Part shown: one piece after another, positions 1 through 64,000 of the stretch | How the letters are laid out: each line of letters opens with the position of its first letter | How positions within the stretch are numbered: position 1 is the stretch's first letter | Source: the human T2T-CHM13v2.0 reference genome, Homo sapiens | Length of the DNA stretch: 64,000 nt | Reading direction: 5' to 3' (one strand) | NCBI RefSeq assembly: GCF_009914755.1 | Contig: NC_060935.1 | Notes under the pieces: model-generated | What the model saw: only the letters and a program-made list of their open reading frames with translations | Database searches by the model: none | What the model was told of the DNA's origin: nothing | Position numbers and translations under genes: made by a program

Positions 1-119
1 AAACAAACTTCAAAGAGCATTCTGAGAGTTAAAGGAAAAGAGAAGGATAAGTGTTTTAAAATTAAAAAAAAAAGAGCATTTCATGAAGATGAGAAGGATG
101 TTAACAGATCATTCCCTGG

Positions 120-558
120 TTATAGCTGTGTGGTCTGCTTTTCAAGACCTATGCACCTATGACTAGTTGTTAGGAATCTCAGATGCTGAAACCTCAAATT
201 TTCACCCGTCCCTGGAATTGCCCTCAGATCCAAGGAACTGCCTCATCTGAGGTCATGTCGCATCACACAGTGTGGCCCATTGCCAACAACTAGATAATAC
301 AGAAATACAAAAAAAATAAAAAAGGCTTACTTTTTTTGTGTGTGTGGGACAACTTAGAGAGATCAAACCATCTCCAGAGCTTCATATCGTATCATTTGAG
401 GCTTCAGATGTAACTACATGATAAAGAAGTTTGTCTTCTGATCCAATCCTACCTTCCTGGCTTCTTTATAAGCATATTTTCCCAGAGCCTTTCTCAAAAA
501 TCTTTCTGCCCGCCATTCTCTATCTCAGATATGTTTTTAGGAATTCAATCTAAAATAC
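120..558. mobile_element. Old ERVL-type solo LTR (LTR16-like), highly diverged
   Basis: Motifs GGAATTGCCCTCAG..GGAACTGCCTCATCTGAGGTCATG, GGGACAACT and terminal TAGGAATTCAATCTAAAATAC resemble the LTR16 consensus as remembered; boundaries approximate. Confidence 0.4.
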
Positions 559-708
559 TATATATAACAATAGGGAAGATTATTATTTGCACTCAACTTT
601 CAATAGCCATTTGTGGATCCTGGCATTAAAAAAATCATGTTATCATGGAGATAAATATGACACTAGTTTTGCCTTCAAAGAAATTATAACCTAGTGGTAG
701 ATATTCGC

Positions 709-893
709 CAGTGGTTCTCAAATTGGAATAAGCATCAGAATCACCTGGAGGGCTTTTTAACAGATTACTGGACCCCTCTTCAAGAGCTTCTGATTAAGGT
801 GGTCTTAGTTAGTGTCCAAGAAATGTCATTTATAACAAGTTACCAGGTGATGCTGATGCTATTGGTCCAGGGAACTCATTTTGAAAACCGCTG
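709..893. mobile_element. MER5A-like hAT-Charlie DNA transposon
   Basis: 185 bp with terminal inverted repeats CAGTGGTTCTCAAA / TTTGAAAACCGCTG and the internal hallmark CATCAGAATCACCTGGAGGGCTT. Confidence 0.8.
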
Positions 894-1253
894 ATAACTC
901 ACGTAACAGAAAGATAGATTGGCCTTTGGAAAAATAGAAAAAAAAAGAATGGATAATCTTGAAATAAGCAGATTGAGGCAGGCTATGTAGATTGTATGTT
1001 AATAAATCTAGGCTATGTACTATAGTGGTGACTAAAGCTAGACAGGAAAGTCTCCTCATAAGAGGAAATATGAAGAAAGACATAGAGAAGAAAGCATGCA
1101 GAAAGTTTGAAGTGCAGTTTGACTGCAGTGTGGAGATGATAATACTGTAAAGATAGGTTAAAATTAATGTTTAAGATTCTTCACTGCATTTTATGGAATA
1201 AAGACTTTTTTCATAAGGATATGGAGCACTACTGAAATTTTATTCTTATGGCT

Positions 1254-1477
1254 CAGGGGTCGGTGCCCTTTTTCTATAAAGAGAGAGAGAGTTAATATTT
1301 TTAATATTTTCCTGCCATGAGATCTCAGTCACAACTCCTCAGATCTTCCATTGTAGATTAAAAGCAGCCACAGACAACACATAAATGAATGAGAATAATT
1401 TTGCCCCAATAAAATTTAATTTACAAAAACAAATGGTGGGCCAGATTTGGTCCATGGGCCATAGTTTGTGTTCTCAG
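1254..1477. mobile_element. MER58A-like hAT-Charlie DNA transposon
   Basis: Starts CAGGGGTCGG; contains AAAGCAGCCACAGACAACACATAAATGAATGAG and GGGCCAGATTTGGTCCATGGGCCATAGTTTG, typical of MER58A. Confidence 0.7.
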
Positions 1478-2282
1478 AAAATACTTATGATAATCTGATT
1501 TCAAAAATTATTTTAATTGCGGACTCAATGTAAAGAAAAGATTGCTTTAGACTTTGAGTGTAGAAATGTTTTACTTCACTGACAAGAGAACCACTACACA
1601 TTTTTTTCAGTTGTTGTGTTTAATTATGAAAAGATTGCTAAGGCCATGGTGAATTAAATGGCTGTGACAATGTCAGGAAATTCAAAGTCCTACACCAAAA
1701 TTACTTTAAGTGAACAATACAATTCTCCAAAGCTAATATTTTAGAAAATAAAATTCTTGTAACAAGCACTGTCTTAAGGTGAAAAATAATAGCTGTTGGA
1801 TTTGAAATTGCATATCACAAAAGAAAAGCTGGATTTATATTCACAGGAAACAGTGAAAATATAAAATTAAACATAAATTTTGTTCCTTTGGCTGATTTTT
1901 CTCCATTGCACTCTTAATTCTACCAAATTTAGGTATTCTTTATTCTTCCTTATTTCAGTGACAGATTAAATAATTTAGCTCTGTACTTTAATTTTTCTGC
2001 AAACAAAATTCTCTATAGCTTATTCATTAATACAATTAATCATATTGTGATATATAACCTCTATTTTTTAATCTTTGTAAATAGCCATGAATAAATTTAA
2101 TGTTTTAAGCTAATCATTGTATTCCACCATTAGCAGGATGATCATCTTATTGGCATTTATGGTTGACCCCTGCGGAAGCATTACATTGGAGGAAACACAA
2201 TAACTGAAAAACCAAGTAAGACAATTTGGTAATAATTCAGATGAACAATGTTAGTCTATGTATATCAGTGAAAACAGAAATA

Positions 2283-2583
2283 GGCCAGGTGTGGCGGCTT
2301 ACGCCTGTAATCCCACCACTTTGATAGGCTGAGGCAGGCAGATCAGCTGAGGTCATGAGTTCAAGGCCAGCCTGGCCTTGTCTCTACTAAAAATACAAAA
2401 ATTAGCCGGGCGTGGTGGTGGGCACCTGTAATCCTAGCTACTCAGGAAGGTGAGGCAGGAGAATCGCTTCTACCCAAGTGGTGGAGGTTGCAGTGAGCTG
2501 AGATTGTGCCAGTGTACTCCAGCCTGGGAAACAGAGAGAGACTCCATCTCAAAAAGAAGAAAGAAAAAGAAAGAAAAGAAAAG
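2283..2583 (+). mobile_element. Alu (AluS-type) with small internal deletion and (GAAAA)n tail
   Basis: GGCCAGGTGTGGCGGCTTACGCCTGTAATCCC start, middle TACTAAAAATACAAAAATTAG, A-rich tail. Confidence 0.95.
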
Positions 2584-2658
2584 TAGAAAAACTAAAATGT
2601 AGGTAGGAATATAAATAGAGATTTTAAAAACAGAACAGGGTATAATAATCAGAGAAGA

Positions 2659-2974
<316 letters not shown>

Positions 2975-3319
2975 TTATTCAGTTTTCAAATCTTTGTAAC
3001 TGTAAGGATGTTACATATTAATAGAGATATGAAATACATTGTATGAGAAATAAGGATTTAAAGGCAGCAAGTGGTGAGTACAATAAAAAGAGAGGGTCTG
3101 GAGAAATATTTCTCCTTCTCCCTATTGAAAGTAATAATCATGATGATGATTACAGTTATTTAAAATCCATGTGGAAAGTAATCACACCACATGTCTATAA
3201 CTTCTAATTTTCAGGACAGTCCCTGCATGATGTGGTGATCATGTGATTAATTTTATTACCCCCAGCTTACATATAAAAAATTACTAATAGCAGTAGCTAT
3301 TGAGTAAGATATAGTTTTT

Positions 3320-3452
3320 AATTCCCTGGCCTGAATCTCATTTACCTCCTCTGTAAATGGGGACAGAAGTGCCAATTTCAGAACTGCTTTAATCTTTAAA
3401 TAAAATCACATTTCAAAAGCACTGAAAAAATACCTGGCACATAATGTCAGCT
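3320..3452. mobile_element. MIR SINE fragment
   Basis: MIR core-like CTCATTTACCTCCTCTGTAAATGGGGAC ... CCTGGCACATA. Confidence 0.5.
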
Positions 3453-3637
3453 AGACGTTTTTTCCCTCTAACATAAACTTAGTTATTATTCCTTTTAGTA
3501 AAAGACAAAATGTAAAGAATTCTCTGACAGATCGGATGCTGGGGCAGGGGATAGATGTAAATAGAAAGATAAAGCTAATTTGTGGTTATTAGTGGGTGAA
3601 AGGTATTGATACTGACTCTTTTGTATTGTAAACATAA

Positions 3638-5787
3638 CTTTTTTATTTTTAGACATTCAAGGGGATACACGTGCAGGTTTGTTACCTGGGCATATTGCAT
3701 AATGCTGGGGCATAGGCTTCTAGTGAACCCATCACCCAAATAGTGAACATTGTACCCAAAAGGTAGTTTTTCAACTCTTGCCTCTCTACCTCCCTCCCCA
3801 CCTTTGTAGTCTCTAGTGTCTGTTGTTTCCATCTTTATGTCCATGTGTACCCATTGTTTATCTCCCACTTATAAGTGAGAACATATGCTATTTGGTTTTC
3901 TGTTTCTGCATGAATTCACTTAGAATAATGGCTTCCAGCTGCATTCATATTGCTGCAAGGGACATTATTCTTTGTTATGGCTGTGTACTTTTCTATGGTG
4001 TATACGTCCCACATTTTATTTACCCAATCTACCACTGATGGACACTTAGGTTGATTTCATGACTGCTATTGTGAATAGTGCTGTGATAAGCAAATCAGTG
4101 CAGGTGTATTTTTGATCAGTCCATTTTCCTTTGGGTAGATATCCAATAGCGGGATTCCTAGAAATAATGATAGTTCTATTTTTAGTTCCTTGGGAAATTT
4201 TCATACTGTTTTCCATGGAGGTTGAGCTAATAAATTCCTAATACTGTGTAAGTGTTCCTTTTTCTCCACATCCTCACCAACATCTGTTATTTTTTCACTT
4301 TTTAATAATAACCATTCTGACTGGTGTGAGATGGTTTCTCACTGTGTTTTTGTTTTTGTTGTTGTTTGTCTGCTTGTTCATTTTTGAGCCAGAGTCTCAT
4401 TCTGTCACCCAGGCTGGAGTGAAGTAGCACAATCACGGCTCACTGCAGTCTTGACCTCCCAGGTTCCAGTGATCTTCTCACCTCACCCTCCTGAGTAGCT
4501 GTAACCATAGGCGCACACCACCACACCAAGCTAATTTTTTTTTTTTTTAGATGAAGTCTCCCTATGTTTCCCAGGCTGATCTGGAATTCCTGGGCTCAAG
4601 TTATCCTCCCACCTCGGCCTCCCAAAATGCTAGGATTACAGGCATAAGCCACTGCACCTGGCCTCATTGTGGTTTTAAGTTGCACTTTTTTGATGATTAA
4701 TGATGATGAACATTTTTTCATATGCTTGTTAGCTGTTTGTGTGTCTTTTTTTGAGAAATGTCTATTCAACCTTTGCCCACGTTTTAACTGGGTTTTGTCT
4801 TTTGCTTAATTATTTAAGTCCTTATTGGTTCTTGATATTAGTCTTCTGTCAGATGCATAGTTTGCAAATATTTTCTCCCATTTTGTAGGTTGTCTGTTTA
4901 CTCTGTGAATTGTTTATTTTGGCTGCACAGAATCTTTTTAGTGTAAGTAAATCCCATTTGTTTATTTTTGTTTTCATTTTCATTGCATTTGCTTTTGAAG
5001 TCTCAATCATAAATTATTTGCCTAGGGCCAATGTCCAGAAAAGTTTTTCCTAGGTCTTTTAGGATTTTTGTAGTTTGAGGCCTCATATTCAAGTTTTTAG
5101 TCCATCTTGAGTTAATTTTGTATATGGTAAGAAGTAGGGGTCCAGTTTTATTCTTCTACATATGGCTAGACAATTTCCCTAGCACATTTACTGAATAAGA
5201 TATCCTTACCCAGTTGATTGTTTTTGTTGACTTTACCAAAGATCAGTTCGTTGTAGGTGTGTGGCTTTACTTCTAGGTTCTCTATTCTGTTCCACTGATT
5301 TTTGTGTCATGTTTCCAGCAATGCCATGCTGTTTTGGCTACTGCAGCCTTGGAGTATAATTTGAAGTTGGGTAGTGTGATGCCTTTGGCTTTGTTCTTTT
5401 TGCTTAGGATTGCTCTGTCTATTTGGGCTCTTTTTTGGTTCCATATTAATTTTAGAATAGTTTTTTCTAATTTGAAAAAATGGCTTTGGGAATTTCATAG
5501 GAATTTCATAGAATCTGTAGATTGCTTTGGGTCATTTTACTGATAGTGATTCTTCCAGATTATGAGTGTGAAATGTCTTTCCGTTAGTTTGCGTTATCTG
5601 TGATTTCTTTCATTGGTGTTTTTTAGTTCTCCTTGTAGAGATCTTTCACCTCCTTGGTTAAATGTATTTCTACATATTTTATTATTGTGTGGCTATTTTA
5701 AATGGGTTTGAGTTCTTGATTTGGTTCTCAGCTTGAAGAATACTGGTATATAGAAATGCTACTCATCTTTGTATGTTGATTTTGTGA
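3638..5787 (-). mobile_element. Old L1 (L1PB/L1PA15-16/L1MA-type), 3' portion with ORF2 C-terminus and 3' UTR
   Basis: Reverse-complement L1 3' UTR (CACGTGCAGGTTTGTTACCTGGGCATATTG...) and ORF2-like translated fragments (5307-5498 minus); interrupted by an Alu. Confidence 0.85.
4347..4663 (-). mobile_element. AluJ-type element nested in the L1
   Basis: Reverse Alu ending ...ACTGCACCTGGCC at 4663; AluJ-like ATCACGGCTCACTGCAGTCTTGACCTCC; degenerate TSD TCA(C/T)TGTG. Confidence 0.9.
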
Positions 5788-6880
5788 TACTAACTTTCCT
5801 ATAATCAGATCCCATAAGGAGAAAAAGATGATTAATACAACTCAGGAAATGATCATATCATAAAGTATCTTCCCTCCCTTTAGCAGAATCGTGACATATC
5901 TTGGGAAGCAATTCCACACCATGAAATTGGACAGAATCTGAGAAGATACAAACCCAAATACACATACCACTATACTTCCAAAGCAGTTCTTTGGGCCTGC
6001 ATTATAGCCAAGTCATAGGGATAGTTTTTCTTTAGGATTAGTAGCACCATATTAGAAATCATTGCACTCAAATGAGCATCAAAGTAATTTGACCCATGGC
6101 ACTGATATGGATATGGCACTGCCCGAATCTGACTAACCCAATAACTGAATGTATTCCATCCATGGCCCAGAGCCTACCACAGAATACACCCTGTAGCAGC
6201 AAAGTTTCTAATCAAGTCCTAGTCTCATTTGCACACACCCAAGCACCCTACAGGCCTATTATGTTGCAGATTGCATCCATTGCACAGAGCCAGTTACAAA
6301 CCAGACTCAACCACAAGGCACACCAGAAAGACTCAATTGTGACGGTAAACTAGCCTGCTGTGAACTTAAACATATCACTGTCCATCAATATACCAGGGAA
6401 ACTATTACAGCATTAATACAAACTAGACTGTCCCCAATCTGAGGCAAGTATCTGACCTCAGTATCTTTTAAAAAGATAGAGACAATTACACTGCCACTAT
6501 CTAGGTGGCATTATGAAGCGATTGCCCATTTATATAATGCGAAATGGAGAAGACAGAAAAGATCATAAATCACAAAAGGCACTGCAAAGTATCTGAGAGC
6601 ATCCAGTGTTTTCTATTCAGGAAAGAAAACATAATATAGTGAAGGGCCTTTGAAGTTGTAAGAGGGAGCATTGTTTTTCTGGAATTATGCAATAGTTACC
6701 CTATGTATCTAAATTTAAAAATTTTATTTATTATCTCAAATCCAAACACCAACTAACCAATCCTCCACCTTTACTGAGTCTCCTCTCACAGAGAATATTC
6801 TTAATTTCTCAGATCTAATTTGCAAGAATGTATCATTCCTCTTATCATTTTCCTCCTCAATCTCAGTCCAGTGACATTTT

Positions 6881-6902
6881 ACACACACACACACACACAC
6901 AC
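6881..6902. repeat. (AC)11 microsatellite
   Basis: Directly visible dinucleotide run about 360 bp upstream of the OR CDS. Confidence 0.95.
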
Positions 6903-7110
6903 TTCACCTTGGCTACTCTTTACATCCTGATTAACAAGTATAATTAGCAATAAATATATGCTAATTTAATGCCATATGGAAGTTTTTTCTTAGAGACTGA
7001 AGGGAGGAAAGACATGGGAAGTGCAGGATTGCTATATTTTGGAAACTTTCTGCATGGTTTCCTGTGTAAGTGAGGCAAATATTTAAAAGTGAGAGTGTCT
7101 TTTTAACTAT

Positions 7111-7130
7111 ATTTCATATTCCCTCTCTAG
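7111..7130 (+). promoter_or_regulatory. Probable 3' splice acceptor for the OR52E5 coding exon
   Basis: Pyrimidine tract ATTTCATATTCCCTCTCTAG|G, 133 nt upstream of the ATG; OR genes commonly have non-coding 5' exons. Confidence 0.5.
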
Positions 7131-7263
7131 GTCTCTTATGCTATATTATGGAGTTAAAGAATGGATTTTCTGTTTCCCCAAGAAATAGACACCATGCTGT
7201 GAAAGAAGTTATGGTTTCTCACTGGAAGCAAGAAAACTCATGCAAGAAATGTGTCTGTAGGGA

Positions 7264-8259
7264 ATGGCCACCAATATGCTTCATACCAACAATACACAGT
7301 TTCACCCTTCCACCTTCCTCGTAGTGGGGGTCCCAGGGCTGGAAGATGTGCATGTATGGATTGGCTTCCCCTTCTTTGCAGTGTATCTAACAGCCCTTCT
7401 AGGGAACATCATTATCCTGTTTGTGATACAGACTGAACAGAGCCTCCACCAACCCATGTTTTACTTCCTAGCCATGTTGGCCGGCACTGACCTGGGCTTG
7501 TCTACAGCAACCATCCCCAAGATGCTGGGAATTTTCTGGTTTAATCTTGGAGAGATTGCATTTGGTGCCTGCATCACACAGATGTATACCATTCATATAT
7601 GCACTGGCCTGGAGTCTGTGGTACTGACAGTCACGGGCATAGATCGCTATATTGCCATCTGCAACCCCCTGAGATATAGCATGATCCTTACCAACAAGGT
7701 AATAGCCATTCTGGGCATAGTCATCATTGTCAGGACTTTGGTATTTGTGACTCCATTCACATTTCTCATCCTGAGATTGCCTTTCTGTGGTGTCCGGATT
7801 ATCCCTCATACCTATTGTGAACACATGGGCTTGGCAAAGTTAGCTTGTGCCAGTATTAATGTTATATATGGATTGATTGCCTTCTCAGTGGGATACATTG
7901 ACATTTCTGTGATTGGATTTTCCTATGTCCAGATCCTCCGAGCTGTCTTCCATCTCCCAGCCTGGGATGCCCGGCTTAAGGCACTCAGCACATGTGGCTC
8001 TCACGTCTGTGTTATGTTGGCTTTCTACCTGCCAGCCCTCTTTTCCTTCATGACACACCGCTTTGGCCACAACATCCCTCATTACATCCACATTCTTCTG
8101 GCCAATCTGTATGTGGTTTTTCCCCCTGCTCTTAACTCTGTTATCTATGGGGTCAAAACAAAACAGATACGAGAGCAGGTACTTAGGATACTCAACCCTA
8201 AAAGCTTTTGGCATTTTGACCCCAAGAGGATCTTCCACAACAATTCAGTTAGACAATAA
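7264..8259 (+). CDS. OR52E5: Class I olfactory receptor, family 52E (start may be Met5 at 7276, giving 327 aa)
   Basis: Intact single-exon 7TM ORF with [40 protein letters not shown] and [17 protein letters not shown] motifs; N-glycosylation NNT; termini match OR52E5 as remembered. Confidence 0.93.
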
Positions 8260-10266
8260 TGAGATCATAACAAAATAAACACTGGAAACATTTTTTTTAC
8301 TACTTCTCTTGCATTCCCACATGAGCCAATAGCATTATATCCCCTACAACGTCTCATGATTTCAGTACGGTCTGTTGGAAGTTATAGCTCAAAGATTCCA
8401 AAACAATCTCTCTGTTTCACCCATTAAAAGTGCAAAAAGTACTCACACTTAAGCCCCATGATACTACAAAATGCCTAAAGAGAAACAAAGGCTTTGTAAA
8501 AGTTATTGCCCAGTAATTGTCTTGAATAGCCTTTCCACATGAAGATTCTCTGTATTTACATATCCGAAGCTGAAGTTCATGACGATTAAAATGATGTGGT
8601 ATTTCATCAAAACCAGGCAGGATACAGTGGCAAGAGAAATTAACTAGGAGTCATAAGATCTAGATTTAAATACAGGTTATGGCCTTACCTAAAATTTTGA
8701 CCTGAGCATTTCACTTAGACTCTTTGAGTTCACAATAACAAATTCATACTGATTTATAGCATTTTATGAGCAGGGATATTGAAGCTTAAAGTGAATGTTG
8801 TGAAAATCTGTGCAGCTTGTAAAACATTAAAAGATTTGGAAACAAAATGAGTGCTTACTAAACATAATTATAGTGTAATTGTTATTTCTAATGTATGTAG
8901 ATTTCATTTACTAATCCACTCTAGTATACAATCCCTGGTTTGAGGTCAGCTCTCCAGATCCAGATTATCCCAACGCATGGGCCTCTTCATGGACCTCTCA
9001 GCTCTTACCTTCGTGAAAGAGACTTTCAGTCAGGAGACTATAAAGCTTGAAGAGTTAACAGGTTTCTGTCTTGGGCTTAAGGACTCAGGGAAATCCCATC
9101 CTCCACAGTCTTTGCTAGAGTGGGTTTTAGGGCAGACTGTAATAGTGTGGCTGCTGAAATAATATAAAGTCATTCTTAATAAGGTATAGAAGATAAATAG
9201 GACAATTTATTTCTTTGGGTATTCTAGGAGCTGCAAAAATGTGAAGTTGGCTCCTAATTGGAAATGGAGCCCTGATTGAAACTCAAGGTAGAATGAGCAG
9301 AAATGTACAGAGAATAGTGCGAAAGTAATGACAATATAAATAACAGTATAAATTGACAAGTGGAAGTAAACTGAAGTGATATGTCATATAAATATATAAA
9401 GAAAAAGTAACCAAGTAATCATTTTCTAAGTAGATATTTTGAAATTGATACAGAATTTAAAAAAAACTAAACAGATCACTTAACAAGGAATAAAGATGAC
9501 AAAAAATTCATTGTGGAGTGTCTTCTAAGTAAAATACCACTTTTCAATTATAGTTTATTTAATGTATTATTATATAATATTTCAACTACGAAAATCTCAT
9601 TTTAGAGCCTGAATATTTACATTTGTATATTTAAAGGCTCTAATATGTTCAATTTTGTTCACTCTACCCAAAATATGTTAAACCACCAGACCACTTAATT
9701 TTGGTATCATACGTTAAGAACTTCGACTAAGAGTTTTCCTGTATCATTTCTGAGACTTTGCTAAATGTCACGTGCTCCAGAAAGTGAGTAATCTGAATGG
9801 AAATGGGTAACAGAGAACTTTAATTTCTAAGGAGCATAGAAGCTAATACAGAAGAGAAAACCCCATTCATTACCAAGTATATGTTCCAGGGGCTGTAACA
9901 TGGGAGCCAGGAGCATATTTGAAAACAGCACAGTGTGCACATAGAATTCCCAAGAAAGGAAAGTTGTTTAGGGAGTTTATCAAGCTCTAGAGTTTTTTTT
10001 TTTTTTTAACTGAATTTGTACAAAGCCATCAATACTGCAAGTCTTGGAGCAGGTCGGCTGAGCTATGCCAAATGCTATGGTAAACACTGAATATTGGTCA
10101 TCTTGGCTGAGTCCATGTCTGTGAAACATTGGCATGCTTCAAGCCAATCTAAAAGAATTCAACTTTGTTTATTATTTCAAAATTTCAAGGCTGCTGAAAG
10201 GTAGGTCTTTATACACAGTCACTTTATTTGCTAGCTGAGTATTTTCATCGGGGGCAACTGATGAAA

Positions 10267-10970
10267 ATGTTGACTTCCACTAACCTAAGCCTGTCCGTTG
10301 TTACTATCGTATCTTCCAGTTCAACGTCAGGGAAATAGTTTTTGGTGCTTTCCTTGTTTATATACAGATGTTTATGACTTATCTATGCACTGGCCTGGGA
10401 TCTGGGGTACTGATAATCCTGGCCATAGACCACTATGTCGTAATTCGCAATCCACTGAGATATACCATGATTCTCATGAACAATGTGGTAGCCATCCTAG
10501 GAAGTCATGATAATTAGATCTTTAATCTTTATCATCCCTTTTGAGTTTCTCATCTTGCTGTTGTCATTCTGTGCTGCCCATATCATCCCCCACACCAAAT
10601 GTGAGCACATGGGCATTGCCCATCTTTCCTGTGCCAGTATCAGAGCCAATAATATGTTTGGGATGGTTGCCTTTTTGTGGGATTTATTGACCTTATTGCA
10701 ATTGGTTTCTCCTATGTAAAGAAACTACACACTGTTTCACTTACCACCATGGAATGGCCAGTTCGAGGCTCTCAATACCTGTGGTTCCCATGTTTGTCAT
10801 GCTCATCTTCTACATCCCAGTATTTTTTTTCTGATACACTGCTTGGTGAAAGCATCCCTGCTATATTCGTATATTTCTGGCCAATGTATATACGGTTGTT
10901 CTACCTGTATTCAACCCTGTTATCTATGGGATCAGGAAAAAACAGATCCCAGACTAGGGTATAGACCTAA
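10267..10970 (+). pseudogene. OR52-family olfactory receptor pseudogene lacking TM1 (position fits OR52Q1P from memory)
   Basis: Collinear DNA similarity to OR52E5 from TM2 onward; fragments [36 protein letters not shown] and [12 protein letters not shown] lie in different frames (several frameshifts). Confidence 0.9.
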
Positions 10971-11098
10971 AGACATTTGATGATCAGTCACTTCTAGTCA
11001 TGATGATATATATATTGGGATATATATGCAAATATATATACACATATATGTGTGTGACTATATATGTGTATATGTATGTATATATTTGTGTTTGTATT

Positions 11099-14000
11099 AT
11101 TTTTTTATTTCAATAGGTTTTGGGGGAACAGGTGGTGTTTGGTTATATGAATAAGTTCTTTAGTGGTGATTTTTGAGATTTTCTTGCACTCATCACCCGA
11201 GCAGTGTACACTGTACCCATTGTGTAGTCTTTTATCCCTTGCCCTCTTCCCACCCTTTCACCCAAGTCCCCAAAGTCCACTGTATCAATCTTATGCCTTT
11301 GTGTCCTCATAGCTTAGCTCCCACATATGAGTGAGAGTATATGAAATATGATTTTCCATTCCTGAGTTACTTCACTTAGAACAATAGTCTCCAATTCCAT
11401 CCAGGTTGCTGCAAATACCATTATCTCGTTCCTTTTTATGGCTGAGTAGTATTCCATGGTATATGTATATAACCCATTTTCTTTGCCCACTCGTTGACTG
11501 ATGGGCATTTGGGCTGGTTCCATACTTTTTGCAATTGCAAATTGTGCTGCTATAAATATGAGTGTGCAAGTATCCTTTTTGGTATAATGACTTCTTTTTC
11601 TCTGAGTAGATACCCAGTAGTGGGATTGCTGGATCAAACAGTACATCTACTTTTAGTTCTTTAGGGAAACTCCACACAGTTTTCCATAATGGTTTTACTA
11701 GTTTACATTCCCACCAACAGTGTAAAAGTGTTCTCTTTTCACTGCAACCAAACCAACATCTATAATTTTTGATTTTTTGATTATGCTCATTCTTGCAAGA
11801 GTAAGATGGTATCGCATTCTGGTTTTGATTTGCATTTCCCTGGTAATTAGTGATGTTGAGCATTTTTTCATATGCTTGTCGGCCACTTGCTTATCTTCTT
11901 TTGAGAATTATCTATTAATGTTCTTAGCCCATGTGCTGATGGGATTTTTTTTTTCTTGCTGATTTGTTTGAGTTATTTGTAGATCTGGATATCAGTCCTT
12001 TGTTGAGTGTGTAGATTGTGAAGATTTTTTCCCACTCTGGGGGTTGTCTGTTTGCTCTGCTGATTGTTTCTTCTGTTATGCAGAAGCTTTTTAGTTTAAT
12101 TAAGTACCACCTATTTATCTTTGTTTTTGTTGCATTTGCTTTTGGGTTCTTGGTCATGAAGTCTTTGCCTAAGCCAATGTCTAAAAGGGTTTTTCCGATG
12201 TTATCATCTAGAATCTTTATGGTTTCAGATATTAAAGTCTTTGACTCATCTGGAGTTGATTTTTTTATCAGGTGAGAGATGAGGATCCAGTTTCATTCTT
12301 CTACATGTGGCTTGCCAGTTATCCTAGAACCATTTGTTGAATAGGGTGTCCTTTCCCCACTTTATGTTTTTGTTTGCTTTATCAAAGATCAGTTGGCTGC
12401 AAGTATTTGGGTTTATTTCTGGGTTCTCTATTCTTTTCCATTGGTCTATGTGCCCGTTTTTATACCAGTACAATGCTCTTTTGCTAACTGTGGTCGTATA
12501 GTATAGTTTGACGTCGGGTAATGTGATGCCTTCAGATTTGTTATTTTTTGCTTAGTCTTGCTTTGGCTATGTGGGCTGTTTTTTGGTTCCATATAAATTT
12601 TAGGATTGTTTTTTCTAGTTCTGTGAAGAATGATGGTGGTATTTTGATGGGAATTGCATTGAATTTGTAGACTGTTTTTGGCAGTATGGTCATTTTCACA
12701 ATTTGATTCTACCCATCCATGAGCATGGGATGTGTTTCCATTTGTTTGTGTCATCTATGATTTCTTTCAACAGTGTTTTGTAGTTTTCTTTGTAAAGGTG
12801 TTTCACCTCCTTGGCTAGGTATTTTCCTACATATTTTATATATATTTTTTGAAGCTACTGTAAAAGAGGCTGAGTTCTTGATTTGATTCTCAGCTTGGTC
12901 ACTGTTGGTGTATAGCATAGCTACTGATTTGTGTACATTAATTTTGTATCCTGAAACTGGTGAATTTGTTGACCAGTTCTAGGAGCTTTTGGATGAGTCT
13001 TTAGGGTTTTGTAGGTATACAATCATATTATCGGCAAACAGTGACAGTTTGACTTCCTGTTTACCAATTTGATACCTGCGATTTCTTTTTCTTGTCTGAT
13101 TGCTCTGACTAGGACTTCCAGCGCTATGTTGAATAGAAGTGATGAGAAAGGGCATCCTTGTCTTGTTTCATTTCTCAGAGGGAATGTTTTCAACTTTTCC
13201 CCATTCAGTATAATGTTGGCTGTGGGTTTGTCATAGACGGCTTTTATTACATTGAGGTATGTCCCTTGTATGCTGATTTTGCTGAGAGTTTTAATCATAA
13301 AGCGAAGCTGGATTTTGTTGAATGCTTTTTTTGCATATATTGAGATGATCATGTGATTTTTGTTTGTAATTCTGTTTATATGGTGTATCACATTTATTGA
13401 CTTGCAGATGTTAAACCATCTCTGCACACCTGGTATAAAACCCACTTGACCATGGTGGATTATCTTTTTGATATGCTGTTGGATTTGGCTCGCTAGTAAT
13501 TTGTTGAGAATTTTTGCATCTATGTTAATCAGGGATAGTGGTCAGTAATTTTCTCTTTTTGTTATGTCCTTCCATGGTTTTGATATTAGTATGATACTGG
13601 CTTCGTAGAATGATTTGGGGAGGATTCCCTCTTTTTCTATCCTGTGGAATAGTGTCAATAGGATTGGTATGAATTCTTCTTTGAATGTCTGAGGATTCAG
13701 CTGTGAATCTGTCTGGGCCTGGAATTTTTATTGTTGGCAATTTTTAAATTACCATTTCAACCTCACTGCTTGTTATTGGTCTGATCAGAGTTTCTATATC
13801 TTTCAGGTTTAATCTGGAGGGTTGTATATTTCTGGGAATTTATCCATCTACTCTAGGTTTTCTAGTTTATCCACATAAAGGTGTTCATAGTAGCTTTGAG
13901 TAATCTTTTGTATTTCCGTTATGTAAGTAGTAATATCTCCTGTTTTATTTCTAATTGAGCTTATTTGGATCTTCCCTCTTCTTTTCTTGGTTAATCTCAC

Positions 14001-17000
14001 CAATGATCCATCAATTTTATTTATCTTTTCAAAGGAGCAGCTTACTGTTTTATTTATCTTTTATATTTTTTGTTTGTTTGTTTCTATTTTATTTAGTTAT
14101 GCTCTGATCTTGGTTATTTCTTTTCTTCTGTTGATCTGGGGTTTGGTTTGTTCTTGTTTCTCTAGTTTCTTGAGGTGTGACCTTAGATTGTCTATTTGTG
14201 CTCTTTCAGATTTTCTGATGTAGACATTTAAGGCTATGAACTTTCCTCTTAGCATTCTTTGCTGTATCCCAGAAGGTTTGATAGGTTGTGTTACTACTGT
14301 CATTCAGTTCAAAGAATTTTTTAATTTCCATCTTGATTTCACAGTTAACCCAATGATCATTCAGAAACAGGTTATTTAATTTCCATGCATTTGCATGGTT
14401 TTGGGGGTTCCTTTTAGGGTTGATTTCCAATTTGACTCCACCAGGGTATGACAGGGTACTTGATATAATTTTGATTTTCTTAAATTTACTGAGACTTGTT
14501 TTGTGGCCTATCATATGGTCTATCTTGTAGAATGTTCCATGTGCTGATGAATAGAATGTATATTCTGCAGTTGTTGGGTAGAATGTTCTGTTAAATATCT
14601 GTTAAGTTCATTTTTTGTAGGGTATAGTTTAAGTCCATTTTTTTTTGTTGACTTTCTGTCTTGATGACTTGTCTAGTGTTGTCAGTGGAGTATTAAAATA
14701 CCCCACATTATTGGGTTGCCATCTATCTCATTTCTTAGGTCTAGTAGTAATTGCGTTATAAATTTGGGAGCTCCAGTGTTAGGTGCATATATATAGGATT
14801 GTGAGATTTTCCTGTTGGACTAATCCTTTTTTCATTATATAATGTCCTTCTTTGTCTCTTTTAACTGCTGTTGCTTTAATGTTTGTTTGGTCTGAATAGC
14901 TACTTCTGCTCGCTTTTGGTGTCCATTTGTATGGAATACCTTTTTCCACTCCTTTACCTTAAGTTTATATGAGTCCTGATCTGTTAGGTGAGTCTCCTAA
15001 AGACAGCAGAGACTTGGTTGGTGAATTCTTATTCATTCTGCCATTCTGTATCTTTTAGGTGGAGTATTTAGGCCATTTACATTCAATTTTAGTATTGAGA
15101 TGTGAGGTACTCTTCTGTTCATTATGCTATTAATTGACTGAATGCCTGTTTTTTTTCATTGTGTTATTGTTATATAGGTCTTGTGAGATTTATGCTTTAA
15201 GGATGTTCTATTTTGATGTATTTTGAGGATTTGTTTCAAGATTTAGAGCTCCTTTTAGCAGTTCTTGTAATTCTGGCTTGGTAGTGGCAAATTCTCTCAG
15301 CATTTGTTTGTCTGCAGAAGACTGTATCTTTCCTGCATTTATAATGCTTAGTTTCACTGGATACAAAATTCTTGACCGATAATTGCTTTGTTTAAAGAGG
15401 CAAAAAATAGGATCCCAATTTCTTCTAGCTTGCAGGGTTTGTGCTGAGAAATCTGCTGTTATTCTGATAGGTTTTCCTTTGTATGTTACTTGATGCTTTT
15501 GCCTCATAGCTCTATTATTTATTTAGTTAGTTAGTTAGTTAGTTGGACTCTCGTTCTGTCACCCAGGGTGGAGTGCAATGGTGTGAACTCGGCTCCCTTG
15601 CCTCCAAGGTTCAAGTAATTCTCCTGCCTCAGCCTCCCCGGTAGCTGGAACTACAGGCACATGCCACCACACCCAGCTAATTTTTGTACTTTTAGTAGAG
15701 ACAGGGTTTCACCATGTTAGCCAGACTGGTCTTGAACTCCTGACCTCAAGTGATCCGCCTACCTAGGCCTCCCAAAGGGTTGGGATTACAGGTGTGAACC
15801 ACCACTCCCAGCCTTGCCTCATAGCTCTTAAGATTCTTTCCTTTGTCTTGACTTTAGAGAACCTGATGACTGTGTGCCTAGGTGAAGATCTGTTTGCGAT
15901 GAGTTTTCCAGGTGTTCTTTGAACTTCTTGTATTTAGATGTCTAGCTCTCTGGCAAGGCTGGGGAAGTTTTCCTTGATTATTCCCTCAAATATGTTTTCC
16001 AAACTTTGAGATTCCTCTTCTTCCTCAGGAACACCAATCATCCTTAGGTTTGGATGCTTAACATAGTCCCAAACTTCTTGGAGACTGTGTTCATTTTTTT
16101 AATCATTTTTTCTTTGTCTTTGATGGATTAGATTAATTTGAAAACCTTGTCTTTGAGCTCTGGAGTTATTTCTTCTGCTTGTTCAATTCTATTGCAAGAC
16201 TTTCCAGTGCATTTTGTATTTCTCTAAGTGTGTCCTTCATTTCCAGAAGTTGTGTTTGTTTTTTTATTTATGCTGTCTATTTCACTGAAGATTTTTCCTT
16301 TCATATCCTGTATTATGTTTTTGATTTCTTTAAGTTGGATTTCACCTTTTTCTGGTGCCTCTTTGATCAGCTTAATAATTGATCTTCTGAATTCTTTTTC
16401 TGGTAATTCAGAGATTTCATCTTGGTTTGGATCCATTGCTGGTGAGCTGGTTTGATCCTTTGGAGGTGTTAAAGAACCTTGTTTTGTAATATTACCAGAA
16501 TTGTTTCTCTGTTCCTTCTCATTTGGGTAGACTATGTCAGAGGGAAGATCTGGGACTTAAGGGCTGCTGTTCACATTCTTTTGTCCCATAGGGGTGCTCC
16601 CTTAATTTGGTGTTCTCCCCTTTCCCCTAGGGATGAGGCTTCCTGAGACCTGAACTGCAATGACTGATTTTGCTCTTCTGGGTCTAGCCACCCAGTGTAG
16701 CTACAGGGCTCTGGGCTAATACTGGAAAGTGTCTGCAAAGAGTGCTGTGATGTGATCTGTCTTCAGGTCTTTCAGCCACAGATACCAGCACCTGCTCCGG
16801 TGGAGGTAGCAGGGGAGTTAAGTGGAGTCTGTGAGGGTCCTTAGTTGTATTTTTGTTTAGTGCACTGGTTTTGTGTTGGTTGGCCTGCAGCCAGGAGGTG
16901 GCATGTTCAAGAGCACATCAACTACAGTACTAGAAGGAGGATGTATACTTGCCCTGGGGTTGTCTGGTTACGTATTCAGGTTTCTCAGGTGGTGGGCAGC

Positions 17001-17593
17001 GCCATAGAGCTCTCAGGATATTATGTCCTTCGTCTTTGGCAACCAGAACGGGTAGAGAAAGACCACCAGGTGGGGGCAGAGATAGGTATGTCTGAGCTCA
17101 GACTCTCCTTGGGTGGAGCTTGCTGCAGCTGCTGTGGGGAATAGGGGTGTGATTCCCAGTCCAATGGAGTTATGTTCCCTGGTGGATTGTGGCTGCCTCT
17201 GCTGAGTCATACAGGTCACCAGAGAAGTGGGACAAAGACAGCCGTCACAGGCCTCACCCCATTCCCATGTAGCCACAGTCCTAAATGCTGGTCTCACTTC
17301 CATCATGCCCCACCTACCACACCAAGTGTTTCCAGGCAGCTGGTGACCAGTTCTGAGAACTTGCCCCAGACCGTCAGCCACCCCACTGAGAAAGCAAGCT
17401 GATTCAGAGTTTTTTGGCATCTCAAGGAGCCTGCAGAAGCAATCCAGTTCCTTCAAAGGGTCTGTGGATTATCTCAGCTTACCTGGCATGTTCCTGCAGT
17501 AATTCTTGGAGAAAAGTTAATGATGTGAGTCTCTACATGCTGCCCTGTCTCTGACTAGCCTCCTATTTGCCATCTTAATCTCAGTCTTGATTC
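11099..17593 (-). mobile_element. Full-length decayed L1PB1/L1PBa-type LINE-1
   Basis: L1PB-type 3' end (CAATAGGTTTTGGGGGAACAGGTGGTGTTTGG), ORF2 and ORF1 fragments on the minus strand, 5' UTR ending GCCATCTT; TSD TGTGTTTGTATT at 11087-11098 and 17594-17605. Confidence 0.92.
15514..15813 (-). mobile_element. AluS-type element nested in L1 ORF1, tail converted to (TTAG)n
   Basis: Perfect 15-bp TSD TTGCCTCATAGCTCT at 15499-15513 and 15814-15828. Confidence 0.95.
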
Positions 17594-17865
17594 TGTGTTT
17601 GTATTTTTATCTTTCTTGACTGAATAGTGTATAAAGAAATGTATCACACTATGATTTTTTTTCAAAGTAGCACATTTTTGGTTTTGTTTTTTTTCCTTTT
17701 TCTGTTCATTTTCTATCTTATTGAGTTCGGCTCATTTCTATTATTTTCTTCCTTCTATTTTTTGAATATGCTTTTCCCATCTTTTTCTAGATTTGTAAGG
17801 CAGAAGCTTATAGAATTGATTTCAGACTCTCATTTTTTTCCTAATAAAAATAATTAATATGCTTA

Positions 17866-18399
17866 ATGCTCCATTCACAGCAATCTGGGCTTTTTCTACC
17901 TTGCTTCTCCAAATTCTTCAAGCTTCTATCTATTACCCAGTTCAAAAACCACTTCCATATTTTCAGGTATTTGTTGTAGCAACAACTCTACTCCCAATAT
18001 CAATCTTCCTGGTACTGTTTTGTGCTACTATAACAGGATATCAGAGACTGGGTAATTTATAAACTATAGAACTTTATTTGGCTCACAGCTCTGGAGGCTA
18101 GAAAGTCCAAGGTCAAGTGACCTGCTTCTGGTGAAGGCCTTGTCACTGGGTCATCTCATGGCAGAAGGCAGAAGGGCAAGAGTGTATGTGCATGAGAAAG
18201 AGAGAAGAGAGAGAATTAGAAATGGAGAGTTGAATCTGCTTTTATAACAAACCCACTCCCACGATAGCAGCACTAATTCATTCATGAGGGCAGGGCCCAT
18301 GTGACATAATCGCCTCTTAAAGGTCCTACCTCCCAATACTGTTGCATTGGGGTTTAAGTTTCCAACACATGAATCTTGAGGGACATTCAAACCATAGCA
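17866..18399. mobile_element. MaLR (MST-type) LTR with a short adjoining internal fragment
   Basis: AGACTGGGTAATTTATAA, GGCTCACAGCTCTGGAGGCT and terminal TTCAAACCATAGCA; 17866-18005 resembles an MST/THE1 internal end. Confidence 0.8.
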
Positions 18400-18946
18400 G
18401 CCATATTATACTGCCATCATTCTACTTTAAGTTATTGTGCCCTTCTTTATACAATTAATTCCCCAAAAGCAGAGATGAATAACATTTGATCTTTTCTCAC
18501 AAGACCAAACAGTGATTGTCACTTAATCTGACTGAGCAGATTATTCTGTTATGTAAAACTTTTTAAAACTAGTTTGATGCACTAATACTTTCCACAAACC
18601 TTCTTACATGATTTCCCACATATTTAAATGACTTGTTTATGAAATTTTTCCTCTTTGGTCAGTTGCTTGACGATCTGATCAGTGCCTTGTTATTGCTTAG
18701 CAATGACTGTTGTATTGAGGTTTCCAAGTTTCTCCAGAACTGTTTTGCCAGGTCCCAAGCTGGCAGAACTGAATGCCTTTAGCGTCCTATTTCTCCTGAC
18801 TATGCGGCCAATGTCATCCTCCATTATTTTGTTTCCAAATAAGCAGCCAGATCCTTAGTAGCTCATTGACTTTCAGAATTCATTGAGAACAGAAAGACAA
18901 GGTATCTTCTGGTATTTTGAGAAAATATATGTCCTTTGAAAAGTTA

Positions 18947-19103
18947 GCTTTAGGAGATACACCTAATGCTAAATGACGAGTTAATGGGTGCAGCACACCA
19001 GCATGGCACATGTATACATATGTAACTAACCTGCACATTGTGCACATGTACCCTAAAACTTAAAGTATAATAATAATAAAATAAAATAAAAAATAAAAAA
19101 AGA
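18947..19103 (+). mobile_element. Severely 5'-truncated young L1 (L1PA2/3-like 3' end)
   Basis: Near-consensus L1 terminal 3' UTR plus A-rich tail; TSD GAAAAGTTA at 18938-18946 and 19104-19112. Confidence 0.93.
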
Positions 19104-20991
19104 GAAAAGTTAATGCTAAACAGAGAATAGAAGTAAGAAAATGCAGTGTCTTTGAATTGGAAAAAGAAAGATTGTACTTCCTCTCCACCAACAAAAAGAC
19201 AGAAGAAAGAGGAGAACAAATGAATTTTCTGATTTGAAGTTATAATCCTACGAGGGAAAAAATGCTGCTCAGTAACTGCAGGAGTTCTTGACCACTGGAA
19301 CCTCCCAGGTGTCTGCTTTTTCACAAAATATTGGAATATTTGAATAAATCTGGGATTATCTAAGGGAGGGCAGTTGGGAAGACCAGTTGGGTCAGAGAAG
19401 CAATCATAACACATATTTAATATACCTTTATACTGATGGATGAAGCTTCAAATTGACAGTTGAGCAGATTGTCATTAAATAACGAAAAGTACCTAAGTTT
19501 TTATCCAAAGCTTAATTGTTCCTCTCTTTGCTCCTAAAACTCAACATGCTTTCTCTCTTAGTACAGAACCTCTGCATGTGTGTAGTTTTCACTGCCTAAA
19601 ATAATCTTTTCATCCTTCTTTGCTTAGGTGATTCCTATTTTTCTTTCTTGTTCAACCTACTTAGGTTTACTTAAAATGACCTTACCCAACCTTCAATATT
19701 ATGTTAGGCTGTCAGGCTCCACTGTAACAGGCTTCTACTGTAGCACCCAGAAAGTTTCTTTCTTTGAAATAACTGACCACAACTGTATTGAAGTGAGGCT
19801 CAATGCCTACTTTTCCATTATACATTATACTTCCTATTAATGGGGACAGATAATATTTACAAAGTACCATATATCAGGCACTATGATTAGTATTATTCAT
19901 GTTACATCATTTAATAAATGCAATTAACATGAGATACATGCTAAGTTTATGACTATTTTCCGGAGGAGGAAATAGATGCACAAAGACATAAAAACAACTT
20001 GATAAATGCTTCACACACAGCAAGTAGTGAAACCAAAATTTGAACCCAGGAAGTATAATTCCAGCATCAAGGTGTTAACTACCACTTCACCTTCATTTAT
20101 GAAAGTAAAAACAATGTAGTTCATCTTTGTAAATAAGAAAAGCTCAATATTTATTACATGAAATATCCACCATACCTCTTTAACTGCTATTTCAATCAGA
20201 ATTCTTACTTTCAAGCAACAAAAAATAATTCTAGATATTTTAAGCAAAGAAAAATTATTGAAAAGATGATGGATACCTCACAGAATCACTAGGAAAACAG
20301 AAAAGTAATAAAATAAAAGAAAATAAAAATACAAACCAAGTAACAACCAGGACCTCTGTAAAATTAATCCAGAGAACTAATTCTGTGCTGAAGTGTTATT
20401 GCAACCACTGCTGAACTTCAGATGACATGGTTTATATAAATAATTCTTTTGTGTTTATTTCAGATGGTTTTCGAACATTGATCAAGTAACTATATATAAT
20501 AGTGACCACTGTGGAAAATCATTTTGATTTAAAATTTTAGTAGTTAATACATATGATTCAGTTATAATTTTAGAAATTTTTGAGGATTTATGTCTCGAGA
20601 AACTTCTCTGAAGTTCAATTTACAGTTAAAAGCATCATAAAAGCGATTTTAAGTGAATGTTTTATAGTGTATTTTAATATAGTAGACATTATAATATGTT
20701 TTAACAGAATAAGTAATGAAAATAATGTTTTTCTAACTAACACACTCAATCCTTTTTGTTTGTTTGATAGCCCTCTTTTTACACTAGCATGTACTACGAA
20801 ACCATAGGTAGACAGTAAATGCAAACAAGAAAATAATTTTTCTACTAATGTACATACTGATATCAAAAGGACACAAGTCCTAACTTTTTTACATTTATAA
20901 TATTGTCTTTCACAAGATTGTGGGCATAGCTCAACTAATGTTTACTGATTTATATTAATGATAGCAAAATGTTAGAATACGGTAACTTTTT

Positions 20992-25036
<4,045 letters not shown>

Positions 25037-25352
25037 TAACAAAATGGTATAGGTTTAGTTTATCATTGTTATTCATTTTAGACTGAGGGAATGATGAAAT
25101 CAGTGCCATACATGGAGTGCTTAAAACTGTAATGCCAAACTAACGGTCTTTCTTTATCTGTCATGGAGAATTAGAGGACAAAGTTTGGGACAACAACAGC
25201 TGCTAGAAAGAAAGACAAAAATTTAGAAAGTATAAAGCCAAGTATGGAAAGCTCAAATTCTATATATAAACTTTGCCATGTCTTTGGTTAATTCCTGAAC
25301 CAAGCATGCATAAAGCAGACACAAAGACATTCAGATAAAAATAAGAGGTGAG

Positions 25353-28370
<3,018 letters not shown>

Positions 28371-28889
28371 AAGAGGTGAGTTAGTATTTGAACTGCTATT
28401 CAAGAGCATGATTTTGTAGATTGCATTGAACCAGGTTAATTCCCCTGCTAAAACAAACACTTCAACACTGTTTGGAAGACTATAACAGAATCCATAGCAT
28501 CCACAACATAACATTTACAGTATTCAGCACACTATCCTAAATTTCCCGACATACAAAGAACTAGAAAACAATAATCTGGTCTCAATAGAAAACATAATCA
28601 AATGAGACCAAAGACCAAATTCAAGATTACTCAAATATCAAATTAGCCACTGAGAAATTTCAGAAAGCTAATATATCTATGCCCATTGAAGTGAAGGAAA
28701 ATATATAGTGATAAATGAAAAGATAATAAATTTTAGAAGGGAAATAATATCTTAAAAACAAGTGAAAATTCTAAAACAGAAAAATACACCTTACATTAAA
28801 AATCTACTGAATGTGCTGAGCAGCAAAGTGGATATGACAGAACAATGAGCCAGTGAACTTGAAGATGGCATGATAAAAATTATCTAATC

Positions 28890-31455
28890 TGAAGATGGCA
28901 GAATACATGCCTACCCCTTTCATCCCCCCAGCTGGAACACCAAATTTTAACAACTATCTGCACACAGAAGAGCACTATCACAAGAACTCAAAATCAGGTG
29001 AGCAGTCACAGTACCTGTTTTAAACTTTATACGATGGAAAGAGGCATTGAGGAGGGCAAGAGAGACAGTCTTAAATCAGATTCCACTCCTCCCTCATTAC
29101 CCCCTCACCCCCTACAAATGGCAGCGGCTGTGCTTTGTGGAGAGAGAATCTGTTAACTTTGGGGAGGAAGAATGCATTGACTGGGAGACTTTACACTGAA
29201 CTCAGTGCTGCCCTTTCACAGCAGAGAATAAAGCTGTGTTGGGCCCAGCCAGCACCCACAGATGGCGGGAGCATATGGACCAGCCCTAGCCAGAGAGGAA
29301 TTGCCCATACCAGTGGTCAGAACTTGAGTTTCTTGGCAAGCCTTGCCACTGTGGGCCAAAGTGCTCTAGGGTCCTAGGTAAACTTGAAAGGCAGTCTAGA
29401 ACACAAGAACTGAAATTTCTAGGCAACTCCTAGTGCCAGGCTGGGCTTAGAGTCAGTGAATTAGGGAGTCATGTGACCTAGGGAGACACCAGATGGCATG
29501 GCTAAGGGAGGGCTTGCACATTCTTTCCCAAACCCCAGGCAGTGCAGCTTGCAGCAATGAAGGTGACTCCTTCCTTCTGCTTATGGAGAGGAGAGCAAAG
29601 AGTAAAGAGGGCTTTGTCTTGCATTTTGGATACCAGCTCAGCCACAGAGAGGGCACCAGGCAGAGTCATGAGGCCTCCATTACAAGCCCTAACTCCCAGA
29701 CAACATTTCTAGACACACCCTGGGCCAAGATGGAAACCCCCAACCTTGAAGGGAAAGACCTGATCCTGGCATGACTCATCATCTGCTGACTAACGAGCCC
29801 TTGTGTTCTGAATAACCACCAGAAATACCCAGGGAGTATGCCATGGGCCTTGGGCCTTCAGACATACATGCTGGCTTCAAGGGTGACCTAGCACATGCCT
29901 AGCTTTAGTGGTTATGGTAAAAATAAAAATAAAAATAATAAAACACCTCCTGTTTGAGGAAATCAGAGGTAAAAGTAAAGGGTAACTTTCTCTTGCACTC
30001 CAGGTACCAGCTTGGTCATAGTGGGGTAGAGTAACAAGCAGCCTCTTGGAGTCCCTAAGTCCAGGCCTAGGCTCTTAGACAACATTTCTGGACCTGCCTG
30101 GGCTAGAGGGGAGCCCCCTGCCCTGAAGGGTGAGTCCCAGGCCTGGCAGCATTCACCATAAGCTGACTAAAGAGCTCTTGGGCTTTAAGTGAACATTGGT
30201 GGTGGCTGAGCAGTTATCTTGTAGACTGGTGGTGACAGTGGCCACAGGGAGAGGCCTGTGGGAGAGGCTTTCCTGCCTGTGGAAAGGGGATGCATGAGTG
30301 TGAAAAACTTTGTATTGTGGTTTGAGTGCTAGCTTAGTTGTACTAAGATAGAACATCAGGAAAACTACTAAGGTTTTTGACTCTAATCCCTGGCTCCCAG
30401 ATAGCATCTTTGGACATACCCAGATCCTGGGGGAACTCAGCACCCAGAAGGGAAGGGTCTTAAGCAAGGCACCATGCTGTGCTGATGTCAGGTCTGACTC
30501 ATCACAGTCCCAGTGCTGGTGGCCCAGGGATGCTTGCATCACCACACTCCCAGATCCAGATGGCTCAGCACAGAGACAGAGACTCCATATGTTTGAGAAA
30601 AGTAAGGGAAAAGAAAAAGAATCTTTGTTTGGTAATCCAGATAATTATTCTGAAACATATCCAAGACCACCAAGGTCATACCTCTACAAGTCTGCAAAAA
30701 ACAAGTATTATTGGGTTTGGGCCCCAAGTCCTTTTAATTACCTGGAAATTGAAGGATAGGTACAAAGAGACTGTGGAGACCACAATAAATACCTAACTCT
30801 TCAATGCCCAGACACTGAAGAACATCTAAAGCATCAACACCATCCAGGAAAACATGGCCTCAGCAAATGAACTAAATAAGGCACCAGGGAGCAATCCTGG
30901 AGAAACTGAGATATGTAATCTTTCAGATGGAGAATTCAAGGTAGCTGTTCTGAGAAAACTCAAAAGAAATTCAAGATAACACAGAGAAGGAATTCAAAAT
31001 TTTATCAGATAAATTTAACAAACAGATGGAAATAATTAAACAGAATCAAGCAGAAATTCTAGAGTTGAAAAATGCAATTGACATACTAAAGTGCATCAGA
31101 GTCTCTTAATAGCAGAACTGATTAAGAAGAAGAAAGAATTAGTGAACTTGAAAACAGGCTATGTGAAAATAGTCGGAGGAAACAAAAAAAATAAAAGACA
31201 ATGAAGCACACCTACAATATCTAGAAAAAAAAAACCCGAAAAGTGAAAATCTAAGAGATATTGTCCTTAAAGAGGAGGTAGAGAAAGAGATAAAGATAGA
31301 AAGTTTATTCAAAGAGATGATGTTAGAGAACTCCCCAAACCAAGAGAAAGATATTAACATTCAAGTACAAAAAGGTTATAGAATACCAAGCAGATTTGAC
31401 CCAAAGAAGACTACCTCAAGGTATTTAATAATCAAACTCCCAGATGTCAAGGAGG
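28890..31455 (+). mobile_element. Old L1 (L1M/L1MA-type) 5' UTR and ORF1 fragment
   Basis: AAGATGGCAGAATA start, long GC-richer 5' UTR, ORF1-like ENSPNQEKDINIQVQKGYRIPSRFDPKKTTSRYLIIKL (31317 ORF). Confidence 0.8.
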
Positions 31456-31919
31456 TAGTAGACACTGTGTCCTGTGTAATAACAGGACCCTTCTTAAATG
31501 CTGTGGCTTCCTCTGGGGGCTTGTTGCACAGGATTGTAGATAAGCTGGAGCTTTTCCATGGAAAATTAACAAATGTGTTGGGATAGCTGAAAAATGGGAA
31601 CCAATTAAAGAAATTGAACGTTTTTAGTCTGAAATCTGGAACTCTAGTAGCCCTACAAGAAAAATGTCTGTGTATAAATACTTGATTTATTTATTCAGGG
31701 GAAGAAATAAACTCACTTTGTATTGTAAAAAAGACTAGAAAACAAAGACGTGTATAAGAGTGATGAGACGGAGAATAACATATCTCAGTTCAATCTAAAG
31801 AATCTCTAAAAACGAAATGCTAATACAAAAAGGATCTGTCAGAAAAAGCCATTCCCTTTCTGTCACTGGATCCAGTCAATAAAAGTTTGAAGGATAGATT
31901 GAAGGAAATACTTTTGACA

Positions 31920-33116
31920 AATTTACAGTAGCCAAAACAGCATGGTACTGGTACAAAAACAGACACGTAAACCAATGAAGCAGAATAGAGAACTCAGAAA
32001 TAAGACCGCACACCTACAATCGTTTGATCTTCGACAAACTGGACAAAAACAAATGTGGAAAGGATTCCCTATTTAATAAATGGTGCTCAGTGAACTGACT
32101 AGCCATATGGAGAAAATTGAAAGTGAACCCCTTCCTTACACCTTACACAAAAATTAACTCAAAATGGATTAAAGACTTAAATGTAAAACCCAAAACTATA
32201 AAAACCTTAGAAGAATATCTGAGTAATACCATTCAGGGCATAGGCATGGACAAAGATTTCATGACAAAAATGTCAAAAGCAACTGCAACATAAACAAAAA
32301 TTGACAGATGGGATCTAATGAAACTAAAGAGCTTCTGTACGCAAAAGAAACTATCATCAGAGTGAACATATAACCTACAGAATGGGAGAAAAAGTGTGCA
32401 ATCTATCCATCTAGATATTAGACAAAGGTCTAATATCCAAAGTCTACAAGGAATCTAAACAAATTTACAAGAAAAAAACAAACTGCCCCATTAAAAAGTA
32501 GGCAAAGGACATGAACAGACACTTCTTAAAAGAAAATATTTATGTGACCAACAAACATGAAAAAAAGCTCAACATCACTGATCATTAGAGAAAAGTAAAT
32601 TGAAACCACAATGAGATACCATCTCAAGCCAGTCAGAGTGGTGATTACTAAGAAGTCAAGAAACAACAGCTGCTGGTAAGGTTGCAGAGGAAAAGGAATG
32701 CTTTTACACTGTTGGTAGAAGTGTAAATTAGTTCAACCATTGTGGAAGATAGTGTGGTGATTCTTCAAAGACCTAGAGGCAAAAATACCATTTGACCCAG
32801 CAATCCTGTTACTGGATATATACCCAAATGAATATAAACCATTCTATTATAAAGATGCATGCATATATATATTCATTGCAGCACTATTCACAATAGCAAA
32901 GACATGGAATTAACCCAAATGCCCATCAAGGATAGACTCTGGGTAAAGAAAATATGGTACATGTACACCATGGAATACTATGCAGCCATAAAAAGGAATG
33001 AGGTCATGTCCTTTGCAGGTACATGGATGGAGCTGGAAGCCGTTATCCTCAGCAAACTAATGCAGGAACAGAAAACCAAATACCACATGTTCTCACTCAT
33101 AAGTGGGAGCTGAATG
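31920..33116 (+). mobile_element. L1PA (mid-age) ORF2 3' fragment
   Basis: CCAAAACAGCATGGTACTGGTAC..., EYYAAIKRNEVMSFAGTWMELE motif; ends AAGTGGGAGCTGAATG. Confidence 0.88.
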
Positions 33117-34849
33117 TGGTAGAATAATGGTTAGAGAAAAATTCTTATATATATATGTATTGTCCAATCAGTTTACATAAAGATACTTTGCAGTCTCAAG
33201 GTGCCATTTCTTCCAGTTCAATACAGGCAGCATTTCTTCACTATCTTAAACTGTCAAATGTGCCATTCCTAACTAATTCTGTATTTTCCATCACAAGAAA
33301 ATTGAAGCAATGCTGCTATTATTCACAATACTATGACCCTTTGGAATATGTTTTGAGGAAATTATACAGATCTTCTTGCCTCCACAATACCCTAGTAGCA
33401 TTTATTTAATACTAGCCTCAGCATTACTCATGACAATGCATTATCCATTGTGTCGCCCACAGATGCTGGCTTCTGTTCACCTTCTCAAAGGTTCTTACCC
33501 TTCTCAGTTGATGGTGACCACAAATGCAATTCTTGATCAGAATATGCAGGAAAATGTGAACAATAATTCATTTTCTGGACATGTTAAATTTACTCTTCAC
33601 TTGACCACATATACTCTTTAGGCCATAATCACTGCATTCCCAAAGTCTTTCAATATTGATCATGGTCTCTCTAAGGATTCATATAATAGCATGCTCACAG
33701 GTATCTTCCATAACACTCCACAACAAAACAAATGTCTAAAAGAAAGACATTTTCATTTGTTCTTGGATTCAACATAGAAAACTTTTGAATTTTCAGAGCA
33801 ATAAGCCGTGTTGCAATGTATCATGTCAAGATAAACTCATTAATATAAAATACTCAAGTGGTAAGGCTAAAATTTGAATTACAAAACAATATTTATTTTA
33901 TATGTAAGATTACATATGTCAGGAGGTTCTATTCATAAACAGTGGATCTAACACATCAAGTGACATCTAAAAATCATTAGTTAATTATAAGTTTATTCTG
34001 AAAAATTTATTTTTATTACTTTTATTTCCACAAAGTCATTGTTACTGAAGTCCAGATTTTTACATGATAAATATTCTGTTGACATTAAAGCCAAATTAGA
34101 TAAACTCTTCTTGAATCACTGTAGTCTTAAAGTAGATTTTTTTTCCTAATTTAAATTTAGAAAACTTCATTCTGCTAAAGTAGTAGTAACTAGAATTGTC
34201 ACTAAAATCTTAAACCAATTACTGTAATTTGAAAATAAATGAACTTTACATATCATATCTAAATCTTGCAATGGTGTTGCATACAACGATGTATCTGTCG
34301 CAGAATATCTTAATTTTATCAAATAAAGCCCTACCAATTAAATTGTAAATATTTTCATTCCTTAATTCATTTCTTAAGTTTTTCTGCATTCAGAATTTTC
34401 ATGTTTGTACAGAAAACTGAAAACAGCAGTGTGTTGCTACTTTATTCCAAATTTGGAATGGGAAAGGTTTGCATCCTGAAAGAGCACCTGGAGTGGAAGG
34501 GAGAGTCAGGTGAAACAGGTTCAGTGAGAGGCTGTGTGCTCAACAGGGTGGAGTCCTGCTTTGAAACCAGCCTGCTGCTCTGCACACATTCTTCCAAGAT
34601 GGGCCCGGAGGTTCCTTCAAAGCAACACGGACTATGGATTTAGGGGTTCAAGACTCCTCCAGCTCTCCCTCTGCTTCTGCCGCTGCAGCAGGGATTGGAG
34701 GCGTTGCTTGCAGTGGGCTCTCTCCCCATTTCGCCTTCATGTCTCCCTATTCTGTTTTGCCTTTTGATCCTCCTAATCCTAGTCTCATTAATTTCTTCCA
34801 TTGTATTCCTTCAGCGTCTTCCTTTTCCTCGGATTTCCCACTTTCTTAC

Positions 34850-35274
34850 TGATTGGATCCCAGTGAAGACCCCAAGATTGCAGCCATCTTGACTGCCCTG
34901 ACTCAGCATTCCTGGATTCGCCAGTTCCCGCCATCCCAGCGGCCATCTTGGCTACCCTGACTTGGCATTTTCACCTGTTCCCGCCATTTATTCCCGCCAT
35001 CTCGGCAGCCACCTCGGATACCCTGACTCAGCATTTCCGGGTCCACCTTTCTTGTTCCCGCCGCCTCAGTGAACACGCATGCCCACTAAAGCACATCACT
35101 AAGGCACATCACTCATCTATATAAGCGCGCTGCACCTTTGGCACAGCGCGACTTCCCTGACCCTCCCCCTGCAGACCACTGAACCTCGCCGGAGAGCTCA
35201 ATTAAGAAGATTTTTGCCCTCTTTGTCTCGCCTCTCGGCCTTATTGATCCACGGTGCCCTTCCATTGCCTTTCA
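34850..35274 (+). repeat. 5' LTR
   Basis: TGATTGG...CTTTCA; TATA-like CTATATAA near 35117; poly(A) signal mutated to AATTAA (35200-35205); about 27 differences from the 3' LTR by manual count (about 6%). Confidence 0.97.
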
Positions 35275-35275
35275 T

Positions 35276-35293
35276 TGGTGCCAAAACCCGGGA
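35276..35293 (+). promoter_or_regulatory. Primer binding site, tRNA-Phe
   Basis: TGGTGCCAAAACCCGGGA versus TGGTGCCGAAACCCGGGA (complement of the tRNA-Phe 3' end): 17/18 match, directly after the LTR. Confidence 0.95.
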
Positions 35294-35443
35294 AGGGACA
35301 CCTCCTAAGCCCCCCAGAGGCTCGAGGGGACTCCCCTCCTGGTCAGATCAGGCTTCTTCCCCACGGCTACCCATCCGTTTCGTTCGGTTACTTGCCACCA
35401 GGTTGCAGCTGCTGCAGCCACTCCAGTCCAATTCGGCTGACGC

Positions 35444-35452
35444 TGGGTGAGT
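35444..35452 (+). promoter_or_regulatory. Probable retroviral major splice donor
   Basis: TGG|GTGAGT in the leader between PBS and gag. Confidence 0.65.
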
Positions 35453-35717
35453 ACCCCTCCTTTTTCCTTTTGTCTGTTCCTCCCTGGCTGAGAGTCATGC
35501 ACATGCCCAGGGAAAGTTTCCTTCCTCAAGGGAAGGCCAGTCCGGGCCACCAGGTGACCCAAGTTTACTTCCCCAGGGGAAGTCCAAATCGGCACTGACT
35601 ACTCGGAGACGTCTGTGTCTGAAGTAGCCGATCCGAGGCTCCAGGAGCCACGTGGTCTGAGTGACCCCAGAAGGATGCTTCTGCTGTCCCTCAGACCGTG
35701 GCCATAAAGGGAAGGGG

Positions 35718-37451
35718 ATGGGGTCCACCCAGTCCAAAATCGTGCAAAACACCCCCTTAGGGTGCCTCCTGCGCAACCTCCCAACTTTACAACTCGACCA
35801 AGATTTAAAACGAAAGCGACTAATTTTCTTCTGCACAGTTGCCTGGCCGCAATATACCTTAGACAACCAATCTCGCTGGCCCCCCGAAGGCACACTCAAC
35901 TTCAATATCCTAAACGACCTTACCAATTTTTGTCAGAAGCAAGGCAAATGGTCAGAAATCAAATATGTTCAAGGGTTCTGGGACCTTCACTCTCCACCAG
36001 ACCTCTGCGCCCCGTGTTCACTAGTGCAAGTCCTTTTAGCTAAAACCTCTCCCAAAACCTCTCCTGATCCGGACAAAGATGATCTTTCTCCTCTCTCAGA
36101 CCCCATAGATAACTTATCTTCCCCTCCCCTCCAAACTGCAGCCCATGCTCTGCCGCCACCATACGCTTCCCCACCCCCCTCGGCTCCACCTTCAGGTCAC
36201 GCACCGCCCACTTCCTCACGGGTCCCTCCTTCGCCAATCACGCCACCTCCTCCTCCACCTCCATCATCTCCTCCTCCTCCACCACTACCCTCACCTGCCC
36301 CTCCCAAGTCCCCTGTGGCCGCACACACCCAGGCCAGGCCGGCACTCCTTGCCCCGCTGCGCGAAGTGGCTGGAGCGGAAGGCATTGTTCGAGTTCATGT
36401 GCCTTTCTCCCTCGTTGATTTGTCCAAAATAGAAAGACACCTAGGCTCTTTCTCCACCAACCCTACTCTTTTCACAAAAGAATTTCACTATCTCTGTCAG
36501 GTTTATGACCTCACTTGGCACGATATCCATATTATTCTTACCTCCACCCTTTCCCCTGAGGAAAGAGAACGCATTCTAATTGCAGCACGGCAGCATGCCA
36601 ATCAATTACATCTAACAGACCCCAACGTACCCGTTGGAACACAGGCGGTTCCATCCACCGATCCAGAGTGGGATTACCAAGTTGGGCAAGCAGGGCGTCG
36701 CCGCCGGGACATAATGGTTCAATGCCTCCTGGCAGGGATGCAGGTGGCCTCCAATAAATCAGTCAACTTTGACAAACTAAAGGAAATTGTACAATACCCG
36801 GATGAAAATCCGGCAGTCTTCCTAAATCGGCTGACTGATGCCTTAGTCCACTATACCCGCCTAGATCCGGCCTCCCCTGCAGGGGCAACCATCTTGGCAA
36901 CATATTTTATTTCCCAGTCAGCAACAGATATTAGAAAAAAACTAAAATAGGCGGAGGAAGGCCTCCAAACCCCTATTCAGGACTTAGTAAAGCTGGCGTT
37001 CAAAGTTTTTAATTCCCGAGAGGAGGCGGCTGAGGTACAACAACAGGCAAGATTAAAACAAAAAGTTCAGCTCCAAACCCAGGCCCTGGCGGCTGCCGTG
37101 CAACCGGCATTCCCTAAGAGCCCAGGCAAGAAAGGTAGAGGTACAATCTCCCGGGCCCCATCTGGCGCCTGCTTCAAGTGCGGCAACTCGGGACACTGGG
37201 CCAGCCGGTGCCCTAGCCAACAGCAACCGTCCTGCCTGCCTTACAACTGTTTCAAGTGCGGCAATCCAGGTCATTGGGCAAAGCAGTGCCCAAACCCCAA
37301 GCCGCCAATGCGCCCGTGCCCTAACTGCCGACAAATGGGGCACTGGAGGTCAGACTGCCCCGGCCTCAGAGCGGCCGCTGTGTCTCCACATGGCGACCCC
37401 TCCCCGGATGGTGAAGGTACCTTCCAGCTCCTCCAACTGGACGATGACTGA
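35718..37451 (+). pseudogene. gag: ERV gag (MA, proline-rich p12-like region, CA, NC) with a single in-frame TAG at 36948-36950
   Basis: Myristoylation-type MGSTQSK start; PPPY and PSAP late motifs; MHR-like VQYPDENPAVFLNRL; the same frame continues past the TAG to three CX2CX4HX4C knuckles and TGA at 37449-37451. Confidence 0.92.
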
Positions 37452-40400
37452 AGAGGCCCAGACTCGGGAACCCCTCTCACCCTTGCCAAGCTCAGGGTAA
37501 TGCTTCAGGTAGCGGGTAAGTCCATTTCCTTTTTACTGGACCCAGGGGCTACCTACTCTGTTTTGCCATCTTTTAGTGGGCCCAGCCAACCCTCCTCAAT
37601 CTCTGTTATGGGGATTGATGGCACTCCCTCCACCTACCGCCAGACACCTTCACTGCCCTGCCGCCTAGACCACTCGTTCTTCACACACTCTTTCCTCATC
37701 ATCCCTTCATGTCCAGTCCCTCTCCTAGGGAGAGATCTCCTGACCAAGTTAGGAGCCTCAGTAGTCTTCCGGCCCGGCCCATCCACCCACCTAGCTCTTC
37801 TCCTACCCCTACTCTCAGCCGATACAGCAGCCCAGGCCTCTCCAACCCTGCCATTAGTCTTCCCTTCCCCCGTTGACCCCAAAGTTTGGGACACCAACAC
37901 TCCCGTTGTTGCCACACACCATAAGCCAGTCCTTATTAAGTTAAAGGACCCACTCAAGTTCCCTGCCCGACCTCAGTTCCCCATTTCCTTAGAGCACCGT
38001 GGAGGACTAAAACCCATTATTATTCGGCTTCTACAACAACACATCCTAATTACCACTAATTCTCCTTGCAATACTCCTATTCTGCCGGTACGAAAAGCCT
38101 CTGGGACTTACCGTCTAGTACAAGATCTTCGCCTCATCAACGAGGCAGTCATCCCTACAGTCCCGGTAGTTCCTAATCCATACACACTCCTCTCTCGCAT
38201 CCCCCCCAACAGGTCTCACTTCACTGTTCTGGACCTTAAAGATGCCTTTTTCTCTATCCCACTAGACCCCGCTTGTTACTTCCTCTTTGCTTTCACATGG
38301 GAGGACCCAGACACCGGCGTCTCTAAACAACTCACCTGGACGGTTCTGCTACAGGGGTTTAGAGACAGCCCTCATTTCTTTGGACAGGCATTGGCCCAAG
38401 ACCTCGCTCGCTGCCCTTTGGAGGCCAGTACTGTTATCCAATATGTTGATGACCTGCTCCTTTGCAGCCCCTCTGAGACAGATTGCCTTAAGGACACTTG
38501 TACTCTCTTAAACTTCCTAGGAAACTGAGGCTATAGAGTCACCCCGTCCAAAGCCCAACTATGTACCTCTAAAGTCACCTACTTAGGTATACGTCTCACC
38601 CCAAACTCAAAAGGCCTAACCTCAGACAGAATCAGCCTTTTACAAAATCTTCAGCCTCCACAAGATGCTGAAGATATTCTCTCCTTCTTGGGGCTAGTCG
38701 GCTTTTTCAGACATTGGGTCCCCAATTTCGGAGTCCTAGCAAGGCCCCTGTATCAGGCCACCAAACAGACCCCCCTTGGCCCACTGTCTGAGCCAAAACT
38801 AGTAGCCAATCTTTTCAATAAGCTTAAAAATTGCCTCATAACAGCCCCAGTCCTCTCACTCCCAAACCCGCTACGCCCATTCCATCTCTTTACCGATGAG
38901 CGGGAAAAGGTTGCTACAGGGCTCCTGGCCCAACTGGTAGGAAGAACACACCAGCCAGTAGCCTACCTTTCCAAGCAGCTCGAGCCCACTGTCCAGGGCT
39001 GGCAGCCGTGCCTGCAGGCTTTGGCTGCGGCAGCGAAACTCACCAAAGAGGCTCTTAAGCTTACCTTAGGGCACCCTCTCACTGTTTTCTCCTCACATAG
39101 GCTACAAGACTTACTCTCACACAAGTGCCTGAGTCACCTGACCCCCTCCAGACTCCAGCTATTTCATCTCCTGTTTATTGAAAACCCACACATCACACTT
39201 ACTACCTCTCCAACTTTAAACCCAGCTACCCTCCTCCCCTGCCCAGAACAGGACCCTGCATCCTTACACTCGTGTTCTTAAATCCTATCAACCCTACCCC
39301 CCGCGCACCTAAGCCTCCAAGACAACCCCATCCTAGATCCCCATCAGACCCTGTCTGTGGATGGTAGCTCCATCTCCACGCCGCAGGGCCAACGACGAGC
39401 GGCATACGCCGTGGTCACCTCATCTCAAGTAGTTGAGGCCAAACCACTTCCCACTGGTATAACCTCCCAGAAGGCAGAACTCATAGCTCTTACTAGAGCT
39501 CTAATTCTATCTAAAAACAAAAAAGTAAACATATACACTGATTCCAAGTATGCCTACTTAATAGCGCATACCTACTCCATTCTCTGGCAGGAACGGGGGT
39601 TCCTTACCACTAAAGGTACTCCTATTGTCAATGGACCCCTCATTGAGAAACTCATCCAGGTGCTAAAAGCCCCCACACAGGTAGCCATCATCCATTGCAA
39701 AAGCCACCAAAATTCTAAAGACCCTATATCATTAGGCAACAATTTCGCCAACACCACTGCCCGGGCCACGGCCCTCTTGGCCCCTTCCCCCACTCCTGTG
39801 TGCTTCCTCTCTCCTGCTTACACTCCCGATTACTCCCCTGAAGAGCTAGTCCACCTCATGGGTCGCTCAGGAGTAAAAACCAACTCCAATGAGCGCTTTC
39901 ATAGCCACACCCCTAACAAGAGTAATCAGGGCTGGATATTCGTGGATGATAGAGTAGTTCTCCCGTGCAGTCAGAAGAAACTCATCCTCACCGACATGCA
40001 CCGTTCGTTACATATAGGCCCAAAGGCTTTATATAACTTTCTTGAACCCATAATCTACCATCCTTCCCTTTATTCCTTACTGAAGCAAATACATCAGGAA
40101 TGCCATGTTTGCACAGTGGCAAACCCTCAGGGAAAACTTAAGCTCCCAGGTCCCTGTCACCAGCTAAGAGAACATCAGCCAGGAGAAGACTGGCAAGTTG
40201 ACTTCACCCACATGCCTAGACACAAAAAGTTCCGTTATCGCTCCTGGTCCTTCAGATTTCAGCTCCTCAGACTCCTCTACAGGGAAAGCCCTCCCTGACT
40301 CCCCCAGCCAAGATGGGTCTCTTTGTTTTCAGATGAGATCGGCAGCTTGGGGCCAGGTGCAGTGGATCACGCCTGTAATCCCAGGACTTTGAGAGGCCGA

Positions 40401-41706
40401 GGCGGGCAGATCACCTGAGATCGGGAGTTCAAGACACAGCCTGAGCAACATGAAGAAACCCCGTCTCTACTAAAAATACAAAATTAGGAGCTCTCCCTCT
40501 CCCTCTCCCTCTCCCCACGGTCTCCCTCTCCCTCTCTTTCCACGGTCTCCCTCTCATGCTGAGCCGAAGCTGGACTGTACTGCTGCCATCTCGGCTCACT
40601 GCAACCTCCCTGCCTGATTCTCCTGACTCAGCCTGCCGAGTGCCTGCGATTGCAGGCTCGCGCCGCCACGCCTGACTGGTTTTGGTGGAGACGGGGTTTC
40701 GCCGTGTTGGCCAGGCCGGTCTCCAGCCCCTAACCGCAGGTGATCCGCCAGCCTCGGCCTCCCGAGGTGCCGGGATTGCAGACGGAGTCTCGTTCACTCA
40801 GTGCTCAGTGGTGCCCAGGCTGGAGTGCAGTGGCGTGATCTCGGCTCGCTACAACCTCCACCTCCCAGCTGCCTGCCTTGGCCTCCCAAAGTGCCAAGAT
40901 TGCAGCCTCTGCCCGGCTGCCACGCCGTCTGGGAAGTGAGGAGCGTCTCTGCCTGGCCGCCCATCGTCTGGGATGTGAGGAGCCCCTCTGCCTGGCTGCC
41001 CAGTCTGGAAAGTGAGGAGTGTCTCCGCCCGGCCGCCATCCCACCTAGGAAGTGAGGAGCACCTCTTCCTGGCTGCCATCACATCTAGGAAGTGAGGAGC
41101 GTCTCTGCCCGGCCGCCCATCGTCTGAGATGTGGGGAGCGCCTCTGCCCCGCCGCCCCGTCTGGGATGTGAGGAGCACCTCTGCCCGGCCACCACCCCGT
41201 CTGGGAGGTGTGCCCAACAGCTCATTGAGAACGGGCCAAGATGACAATGGAGGCTTTGTGGATAGAAGGGCGGGAAAGGTGGGGAAAAGATTGAGAAATC
41301 GGATGGTTGCCGTGTCTGTGTAGAAAGAAGTAGACATGGGAGACTTTTCATTTTGTTCTGTACTAAGAAAACTTCTTCTGCCGTGGGATCCTGTTGATCT
41401 GTGACCTTACCCCCAACCCTGTGCTCTCTGAAACATGTGCTGTGTTCACTCAGGGTTAAATGGATTAAGGGCGGTGCAAGATGTGCTTTGTTAAACAGAT
41501 GCTTGAAGGCAGCATGCTCGTTAAGAGTCATCACCACTCCCTAATCTCAAGTACCCAGGGACACAAACACTGCGGAAGGCCGCGGGGTCCTCTGCCTAGG
41601 AAAACCAGAGAGCTTTGTTCACTTGTTTATCTGCTGACCTTCCCTCCACTATTGTCCTATGACCCTGCCAAATCTCCCTCTGTGAGAAACACCCGAGAAT
41701 TATCAA

Positions 41707-41738
<32 letters not shown>

Positions 41739-42530
41739 GTTCCGTTATCTTCTTACTCTAGTAGATACTTTCTCAGGTTGGATTGAAGCCTATCCCACCA
41801 CTCATGAAACAGCAGAGGTGGTAGCTTCAACCCTCATTGAACACATAATCCCGAGATTTGGCCTCCCTCGGACAATCCAATCTGAAAATGGTCCTGCTTT
41901 TATCTCCAAGATAGTCAAACAGGTGACAACCACACTTGGCGTTAACTGGAAGCTACACACTCCATACCATCCACAGTCTTCTGGAAAAGTGGAACGCGCC
42001 AACGGCCTTGTCAAACAACACCTAATCAAACTGGCTCTGGAGACACGCCAATCGTGGGTAACCTTACTTCCCTTTGCCCTCGCGCGGCTCCGGGCAGCAC
42101 CCCGAAGCCCCACAGGACTTAGCCCCTTTGAACTCCTATAGGGGCGCCCCTTCCTCTTTCAAGAGCTCCCTGTGAATACCCCACCTCTTAGCACGTACCT
42201 GCCCTACCTCACCCTGTTAAGGGAGCTGCTAAGAGAGCACGCCGACCGCAGCCTTCCAAAGCCCGGACCACTCGGCCCAGACAGTCTGGCCATAATAACC
42301 CCAGGAGATCAGGTACTAGTAAAAGACCTCCAGGCAAGAGGCCTCTCCCCCCGGTGGAAAGGCCCCATACGGTAATTCTTACAACACTGACGGCAGCTAA
42401 ACTTATAGGCCTTCCTTCCTGGTACCATATTTCCCATCTTAAGAGGGCACCTACACAAGATCAGGCCACTTGGACTGTCACCTCCCTCTCCCCAACCAAA
42501 CTGAAACTCTCTAAATCAAATACCGCATGA
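37452..42530 (+). pseudogene. pol: ERV pro-pol (PR, RT, RNase H, IN), in frame with gag; disabled by stops, an SVA insertion and a late frameshift
   Basis: PR LLDPGA (canonical DTG altered); RT LDLKDAFF, QGFRDSP and YVDD; RNase H DGS/AELIAL/YTDSKY; IN CHVC and WQVDFTHMP...VDTFSGWIEA split by the SVA; stops at 38526, 39279 and 42139. Confidence 0.93.
40240..41733 (+). mobile_element. SVA retrotransposon (SVA_D/E-like) with about 250-bp 5' transduction, inserted in integrase
   Basis: 16-bp TSD AAAAAGTTCCGTTATC at 40224-40239 and 41734-41749; (CCCTCT)n from about 40491, antisense Alu-like domain, short VNTR about 40907-41207, SINE-R, AATAAA and poly(A). Confidence 0.97.
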
Positions 42531-44365
42531 ATTCTCCGTGTGACAGGCTCCAACAATTTATTCAAGTTCTTCTCGAGGAAAGCTGGTCATTCCCTACTTT
42601 TGCTAACACACTTCACTGGCCTGAAAATCTGTTAGCCTATATAGACGAACTAGTGTGGCAAGGCTCCCTCCAGAACTTTCACCAACAAGAAGTTCGCTTT
42701 TTTTGTCTTGTCACTCTTCTTACTCTTGCACACCAGTCGTAGTAGACAAGCCCCCTCTCAGACTCCCTCTCACTGGGTTTTTTTCCTCACTGAGAATTGG
42801 AATTCCGGACAGGCAGTCTCCTCTAGACTAGTAGCCACGGCAGCATGCCCGCCAGCAAGGTGCCAGGCACCCATAACTTTCCTAGGTCTAAAATTCTCCT
42901 CCTTAGGCCCAAATACAAAAAACCCAGCGCTTTGCTTCCTGTATGATCAAAGTAACTCCAAATGCAATACCACCTGGGTCAAAGAAAATGTAGGCTGCCT
43001 GTGGCACTGGTGCAATATCCATGAGGCATCCATTTATAGAAAGGATACCATGTTCTCTGTCAACACTTCAGGAGGCTTTAACGGATTTAACCTCCAAATC
43101 TCTGACCCTTGAGACCCCCGCTGGGCCTCCGGTATAGATGGAGGACTATATGAGCACAGAACTTTTATGTATCCGGTAGCTAAGATCCGCATTGCCAGGA
43201 CCCTTAAAACCACTGTCACAGGGTTATCCGACTTAGCCTCCTCAATCCAGTCGGCCGAGAAGGCTTGCCAACCAGCTTCAACTGGCAGCTGACCAGGCCA
43301 TGTCCTCCCCCTTCTCGTGGTTAACTTTAATCTCAGAAGGTACACAACTGCTCCAATCCACAGGGGTACAAAACCTCTCCCACTGCTTCTTCTGTGCGGC
43401 CCTTGGAAGACCTCCCTTAGTGGCAGTTCCTCTCCCTACCCCCTTTAATTATACAAGAAATTCATCCACCCCTATACCACCGGTCCCGAAAGGACAGGTC
43501 CCACTATTCTCAGACCCTACAAGACACAAGTTCCCGTTCTGTTACTCCATCCCAAATGCCTCTTGGTGTAACCAGACCAGGATGCTTACCAGTGCCCCGG
43601 CACCACCCGGAGGCTACTTCTGGTGTAACTCCATGCTAACTAAAGTTCTTAACTCAACTGGTAATCACACCTTGTGCTTACCCGTCTCTCTCATCCCTAG
43701 CCTGACCCTATATAGTCAGGACGAACTTAGCCATCTGCTAGCCTGGACCGAGCCAAGGCCGCGAAATAAAAGCAAACGGGCTATTTTCCTACCCTTAGTA
43801 CTAGGCATCTCCTTAGCCTCCTCCTTAGTGGCATCAGGGCTAGGAACAGGAGCCCTCACCCACTTAATCCAAACATCTCAGGATCTGTCTACTCACCTGC
43901 AGTTGGCCATTGAGGCATCGGCTGAGTCCCTGGCCTCCCTACAGCAACAGATGACTTCGGTAGCACAGGTCACGGCACAGAACAGGCGGGCCTTAGACCT
44001 GCTTACGGCAGAAAAAGGAGGGACATGTTTATTCTTACAGGAAGAATGCTGCTATTAACGAGTCAGGGGTAGTTGAGACTAATTTACAAACTTTAAAAAA
44101 GATCCAAGAGGAGTTAAAACACTCCTACGACCCTCTCCGCCCTGGTCCTTCCTGGTGGTTTTCACCCGTGGTTCAACAGATGCTCCCTTTCCTTATCCCA
44201 ATTATAATTCTCTGTATAATACTGTGTTTTGCCCCAATCCTAGTACAGTTTCTCCGCCAGCGGATACAAGAAATCACCAGGGTCACTTTCAACCAGATGC
44301 TACTTCACCCTTATGTCCAACTGCCAACCTCTGATTTAGGCCCCCTCCCCAACGACGCCCCTTAA
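42527..44365 (+). pseudogene. env: ERV env (SU-TM), with frameshifts and stops
   Basis: SU CXXC (CFFC, 43384), basic cleavage site RNKSKR|AIFL, fusion peptide, ISD AQNRRALDLLTAEKGGT, CX6CC (CLFLQEECC), TM helix PFLIPIIILCIILCFAPIL; split over four ORFs. Confidence 0.93.
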
Positions 44366-44410
44366 CAGCAGGAAGTAGCCAGACGAATTCGTCGCCCCTT
44401 TTCTATAACC

Positions 44411-44425
44411 AAAAAGAGCTTGGAC
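44411..44425 (+). promoter_or_regulatory. Degenerate polypurine tract
   Basis: AAAAAGAGCTTGGAC directly before the 3' LTR. Confidence 0.6.
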
Positions 44426-44850
44426 TGATTGGATCCCGGTGAAGACCCCAAGATCGCAGCCATCTTGGCTGCCCTGACTCAGCATTCCCGGATTCGCCAG
44501 TTCCCGCCATCCCAGCAGCCATCTTGGCTACCCTGACTTGGCATTTTCGCCTGTTCCCACCATTTATTCCCGCCATCCGGACAGCCACCTCGGATACCCT
44601 GACTCAGCATTTCCGGGTTCACCTTTCTTGTTCCCGCTGCCTCAGTGAACACGCATGCCCACTAAAGCACGTCACTGAGGCACGTCACTCATCTATATAA
44701 ATGCGCTACACGTTTGGCACAGCGTGACTTCCCTGGCCTTCCCCCTGCGGACCAGTGAACCTCGCCCGAGAGCTCAATAAAGAAGATTTTTGCCCTCTTT
44801 GTCTCGCCTCTGGGCCTTATTGATCCACGGTGCCCTTCCATTGCCTTTCA
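44426..44850 (+). repeat. 3' LTR
   Basis: TGATTGG...CTTTCA, CTATATAAAT near 44693, intact AATAAA at 44776-44781, followed by TSD CTTAC. Confidence 0.97.
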
Positions 44851-44855
44851 CTTAC

Positions 44856-45115
44856 CGGGGTGACCCTTCCGGGACTCCGCTGGGATGTGGCGTCTCATCT
44901 GGAGCTCACCTCCTGAAGAGAAGCGTCCACAGCTTCACCGCCATGAAGGGAAAAAGGAGAGAGAGGCGGGGAGGGCCACGGAGTCCTGGTGGCACTCCGT
45001 GTTCCTTCACAAGTCTTTGTCCAGCGGGACAAGGTTTACAAGAAGCGCCAAGCTCTTCGCCAACCAAGTTCCTCCAGAGAAACTGAGAAGCGCGTTTGTG
45101 TTCCAGCAGAACGGA
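44856..45115 (-). other. Putative minus-strand first exon (CpG-rich, probably non-coding)
   Basis: Lies between a TATA/CCAAT promoter and a CCG|GTAAGT donor; contains YY1-like CATGGCGG and only short ORFs; TSS inferred from TATA spacing. Confidence 0.6.
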
Positions 45116-45300
45116 GTAAATTGCTTTGGGCTGTGTGTATTTAAAGGGGCAAGGAACGCAGTCTTCTGATTGGTGTGCCTCCGCTCGCCGTGTCCATGGT
45201 AACCAGCTAGCGCCCTGACCCGGCCCGGACCTCAGCTGCGGGGAATCTACCGGAAGCTAAGGAGAACAGCCCGCAGCCTACGCCGCGGGGCCCTGGTGAC
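45116..45300 (-). promoter_or_regulatory. CpG-rich Pol II promoter (TATA-like, NF-Y, RFX X-box, ETS)
   Basis: TATTTAAA 45138-45145; CTGATTGG (CCAATCAG on minus) 45166-45173; GTGTCCATGGTAAC 45190-45203; ACCGGAAG 45249-45256; many retained CpGs in non-repeat DNA. Confidence 0.7.
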
Positions 45301-46519
45301 CAGTTTGGTTAGTCTCGGGCTCTCGAGTCTGCCAGGAGTCTAACAACGCAGTTCTCCTCTTCGGCGGTCTTAGGTTTCCTCTTCAATGGCACAGATTTTT
45401 GCCCATCTGTCCTTCTTTTTCTCCCTACCTTTAGTTCCTGTGATTCAGGTGCCTACAGCAGGGAGACCTGCCACGGCGCGCAGGTGATGTCTTGAGACAT
45501 GGGGCTGGGGTCCAACAGAGTAAAGGCCAGGAATTTCTTTCTCCTGGTGATGAATAATTACTGGCCGCATTGATTGATAGCATATTCCATTCTAGACGCA
45601 GGACACACCTATGAAGTATGGTCTCTCTGATTAAATTTTATCAACGCATTGTGGTTAAGGAATGTGTCCAAGGTATAGACTGAGCAAAACCAAACAGGGA
45701 CGGGGTCAGACCATGTCTTAACCATGCAGGCAGGTTGTGGGAACGAGCTTGAGAAGTACATTTCTGAGTGCCTTAGACCAGATTGCCTGGGAGGGGAATG
45801 AAATGAGGATGATGAGGCTGGAAGGTCAGGCTGAGATCACCTGGGCTCCTGATCCCACCATTCTAGACCTGATTTCCACGTGGCCCCAGGTATCCCTGAG
45901 ATAGCTCACATGACTAGAATGTAGGAACGTGGTCCTGCCTCTCTTGGGAGGCAGTCTTGGCCTAGTCCCAAGGGCTCATTTGGAGAACAAGACAGATTTA
46001 TACTTCACTGAGCACCACTAAGTAGCATTAGGCCCTTTCAGCATCTAACTTGAAGTGGTCACAGTGAGAAGTCTATATCCTGTTCTTTTCTCTGCTCAGG
46101 TGTTCTTGGGATTCTCTGGGTCCTCTGGCTCACAGCCTTACGCACCTGCTCTTCCCTTCACAGCCTAGGAGACCTGGTCTTCTCTGGGTCAGATGCCCAT
46201 ATCATACAGTAGGAATAGGGGCTGTTCGATTTCAGAATGATTCCATCAAATCCAAGACAACAAGTTAGCTTAATTTAGGTATACTCCAACATTGTCAAAG
46301 CCTATTCAATAGAAAATATGTAACTTGTTTGTGCAAGTCTTTCATAATTATTTTCATGCCATGTTTCCGTTTCAATCTTAATAATTTCTTGCTTCTGTGA
46401 TAAGCTAAATCCTTCAAATCTTGGACCCCATAAGGTGTCAGAGACCAGGGCCAGGGCCCTGCTTTCCAAGGCCTAACAGGATCTGACTGTTGATTTCTAT
46501 TCTGGTTATCTATTGGTGT

Positions 46520-47092
46520 CATCTAAAAATAAGCATTTATTATACTAATGAATTTGTGCATTGTGAATTCAGAAAGGGAACAGTGGGGAAATCTTGTCTG
46601 CACAACAGTGACTGGGTCATGAGCTGGGATGGATTGAATTACTGGATGTGACCGTGACAGCTACGCTGTACCGTGTACCTGTCAGCTGAATTTCTTGGTT
46701 CTAACTCGTGTGACATGTACTGCAGCTGGGATGTCCAATATAACTTTTTTACTCACATGTCTGAGATGGTTCAAACATCAGAGCATGACTGAGCAGAGGC
46801 TTCTCTTTGTGAGTCTTTTCCATATAGCTAACTGGGGCTTCATCACAGCAAAACTGTCTCAGTGCAGTCAGATATCCCCCTAAACAACTTAACTAAGAGA
46901 TGCTGGTAGAAGCTACAAGGCCTCTTAGGAGCTTGTCTCAGAATTCAATCAGTTTCACTTCCAACACATTCTTTTAACCAAAAGTGAATCCAAGACTCAT
47001 CTCAGATTGAAAATAAGGGGATCATACAAAGTATTGATTCCTCACTAGCATGCTACATTGGGGGCGGGCATCTTTTGAGATCAGCTACAACA
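46520..47092. mobile_element. Old MaLR (MLT1-type) LTR
   Basis: GGTAGAAGCTACAAGGCCTCTTAGGAGCTTGTCTCAGAA...TCACTTCCAACACATTCT resembles the MLT1 core; highly diverged. Confidence 0.55.
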
Positions 47093-47139
47093 AATACTGA
47101 TGAGGTGAATTAAATTACTCTAAAAATTCTCATATTATT

Positions 47140-47720
47140 CAGCTTCTAGCCAAGATATGATGAAAGGGACTGAATTTGCTTTCCTAACTGACCTAAAACA
47201 AAACAAACCAAAAGTGGAATAAAATATAGTAAACAATGAGTTTCAAGACAGTAGACATCAGGCAAGTAAGGACAGTTATCCCTGAAATATGTGAAACAAA
47301 TGAGGCAGGCCCTACAACTACCCCAGTTTTCTGTCTTCAAAGAGTTTCCAGGCTGCAGTGCAGGGAAGCAAGACCAAATGGAACTCAGTGGAGTCCCTAA
47401 GTGGAGGAGATGTAATTGGAGTACAGAAAGACCAAACCCGCTAAAGCTCGCAAGAAAGAATACTGGAGAAAAGAAAGCTGCACACAGAGAGAAGCCTGAA
47501 AACCTACAGAGGATCTTCCTCAAGTAATGAATGAATGTGTGCAGATGAGGACACTAACCAAGGTGGAGGAAGGGAGGAGGGCACCTAAAAGAATTAGTGA
47601 GAACAGTATCCAATCAACACACAGGGCCTGAAATAGTATCTGTTTCCACCGTCGAGAAAGGAAAGCATTATAATTCATAAGGCATTGGGGAAAATTCTCA
47701 AATGGTCTTTCTTAGTAGTG
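47140..47720 (+). mobile_element. Old L1M 5' end fragment
   Basis: GCTTCTAGCCAAGATATG start and TTTCAAGACAGTAGACATCAGGCA are typical of L1MC/ME 5' ends. Confidence 0.5.
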
Positions 47721-48419
47721 AACAGCAGTAAAAAATAATAAAGTCAACTTACACATAGCAACATGTATAAATTTGAAGATATAGCATTGATAGAAAAAGA
47801 ATAACAGATTTACAACCCAGTGACAGTTATATAAATTCAATTTTAAAAGAATTTTTTCATAAATTAAGTATATCCCTGTATAAGCATACTGAAAATTAAT
47901 TAGAAAGATATATTTTAAATCCACTGGAGTTTTCACTTTCCTAAAGGGAAGGGAAATAGGAGGAATGTTGGAAAATACAGGAAAAGAAATAAAGCAAAAG
48001 TCTTGAAGAAACTTATGATGCTTGTTTCCATTAGTTGATAAGTGTGAATAATTCATATAAGGTTCAAAATGAAAATAAAACCTAAAGGAAAAACATAGTT
48101 GCTAACTAATATTGGGTTATTTATAAATTCCATTTTTAAACCTCTCACCACAAAAAAAATTATTATAGGTCTTTTTTCTCTGAATATCACATTGCATTTT
48201 CTCAGTAAGATTTTGTTCAGTTTTCTCTTGCATTTTTATCATAATACCTTCATAAAAGTCATGATAGATTAACACCAATCCATTCAATAGCATGGTTTGG
48301 GCAGTGCCTATCAAACAAAACAAGCAGGAAGCCCACAAAAATTTCCATTCACTTATTGGATCCACAGAAGCTGCTCAGTGTGCATAGGCAGATGAATATG
48401 AACACAGATGGATGTGAAC

Positions 48420-48876
48420 ATAAGATCCCTGTACCCAGGAGACGTACTTACTGCCTACAGGACAAGCAGTCAGTGTAGCACTGGATTACCGGGGGTTTTT
48501 TGTCACAGAAAGAAAGAGAATAATTTTCTTCTCCCATCTAACTGCCTGTTTTTCCCAGGAGGACCTTTTGGTCCTACGGGAAGAGGGATTAAGAAGTTCC
48601 CAGAGGTCAGAGTTTCTGAGGCACTACAATTATAACTGCCCCAGATACTTCTGAAACTAACAAGAGCTCCAATATTAATGGAGCCAAACCCCATGCTTCA
48701 CATTTTCTGTGAGTCTGGCTAGAGGATGTTAATGGTGGCTATACAAAGATTAGCCAGAAGACTAGAGAGATCTCTGTCTTCAGTCCCTATCTGTGCTCTT
48801 TTCCATTCCTGCGTCAATACTGCTGAAGTAGTCTGAGAAGGAAATAAATAAAGACTGCACCCTGTCTCAGGTAAAG
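48420..48876 (+). promoter_or_regulatory. Candidate OR56A3 promoter and first non-coding exon
   Basis: O/E(EBF)-like CCCAGGAG motifs (about 48435, 48554), TAAT homeodomain cores, donor CAG|GTAAAG at 48870; a second donor AAG|GTAAGA at 49982; acceptor TTTTCCAG at 53806. Confidence 0.4.
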
Positions 48877-50101
48877 AGGCTTATGTGCTCTGGGACCTTC
48901 TCTCTTTTGCCATCCTCTGGGTGCTTGGTGGTAGCAGAAATGCAGGAAAGTTGCAATTTGTCTATAGAAGATTAACAGGCAGTATGAGAGCTAAAAAGTG
49001 CATAATTTGGAGCCAAGTTAAGAAAATTTGGAGTTTTTAACTCTGAATATGGAAATTTAGTGGCTTGAAAACAAAGAATATGCCTACCAGTGTCTGAATT
49101 ATAAAGTTAGAATTACATTAGTTTCTATAACTTCAGAGGTTGAAGACAAAGACCACAGTTCAGGACCAGTGGAAGTCAGGAAGTAGTTCAAAATATTTCT
49201 GATCAAAATTGCTAAAATCTACTTCTGACAAGAACAGAAAACTACGCCCAGAAGAGCAGCTAGCTACCTGTCACTGGATGCACTGAATAATATCTGAAAC
49301 TACACCTGAGAGAGGTATCTTACAGGCCTGCCTGAATTTTACCAAGATAGAACCCTAGCAACTCTTTTACTTTTTAAAACAGGGTTTCTTTGGCACTATT
49401 CTGTGGGCCTATCTTGCAACCTGGGAAAGCCTAGGCTGATGGTCTCTCCTTTAGTCTTTGAGCTTCAACTTCTTTGGCTTTCTCATCTTGTTCCTGGCTG
49501 GAACTGGAAACCATTAGCTCCAGTTCCTAAGCCCTAGTGTGCCATTGGCAAGTTTTGATTACAAACCAAGATTGAATAATGAAAGGAGAAAAGGAGCAAA
49601 TGTGTTTCCAGATGCTTTACTTCTAGGGATGAGTACTTTATTGATGCTTGTTGAATGATTGAAAAACATGCAGAAACATTAGAGAAAATAGAAGGAAAAA
49701 GGAAAAGTCAGTGAGTTAGAAAAATAAAATAATCCTCCCATGTAATCCTCAGAAATTTCATCTTAGTGCTAAAAATAATTATCCCAAAGCTCTTCAAGAG
49801 ACAGAAAATATACTTTTTCCTCTAGGCTTCTCTATGGATACTCATGCCTAAGTCACTAGATCTTCCATTTGGCTCTACCCTGCAAAGGTCATTTCAAGAT
49901 TTTCTCTACTTCCAAGCACAAAACATTTAATTCCTTCTAGGAGTCCTTTGTGACCCCTGGAGAAGAAAAGCTACTTGGAAAGGTAAGATTTGGGGCTGTG
50001 ATTTTCTTTAAAAAAAAAAAAAAAAAAAACCACCTTATTTGCTTCAGGTTTTTTAAAATAAAATAAAACATTTCTGAAGTTTAAGTCCCCTTCATACACT
50101 G

Positions 50102-50272
50102 CAAAAGGCTCCTAGAACAGATAAAGGACTCCAGGATACAAAATCAATGTACAAAACTTAGTAGCATTTCTGTACGCCAATAAAGTTCAAGCTAAGAGCT
50201 GAATCAAGAATGCAATCCTAGTTACAAGTGCCACAAAAAGAATAAAATACCTGAGAATACAACTAACCAAGA
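50102..50272 (+). mobile_element. Short internal L1 ORF2 fragment
   Basis: CAGGATACAAAATCAATGTACAAAA...AGAATAAAATACCTGAGAATACAACTAACCAAG. Confidence 0.8.
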
Positions 50273-51777
50273 GGCTGTGATTTTTAACTGTAAAAATTTT
50301 GCAGAAAGTAGGATCAGAGGATGCAATGAGCAAAGGAATAAATGACAAGAAAGTAATGCAGAAGATAGTGTTTAAAGGGAATATGTGGAATTTAACAGCC
50401 TATAGTTGTACTTGCTGTGGGTGCAAAGTTAATTGGGGTTGGGTCAATTATGCCAAGTTCTAGGCTTAGAAGGTCTTACTGGTTTTTGTTCCACACTTAC
50501 AAGTTAATGTATTCAAAGACAGAGAAGGAAAAGAAGTGAATGAACATAGTGCCCAGGGCATGAAGAAGGGTCGTTAGTCACCAACTCGAGGCTGGAAGTT
50601 TTGTTCTAGGGGTTATTATCTTGAGGACCTCCTGTAACTCCAGTATGTCTTACTCTCAGTGAGCCACTCTATCAAGGAAAATGGCAAAAATATTAGAAAA
50701 GAGAAAGTAAGATTGGAGGGTGGCAGGTATGAAGTGCATAGAGAATGATTTTATAATCTTTATTTAACCTTGAAGGGGTTGTTCCTTAAGAGTCAAAACC
50801 AGGAATACAATAAAAGACACAATACAAAAGGGGAATAAGGAGGGAATTGGAGCCTATGAGCTGTGGGAAGCAGGAGTCGGAGTTGCAAGAGGAAGGAAGA
50901 GGGAGAATCTCCAGACTGCTGAAAAACAGCCCTTAGAATTGTATGTGTATGGAGAGTGTGGGTGGAAAAGAAAAACCTACAAAATATATAAAACAAAATC
51001 CCAAATAACATAAACATGTATGCATCACTATGGTGACACAGGGCACAGGCGTATTCCTATTTTCACTGGCTTGGACCTGAATGAATTATTTAGACCTTTA
51101 TTTTCTCCACAGCTGAACCCTGAGAAACTGTAGGAAGACATGTAAAACCACTAAAATATGATTTGCCTATGTGAAAGATAACTGCTAAAATAATCAACTT
51201 ACCCTACCTACTTCAAAGTATTATGAATCACAAATGAAACGGTATGTTTAAAATTCATTTTGAACTTATCAGGTCATTACTAATATACCCTATTATTTAC
51301 AGGAGAAAAGAATTGGGAGAATATCTAAATCTCTTCTATATATGAGGTGAAGGGCCATGCCTGGCAGACTACATGGGGAATCAGAGGATCAAGAGGAGTG
51401 AAGAGAGGATCCCTGGAGGAATGCCCGTCCTCCCTCCACTGACAGCAGCCACAGTTACTAACAGGGTCTTTCTGATGAGGAGAATCTGACAGGACCCAGT
51501 TGAGCAAGGACTGGAACTGCTTTTGGGGAATAGGAAAGACAACTGAAAACAAAAAGCCTACCTGAACCTCTTCCAAAAAGTATGTTTCCATCAGTAGGAA
51601 AATATCATACAGTTTGGAGTTCACAGTTTAATTATAACTTCCTTCCTTGTCACCCTGTCCCTACCCCAAAACTTTTTTCCTAGACAGATTCAATTCTTAA
51701 AACTATCAATTGTGTTTTGGGTAAAGTTTGTTTTCTTTTTTATAGGATCAGTGGGGCAAATACGTATAATAGAGTTA

Positions 51778-52152
<375 letters not shown>

Positions 52153-52417
52153 TTAGGTAAGATTAGGATTAGAATAATAACATATGGGCAGTTAAGAACC
52201 TGGATTTTGAAATATCACTTCCCTTGTTTGTAAGTGGTGATAATGAAACATATTTCACAGAATGTTGAATAACTAAATGGGATGAAGTGCTAAAACAGAG
52301 CACAGTTCCCAGCAAGTAGAAAGAATTACAAAAATAACCATATAATTTTGTTATATTAGTGAGCCAAAGTGTGAGAAACAGGGCATTTCTTAAACATTTG
52401 ATGAAAAGGAATTTCAC

Positions 52418-52451
52418 ACACTTGATCTTAGCCAAAAGGCTGAGAAGCGAT
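52418..52451 (-). pseudogene. 3'-truncated (tailless) U2 snRNA retrocopy, nt 1-34
   Basis: Minus strand ATCGCTTCTCAGCCTTTTGGCTAAGATCAAGTGT equals the U2 5' end with one mismatch; flanked by direct repeat AAAGGAATTT (52405-52414, 52454-52463). Confidence 0.9.
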
Positions 52452-53842
52452 AGAAAGGAATTTTTAAACCTACAAAATAACATCTGAACAGAAACCTCTG
52501 TCCCAGTAGACAGAAATATGCACAATAAAACTGCATGATTTGGAGGGCCCCCTGAAGACCTGACCTACACCCTTGCCAAGCTACAGTGTTCTTTCTATGG
52601 GCTGTCTTTCACAATGCAGGGGAGGGGAATCTTAGAATCCTTTACCTTTAATGTAAATGTGGGTACCACATCACCCTATTTATAATGATATTTTTCCAGC
52701 CTATCCCCTATGTCACACTCAACTCTCCTCTGCAGTCTCCTAATAATTTGTGCATATCTCTGACATTGCTCATATCATTCATTCTCGTTACACCCATCAT
52801 CTCCCAGAGTAGTTATAGGTTTGTTTTAGTGAAAATAAGGACAGTTTCTTATTAAATTTTGTGATGCTGGTACCTAACAGAATGCCAGGGAAGAGGGTTA
52901 AATGATAAGGGAATAATGGCAACACTGAACTACTGTCAGGAGAGAGGGAAATGTGTGGCTATATCATTACAGTCAAGATGGAAAAGGAAACTGGAAGGAG
53001 ACGGAAGGACTTTAAAGGTGAACTTCGTCACCCTCACACAATTACAATAAGAAGAACCAATTTTTCATCATGTCTAATGACAAGCATTTCTCCCTGTTAG
53101 CTATGTGGAAGTGCCCACTCTCCTTTTAAAGCTGTTTCTCCCAAAAGTTAGGAAGCCTAAAAATATGAACATCTAAAAAATAGAGAGATATTAAGGCAAT
53201 TATTTGGTGGAATCTATGCCTACTAAATAAAAATGAACTTTTAGACAAAATACAAGTTAACTAAATTTATTTTAGATGTATGATTTAAAAAATCTCTAAG
53301 CAAAATAAGTGCAGCAGAAAGGTTAGAATAAGGATGTCATGGGGACATGGGGACTAGGGACATTTATCTGAGTCCCTTCCTTGTGCCAGGCTCTGCTATT
53401 TATTTGAGCTTATTGCAATAGTCAACTTGTAGATATGGTAGGCTATGTGTACATTAAAAAGAAAATTGTGAAGAAGAAACCTATGGGTAGAAATTTAGAG
53501 TCTCACCTGTCACACTAAAGTTGTTTCCTAAGTGTTTTCTCCTTTTTAGTTTCTCTAAAAAAAACAATTCTATTGAAAATGGACATTGAATAAAGTAAAC
53601 ATGTATAGAGGAATCATGTCACCTCAGACAGCTGTACTGTTTAAAGTGATAGGAATACCCCAGTGACATGACACTGAGGAAAAACAGATGAATTCGCTTG
53701 GCTCTACATAACCTGCTAGAAACCACAAGTTGTACCTATGACAAACAAATTGTGCTATCTTTGTGTATCAAGAATCCACAGCTAGTTTGTAATCATAATT
53801 TTCCAGATCACTGAAAGAAAGCAGTAAAATATATGGGAAAAT

Positions 53843-54790
53843 ATGACAACACACCGAAATGACACCCTCTCCACTGAAGCTTCAGACTTCCTCTTGAATT
53901 GTTTTGTCAGATCCCCCAGCTGGCAGCACTGGCTGTCCCTGCCCCTCAGCCTCCTTTTCCTCTTGGCCGTAGGGGCCAACACCACCCTCCTGACGACCAT
54001 CTGGCTGGAGGCCTCTCTGCACCAGCCCCTGTACTACCTGCTCAGCCTCCTCTCCCTGCTGGACATCGTGCTCTGCCTCACTGTCATCCCCAAGGTCCTG
54101 ACCATCTTCTGGTTTGACCTCAGGCCCATCAGCTTCCCTGCCTGCTTCCTCCAGATGTACATCATGAATTGTTTCCTAGCCATGGAGTCTTGCACATTCA
54201 TGGTCATGGCCTATGATCGTTATGTAGCCATCTGCCACCCACTGAGATATCCATCAATCATCACTGATCACTTTGTAGTCAAGGCTGCCATGTTTATTTT
54301 GACCAGAAATGTGCTTATGACTCTGCCCATCCCCATCCTTTCAGCACAACTCCGTTATTGTGGAAGAAATGTCATTGAGAACTGCATCTGTGCCAATATG
54401 TCTGTTTCCAGACTCTCCTGCGATGATGTCACCATCAATCACCTTTACCAATTTGCTGGAGGCTGGACTCTGCTAGGATCTGACCTCATCCTTATCTTCC
54501 TCTCCTACACCTTCATTCTGCGAGCTGTGCTGAGACTCAAGGCAGAGGGTGCCGTGGCAAAGGCCCTAAGCACATGTGGCTCCCACTTCATGCTCATCCT
54601 CTTCTTCAGCACCATCCTTCTGGTTTTTGTCCTCACACATGTGGCTAAGAAGAAAGTCTCCCCTGATGTGCCAGTCTTGCTCAATGTTCTCCACCATGTC
54701 ATTCCTGCAGCCCTTAACCCCATCATTTACGGGGTGAGAACCCAAGAAATTAAGCAGGGAATGCAGAGGTTGTTGAAGAAAGGGTGCTAA
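53843..54790 (+). CDS. OR56A3: Class I olfactory receptor, family 56A (315 aa)
   Basis: Intact 7TM ORF with [33 protein letters not shown] and PAALNPIIYGVRT; N-glycosylation NDT; MTTHRNDTLSTEASDFLLNCF matches OR56A3 as remembered. Confidence 0.93.
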   Translation: MTTHRNDTLSTEASDFLLNCFVRSPSWQHWLSLPLSLLFLLAVGANTTLLTTIWLEASLHQPLYYLLSLLSLLDIVLCLTVIPKVLTIFWFDLRPISFPACFLQMYIMNCFLAMESCTFMVMAYDRYVAICHPLRYPSIITDHFVVKAAMFILTRNVLMTLPIPILSAQLRYCGRNVIENCICANMSVSRLSCDDVTINHLYQFAGGWTLLGSDLILIFLSYTFILRAVLRLKAEGAVAKALSTCGSHFMLILFFSTILLVFVLTHVAKKKVSPDVPVLLNVLHHVIPAALNPIIYGVRTQEIKQGMQRLLKKGC

Positions 54791-57050
54791 CAAGGACCAC
54801 TGGATCTCTGAATATCTAAAATAAGATAATTTATTAATCACTTAATGAGTGAGTGGGCTGAAATTCATATCTGTGACTTATAACCTCAAACTGGGTACAC
54901 TAGATATTGTGTGTGCTTTTCAAAAACATCGGTTTTAATTTAAGTCTATCTTCCTTTTCACCCTTTTCTCAGAAATATTCTTGGCCCTCTCTCGTTTTAT
55001 TCCATGCTTATAATCATATTTTGTCCAAAACACTGACATTCCTTAAAGCAGATTTTAAAGTGAAAAATGTATGTTTCTGAACACACAACTCAATATGTCA
55101 TGAATTTTGTATCATTAAAAATACAACTGCGGTTATTTTGTTGTGTCTGTTATGTGTAATGTCCTTTTATTCTTATTTTCAGAAAAGGGAATACATTGGA
55201 GAAAAAAACACAGTAGTTGAAATTTCAGTCCTCAGTGGTGGAAAGTTGCTACTGGTCTGTAAGTAGGTCTTTTTCTCTCACCCTTCAACCACATCATTGC
55301 CTTTCTCTAGTTCTCTTTCTCCCCTCACCTCCTCTCTCTCCCTCTCCTTCTCTTTCTCTGGAAGACAAGTAAATTTTTGTAATGTGCATTGCAAGAGGGC
55401 AAGGGTTTTGCCTTGATTCCTCATGAGTAACAATTATCAATGAGTTTTACTGGATATATGAGATTCTTGAATCCTCCTCCCCAATGTGTCTGTGCTTAGA
55501 ACATTTATCTTTCAGATCCAATATATCACAGGTTTTGATATGCAAACAAATCTTTATTAATGAGTCAAAAGATTGCTGGTATTAGAGCATACAATCTAGC
55601 AATAATATTGACACCTAAAATACTTTTCCTGAACATTATTTTCTCATTAATTGGACAGCTTCTAAGCACACATGGTGTCCTGTGAATTATGTTAGCTATT
55701 AAGAAACAAAAATAAAAAGAATATTGTTGTTGATTTGAGGACCTCAAAGTTTGGGTAGGAAAAATACAAATATGCACTCCAGAACACATTCTTCTAAACT
55801 GTAGAGCAGTGAGGAATGGGATAAAAGATATGTATGGGCAGTAAGATACTTGGTCCTGTAAGGAAACATTAGATAAAGAGAAGGTCTGGGCAGTAGGCCT
55901 TGCACAGCCACACACCCACATGCACACACATACATACCCACAGCATAAAAGTTGTGTCCCGCCTGGGAAGAAATCAAATAAGAGAATTCACTGTGTTTCC
56001 CATTATTCATCCAATACCTGATAATAGTGAGCGATTTGTTTTAGAATATTCTTCTAAATACAAGATTCTGTGCTTCAGTAACAACTTACAAGTATGTGTT
56101 ACTTTGTTTTGACCATACAAGGAAAATTTCTCAAGTATCAAATACCAAGACTGTCCCAAATGTCCGAATGTTTTAAATTTAACTGAAAGCATCTGAGATT
56201 AAGCCCTGTCCTACTCAAGCAGAATTCCGCAGAGCTCTCTCCGTTCATTTCTCTTCTCCATCTTGCAAAAAAAATGATAAATTAGTATTTAATTCCTGGA
56301 TATCCTGGAATTGAAACCTACTGATTGAAAAATAAGCATGTACCACATATAAGAAGCAATAGTTAAAAGCATATAATCAATAATTTAATTAGAAATTTCT
56401 CAAAAGTGAAAAGCCATCTGTTAAGATCCGAGTAGATACACCTTTTTCTTTATTACTCAAAGAAGAAGGACTCTCTAAAATCTCATTCTCTCATACATTT
56501 CAACATAAGAAAAATGGCTTGACTTGAAATGTGAATAACCGTATACCATGGAAGAATCTTACAATTATAAAGATATAACATGCTTGTAAGGTAAATTTAA
56601 GCCACCACCTCTTAGGAAATATTAAAAATCTGAAAGTTTTAACAATATGCTATATTAACATATACTTATCAAAACACCAAAACTTTGAGGACTAGTTATT
56701 TTCAAGATCACATCGTTTGTATGACAAATCCAGATGTCTACAGTAAGCTGTTAGAAGATAACCTTGGGTGCCAGGAAAAGGACATATTGAGGGATTTAGA
56801 GTACATACCTCCCTGAGATTAAGAAAATTTTCCATAAGTCTTGTCTTCCCAAAGAACATGGTAAAAAGTTCATATTTTAAAAGTATTTGCCTGAAAAATC
56901 TGTTTTGCTTCACTTATATGTAATTTTTAGACATTTATAAACAATGTCAAAACAATATCGGCATATATTTATTTGAAAAACAAGGTGAACAAGTTAACTA
57001 TGGTTTTATCTCACCAAAATAGGTAATATTAGTGAGGATTTCCTCTAGAA

Positions 57051-57359
57051 CTGTGCTGTGCAATATGAACCACATACTTAATTTTAAACTTTTTAGTACA
57101 CATGTTGAAAAAGTAGAAACAGACAAAATTAGTTCTAATAAGATATTTTATTTAGTCCAACATATCCAAAATATTATCATTTCAACACATAACAAATACA
57201 AGATAATCATTAATGTGATATTGCACATTCCTTTTCTGTACTAAGTCTTTGAAACACCCTGAGTATTTTACACTTAACATACATTTTAATTCAGACTACC
57301 CAGATTCCAAGCATTCAATAGCCACGTGAGGCTAGTGACTATGGTATTAATCAGTACTA
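57051..57359. mobile_element. MER33-like hAT-Charlie DNA transposon
   Basis: CTGTGCTGTGCAATATG start, AATAGCCACGTGAGGCTAGTGACTA near the end, CTCTAGA on both flanks. Confidence 0.75.
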
Positions 57360-58999
57360 CTCTAGAAATTTTGCTTTGAAAGTCAGATATGGATAGAAAA
57401 TAAAGTTAATTAGAAAATATGTATTCTTCTTGAAATACATCTTATAATACAGTTATATTTATATTATTTTGTTTTGGCTATAATTTTTCTTTTTTATATG
57501 TTTTGCCAAGGAAGTCAGGGTTTTAGAGGAGAGTAAAGTTTTTTTTGTTAATGCTGCAATAACATGAGTGCTAAATCTTGGAAACCAAGGTGAGAAGATT
57601 TATTTTTAAAAGAAGTTTTAGTTACTGGGTTTTTAAGACATATGGTCCTGAAATCCCACAGTGACAGACTTGAAGAAGAGTTAAACTTAAGATCCTAAGG
57701 AAGAATGTAAATGGGTATTTACTCATAACAAGTAAGGAATATTAGCATTAGAGTAATCGACAGACATTAATACGTTAAAGGTTTATCAGAAGGTAAATGA
57801 TAAACATTATTTGTAATTCATTAAATTTTTCTTTACATCATTTACACACACATAGATCTGAGTATTTGAAACTATTTAACTATTTTTTGCTGTGTTCTTT
57901 TAATAAAATGTATTTTATATGAAAAGTTTAATAGTGAGATTGTTATAGTATATTATAAATATATATAAATAAAACATGAGTGAGAAAGCTGTCTCTTCAA
58001 ACCAAATAGGTGTTATTCATAAAATGTTGAAACTCAGATTGTGCTGGTGAGACCTTGCATTTTCCCACACATTACTCATAATTAAGTTTTTTCTCCTGTA
58101 TCCAGAAAAAGCAAGCAGATATTTGAGAGGGCAGGCCCAGCTGATGCTAGTCACTGGGTCAAAAAGCAAAGCAAAACACAGACAGAGGATGGCAGTGGCC
58201 CTTCAGCTCAACATTTAACACCATATGTATTTATCAAAAATACGCATTCACACTTAATGTAGGAAACTCCTTATTATGGTGCTGGGGTTGTAGTAAATAG
58301 GTAAGATATGCAAGGTCTCTTTATATATTCTGGTGGGAAATAAATACATAATAAATAGGTAATCAAAAAGTAAGGTAATTTTAGAAAATGTTATGAAGAA
58401 AATAGTACAGGATTGTGCATTAAGGAATGATTTGGGATGAAGGACGGAAAGTAATTTAGATGATGTGATTAGCATAAATCTCTTGATTTGATTAATTTGA
58501 AATAAGATAATGAAAAAAGAAAATAAGCCACTATTTGAGAATATAGATATGTTCCAAGTGGAACTTATATAATACATCAACTGCAAACATAATGCATAAA
58601 ATAACACATAATTACATTAAAACATATATAGTAACTGTGAAGCCTCTGAACCTAGAATAAACAGAAACAGTAAAAAATGTCAACAATTTGAAAGTACACA
58701 GCCATGGAGAATCTAAGGCAGAGGTGCAAGGCGGTTGCCACTTGGCAGAAAGGTAGACCCAAATCTAGAATAGTGGAAGGTGTAGGAAGAATATTATAAC
58801 AGGAACTCACTTTTGAGCCAAAGCAGGAACAGAATCCTATAAGCTGAAAACATACAGAAGAGATTGAGGCTGAAAAACAGAAAGCCCTTCATCAGAAAGA
58901 AGGACAATCCAGAGAAAATATATCACAAATTATTCTAGTAGAAATTATGATTCAATACTAAGACATTCACTTTCCAAAATATCAATCAAATAATTACAT

Positions 59000-59990
59000 T
59001 ATTGTTGTTTGTTGTGTTTTTCTCAACTTTTATTTTAGATTCAGGGGGTACATGTAGGAAACTCATTATTATGGTGGGGGGGTTGTAGTAAATAGGTAAG
59101 ATATGCAAGGCCTATGTATATATTCTAGTGAGAAATAAATAATAAATAAGTAATGAAAATAGGTAATTTTAGAAAATGTTGTGCCAGGTTTGTCACCTGG
59201 GCATATTGAATGATGCTGGACTTTAGAGTGCCAATGATTCTGCCACCCAGATCCTGAGCACAGTGCCCAACAGTTTGTTTTCAACATATATCCCTTTCCC
59301 TCTCTTCCACCTCTAGTAGTCACCAGTGTCTATTGCTGCCATCTTTAGGTCCATGAGTATCCAATGTTTAGCCTCCATTTATAAGTGAAAGCATGCAGTA
59401 TTAGGTTTTGTGTTCCTGTGTTAATTTACTTAGGATAATGGTCTCCAGTTGCATCCATCTTGCTGCAAAGGACAAGATTTCATTCTTTTCTATGGCTGCA
59501 TAGTATTCTAAGGTGTATATGTACCACATTGTCTTTATCCAGTCCACCATTGATGGGCACCTAGGCTGATTCTATGTTTTTGCTATTGCGAATAGTGCTG
59601 CGATAAATGTGCAAGTGCATATCTTCATGGTAGAACAATTTGTTTTCTTTGGGATAAATACCCAGTAATGGGATTGCTGAGTTGGATGGTAATTCTGTTT
59701 TAAGCTCTTTAAGAAATCTCCAAACTGCTTTCTACAGTGGCTGAACTAATTTACATTCCCACCAACAGCTTATATGCATTTCCCTTTCACTGCAGCCTTG
59801 CCAATACCTGTTGTTTTTTTGACTTAACAACAGCCATTCTGACTGATGTGAGATGCTATCTCACTGTGGATTTGATTTTCATTTCTCTTGATGATTACTG
59901 ATGTTGAGCATTTTTTCATACTTTGCTGGACATTTGTATGTCTTCTTTTGAAAAGTGTCTGCTCATGTCTTTTGCCCATCTTAATAGAGT
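59000..59990 (-). mobile_element. Old L1 3' end (L1PA16/L1PB/L1MA-type) containing a templated insertion
   Basis: TTTTATTTTAGATTCAGGGGGTACATG...GTGCCAGGTTTGTCACCTGGGCATATTG 3' UTR signature, split by a copy of nearby DNA. Confidence 0.85.
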
Positions 59991-61867
59991 TCCAAGTAAT
60001 TAAATTATTACTCTAGCATTCCTAGGTTAAGTGCCATATGATTGAAAGCTGACACCATTGGTAGAAGATCAGTAGATCTGGCTGCATACTGTAGATCCTA
60101 GGTAAAGAGTACAGACCCAAATCCAGGACCAGGACACATTGTTCTTTCAGTGAGAGCTTTAAAACTTCCCTGTCATTGACATAGTACTTATTTATATTTT
60201 ACTTTTTCCATAAATTTAAATCATTAATGTCATTAACTCTATTTTGTATTTATGAAGATAAGTTTACTTGTAGTGCTATATTATTTTAATAAATGTTTTT
60301 ATTCTTATAAAAGCTATACTACCTTTATATCAAGATTTCATAATCCAGATGGTGTTTATTAGAAGCAAAAGTGCTTGTGAGAGATGGGGGGGACTCATTG
60401 ATTAATTAATTAATTGACTGAAACTTTCTTCTGTAATAAGCACTATATCAAAGTTGCAGGGGAAAAAAGGTGAATTAAACACAGTCCTGGCCGCAAAGAG
60501 CTCAAAATATAGTGAGAAAAGGGGCATCAGGACAGACAAATGTGGATTTTGGAACCTGTGCTATTGAACCAAAGCTTACTCATTAAAGAGATGGTCAAGT
60601 TGATCATTGGTAAGCCCCAGAACTAACTCTTTAATTGCATTATTGCTTAGGGAAAACAATGATAAAGTGTGTGTGAGAACCAGCACAACTAAAAGACTTG
60701 TTTATGCCTTGCATTTTGGTCTTCAAGTCACCCTATTTAATTATCCCAAATCTTGTAAGACTGTGCCTTTTTATCTCTCTTGATCACTTTTATTTGAGGA
60801 AAAATCAAATGTACCTCTGACTAAGGCTCAGATCTTATCCCACAATCCAGGGCTAGGAACACAGATTTGCTGTTTTGTCATTGTTATTTATTGCTAGAGA
60901 GAAAGGTTAATGGAATGAAATAAGGTGGTTGAGTCCTGGGGAGTTAAAGTGTGAAAATAGAGCTGGAATTATACTTTCAAAGTCTGCAAGTTTGAATTGA
61001 ATAATTTAGTAATATTTGTTCCCTTATAAGTTGATCATTTTTTTAAATAAAATTCATATTGTCTTTTTAAATAATGTTTTCATTGGAAAGTGGGATCATA
61101 CTGGCAATATTAATATTTTTGCAAGAATATTAATTCTTAAAATTGCATTAAAATTAATTATTTCCAACCTTAACAAAGTAACTGGTACCAAATTTTCACT
61201 TCAACCAGAAAGAAATAGGAAATTAAACAGAAAGTATGAAACAATTGTTCCAAGAACTGGAACAACATACAGCCCTAGATTTCTCCTAAAGGAACTTTCC
61301 TGATCCTAATTGCAAGGAAAGCAGAAGGTAGAAGAGAGCATAAAAGTCTTCCCAAGTTTCAAGAAAGACAGCAGATCTTGGGGACATTGAAGAAGTTGGA
61401 ATTTGTAAAGCAAAACAGCAAAGAAGAGGGAGCTACACAAAAAAGGACTCCAAAGATACAAAGGGGTACCATTTAGTCTTTGAATGAATGATAACATGCA
61501 TCATAAGCTGCAAATATACAGGAATAAAGAACAATCACTGGGGAAAGAATGATTAATGGGGACCTTAAACAATTCTGAAAACATATGCAGGGCCAGAATG
61601 TGTTTAATCTTGGAACAGTCATAGTGGAGAGACCATACTGAATACCTGGGGCATTCAGTAGAATTGCTGAAGTGGCCATTAATCTGTAGTAGTATGTAAC
61701 TAGCACTGGAATAAAAGCTAATCTACATAAAAAGTAAAAAGATTAAAATCAAGACTTGAAAGAAACAAGCTGATCAGCTTGTAACTTATGATTTTCCAAG
61801 ACAAACTTCCAACACTCTAAAGGAAAACAACTAAATGTAGACACCCAACAATGTAAAATTTCTTATT

Positions 61868-62380
61868 ATTAGCAGTGGAGAATCTGTATGGGTCTACAGC
61901 AACCTGAATTCTTTCCTCCTCAGAAGAAAGAATTCAGCTGAGGGGCATAAGGCAGAATGAGAGACTGAGGCAAGTTTTAGAGCAGGAGTGAATGTTTATT
62001 AAAAAGTTTAGAGCAGGAATGAAAGGAAGTAAAGTACACTTGGAAGAGGGTCAAGCGGGCACCTTGGGAGATTAAGTGCACAGTTTGGCCTTTGACTTGC
62101 AGTTGTATACATTGGCATGCTTCTGGGGGGTTACATTCCTTCTCCCCTGGTTCTTCCCTTGGGATGGGCTGTCTGCATGCACCAGTGGCCAGGCAGCTCT
62201 ACTAACAGATGTACCGTAGTTCTTGAAACATAATTTTTCTCTTTTCACTCTTCATTTTTATTAAAAACAAATTATGATAAGATGATTTGATTGCAAAATA
62301 AGCTCTAGTCTTGTTATACTTGGTCTGATTATTTGGATAAAGCACAGCAAGAATAATTATTTGCCATATAGCCTCCTTTT
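61868..62380 (-). mobile_element. MER4-group ERV1 LTR fragment (MER50-like) plus internal fragment
   Basis: GGGTCTACAGCAACCTGAATTCTTTCCTCCTCAGAAGAAAGAATTC...GAGGCAAGTTTTAGAGCAGGAGTGAATGTTTATT; subfamily from memory. Confidence 0.65.
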
Positions 62381-62383
62381 TAA

Positions 62384-62892
62384 CCCTTTTCCCATTTGCC
62401 CTACGAATACTTGCTGGCAGCACTTGCAGCTGCAGCGTTTACCCCAAAATAACTTTGCCATAAAATACCTCACTTTTATTATTATTTTCACATCACTCTA
62501 GTATATCAACTGTGGAAACAAAAGACATTATTCTATTTATAGCATTCTGTTTTAATAGAGGTATTTCCATTTACACAATGCAGTAATTCTCGATCATAGA
62601 AAATGTCAAATCCTAGAAAACATAGCATTCTTATGCATGATGTTATCATTCTCGAACAATTGTTGGCCAAAGATGTATTTGATGAATCCAATTTTTCTGA
62701 AATATAATGATTCTGATGATTCAGAAGATTATGATGTTAGTTCTATTTAGAAATAACTCTAAGAACAGATTTTATATTTTATTTTCACATTAAAAATCAA
62801 TCAGATTTGCTTCAGCTTCAAAGAGTGTGTTTATGTAAAATTAAATGAGTACTGGCAGTCTCCTCTCTAGGTGTAGATCTGAGCTGCACTTT
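62384..62892 (+). mobile_element. MER75 piggyBac-family non-autonomous DNA transposon, right end lost
   Basis: TTAA target followed by CCCTTTTCCCATTTGCCC left TIR; CTTGCAGCTGCAGCGTTTACCCC hallmark; ends GAGCTGCACTTT without a right TIR. Confidence 0.85.
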
Positions 62893-63370
62893 ACATGTTT
62901 TGGGTTGACTCACAGACATCCTAACACAATTATGTCTTTCTCACGTCAGTGTCTTTGAGTCCTGAAAGACCAATATCTAGGGAGTGCATTCTGTTATACA
63001 AGCAATGAAACAACAACTATAAAACAAAGTATTATTTCTGCTAAGCCTTTAAATAGGTGTTTCACAGAGGTGCCTATACAATGTTTTCTCCAAGCTAATG
63101 TCTTATTAAGTTCATTGTTGAGAAGCCAATGTGACTCCTCAACTTCTCACTGCTTTATGCTCATGTTTGGAGTTCACAAAATTTCACAATCACAGTATTG
63201 CTTCTCCCATAGGTCAAAAGATACAAAGATGTTTTGGGTTTCCTGTCCTCGTGATCTCCACTTTCTGAAATATTGTACCTGCACAAACATACCTACCTGC
63301 CTAAGCCTACACATATTTCTACACACTTCCAAAAATGAAGGAGATGTGTGTATATTTAAATATAAAGAGA

Positions 63371-63669
63371 GGCCTGGCGCGGTGTCTCACGCCTGTAATC
63401 CCAGCACTTTGGGAGGCCGAGGCAGGCAATTCCCTGAGGTCAGGAGTTCGAGACCAGCCTGACCAACACGGTGAAACTCATCTCCACTAAAAATAAAAAA
63501 TTAGCCAGACATGGTGGCTTATGCCTGTAATACCAGCTACTCAGGAGGTTGAGGCAGGAGAATCGCTTGAACCTGGGAGAGATTGCAGTGAGCTGAGATC
63601 GCACAATTCCATTCCAGCCTGGGTAACAAAAGTGAAACTGCATCTCAAAAATAAATAAATAAATAAATA
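63371..63669 (+). mobile_element. Alu (AluS-type) with (TAAA)n tail
   Basis: Full dimer starting GGCCTGGCGCGGTGTCTCACGCCTGTAATCCC, with A-rich tail. Confidence 0.95.
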
Positions 63670-64000
63670 GAGAAAGACAAATTAGTGGCTTATAGCACTT
63701 CTCACAGAGTATCTTAAAACTTTATGCACTGGAGTGTTTAACAGAAGAATATCAAATATTTAGGAGTCTATCCTACTATAACTTATACTGCTGCCACATT
63801 GTTATACTGTATACATCATTCCATGTGTCATTCTATTCTCCCATTCTACTGCATTTTATACTTTCTTAATCTATCTCATAAGCATTTACTAAAAATCTTT
63901 TATGTTTTGTTATTTTTCTTGACTCAGTATAAAATTAAACAGTGAGTGAAAACATATAGGGGAATAGCTTCCTATTCCCCGGTGATGTGGTTTCTCCACT

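What the first reader, a model, noticed from the sequence alone, without database searches (positions are those of the whole stretch)
34845..44860. Provirus integrated exactly on a host splice donor: the TSD is GTAAG
Seen: the 5-bp TSD CTTAC reads GTAAG on the minus strand. The reconstructed pre-insertion site is CCCCG|GTAAGAAAG, closing a CpG-rich minus-strand segment, with GC-rich DNA continuing at 34400-34844. After integration the exon-proximal copy borrows a T from the LTR end and reads CCG|GTAAGT, the full +1 to +6 U1 consensus. A second copy (TCA|GTAAGA) lies 10 kb downstream. Inference: a 10-kb antisense provirus landed 5 nt into intron 1, left the donor intact or stronger, and created an alternative donor. 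This could explain why it was tolerated.
Basis: partly seen in the sequence, partly recalled or inferred. Interest (0 to 1): 0.8.

Follow-up and report, generated by a model that had tools for sequence, protein, structure and literature searches.

The report
Old provirus sitting on a splice donor
A roughly 10-million-year-old defective retrovirus copy inserted exactly at the first five intron bases of a non-coding RNA gene and rebuilt the splice signal as it did so, which is a tidy but ordinary example of a known pattern.

Summary
A 10,001-bp ERV-Fc-type provirus lies on the + strand at 34850-44850. It has 425-bp LTRs that differ by 6.35%, TG...CA ends, a tRNA-Phe primer site, and a perfect 5-bp duplication, CTTAC (GTAAG on the minus strand). 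The right-hand copy (44855-44851) is exactly the first five intron bases after exon 1 of the predicted lncRNA LOC112268071, whose exon ends at 44856. The LTR end adds T at +6 and G at +7. Computed U1 pairing improves from -8.2 kcal/mol (rebuilt empty site) to -10.1, which is the top 0.4% of minus-strand GT sites in the window.

The far copy (TCA|GTAAGA, -4.5) is unremarkable, and no listed exon ends there. The annotated transcript splices into the provirus instead. Its exon 2 (43897-43998) is antisense env with a perfect CAG|GTGAGT donor.

The insertion sits at the edge of a small CpG island that holds an alternative start site. This fits a gammaretroviral preference for promoters.

Whether the donor was in use before the insertion could not be tested, because no primate empty site or RNA data were available. 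Published work already shows that fixed elements within 20 bp of exons favour the donor side. The case is interesting but not surprising.

The parts
34845..34849 (.). Left copy of the 5-bp target-site duplication, CTTAC. On the minus strand it is the far GTAAG, in the context TCA|GTAAGA.
34850..35274 (+). 5' LTR, 425 bp, TG...CA ends, CpG observed/expected 0.69.
35276..35293 (+). Primer-binding site. It is identical at 18 of 18 bases to the tRNA-Phe(GAA) site listed for HERV-Fc1 and HERV-Fc2.
35661..37448 (+). gag. The likely start MGSTQSK is at 35718. It carries a Gag_p30 capsid domain and zinc knuckles. An in-frame TAG at 36948 interrupts it, and the TGA at 37449 lies at the gag/pro boundary.
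37452..40295 (+). pro-pol in the same frame as gag: protease, reverse transcriptase, RNase H and the integrase zinc domain. In-frame stops lie at 38526, 39279 and 40296.
40343..41740 (+). SVA-like composite retroelement inserted into the integrase gene: an Alu-like piece, a CCCTCT repeat, a ~40-bp VNTR and an A-tail.
41710..42527 (+). Integrase core (rve) and, in another frame, the C-terminal domain. The latter aligns to the MLV integrase C-terminal domain, tail included.
43237..44362 (+). env remnant. Only the C-terminal part of the TLV_coat profile is matched (positions 231-558), split over two frames. The upstream ORF 42654-43109 has no Pfam match.
44426..44850 (+). 3' LTR, 425 bp, with AATAAA at 44776. 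Its terminal CA reads TG on the minus strand and supplies donor positions +6 and +7.
44851..44855 (-). Right copy of the duplication. It forms intron positions +1 to +5 (GTAAG) of the annotated LOC112268071 exon-1 donor, CCG|GTAAGTGA.
   Evidence: RefSeq rows supplied with the finding
44856..46685 (-). LOC112268071 exon 1 (alternative short form 44856-45112). Single-copy host DNA.
   Evidence: RefSeq rows
44856..45500 (.). Small CpG island abutting the provirus (GC about 0.58, observed/expected about 0.7). CCAAT (45173-45169) and TTTAAATA (45145-45138) lie on the minus strand upstream of the alternative start 45112.
43897..44001 (-). LOC112268071 exon 2 (43897-43998, or to 44001), made from antisense env. 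It has a pyrimidine tract with a tandem AAGCAG acceptor and a CAG|GTGAGT donor (U1 duplex -13.8 kcal/mol).
44561..44842 (-). RefSeq exon of another transcript, entirely within the antisense 3' LTR. No AG precedes it. Its status is unresolved: a separate start site or a model artefact.
   Evidence: note

Best explanation
An ERV-Fc-group gammaretrovirus-like virus integrated in the germ line of an ape ancestor, about 7-14 million years ago by LTR divergence. The site was the downstream edge of a small CpG-island promoter in the 11p15.4 olfactory-receptor cluster. Its integrase made the family's usual 5-bp staggered cut across CTTAC, and gap repair duplicated those five bases.

On the minus strand these bases are GTAAG, preceded by CCG. 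That was already a competent 5' splice site about 257 nt below a promoter-like start. The copy next to the exon kept its exonic context and gained T at +6 and G at +7 from the invariant LTR terminal dinucleotide, which lengthens U1 pairing. The far copy received CA at -2/-1 and is weak.

The junction therefore stayed the donor, and it is the annotated exon-1 donor of LOC112268071 today. The provirus lies antisense. It now supplies the acceptor, a 102-105-nt exon from antisense env, and a consensus donor.

Shown here: the anatomy, the family assignment, the coincidence with the annotated exon end, and the U1 pairing values. Inferred: promoter-directed integration, and that the donor was in use before the insertion (my odds about 45%).
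For: Anatomy: LTRs, TG...CA ends, 5-bp duplication, PBS and polypurine tract.

Family:
- The PBS is identical at 18/18 bases to the HERV-Fc1/Fc2 entry in Diehl 2016, Figure 2-source data 3.
- Composition is C-rich: C 32.5%, G 19.1%.
- gag-pro-pol is in one frame, and the Pfam domains are in retroviral order.
- The closest Gag and protease-RT in the genome belong to the X-linked provirus, at 71% and 70% amino-acid identity. The next best are 49-57%.
- The LTR is low-copy; the best other copy is 85% identical.

Donor:
- The RefSeq exon ends at 44856, and all listed splice sites are canonical.
- U1 duplex energy is -10.1 after insertion, -8.2 for the rebuilt empty site and -4.5 for the far copy.
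- Of the 3437 minus-strand GT sites in the window, 0.41% reach -10.1, 2.4% reach -8.2 and 21% reach -4.5.

Promoter context:
- 44856-45355 has GC 0.586 and CpG observed/expected 0.72, against 0.26 in the left flank.
- CCAAT and a TATA-like motif lie about 60 and 30 nt upstream of the alternative start 45112.
- Both flanks are single-copy in the genome.

Targeting:
- The integrase C-terminal domain aligns to the MLV integrase C-terminal domain (2m9u/7jyz, E 1.4e-6), including the Trp-containing tail.
- MLV integrates preferentially near start sites and CpG islands through BET proteins (abstracts of PMC1480600, PMC6379647 and PMC4121521 in the listing).

Age: 27/425 = 6.35% divergence. Dividing by twice 4.5e-9 per site per year (the rate in PMC4798954) gives about 7 million years, and half that rate gives about 14.
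Against: - No empty orthologous site and no RNA reads could be examined, so prior use of the donor is not shown.
- The host gene is a predicted, uncharacterised lncRNA. A full-text search for its name found 0 papers.
- GTAAG occurs on one strand or the other at 90 of 64000 window positions, or 1.4e-3. Among the 3173 fairly complete HERVs counted in hg19 (PMC4724089), a few duplications reading GTAAG are therefore expected by chance.
- A nearly equal donor, GAG|GTGAGC at 44909 (-9.7), lies 54 nt upstream within exon 1. U1 pairing alone does not explain why 44855 is chosen.
- The Pfam match to the MLV integrase C-terminal domain is below the curated cut-off (23.9 against 29.2 bits).
- The annotated 3' end of the lncRNA has no nearby AATAAA, so the model is at least incomplete.
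- U1 duplex energy is a crude proxy. MaxEntScan and SpliceAI were not available.
Confidence: 0.6

Rival explanations
1. Coincidence with later recruitment. The provirus landed in non-functional DNA beside a CpG-rich patch. Minus-strand transcription of the flank is low-level or is stimulated by LTR enhancer activity, and it simply uses good donors it meets, one of which happens to be the duplicated GTAAG improved by the LTR end. On this reading there was no pre-existing intron 1, and tolerance needs no explanation.
For: - The chance rate of a duplication reading GTAAG is about 1.4e-3 per insertion.
- The lncRNA is predicted only and is absent from the searched literature.
- Its only exon 2 in the window is proviral, and another listed exon lies wholly in the antisense LTR.
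- The RefSeq enhancer features supplied with the finding overlap both LTRs.
- The pre-insertion donor is weaker (-8.2) than the present one.
Against: - The empty-site sequence was already in the top 2.4% of minus-strand GT sites for U1 pairing.
- The CpG island and the CCAAT/TATA-like motifs are single-copy host DNA outside the LTR. This suggests a host promoter independent of the provirus.
Confidence: 0.33
2. The far duplicated copy at 34849 acts as an alternative donor created by the insertion.
For: It keeps GTAAG at +1 to +5.
Against: - Its context is TCA|GTAAGA. It makes 6 of 11 Watson-Crick matches in register, its duplex energy is -4.5 kcal/mol, and 21% of the window's minus-strand GT sites do as well or better.
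- No exon in the supplied RefSeq rows ends at 34850.
- It lies deep in annotated intron 2 and would need an upstream acceptor in the antisense 5' LTR.
Confidence: 0.04
3. Annotation artefact. The exon end at 44856 belongs to a computational model that snapped to a GT, and no real transcript is spliced there.
For: - The models are XR_ predictions.
- One listed exon (44561-44842) is separated from exon 1 by a 13-nt gap that is not a GT-AG intron.
- The 3' end has no poly(A) signal.
Against: - Two exon-1 forms share the same end.
- The partner acceptor has a pyrimidine tract and a tandem AG, and exon 2 ends in a consensus donor. These are features of real splicing rather than alignment noise.
Confidence: 0.03

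Closest known systems
ERV-Fc / HERVFC lineage (HERV-Fc1 on Xq21.33; Diehl et al. 2016, PMC4798954; Vargiu et al. 2016, PMC4724089)
   Same: - tRNA-Phe PBS identical at 18/18 bases.
- 5-bp duplication and TG...CA ends.
- C-rich genome and in-frame gag-pro-pol.
- Two-zinc-knuckle nucleocapsid and gamma-type env TM.
- The closest Gag and Pol in the genome are those of the X-linked HERVFC provirus.
- LTR divergence falls within the published 10-30 million-year activity window.
   Different: - Only 70-71% amino-acid identity to the X-linked copy.
- The LTR shares no more than 85% identity with any other copy.
- The sub-lineage (Fc1, Fc2 or other) was not assigned by a tree.
- This copy is defective: it has in-frame stops, an SVA-like insert in the integrase gene and a truncated, frameshifted env.
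Fixed transposable elements within 20 bp of exons, biased towards the splice-donor side (Zhang, Romanish & Mager 2011, PMC3088655)
   Same: The insertion lies 5 nt from an exon, on the donor side and antisense, and it takes part in a chimeric spliced transcript. The paper reports exactly these features for elements in the under-represented zone near exons (abstract and passages read).
   Different: That study concerns mostly protein-coding genes and does not describe duplications that coincide with the donor core. Here the host is a predicted lncRNA, and the element is a full-length provirus. The paper gives a 5-kb under-represented zone for full-length human LTR elements.
Antisense bias and exonisation of intronic ERVs (van de Lagemaat, Medstrand & Mager 2006, PMC1794541)
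   Same: The provirus is antisense within a transcription unit, and strong predicted splice sites on the antisense strand of the ERV are used (passages read).
   Different: That paper reports suppressed splicing in young antisense ERVs (HERV9, HML-2). Here an antisense env segment is an annotated exon.
MLV-type integration near start sites and CpG islands through BET proteins (PMC509299, PMC1480600, PMC6379647; listing and abstracts only)
   Same: The integrase is gamma-type, and its C-terminal domain and tail align to those of MLV. The insertion lies about 257 nt below a promoter-like start, at the edge of a CpG island.
   Different: MLV makes 4-bp duplications and this lineage makes 5-bp ones. 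BET binding by an ERV-Fc integrase has not been tested. One locus cannot show a preference.

Membership tests
ERV-Fc (HERVFC) provirus | Primer-binding site complementary to tRNA-Phe(GAA) | tested here: met
   35276-35293 is identical at 18/18 bases to the HERV-Fc1/Fc2 entry in Diehl 2016, Figure 2-source data 3.
ERV-Fc (HERVFC) provirus | 5-bp target-site duplication and TG...CA LTR ends | tested here: met
   CTTAC is present on both sides with TG/CA LTR ends. Four of 5 related insertions also have 5-bp duplications.
ERV-Fc (HERVFC) provirus | Cytosine-rich genome; gag-pro-pol in one frame | tested here: met
   Composition is C 32.5% and G 19.1%. One frame spans 35661-40298, with stops at 36948, 37449, 38526, 39279 and 40296.
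ERV-Fc (HERVFC) provirus | Groups with ERV-Fc in Gag/Pol phylogeny | tested here: inconclusive
   The best non-self Gag and protease-RT hits in the genome are the X-linked provirus (71% and 70%), against 49-57% for the rest. Equating that locus with HERV-Fc1 rests on Vargiu Table 6 (chrX 97.10 Mb in hg19) and on recall. No tree was built.
U2-type GT-AG 5' splice site in use | GT at +1/+2 with extended U1 complementarity | tested here: met
   CCG|GTAAGTGA has 8 contiguous pairs and a duplex energy of -10.1 kcal/mol, the top 0.41% of 3437 GT sites.
U2-type GT-AG 5' splice site in use | Observed exon-exon junctions in RNA | not testable with these tools
   Only the RefSeq predicted models supplied with the finding were available. 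No RNA data could be reached.
U2-type GT-AG 5' splice site in use | Donor present and used at the orthologous empty site | not testable with these tools
   No primate genomes are held. Both flanks are single-copy in the human genome, so no paralogous empty site exists.
CpG-island promoter | At least 500 bp with GC at least 0.55 and CpG observed/expected at least 0.65 (thresholds recalled) | tested here: met
   44856-45355 has GC 0.586, 31 CpG and observed/expected 0.72.
CpG-island promoter | Start site inside it and unmethylated in the germ line | not testable with these tools
   The RefSeq alternative exon start 45112 lies inside it, with CCAAT and TATA-like motifs upstream. No methylation or CAGE data were available.
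SVA retrotransposon (insert at 40343-41740) | CCCTCT repeat, antisense Alu-like region, VNTR, SINE-R tail and poly(A) (definition recalled) | tested here: inconclusive
   The hexamer repeat, a VNTR of period about 40 with 7.8 copies, and the A-tail were seen. The SINE-R part was not compared with a reference, and no flanking duplication was identified.

The most novel reading that the evidence does not exclude
Target-site duplication makes the 5' splice-site core a self-repairing landing spot. Any retroviral insertion whose duplication covers +1 to +5 regenerates the donor next to the exon. Because every LTR end reads TG outward in either orientation, it supplies T at +6 and G at +7, while the far copy is weakened by CA at -2/-1. 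If this is general, it would give a mechanism for the published donor-side bias of fixed elements within 20 bp of exons. It would also predict an excess of LTR insertions whose duplications coincide with donor cores, compared with acceptor-side or shifted registers.
Probability: 0.2. Interest if true: 0.5.

Novelty: new member of a known kind. Interest (0 to 1): 0.3.

Why it matters
This is a clean, base-exact illustration of how a full-length provirus can sit 5 nt from an exon without destroying splicing. The duplication rebuilds the donor, the LTR end strengthens it, and the antisense body is partly turned into an exon. It adds a documented ERV-Fc locus with its anatomy and defects.

It also suggests a simple rule, testable genome-wide, for the known donor-side bias of exon-proximal insertions. 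It touches no protein-coding gene, and no function of the lncRNA is known, so the biological consequence is probably small.

Tried and rejected
- Paralogous empty site. I searched the whole genome with 600 bp of the left flank and 800 bp of the right flank. Each found only itself (1 match each), so the pre-insertion sequence cannot be checked inside this genome.
- Literature on the locus. 'LOC112268071' gave 0 papers. 'HERV-Fc' with '11p15' gave 4 papers, and in the two I opened by passage the 11p15 mentions concern other HERV loci. Benit et al. 2003, the paper most likely to describe this provirus and its primate distribution, is not held. One search was mis-set and uninformative. Table S1 of Vargiu 2016, which lists all chains with coordinates, was not among the text hits I saw and may name this locus.
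- Rfam scan of 33000-48000: 0 matches.
- ORFs in the right flank: 7 stop-to-stop ORFs of 70 aa or more. They were not pursued because the flank is single-copy and non-coding in RefSeq.
- Poly(A) signal at the annotated 3' end of the lncRNA: none seen near it.
- 'First strong donor after the start site' does not hold as an explanation. GAG|GTGAGC at 44909 pairs almost as well.
- MaxEntScan and SpliceAI scoring could not be run. U1 duplex energy was used instead.

Full report
WHAT IS THERE

The stretch 34850-44850 is a provirus on the + strand.
- Two 425-bp LTRs (34850-35274 and 44426-44850) align without gaps. They begin TG and end CA, and they differ at 27 of 425 positions (6.35%). Of these differences, 21 are transitions and 6 are transversions, and 17 lie in a CpG context.
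- CTTAC lies immediately outside both LTRs, at 34845-34849 and 44851-44855. The next base outward differs, so the duplication is exactly 5 bp.
- As a control on boundaries and on duplication length, I looked at six related LTR copies elsewhere in the genome, which represent five insertions. Three solo LTRs and one two-LTR provirus have perfect 5-bp duplications at the same TGATTGGA...TTTCA boundaries. One copy, on chr9, does not.

WHICH VIRUS

- One base after the 5' LTR comes an 18-nt primer-binding site (35276-35293). It is identical to the tRNA-Phe(GAA) site tabulated for human HERV-Fc1 and HERV-Fc2 in Figure 2-source data 3 of Diehl et al. 2016 (PMC4798954).
- Pfam finds the following, in retroviral order: Gag_p30, zinc knuckles, protease, reverse transcriptase, RNase H, the integrase zinc and core domains, a sub-threshold MLV-type integrase C-terminal domain, and the C-terminal part of a gamma-type Env.
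- gag-pro-pol lies in one frame (35661-40298) with in-frame stops at 36948, 37449, 38526, 39279 and 40296. The stop at 37449 sits at the gag/pro boundary, where gammaretroviruses have their read-through stop. That last point is established knowledge, recalled.
- The genome is C-rich: C 32.5%, G 19.1%.
- Passages read in Diehl et al. give all of these as properties of the ERV-Fc lineage: a Phe PBS, 5-bp duplications, TG/CA ends, cytosine bias and in-frame gag-pro-pol.
- In the whole genome, the best non-self matches to Gag and to protease-RT are both in one X-linked provirus, at 71% and 70% identity. All others are at 49-57%. Vargiu et al. 2016 list a HERVFC chain at chrX 97.10 Mb in hg19. That this is the same locus is my inference.
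- The LTR is low-copy. The search returned 31 matches, and the best copy besides the two LTRs is 85% identical.
- This copy is defective. Besides the stops, a 1.4-kb SVA-like element is inserted in the integrase gene. The integrase C-terminal domain is in another frame. Only the C-terminal part of env is recognisable, and it is split across two frames.

AGE

The LTR divergence is 6.35%. Divided by twice 4.5e-9 per site per year (the rate used by Diehl et al.), it gives about 7 million years. At half that rate, which the same passage says is the usual hominid estimate, it gives about 14 million years. This lies within the published window for hominoid ERV-Fc. It predicts that the provirus is present in great apes and absent from gibbons and monkeys, which I could not test.

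THE SPLICE DONOR

On the minus strand the right-hand duplicated copy reads CCG|GTAAGTGA.
The duplicated GTAAG therefore forms intron positions +1 to +5.
- The other listed boundaries are canonical. A pyrimidine tract and a tandem AAGCAG precede 43998/44001, and CAG|GTGAGT lies at 43897/43896.
- Exon 2 lies inside the env ORF 43237-44055, on the opposite strand. The provirus therefore supplies the acceptor, an exon and a consensus donor.

HOW GOOD ARE THE DONORS

MaxEntScan and SpliceAI were not available. I measured pairing to the U1 5' end instead.

| Site | Watson-Crick matches in register (of 11) | Contiguous paired positions | Duplex energy (kcal/mol) |
|---|---|---|---|
| Present donor, 44855 | 8, plus a G.U at +7 | 8 | -10.1 |
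| Rebuilt empty site | 8 | 6 | -8.2 |
| Far copy, 34849 | 6 | 5 | -4.5 |

Of the 3437 GT dinucleotides on the window's minus strand, 0.41% reach -10.1, 2.4% reach -8.2 and 21% reach -4.5.

The site was therefore already a good donor. The insertion improved it through the T and G supplied by the LTR's terminal CA. The far copy is ordinary, and no listed exon ends at it.

Because every LTR reads TG outward at both ends, this gain at +6/+7 and the loss at -2/-1 for the far copy would apply to a provirus in either orientation. That generalisation is my inference.

One caution: GAG|GTGAGC at 44909 pairs nearly as well (-9.7) and lies inside exon 1.

WHERE IT LANDED

- The right flank, 44856-45355, meets CpG-island criteria: GC 0.586 and observed/expected 0.72. 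The island fades by about 45600.
- The left flank, 34400-34849, is moderately GC-rich (0.49) but CpG-poor (0.26). The surrounding DNA is AT-rich.
- Both flanks are single-copy in the genome.
- On the minus strand, CCAAT (45173-45169) and TTTAAATA (45145-45138) lie about 60 and 30 nt upstream of the alternative exon start 45112. These are motif matches, not proof of a promoter.
- The integrase C-terminal domain aligns to the MLV domain (2m9u/7jyz, E 1.4e-6), including the Trp-containing tail. In MLV that tail binds BET proteins (recalled), which steer integration to promoters, enhancers and CpG islands (abstracts in the listing).
- Promoter-proximal integration is thus a plausible reason why the provirus lies so near an exon end, but it remains unproven.

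WHAT REMAINS OPEN

I could not test whether the donor was in use before the insertion. Three points weigh against reading much into the coincidence.
- GTAAG occurs on one strand or the other at 1.4e-3 of window positions. With 3173 fairly complete HERVs in hg19, a few such duplications are expected by chance.
- The lncRNA is a prediction and is absent from the searched literature. Its annotated 3' end lacks a poly(A) signal.
- One listed exon (44561-44842) lies wholly in the antisense LTR, 13 nt from exon 1, with no AG before it.

I put about 45% on prior use of the donor, about 33% on later recruitment, and a few percent each on a model artefact and on the far copy acting as a real alternative donor.

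COMPARISON WITH WHAT IS KNOWN

- Zhang, Romanish & Mager 2011 (PMC3088655; abstract and passages) showed three things. Full-length LTR elements are under-represented within 5 kb of human exons. Elements within 20 bp of exons are strongly biased to the donor side. Such elements more often form chimeric transcripts.
- van de Lagemaat et al. 2006 (PMC1794541; passages) documented the antisense bias and the use of strong ERV splice sites.

This locus is a base-exact instance of those patterns in a lncRNA, not a new kind of event. The small generalisable idea is that the duplication plus the invariant LTR ends regenerate and improve a donor. It could be tested genome-wide.

VERDICT

This is a new member of a known kind, of modest interest.

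Noticed in passing
window 40343-41740: An SVA-like composite retroelement lies on the + strand inside the provirus integrase gene. It consists of an Alu-like piece, a CCCTCT repeat, a VNTR of period about 40 with 7.8 copies, and an A-tail. It separates the integrase zinc domain from the core domain. It starts with a sense Alu-like fragment fused directly to the hexamer repeat, and I found no flanking duplication.
   Followed up: partly
window 42192-42527: The integrase C-terminal domain, in a shifted frame, aligns to the MLV integrase C-terminal domain (2m9u/7jyz, E 1.4e-6). It keeps a Trp and an alternating hydrophobic/basic tail, where MLV has its BET-binding peptide (that role is recalled).
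   Followed up: partly
window 44561-44842, minus strand: A RefSeq exon of another LOC112268071 transcript lies wholly in the antisense 3' LTR. It starts 13 nt below exon 1 with no AG before it and ends ATG|GTGGGA. It is either a start site inside the LTR or a model artefact.
   Followed up: partly
window 45138-45173, minus strand: CCAAT and TTTAAATA motifs lie about 60 and 30 nt upstream of the RefSeq alternative exon start 45112, inside the small CpG island.
   Followed up: no
L003, L004, L005, L006/L008 (chr14:35.79 Mb, chr11:56.09 Mb, chr16:10.31 Mb, chr2:83.88 Mb): These are related low-copy LTRs, 76-85% identical to the one here. Three are solo LTRs and one pair bounds a ~5.5-kb provirus. 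All have perfect 5-bp duplications (GTTAC, AGAAC, CACAG, CCAAT). The copy at chr9:104.26 Mb (L007) shows none.
   Followed up: partly
L013:109 (window -12992): The annotated 3' end of LOC112268071 has no AATAAA within about 40 nt upstream on the minus strand. The model's 3' end is probably incomplete.
   Followed up: no
window 34850-35274 and 44426-44850: Seventeen of the 27 differences between the LTRs are in CpG contexts, yet both LTRs still have CpG observed/expected of about 0.7. The RefSeq enhancer features supplied with the finding (34392-35591 and 43903-45102) each span one LTR plus its flank.
   Followed up: no

What the first reader, a model, noticed from the sequence alone, without database searches (positions are those of the whole stretch)
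44856..45300. Non-olfactory CpG promoter in an OR cluster, possibly the remote first exon of TRIM5
Seen: ETS (45249), RFX X-box (45190), CCAAT (45166) and TATA-like (45138) elements lie in the right order and spacing for a minus-strand start near 45115. This is unlike AT-rich O/E-homeodomain OR promoters, and no coding gene in the window explains it. Unverified recollection: Ensembl annotates a TRIM5 transcript (minus strand, 11p15.4) starting about 8-9 kb before the OR56A3 CDS and splicing across the OR cluster. If correct, an alternative promoter of an antiretroviral restriction factor abuts an ERV LTR, and its primary transcript is antisense to a whole provirus and to the OR52 genes. RFX suggests testis or ciliated-cell activity (inference).
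Basis: partly seen in the sequence, partly recalled or inferred. Interest (0 to 1): 0.8.

Follow-up and report, generated by a model that had tools for sequence, protein, structure and literature searches.

The report
Distant TRIM5 promoter beside a provirus
A small CpG-rich promoter inside an olfactory-receptor cluster starts a non-coding leader exon that public gene tables give to a long non-coding RNA and to the antiviral gene TRIM5 259 kb away, and an old retrovirus sits exactly in that exon's splice site; it is real but already annotated.

Summary
All four motifs are at the stated places. The set occurs together only here in the 64-kb window and in 0 of 20,000 local shuffles. They lie in a single-copy 625-bp CpG-rich block, 44856-45480. 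A TATA-like box and an initiator sit just upstream of the RefSeq lncRNA exon 44856-45112, which ends in a consensus donor (CCG|GTAAGT).

The TRIM5 link is supported by annotation. In a methylation paper's supplement, 3 of 3 probes give a TRIM5 start at hg19 chr11:5,959,849, taken from UCSC knownGene. This maps to window 45115. No transcript was seen, and the hub's RefSeq table lists only a lncRNA here.

TRIM5 exon 2 lies 258,761 bp downstream on the same strand. The leader would add two upstream reading frames.

The region is about 80% methylated in blood. Testis activity remains an inference.

New detail: a 10-kb class-I provirus (34850-44850, + strand) integrated exactly in the splice donor. 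Its 5-bp target duplication CTTAC is the complement of GTAAG.

Verdict: real, already annotated, uncharacterised in print; modest interest.

The parts
45249..45256 (+). ETS-type site ACCGGAAG, -141..-134 relative to the start at 45115; contains the CpG at 45251
   Evidence: only match in the window; CpG position
45190..45203 (.). RFX X-box-like near-palindrome GTGTCCATGGTAAC, -88..-75; probe CpG cg02574844 (45189) abuts it
   Evidence: only match in the window; probe mapping
45166..45173 (-). CCAAT box (CCAATCAG on the minus strand); the CCAAT core is at -58..-54
45138..45145 (-). TATA-like element TTTAAATA, -30..-23 relative to 45115
45113..45119 (-). Initiator-like TTACTCC (A at 45117); annotated starts are 45115 (knownGene TRIM5) and 45112 (RefSeq lncRNA exon)
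   Evidence: sequence; hub table. The Inr consensus is recalled.
44856..45115 (-). First exon, non-coding leader of 257-262 nt depending on the start
   Evidence: hub table (exon 44856-45112)
44906..44944 (-). Upstream ORF 1: ATG at 44944, 12 codons plus stop, wholly in exon 1
44856..44898 (-). Upstream ATG 2 at 44898, open to the exon end. If joined to TRIM5 exon 2 it gives a 32-codon ORF that ends 5 nt before the TRIM5 ATG, out of frame.
44850..44855 (-). 5' splice site GTAAGT. GTAAG (44855->44851) is the 3' copy of the provirus target-site duplication; the final T is the complement of the last LTR base.
44856..45480 (.). Single-copy CpG-rich block: 625 bp, GC 0.574, 36 CpG, o/e 0.70. It equals the blood DMR hg19 5,959,658-5,960,214 (window 44924-45480).
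44426..44850 (+). 3' LTR of the provirus (TG...CA, 425 bp). The RefSeq alternative first exon 44561-44842 lies antisense inside it.
   Evidence: hub table
34850..44850 (+). Class-I (gamma-type) provirus with gag, PR, RT, RNase H, IN and env. The primer-binding site after the 5' LTR is Phe-like (recalled rule). pol is interrupted by a GC-rich repeat insertion at about 40345-41745.
   Evidence: hub repeat list
34845..34849 (.). 5' copy of the target-site duplication CTTAC, that is a second GTAAG on the minus strand at the far end of the provirus
43897..44001 (-). lncRNA exon antisense to env TM. It has tandem AG acceptors (after 43998 and 44001) and a GTGAGT donor.
   Evidence: hub table; splice sites read

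Best explanation
This is a genuine, single-copy RNA polymerase II promoter of the weak-CpG-island type. It fires on the minus strand at 45112-45117. The core is a TATA-like box at -30 plus an initiator. Upstream lie an NF-Y-type CCAAT box (-58), an RFX X-box (-88 to -75) and an ETS site (-141 to -134). It produces a 257-262-nt non-coding first exon that ends in a consensus donor, CCG|GTAAGT. From there transcripts splice either to exons antisense to the neighbouring provirus and on into the OR cluster (RefSeq lncRNA LOC112268071), or, in a transcript of the UCSC knownGene table, towards TRIM5. TRIM5's ATG-bearing exon 2 lies 258,761 bp downstream on the same strand. As a TRIM5 leader the exon changes only the 5'UTR. 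It adds two upstream reading frames, so it would probably translate poorly. The promoter is heavily methylated, hence presumably off, in blood, where TRIM5 uses its own promoter. CpGs have been kept only in this 625-bp block, which suggests it is unmethylated and active in the germ line (inferred). A class-I provirus later integrated, antisense, exactly into the first five intron bases. The target-site duplication kept a GTAAG next to the exon, so the donor survived. Shown: the motifs, the single-copy status, the exon and donor, the annotation, the strand and distance to TRIM5, the blood methylation, the provirus and its duplication. Inferred: factor binding, germ-line activity, the uORF effect, and the share of transcripts that reach TRIM5 (I judge it small).
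For: The CpG-rich block bounded by CpG-poor flanks comes. The block is single copy: 1 of 1 match is itself, while the LTR control gave 32 matches down to 71% identity. The hub's RefSeq table has the exon 44856-45112 in the lncRNA models. A TRIM5 closest TSS at hg19 5,959,849 follows from 3 of 3 probes: -96, -74 and +8533. The gene table behind it is UCSC knownGene. The hg19-to-window mapping is fixed by CpGs at 45189 and 45211, by the DMR ends at 44924 and 45479/80, and by the OR56A3 start at 53843. TRIM5 exon 2 is on the minus strand with acceptor ...ATGCAG|G. The blood DMR of 5 probes is 81.2% against 77.5% methylated. The provirus LTR pair, the 5-bp duplication here and in 2 of 2 related copies, and the Pfam domains come.
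Against: No RNA, CAGE, chromatin or ChIP data could be consulted, so promoter activity rests on two annotation sets and on sequence. The RefSeq lncRNA models are predicted (XR_). The hub's RefSeq table does not list TRIM5 in this window, so at least one curated set does not accept the TRIM5 junction. Each motif alone is within chance for the window, and the motif set was chosen after looking. The left half of the X-box is degenerate. The 450K island column is blank for both probes here. About 80% methylation in blood shows inactivity there but says nothing positive about any tissue. The neighbouring LTRs have CpG o/e 0.69-0.73, so the o/e value alone is not proof of germ-line hypomethylation. 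A 259-kb first intron and two uORFs argue that TRIM5 output, if any, is minor. Four literature searches found no paper on this exon.
Confidence: 0.72

Rival explanations
1. The promoter is real but serves only non-coding RNAs that end inside the OR cluster. On this reading the TRIM5 assignment rests on a one-off or chimeric cDNA, such as read-through or template switching, carried into knownGene.
For: The hub's RefSeq table gives 6 lncRNA transcripts of LOC112268071 and no TRIM5 row for this window. The junction would need a 258,761-bp intron that crosses many genes. The Illumina RefGene columns are blank for the probes. No paper describes the exon. PMC3597737 analysed TRIM5 only as the alpha transcript NM_033034.1 (passages).
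Against: A public gene table places a TRIM5 start at exactly this initiator, consistently for 3 of 3 probes. Strand and order are right, and exon 2 has a good acceptor. I recall that Ensembl/GENCODE also extends TRIM5 to this point; that is not from a call.
Confidence: 0.2
2. Transcription here is driven by the provirus 3' LTR acting as an antisense or bidirectional promoter or enhancer. On this reading the motif cluster in the flank is incidental.
For: A RefSeq alternative first exon, 44561-44842, starts inside the LTR on the antisense strand (hub table). The RefSeq enhancer feature 43903-45102 covers the LTR. Every LTR of this family begins with an inverted CCAAT.
Against: The annotated starts at 45112-45115 lie 262-265 bp outside the LTR end (44850). 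They have their own TATA-like box and initiator at canonical distances. The block is single copy, whereas the LTR has 32 matches. The target duplication shows that the flank predates the provirus.
Confidence: 0.05
3. It is no promoter at all: a chance cluster of short motifs in a GC-rich patch, with annotation built on spurious or genomic-priming reads. Alternatively it is an enhancer whose transcripts are by-products.
For: Single motifs are at chance level. RefSeq marks 43903-45102 as an enhancer (hub table). The region is methylated in blood.
Against: In 0 of 20,000 shuffles did all four motifs appear, and the only tiles of 3191 that carry them are here. Two separate gene tables put a start within 5 nt of an initiator that lies 30 nt downstream of a TATA-like box. 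The exon ends in a consensus GTAAGT donor.
Confidence: 0.03

Closest known systems
The long TRIM5 transcript of UCSC knownGene (start hg19 chr11:5,959,849); by recollection also Ensembl/GENCODE, with the gene end at GRCh38 5,938,619
   Same: Same base position (window 45115), same strand, and 8,728 bp before the OR56A3 start.
   Different: Nothing differs: it is the same object. The transcript itself, its evidence and its exon chain were not visible here. The GRCh38 figure and the Ensembl assignment are recalled, not from a call.
RefSeq lncRNA LOC112268071 (predicted XR_ models)
   Same: Uses the same first exon, 44856-45112, and the same donor (hub table).
   Different: It ends about 58 kb away inside the OR cluster and uses provirus-antisense exons. 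It does not reach TRIM5.
Germ-line-specific weak or intermediate CpG promoters that are methylated in somatic tissue; RFX2- and NF-Y-dependent testis promoters (recalled classes)
   Same: A short CpG-rich block, about 80% methylated in blood, with an X-box and a CCAAT box near the start.
   Different: Germ-line hypomethylation, RFX or NF-Y binding and testis expression were not tested.
S-X-Y module of MHC class I/II promoters (RFX plus CREB plus NF-Y)
   Same: An X-box upstream of a CCAAT/Y box, with the same factor families.
   Different: The centres are about 26 bp apart, against about 34 bp as recalled for HLA-DRA. There is no CRE-like X2 between them and no S box (sequence). It is not a member.
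LTR-derived alternative promoters of host genes (e.g. EDNRB, APOC1, listed as reference 84 of PMC3597737)
   Same: An ERV LTR lies at an alternative 5' end of a host gene, and one alternative first exon does start in the LTR.
   Different: The main start is in unique flanking DNA. The LTR is antisense and intronic.
TRIM58-OR2W3/OR2T8 chimeric transcripts (PMC3566163, passages seen)
   Same: A TRIM gene and neighbouring OR genes share transcripts across a cluster.
   Different: There a TRIM promoter feeds OR exons. Here a promoter inside the OR cluster would feed a TRIM gene, on the opposite strand to most of the ORs.

Membership tests
CpG island | At least 200 bp, GC at least 0.5, CpG o/e at least 0.6 (Gardiner-Garden and Frommer; criteria recalled) | tested here: met
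   44856-45480 is 625 bp with GC 0.574 and o/e 0.70. 44856-45300 has GC 0.593 and o/e 0.72.
CpG island | Listed as island, shore or shelf in the UCSC-based 450K annotation | tested here: not met
   The island column is blank for cg13902645 and cg02574844 in the supplement of PMC7649340. It is a weak island only.
TRIM5 alternative first exon | A public gene table places a TRIM5 start here | tested here: met
   3 of 3 probes give hg19 5,959,849, which is window 45115. The table is UCSC knownGene.
TRIM5 alternative first exon | Upstream of, and on the same strand as, the ATG-bearing exon 2 of TRIM5, with usable donor and acceptor | tested here: met
   Exon 2 is on the minus strand at G000:C11:5,737,620-5,738,094 with acceptor CAG|G. 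The donor is CCG|GTAAGT. They are 258,761 bp apart.
TRIM5 alternative first exon | The exon 1 to exon 2 junction is seen in RNA | not testable with these tools
   No EST, RNA-seq or CAGE resource is available here.
TRIM5 alternative first exon | Listed under TRIM5 in the current RefSeq annotation of T2T | tested here: not met
   The hub table lists LOC112268071, OR52E5, OR52Q1P and OR56A3 for this window. There is no TRIM5 row.
Olfactory-receptor promoter | AT-rich, with O/E (TCCCNNGGGA-like) and homeodomain sites (recalled) | tested here: not met
   GC is 0.57-0.59. Of 19 matches with at most 1 mismatch in the window, none lies in 45113-45300; two one-mismatch matches lie inside exon 1. Homeodomain sites were not scanned.
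MHC S-X-Y module | Fixed X1-X2-Y spacing with a CRE-like X2 and an S box (recalled) | tested here: not met
   By reading: the X-box and CCAAT centres are about 26 bp apart, and the spacer ACGGCGAGCGGAGGCACA has no CRE-like heptamer.
LTR-derived promoter | The transcript start lies inside the LTR | tested here: not met
   The starts at 45112-45115 are 262-265 bp beyond the LTR end at 44850. Only the alternative exon 44561-44842 starts in the LTR (hub table).
Class-I (gamma-type) endogenous provirus | Two LTRs (TG...CA), a target-site duplication, and gag, pol and env domains | tested here: met
   The LTRs match at 398 of 425 positions. The duplication is CTTAC on both sides, and 5-bp duplications are also found in 2 of 2 related copies. 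Pfam finds Gag_p30, zf-CCHC, RVP, RVT_1, RNase_H, rve and TLV_coat in 7 of the 9 frames submitted.

The most novel reading that the evidence does not exclude
The exon and its GTAAG donor predate the provirus and form a germ-line-active leader of TRIM5. The retrovirus landed in the first five intron bases, and the donor survived through the target duplication. Since then every primary transcript from this promoter reads a complete class-I provirus antisense, and further on reads a TRIM5-like exon, presumably TRIM22, antisense as well. On this reading the locus couples a restriction-factor promoter to the production of antisense RNA against an ERV in germ cells, much as a piRNA-cluster-like trap would, while also supplying TRIM5 to a tissue where its interferon-type promoter is quiet.
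Probability: 0.05. Interest if true: 0.7.

Novelty: already known. Interest (0 to 1): 0.3.

Why it matters
TRIM5 is studied almost entirely through its canonical promoter beside TRIM22. A second start 259 kb away, methylated in blood and built from TATA, CCAAT, X-box and ETS elements, would mean the gene can be switched on by a different programme, possibly in germ cells. The resulting leader would damp translation through two uORFs. It also explains why probes and variants deep in the OR cluster get labelled 'TRIM5' in array and GWAS annotation, as in the Alzheimer blood DMR 'OR56A3; TRIM5' of PMC7649340. Such labels should not be read as evidence about the canonical TRIM5 gene. The provirus sitting exactly in the 5' splice site, with the target duplication preserving the donor, is a neat natural example of a splice site surviving a retroviral integration. 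None of this changes a current concept. The exon is already in public gene tables.

Tried and rejected
- Papers: 'LOC112268071' gave 0 papers and 'cg13902645' gave 0 papers.
- Bare coordinates as search terms matched only unrelated numbers in the 20 of 165 papers listed.
- TRIM5 delta / NM_033092 gave 32 papers. The 20 listed were seen as listings only, and none concerns this exon by title or abstract start.
- TRIM5 + alternative promoter + first exon gave 8 papers. Only PMC3597737 was relevant, and its passages treat only the canonical exon 1.
- OR56A3 + methylation gave 6 papers and nothing new.
- One search was badly specified (min_terms 2) and useless.
- PMC3566163 turned out to concern TRIM58, not TRIM5.
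- Rfam had no family at gathering score in 43000-47500.
- I looked for the TRIM22 RING exon in L003 (T2T 5,743,001-5,753,000). None was found among 10 frames of at least 90 aa. It was then located at 5,754,092-5,754,499 (+) by a protein search. The name TRIM22 is inferred from gene order in PMC3597737.
- The third probe, cg12628672, could not confirm the hg19-to-T2T offset. The predicted position 36582 is not a CpG; the nearest are 36570 and 36588. An indel between the assemblies probably lies in between. It still gives the same hg19 TSS.
- The S-X-Y module and an OR-type promoter were considered and rejected (see the membership test).
- The ERV family was not named. The tRNA-Phe reading of the primer-binding site, and the identification of the weaker LTR matches on X and 7q with HERV-Fc1 and HERV-Fc2, are recollection only.

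Full report
**1. The observation**

The sequence shows all four elements at the stated places:
- TATTTAAA at 45138-45145
- CTGATTGG at 45166-45173
- GTGTCCATGGTAAC at 45190-45203
- ACCGGAAG at 45249-45256

Read on the minus strand the order is ETS, X-box, CCAAT, TATA-like. It is followed by an initiator-like TTACTCC with its A at 45117. The Inr and TATA consensus rules are recalled.

Each motif alone is no more frequent in the window than in shuffles. The counts are 1 against 0.34, 1 against 0.56 and 5 against 3.27.

The combination is unusual. Of 3191 tiles of 188 bp, only three carry all four looser patterns, and all three overlap this site. None of 20,000 dinucleotide-preserving shuffles of 45113-45300 carried all four, and 5 carried three. 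The motif set was chosen after looking, so this is support, not a P value.

**2. Composition and copy number**

The block 44856-45480 is 625 bp with GC 0.574, 36 CpGs and o/e 0.70. Upstream DNA (45481-46685) has o/e 0.21. The DNA that adjoined it before the provirus arrived (33600-34849) has o/e 0.26.

A search of the whole assembly with 44856-45400 found only itself, 1 match. The same search with the neighbouring LTR found 32 matches down to 71% identity. The block is therefore unique DNA, not a repeat or a solo LTR.

The island is weak. The island column of the 450K annotation is blank for the two probes inside it.

**3. The exon**

The hub's RefSeq table gives an exon 44856-45112 on the minus strand in models of the lncRNA LOC112268071. 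Its 3' end is followed by GTAAGT (CCG|GTAAGTGA).

Relative to a start at 45115:
- the TATA-like box begins at -30
- the CCAAT core is at -58
- the X-box is at -88 to -75
- the ETS site is at -141 to -134

Other lncRNA exons lie antisense in the provirus. Exon 43897-43998/44001 has tandem AG acceptors and a GTGAGT donor. An alternative first exon, 44561-44842, lies inside the 3' LTR (hub table; splice sites read). No Rfam family is present in 43000-47500.

**4. The TRIM5 link**

In the supplement of PMC7649340, three probes carry 'closest TSS' = TRIM5:
- cg13902645 at hg19 chr11:5,959,945, distance -96
- cg02574844 at 5,959,923, distance -74
- cg12628672 at 5,951,316, distance +8533

All three give a start at 5,959,849. 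The paper's reference list includes Price et al. 2013, the evident source of these columns. Its methods say the closest TSS was taken from the hg19 UCSC knownGene table (PMC3740789, passage).

The same rows give OR56A3 at -8631, that is 5,968,576. This equals the OR56A3 coding start at window 53843 if window = hg19 - 5,914,734. With that offset the two probes fall on CpGs at 45211 and 45189. The ends of the paper's DMR (5,959,658-5,960,214) fall on CpGs at 44924 and 45479/80.

I also recall that NCBI/Ensembl give the TRIM5 gene end as GRCh38 5,938,619; that figure comes from no call.

Three points count against the link:
- The Illumina RefGene columns are blank for these probes.
- The hub's current RefSeq table has no TRIM5 row in this window.
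- No RNA evidence could be inspected.

**5. Geometry towards TRIM5**

The RING/B-box exon of TRIM5, which holds the ATG, lies on the minus strand at G000:C11:5,737,620-5,738,033. It is preceded by 61 nt of 5'UTR and by a polypyrimidine tract ending ...ATGCAG|G at 5,738,094. The intron from the donor at 44856 would be 258,761 bp.

It would cross the provirus. It would also cross the OR52 genes of the hub table: 6 of 8 are on the + strand and hence antisense, and 2 are on the minus strand.

A paralogous RING exon also lies in the path, at 5,754,092-5,754,499 on the + strand (67% identity). By gene order this is TRIM22, since TRIM5 and TRIM22 are head-to-head about 5 kb apart (PMC3597737, passage).

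Joined to exon 2, the leader gives a 5'UTR of 318-323 nt with two upstream ATGs. The first, at 44944, opens a 12-codon ORF. The second, at 44898, opens a 32-codon ORF that crosses the junction and stops 5 nt before the TRIM5 ATG, in another frame. The protein would be unchanged. Translation would probably be damped (inference).

**6. Tissue**

The only datum found is that the five-probe region is 81.2% against 77.5% methylated in whole blood of two patient groups (Table 2C of PMC7649340). The promoter is therefore most likely off in leukocytes.

CpG retention is confined to this block, while both old flanks are depleted. This points to hypomethylation in the germ line, and together with the X-box and CCAAT box to germ-cell activity. 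This is inference. The young LTRs next door have similar o/e (0.69-0.73), so the value alone proves little.

**7. The provirus**

A direct repeat pair bounds a + strand provirus: 34850-35274 and 44426-44850, 425 bp each, with 27 differences of which 13 are CpG transitions.

Pfam finds Gag_p30, zinc knuckles, protease, RT, RNase H, integrase and TLV_coat env domains in 7 of the 9 frames submitted. The integrase region is interrupted by a GC-rich repeat insertion (hub repeat list 40345-41745). A primer-binding site follows the 5' LTR; I read it as tRNA-Phe-like from memory.

The LTRs start TG and end CA. CTTAC flanks them on both sides, at 34845-34849 and 44851-44855. Two related copies, a provirus on C2 and a solo LTR on C14, likewise have 5-bp duplications, CCAAT and GTTAC.

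CTTAC is the complement of GTAAG. The integration was therefore into intron positions +1 to +5 of this exon's donor. Before integration the site read CCG|GTAAGAAAGT. It now reads CCG|GTAAGTGAAA, and a spare GTAAG lies at the far end of the provirus. Whether the exon was already in use then cannot be told without other primates.

With substitution rates of 1-2.3 x 10^-9 per site per year (recalled range), the LTR divergence gives about 14-33 My on all sites and 7-17 My without CpG transitions.

**8. Comparison and verdict**

It is not an OR-type promoter. It is not an S-X-Y module, because the spacing is wrong and X2 is missing. It is not an LTR promoter, because the start lies 262-265 bp outside the LTR.

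It matches two existing annotations and is therefore already known as an annotated feature. However, four literature searches found no paper that describes it.

The open parts are how much of the output reaches TRIM5 and in which cells the promoter is on. The splice-site integration is a new descriptive detail of modest interest.

Noticed in passing
window 40345-41745: A GC-rich (0.62-0.67) repeat insertion interrupts the integrase region of the provirus. It holds two 149-nt tandem copies, 40906-41054 and 41062-41210, 82% alike. It looks like a composite VNTR-type retroelement. The family was not identified.
   Followed up: partly
window 34849-34856 and 44425-44432; L004, L005: Each LTR of this family begins TGATTGG, invariant in the 5 LTR starts aligned. 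On the minus strand this gives a CCAAT at the outer edge of the LTR; in this provirus it reads CCAATCAG with the preceding base. That accounts for 2 of the 5 CCAATCAG matches in the window.
   Followed up: partly
window 43897-44001: The lncRNA exon antisense to the env TM region has two AG acceptors 3 nt apart (exon ends at 43998 and 44001) and a GTGAGT donor. This is exonisation of antisense env sequence.
   Followed up: partly
window 36570-36595: Probe cg12628672 (hg19 5,951,316) does not land on a CpG with the offset that fits the promoter probes; the nearest CpGs are 6 and 12 bp away. hg19 and T2T therefore probably differ by a small indel between about 36.6 kb and 44.9 kb, perhaps in the tandem-repeat insertion.
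   Followed up: no
window 46685 (minus strand): One RefSeq model (XR_007082409.1) starts 1.57 kb further upstream and reads through the promoter as one long first exon, 44856-46685. That start lies in CpG-poor DNA and was not examined.
   Followed up: no
L002 7551-8262 (G000:C11:5,740,551-5,741,262): A GC-rich stretch lies about 2.5 kb upstream of TRIM5 exon 2, on the side towards TRIM22. It has long stop-free frames on both strands. Its nature is unknown.
   Followed up: no
G000:C17:29,207,429-29,210,501: Eleven partial matches to this LTR lie within about 3 kb on C17, in a tandem-like array of LTR fragments.
   Followed up: no
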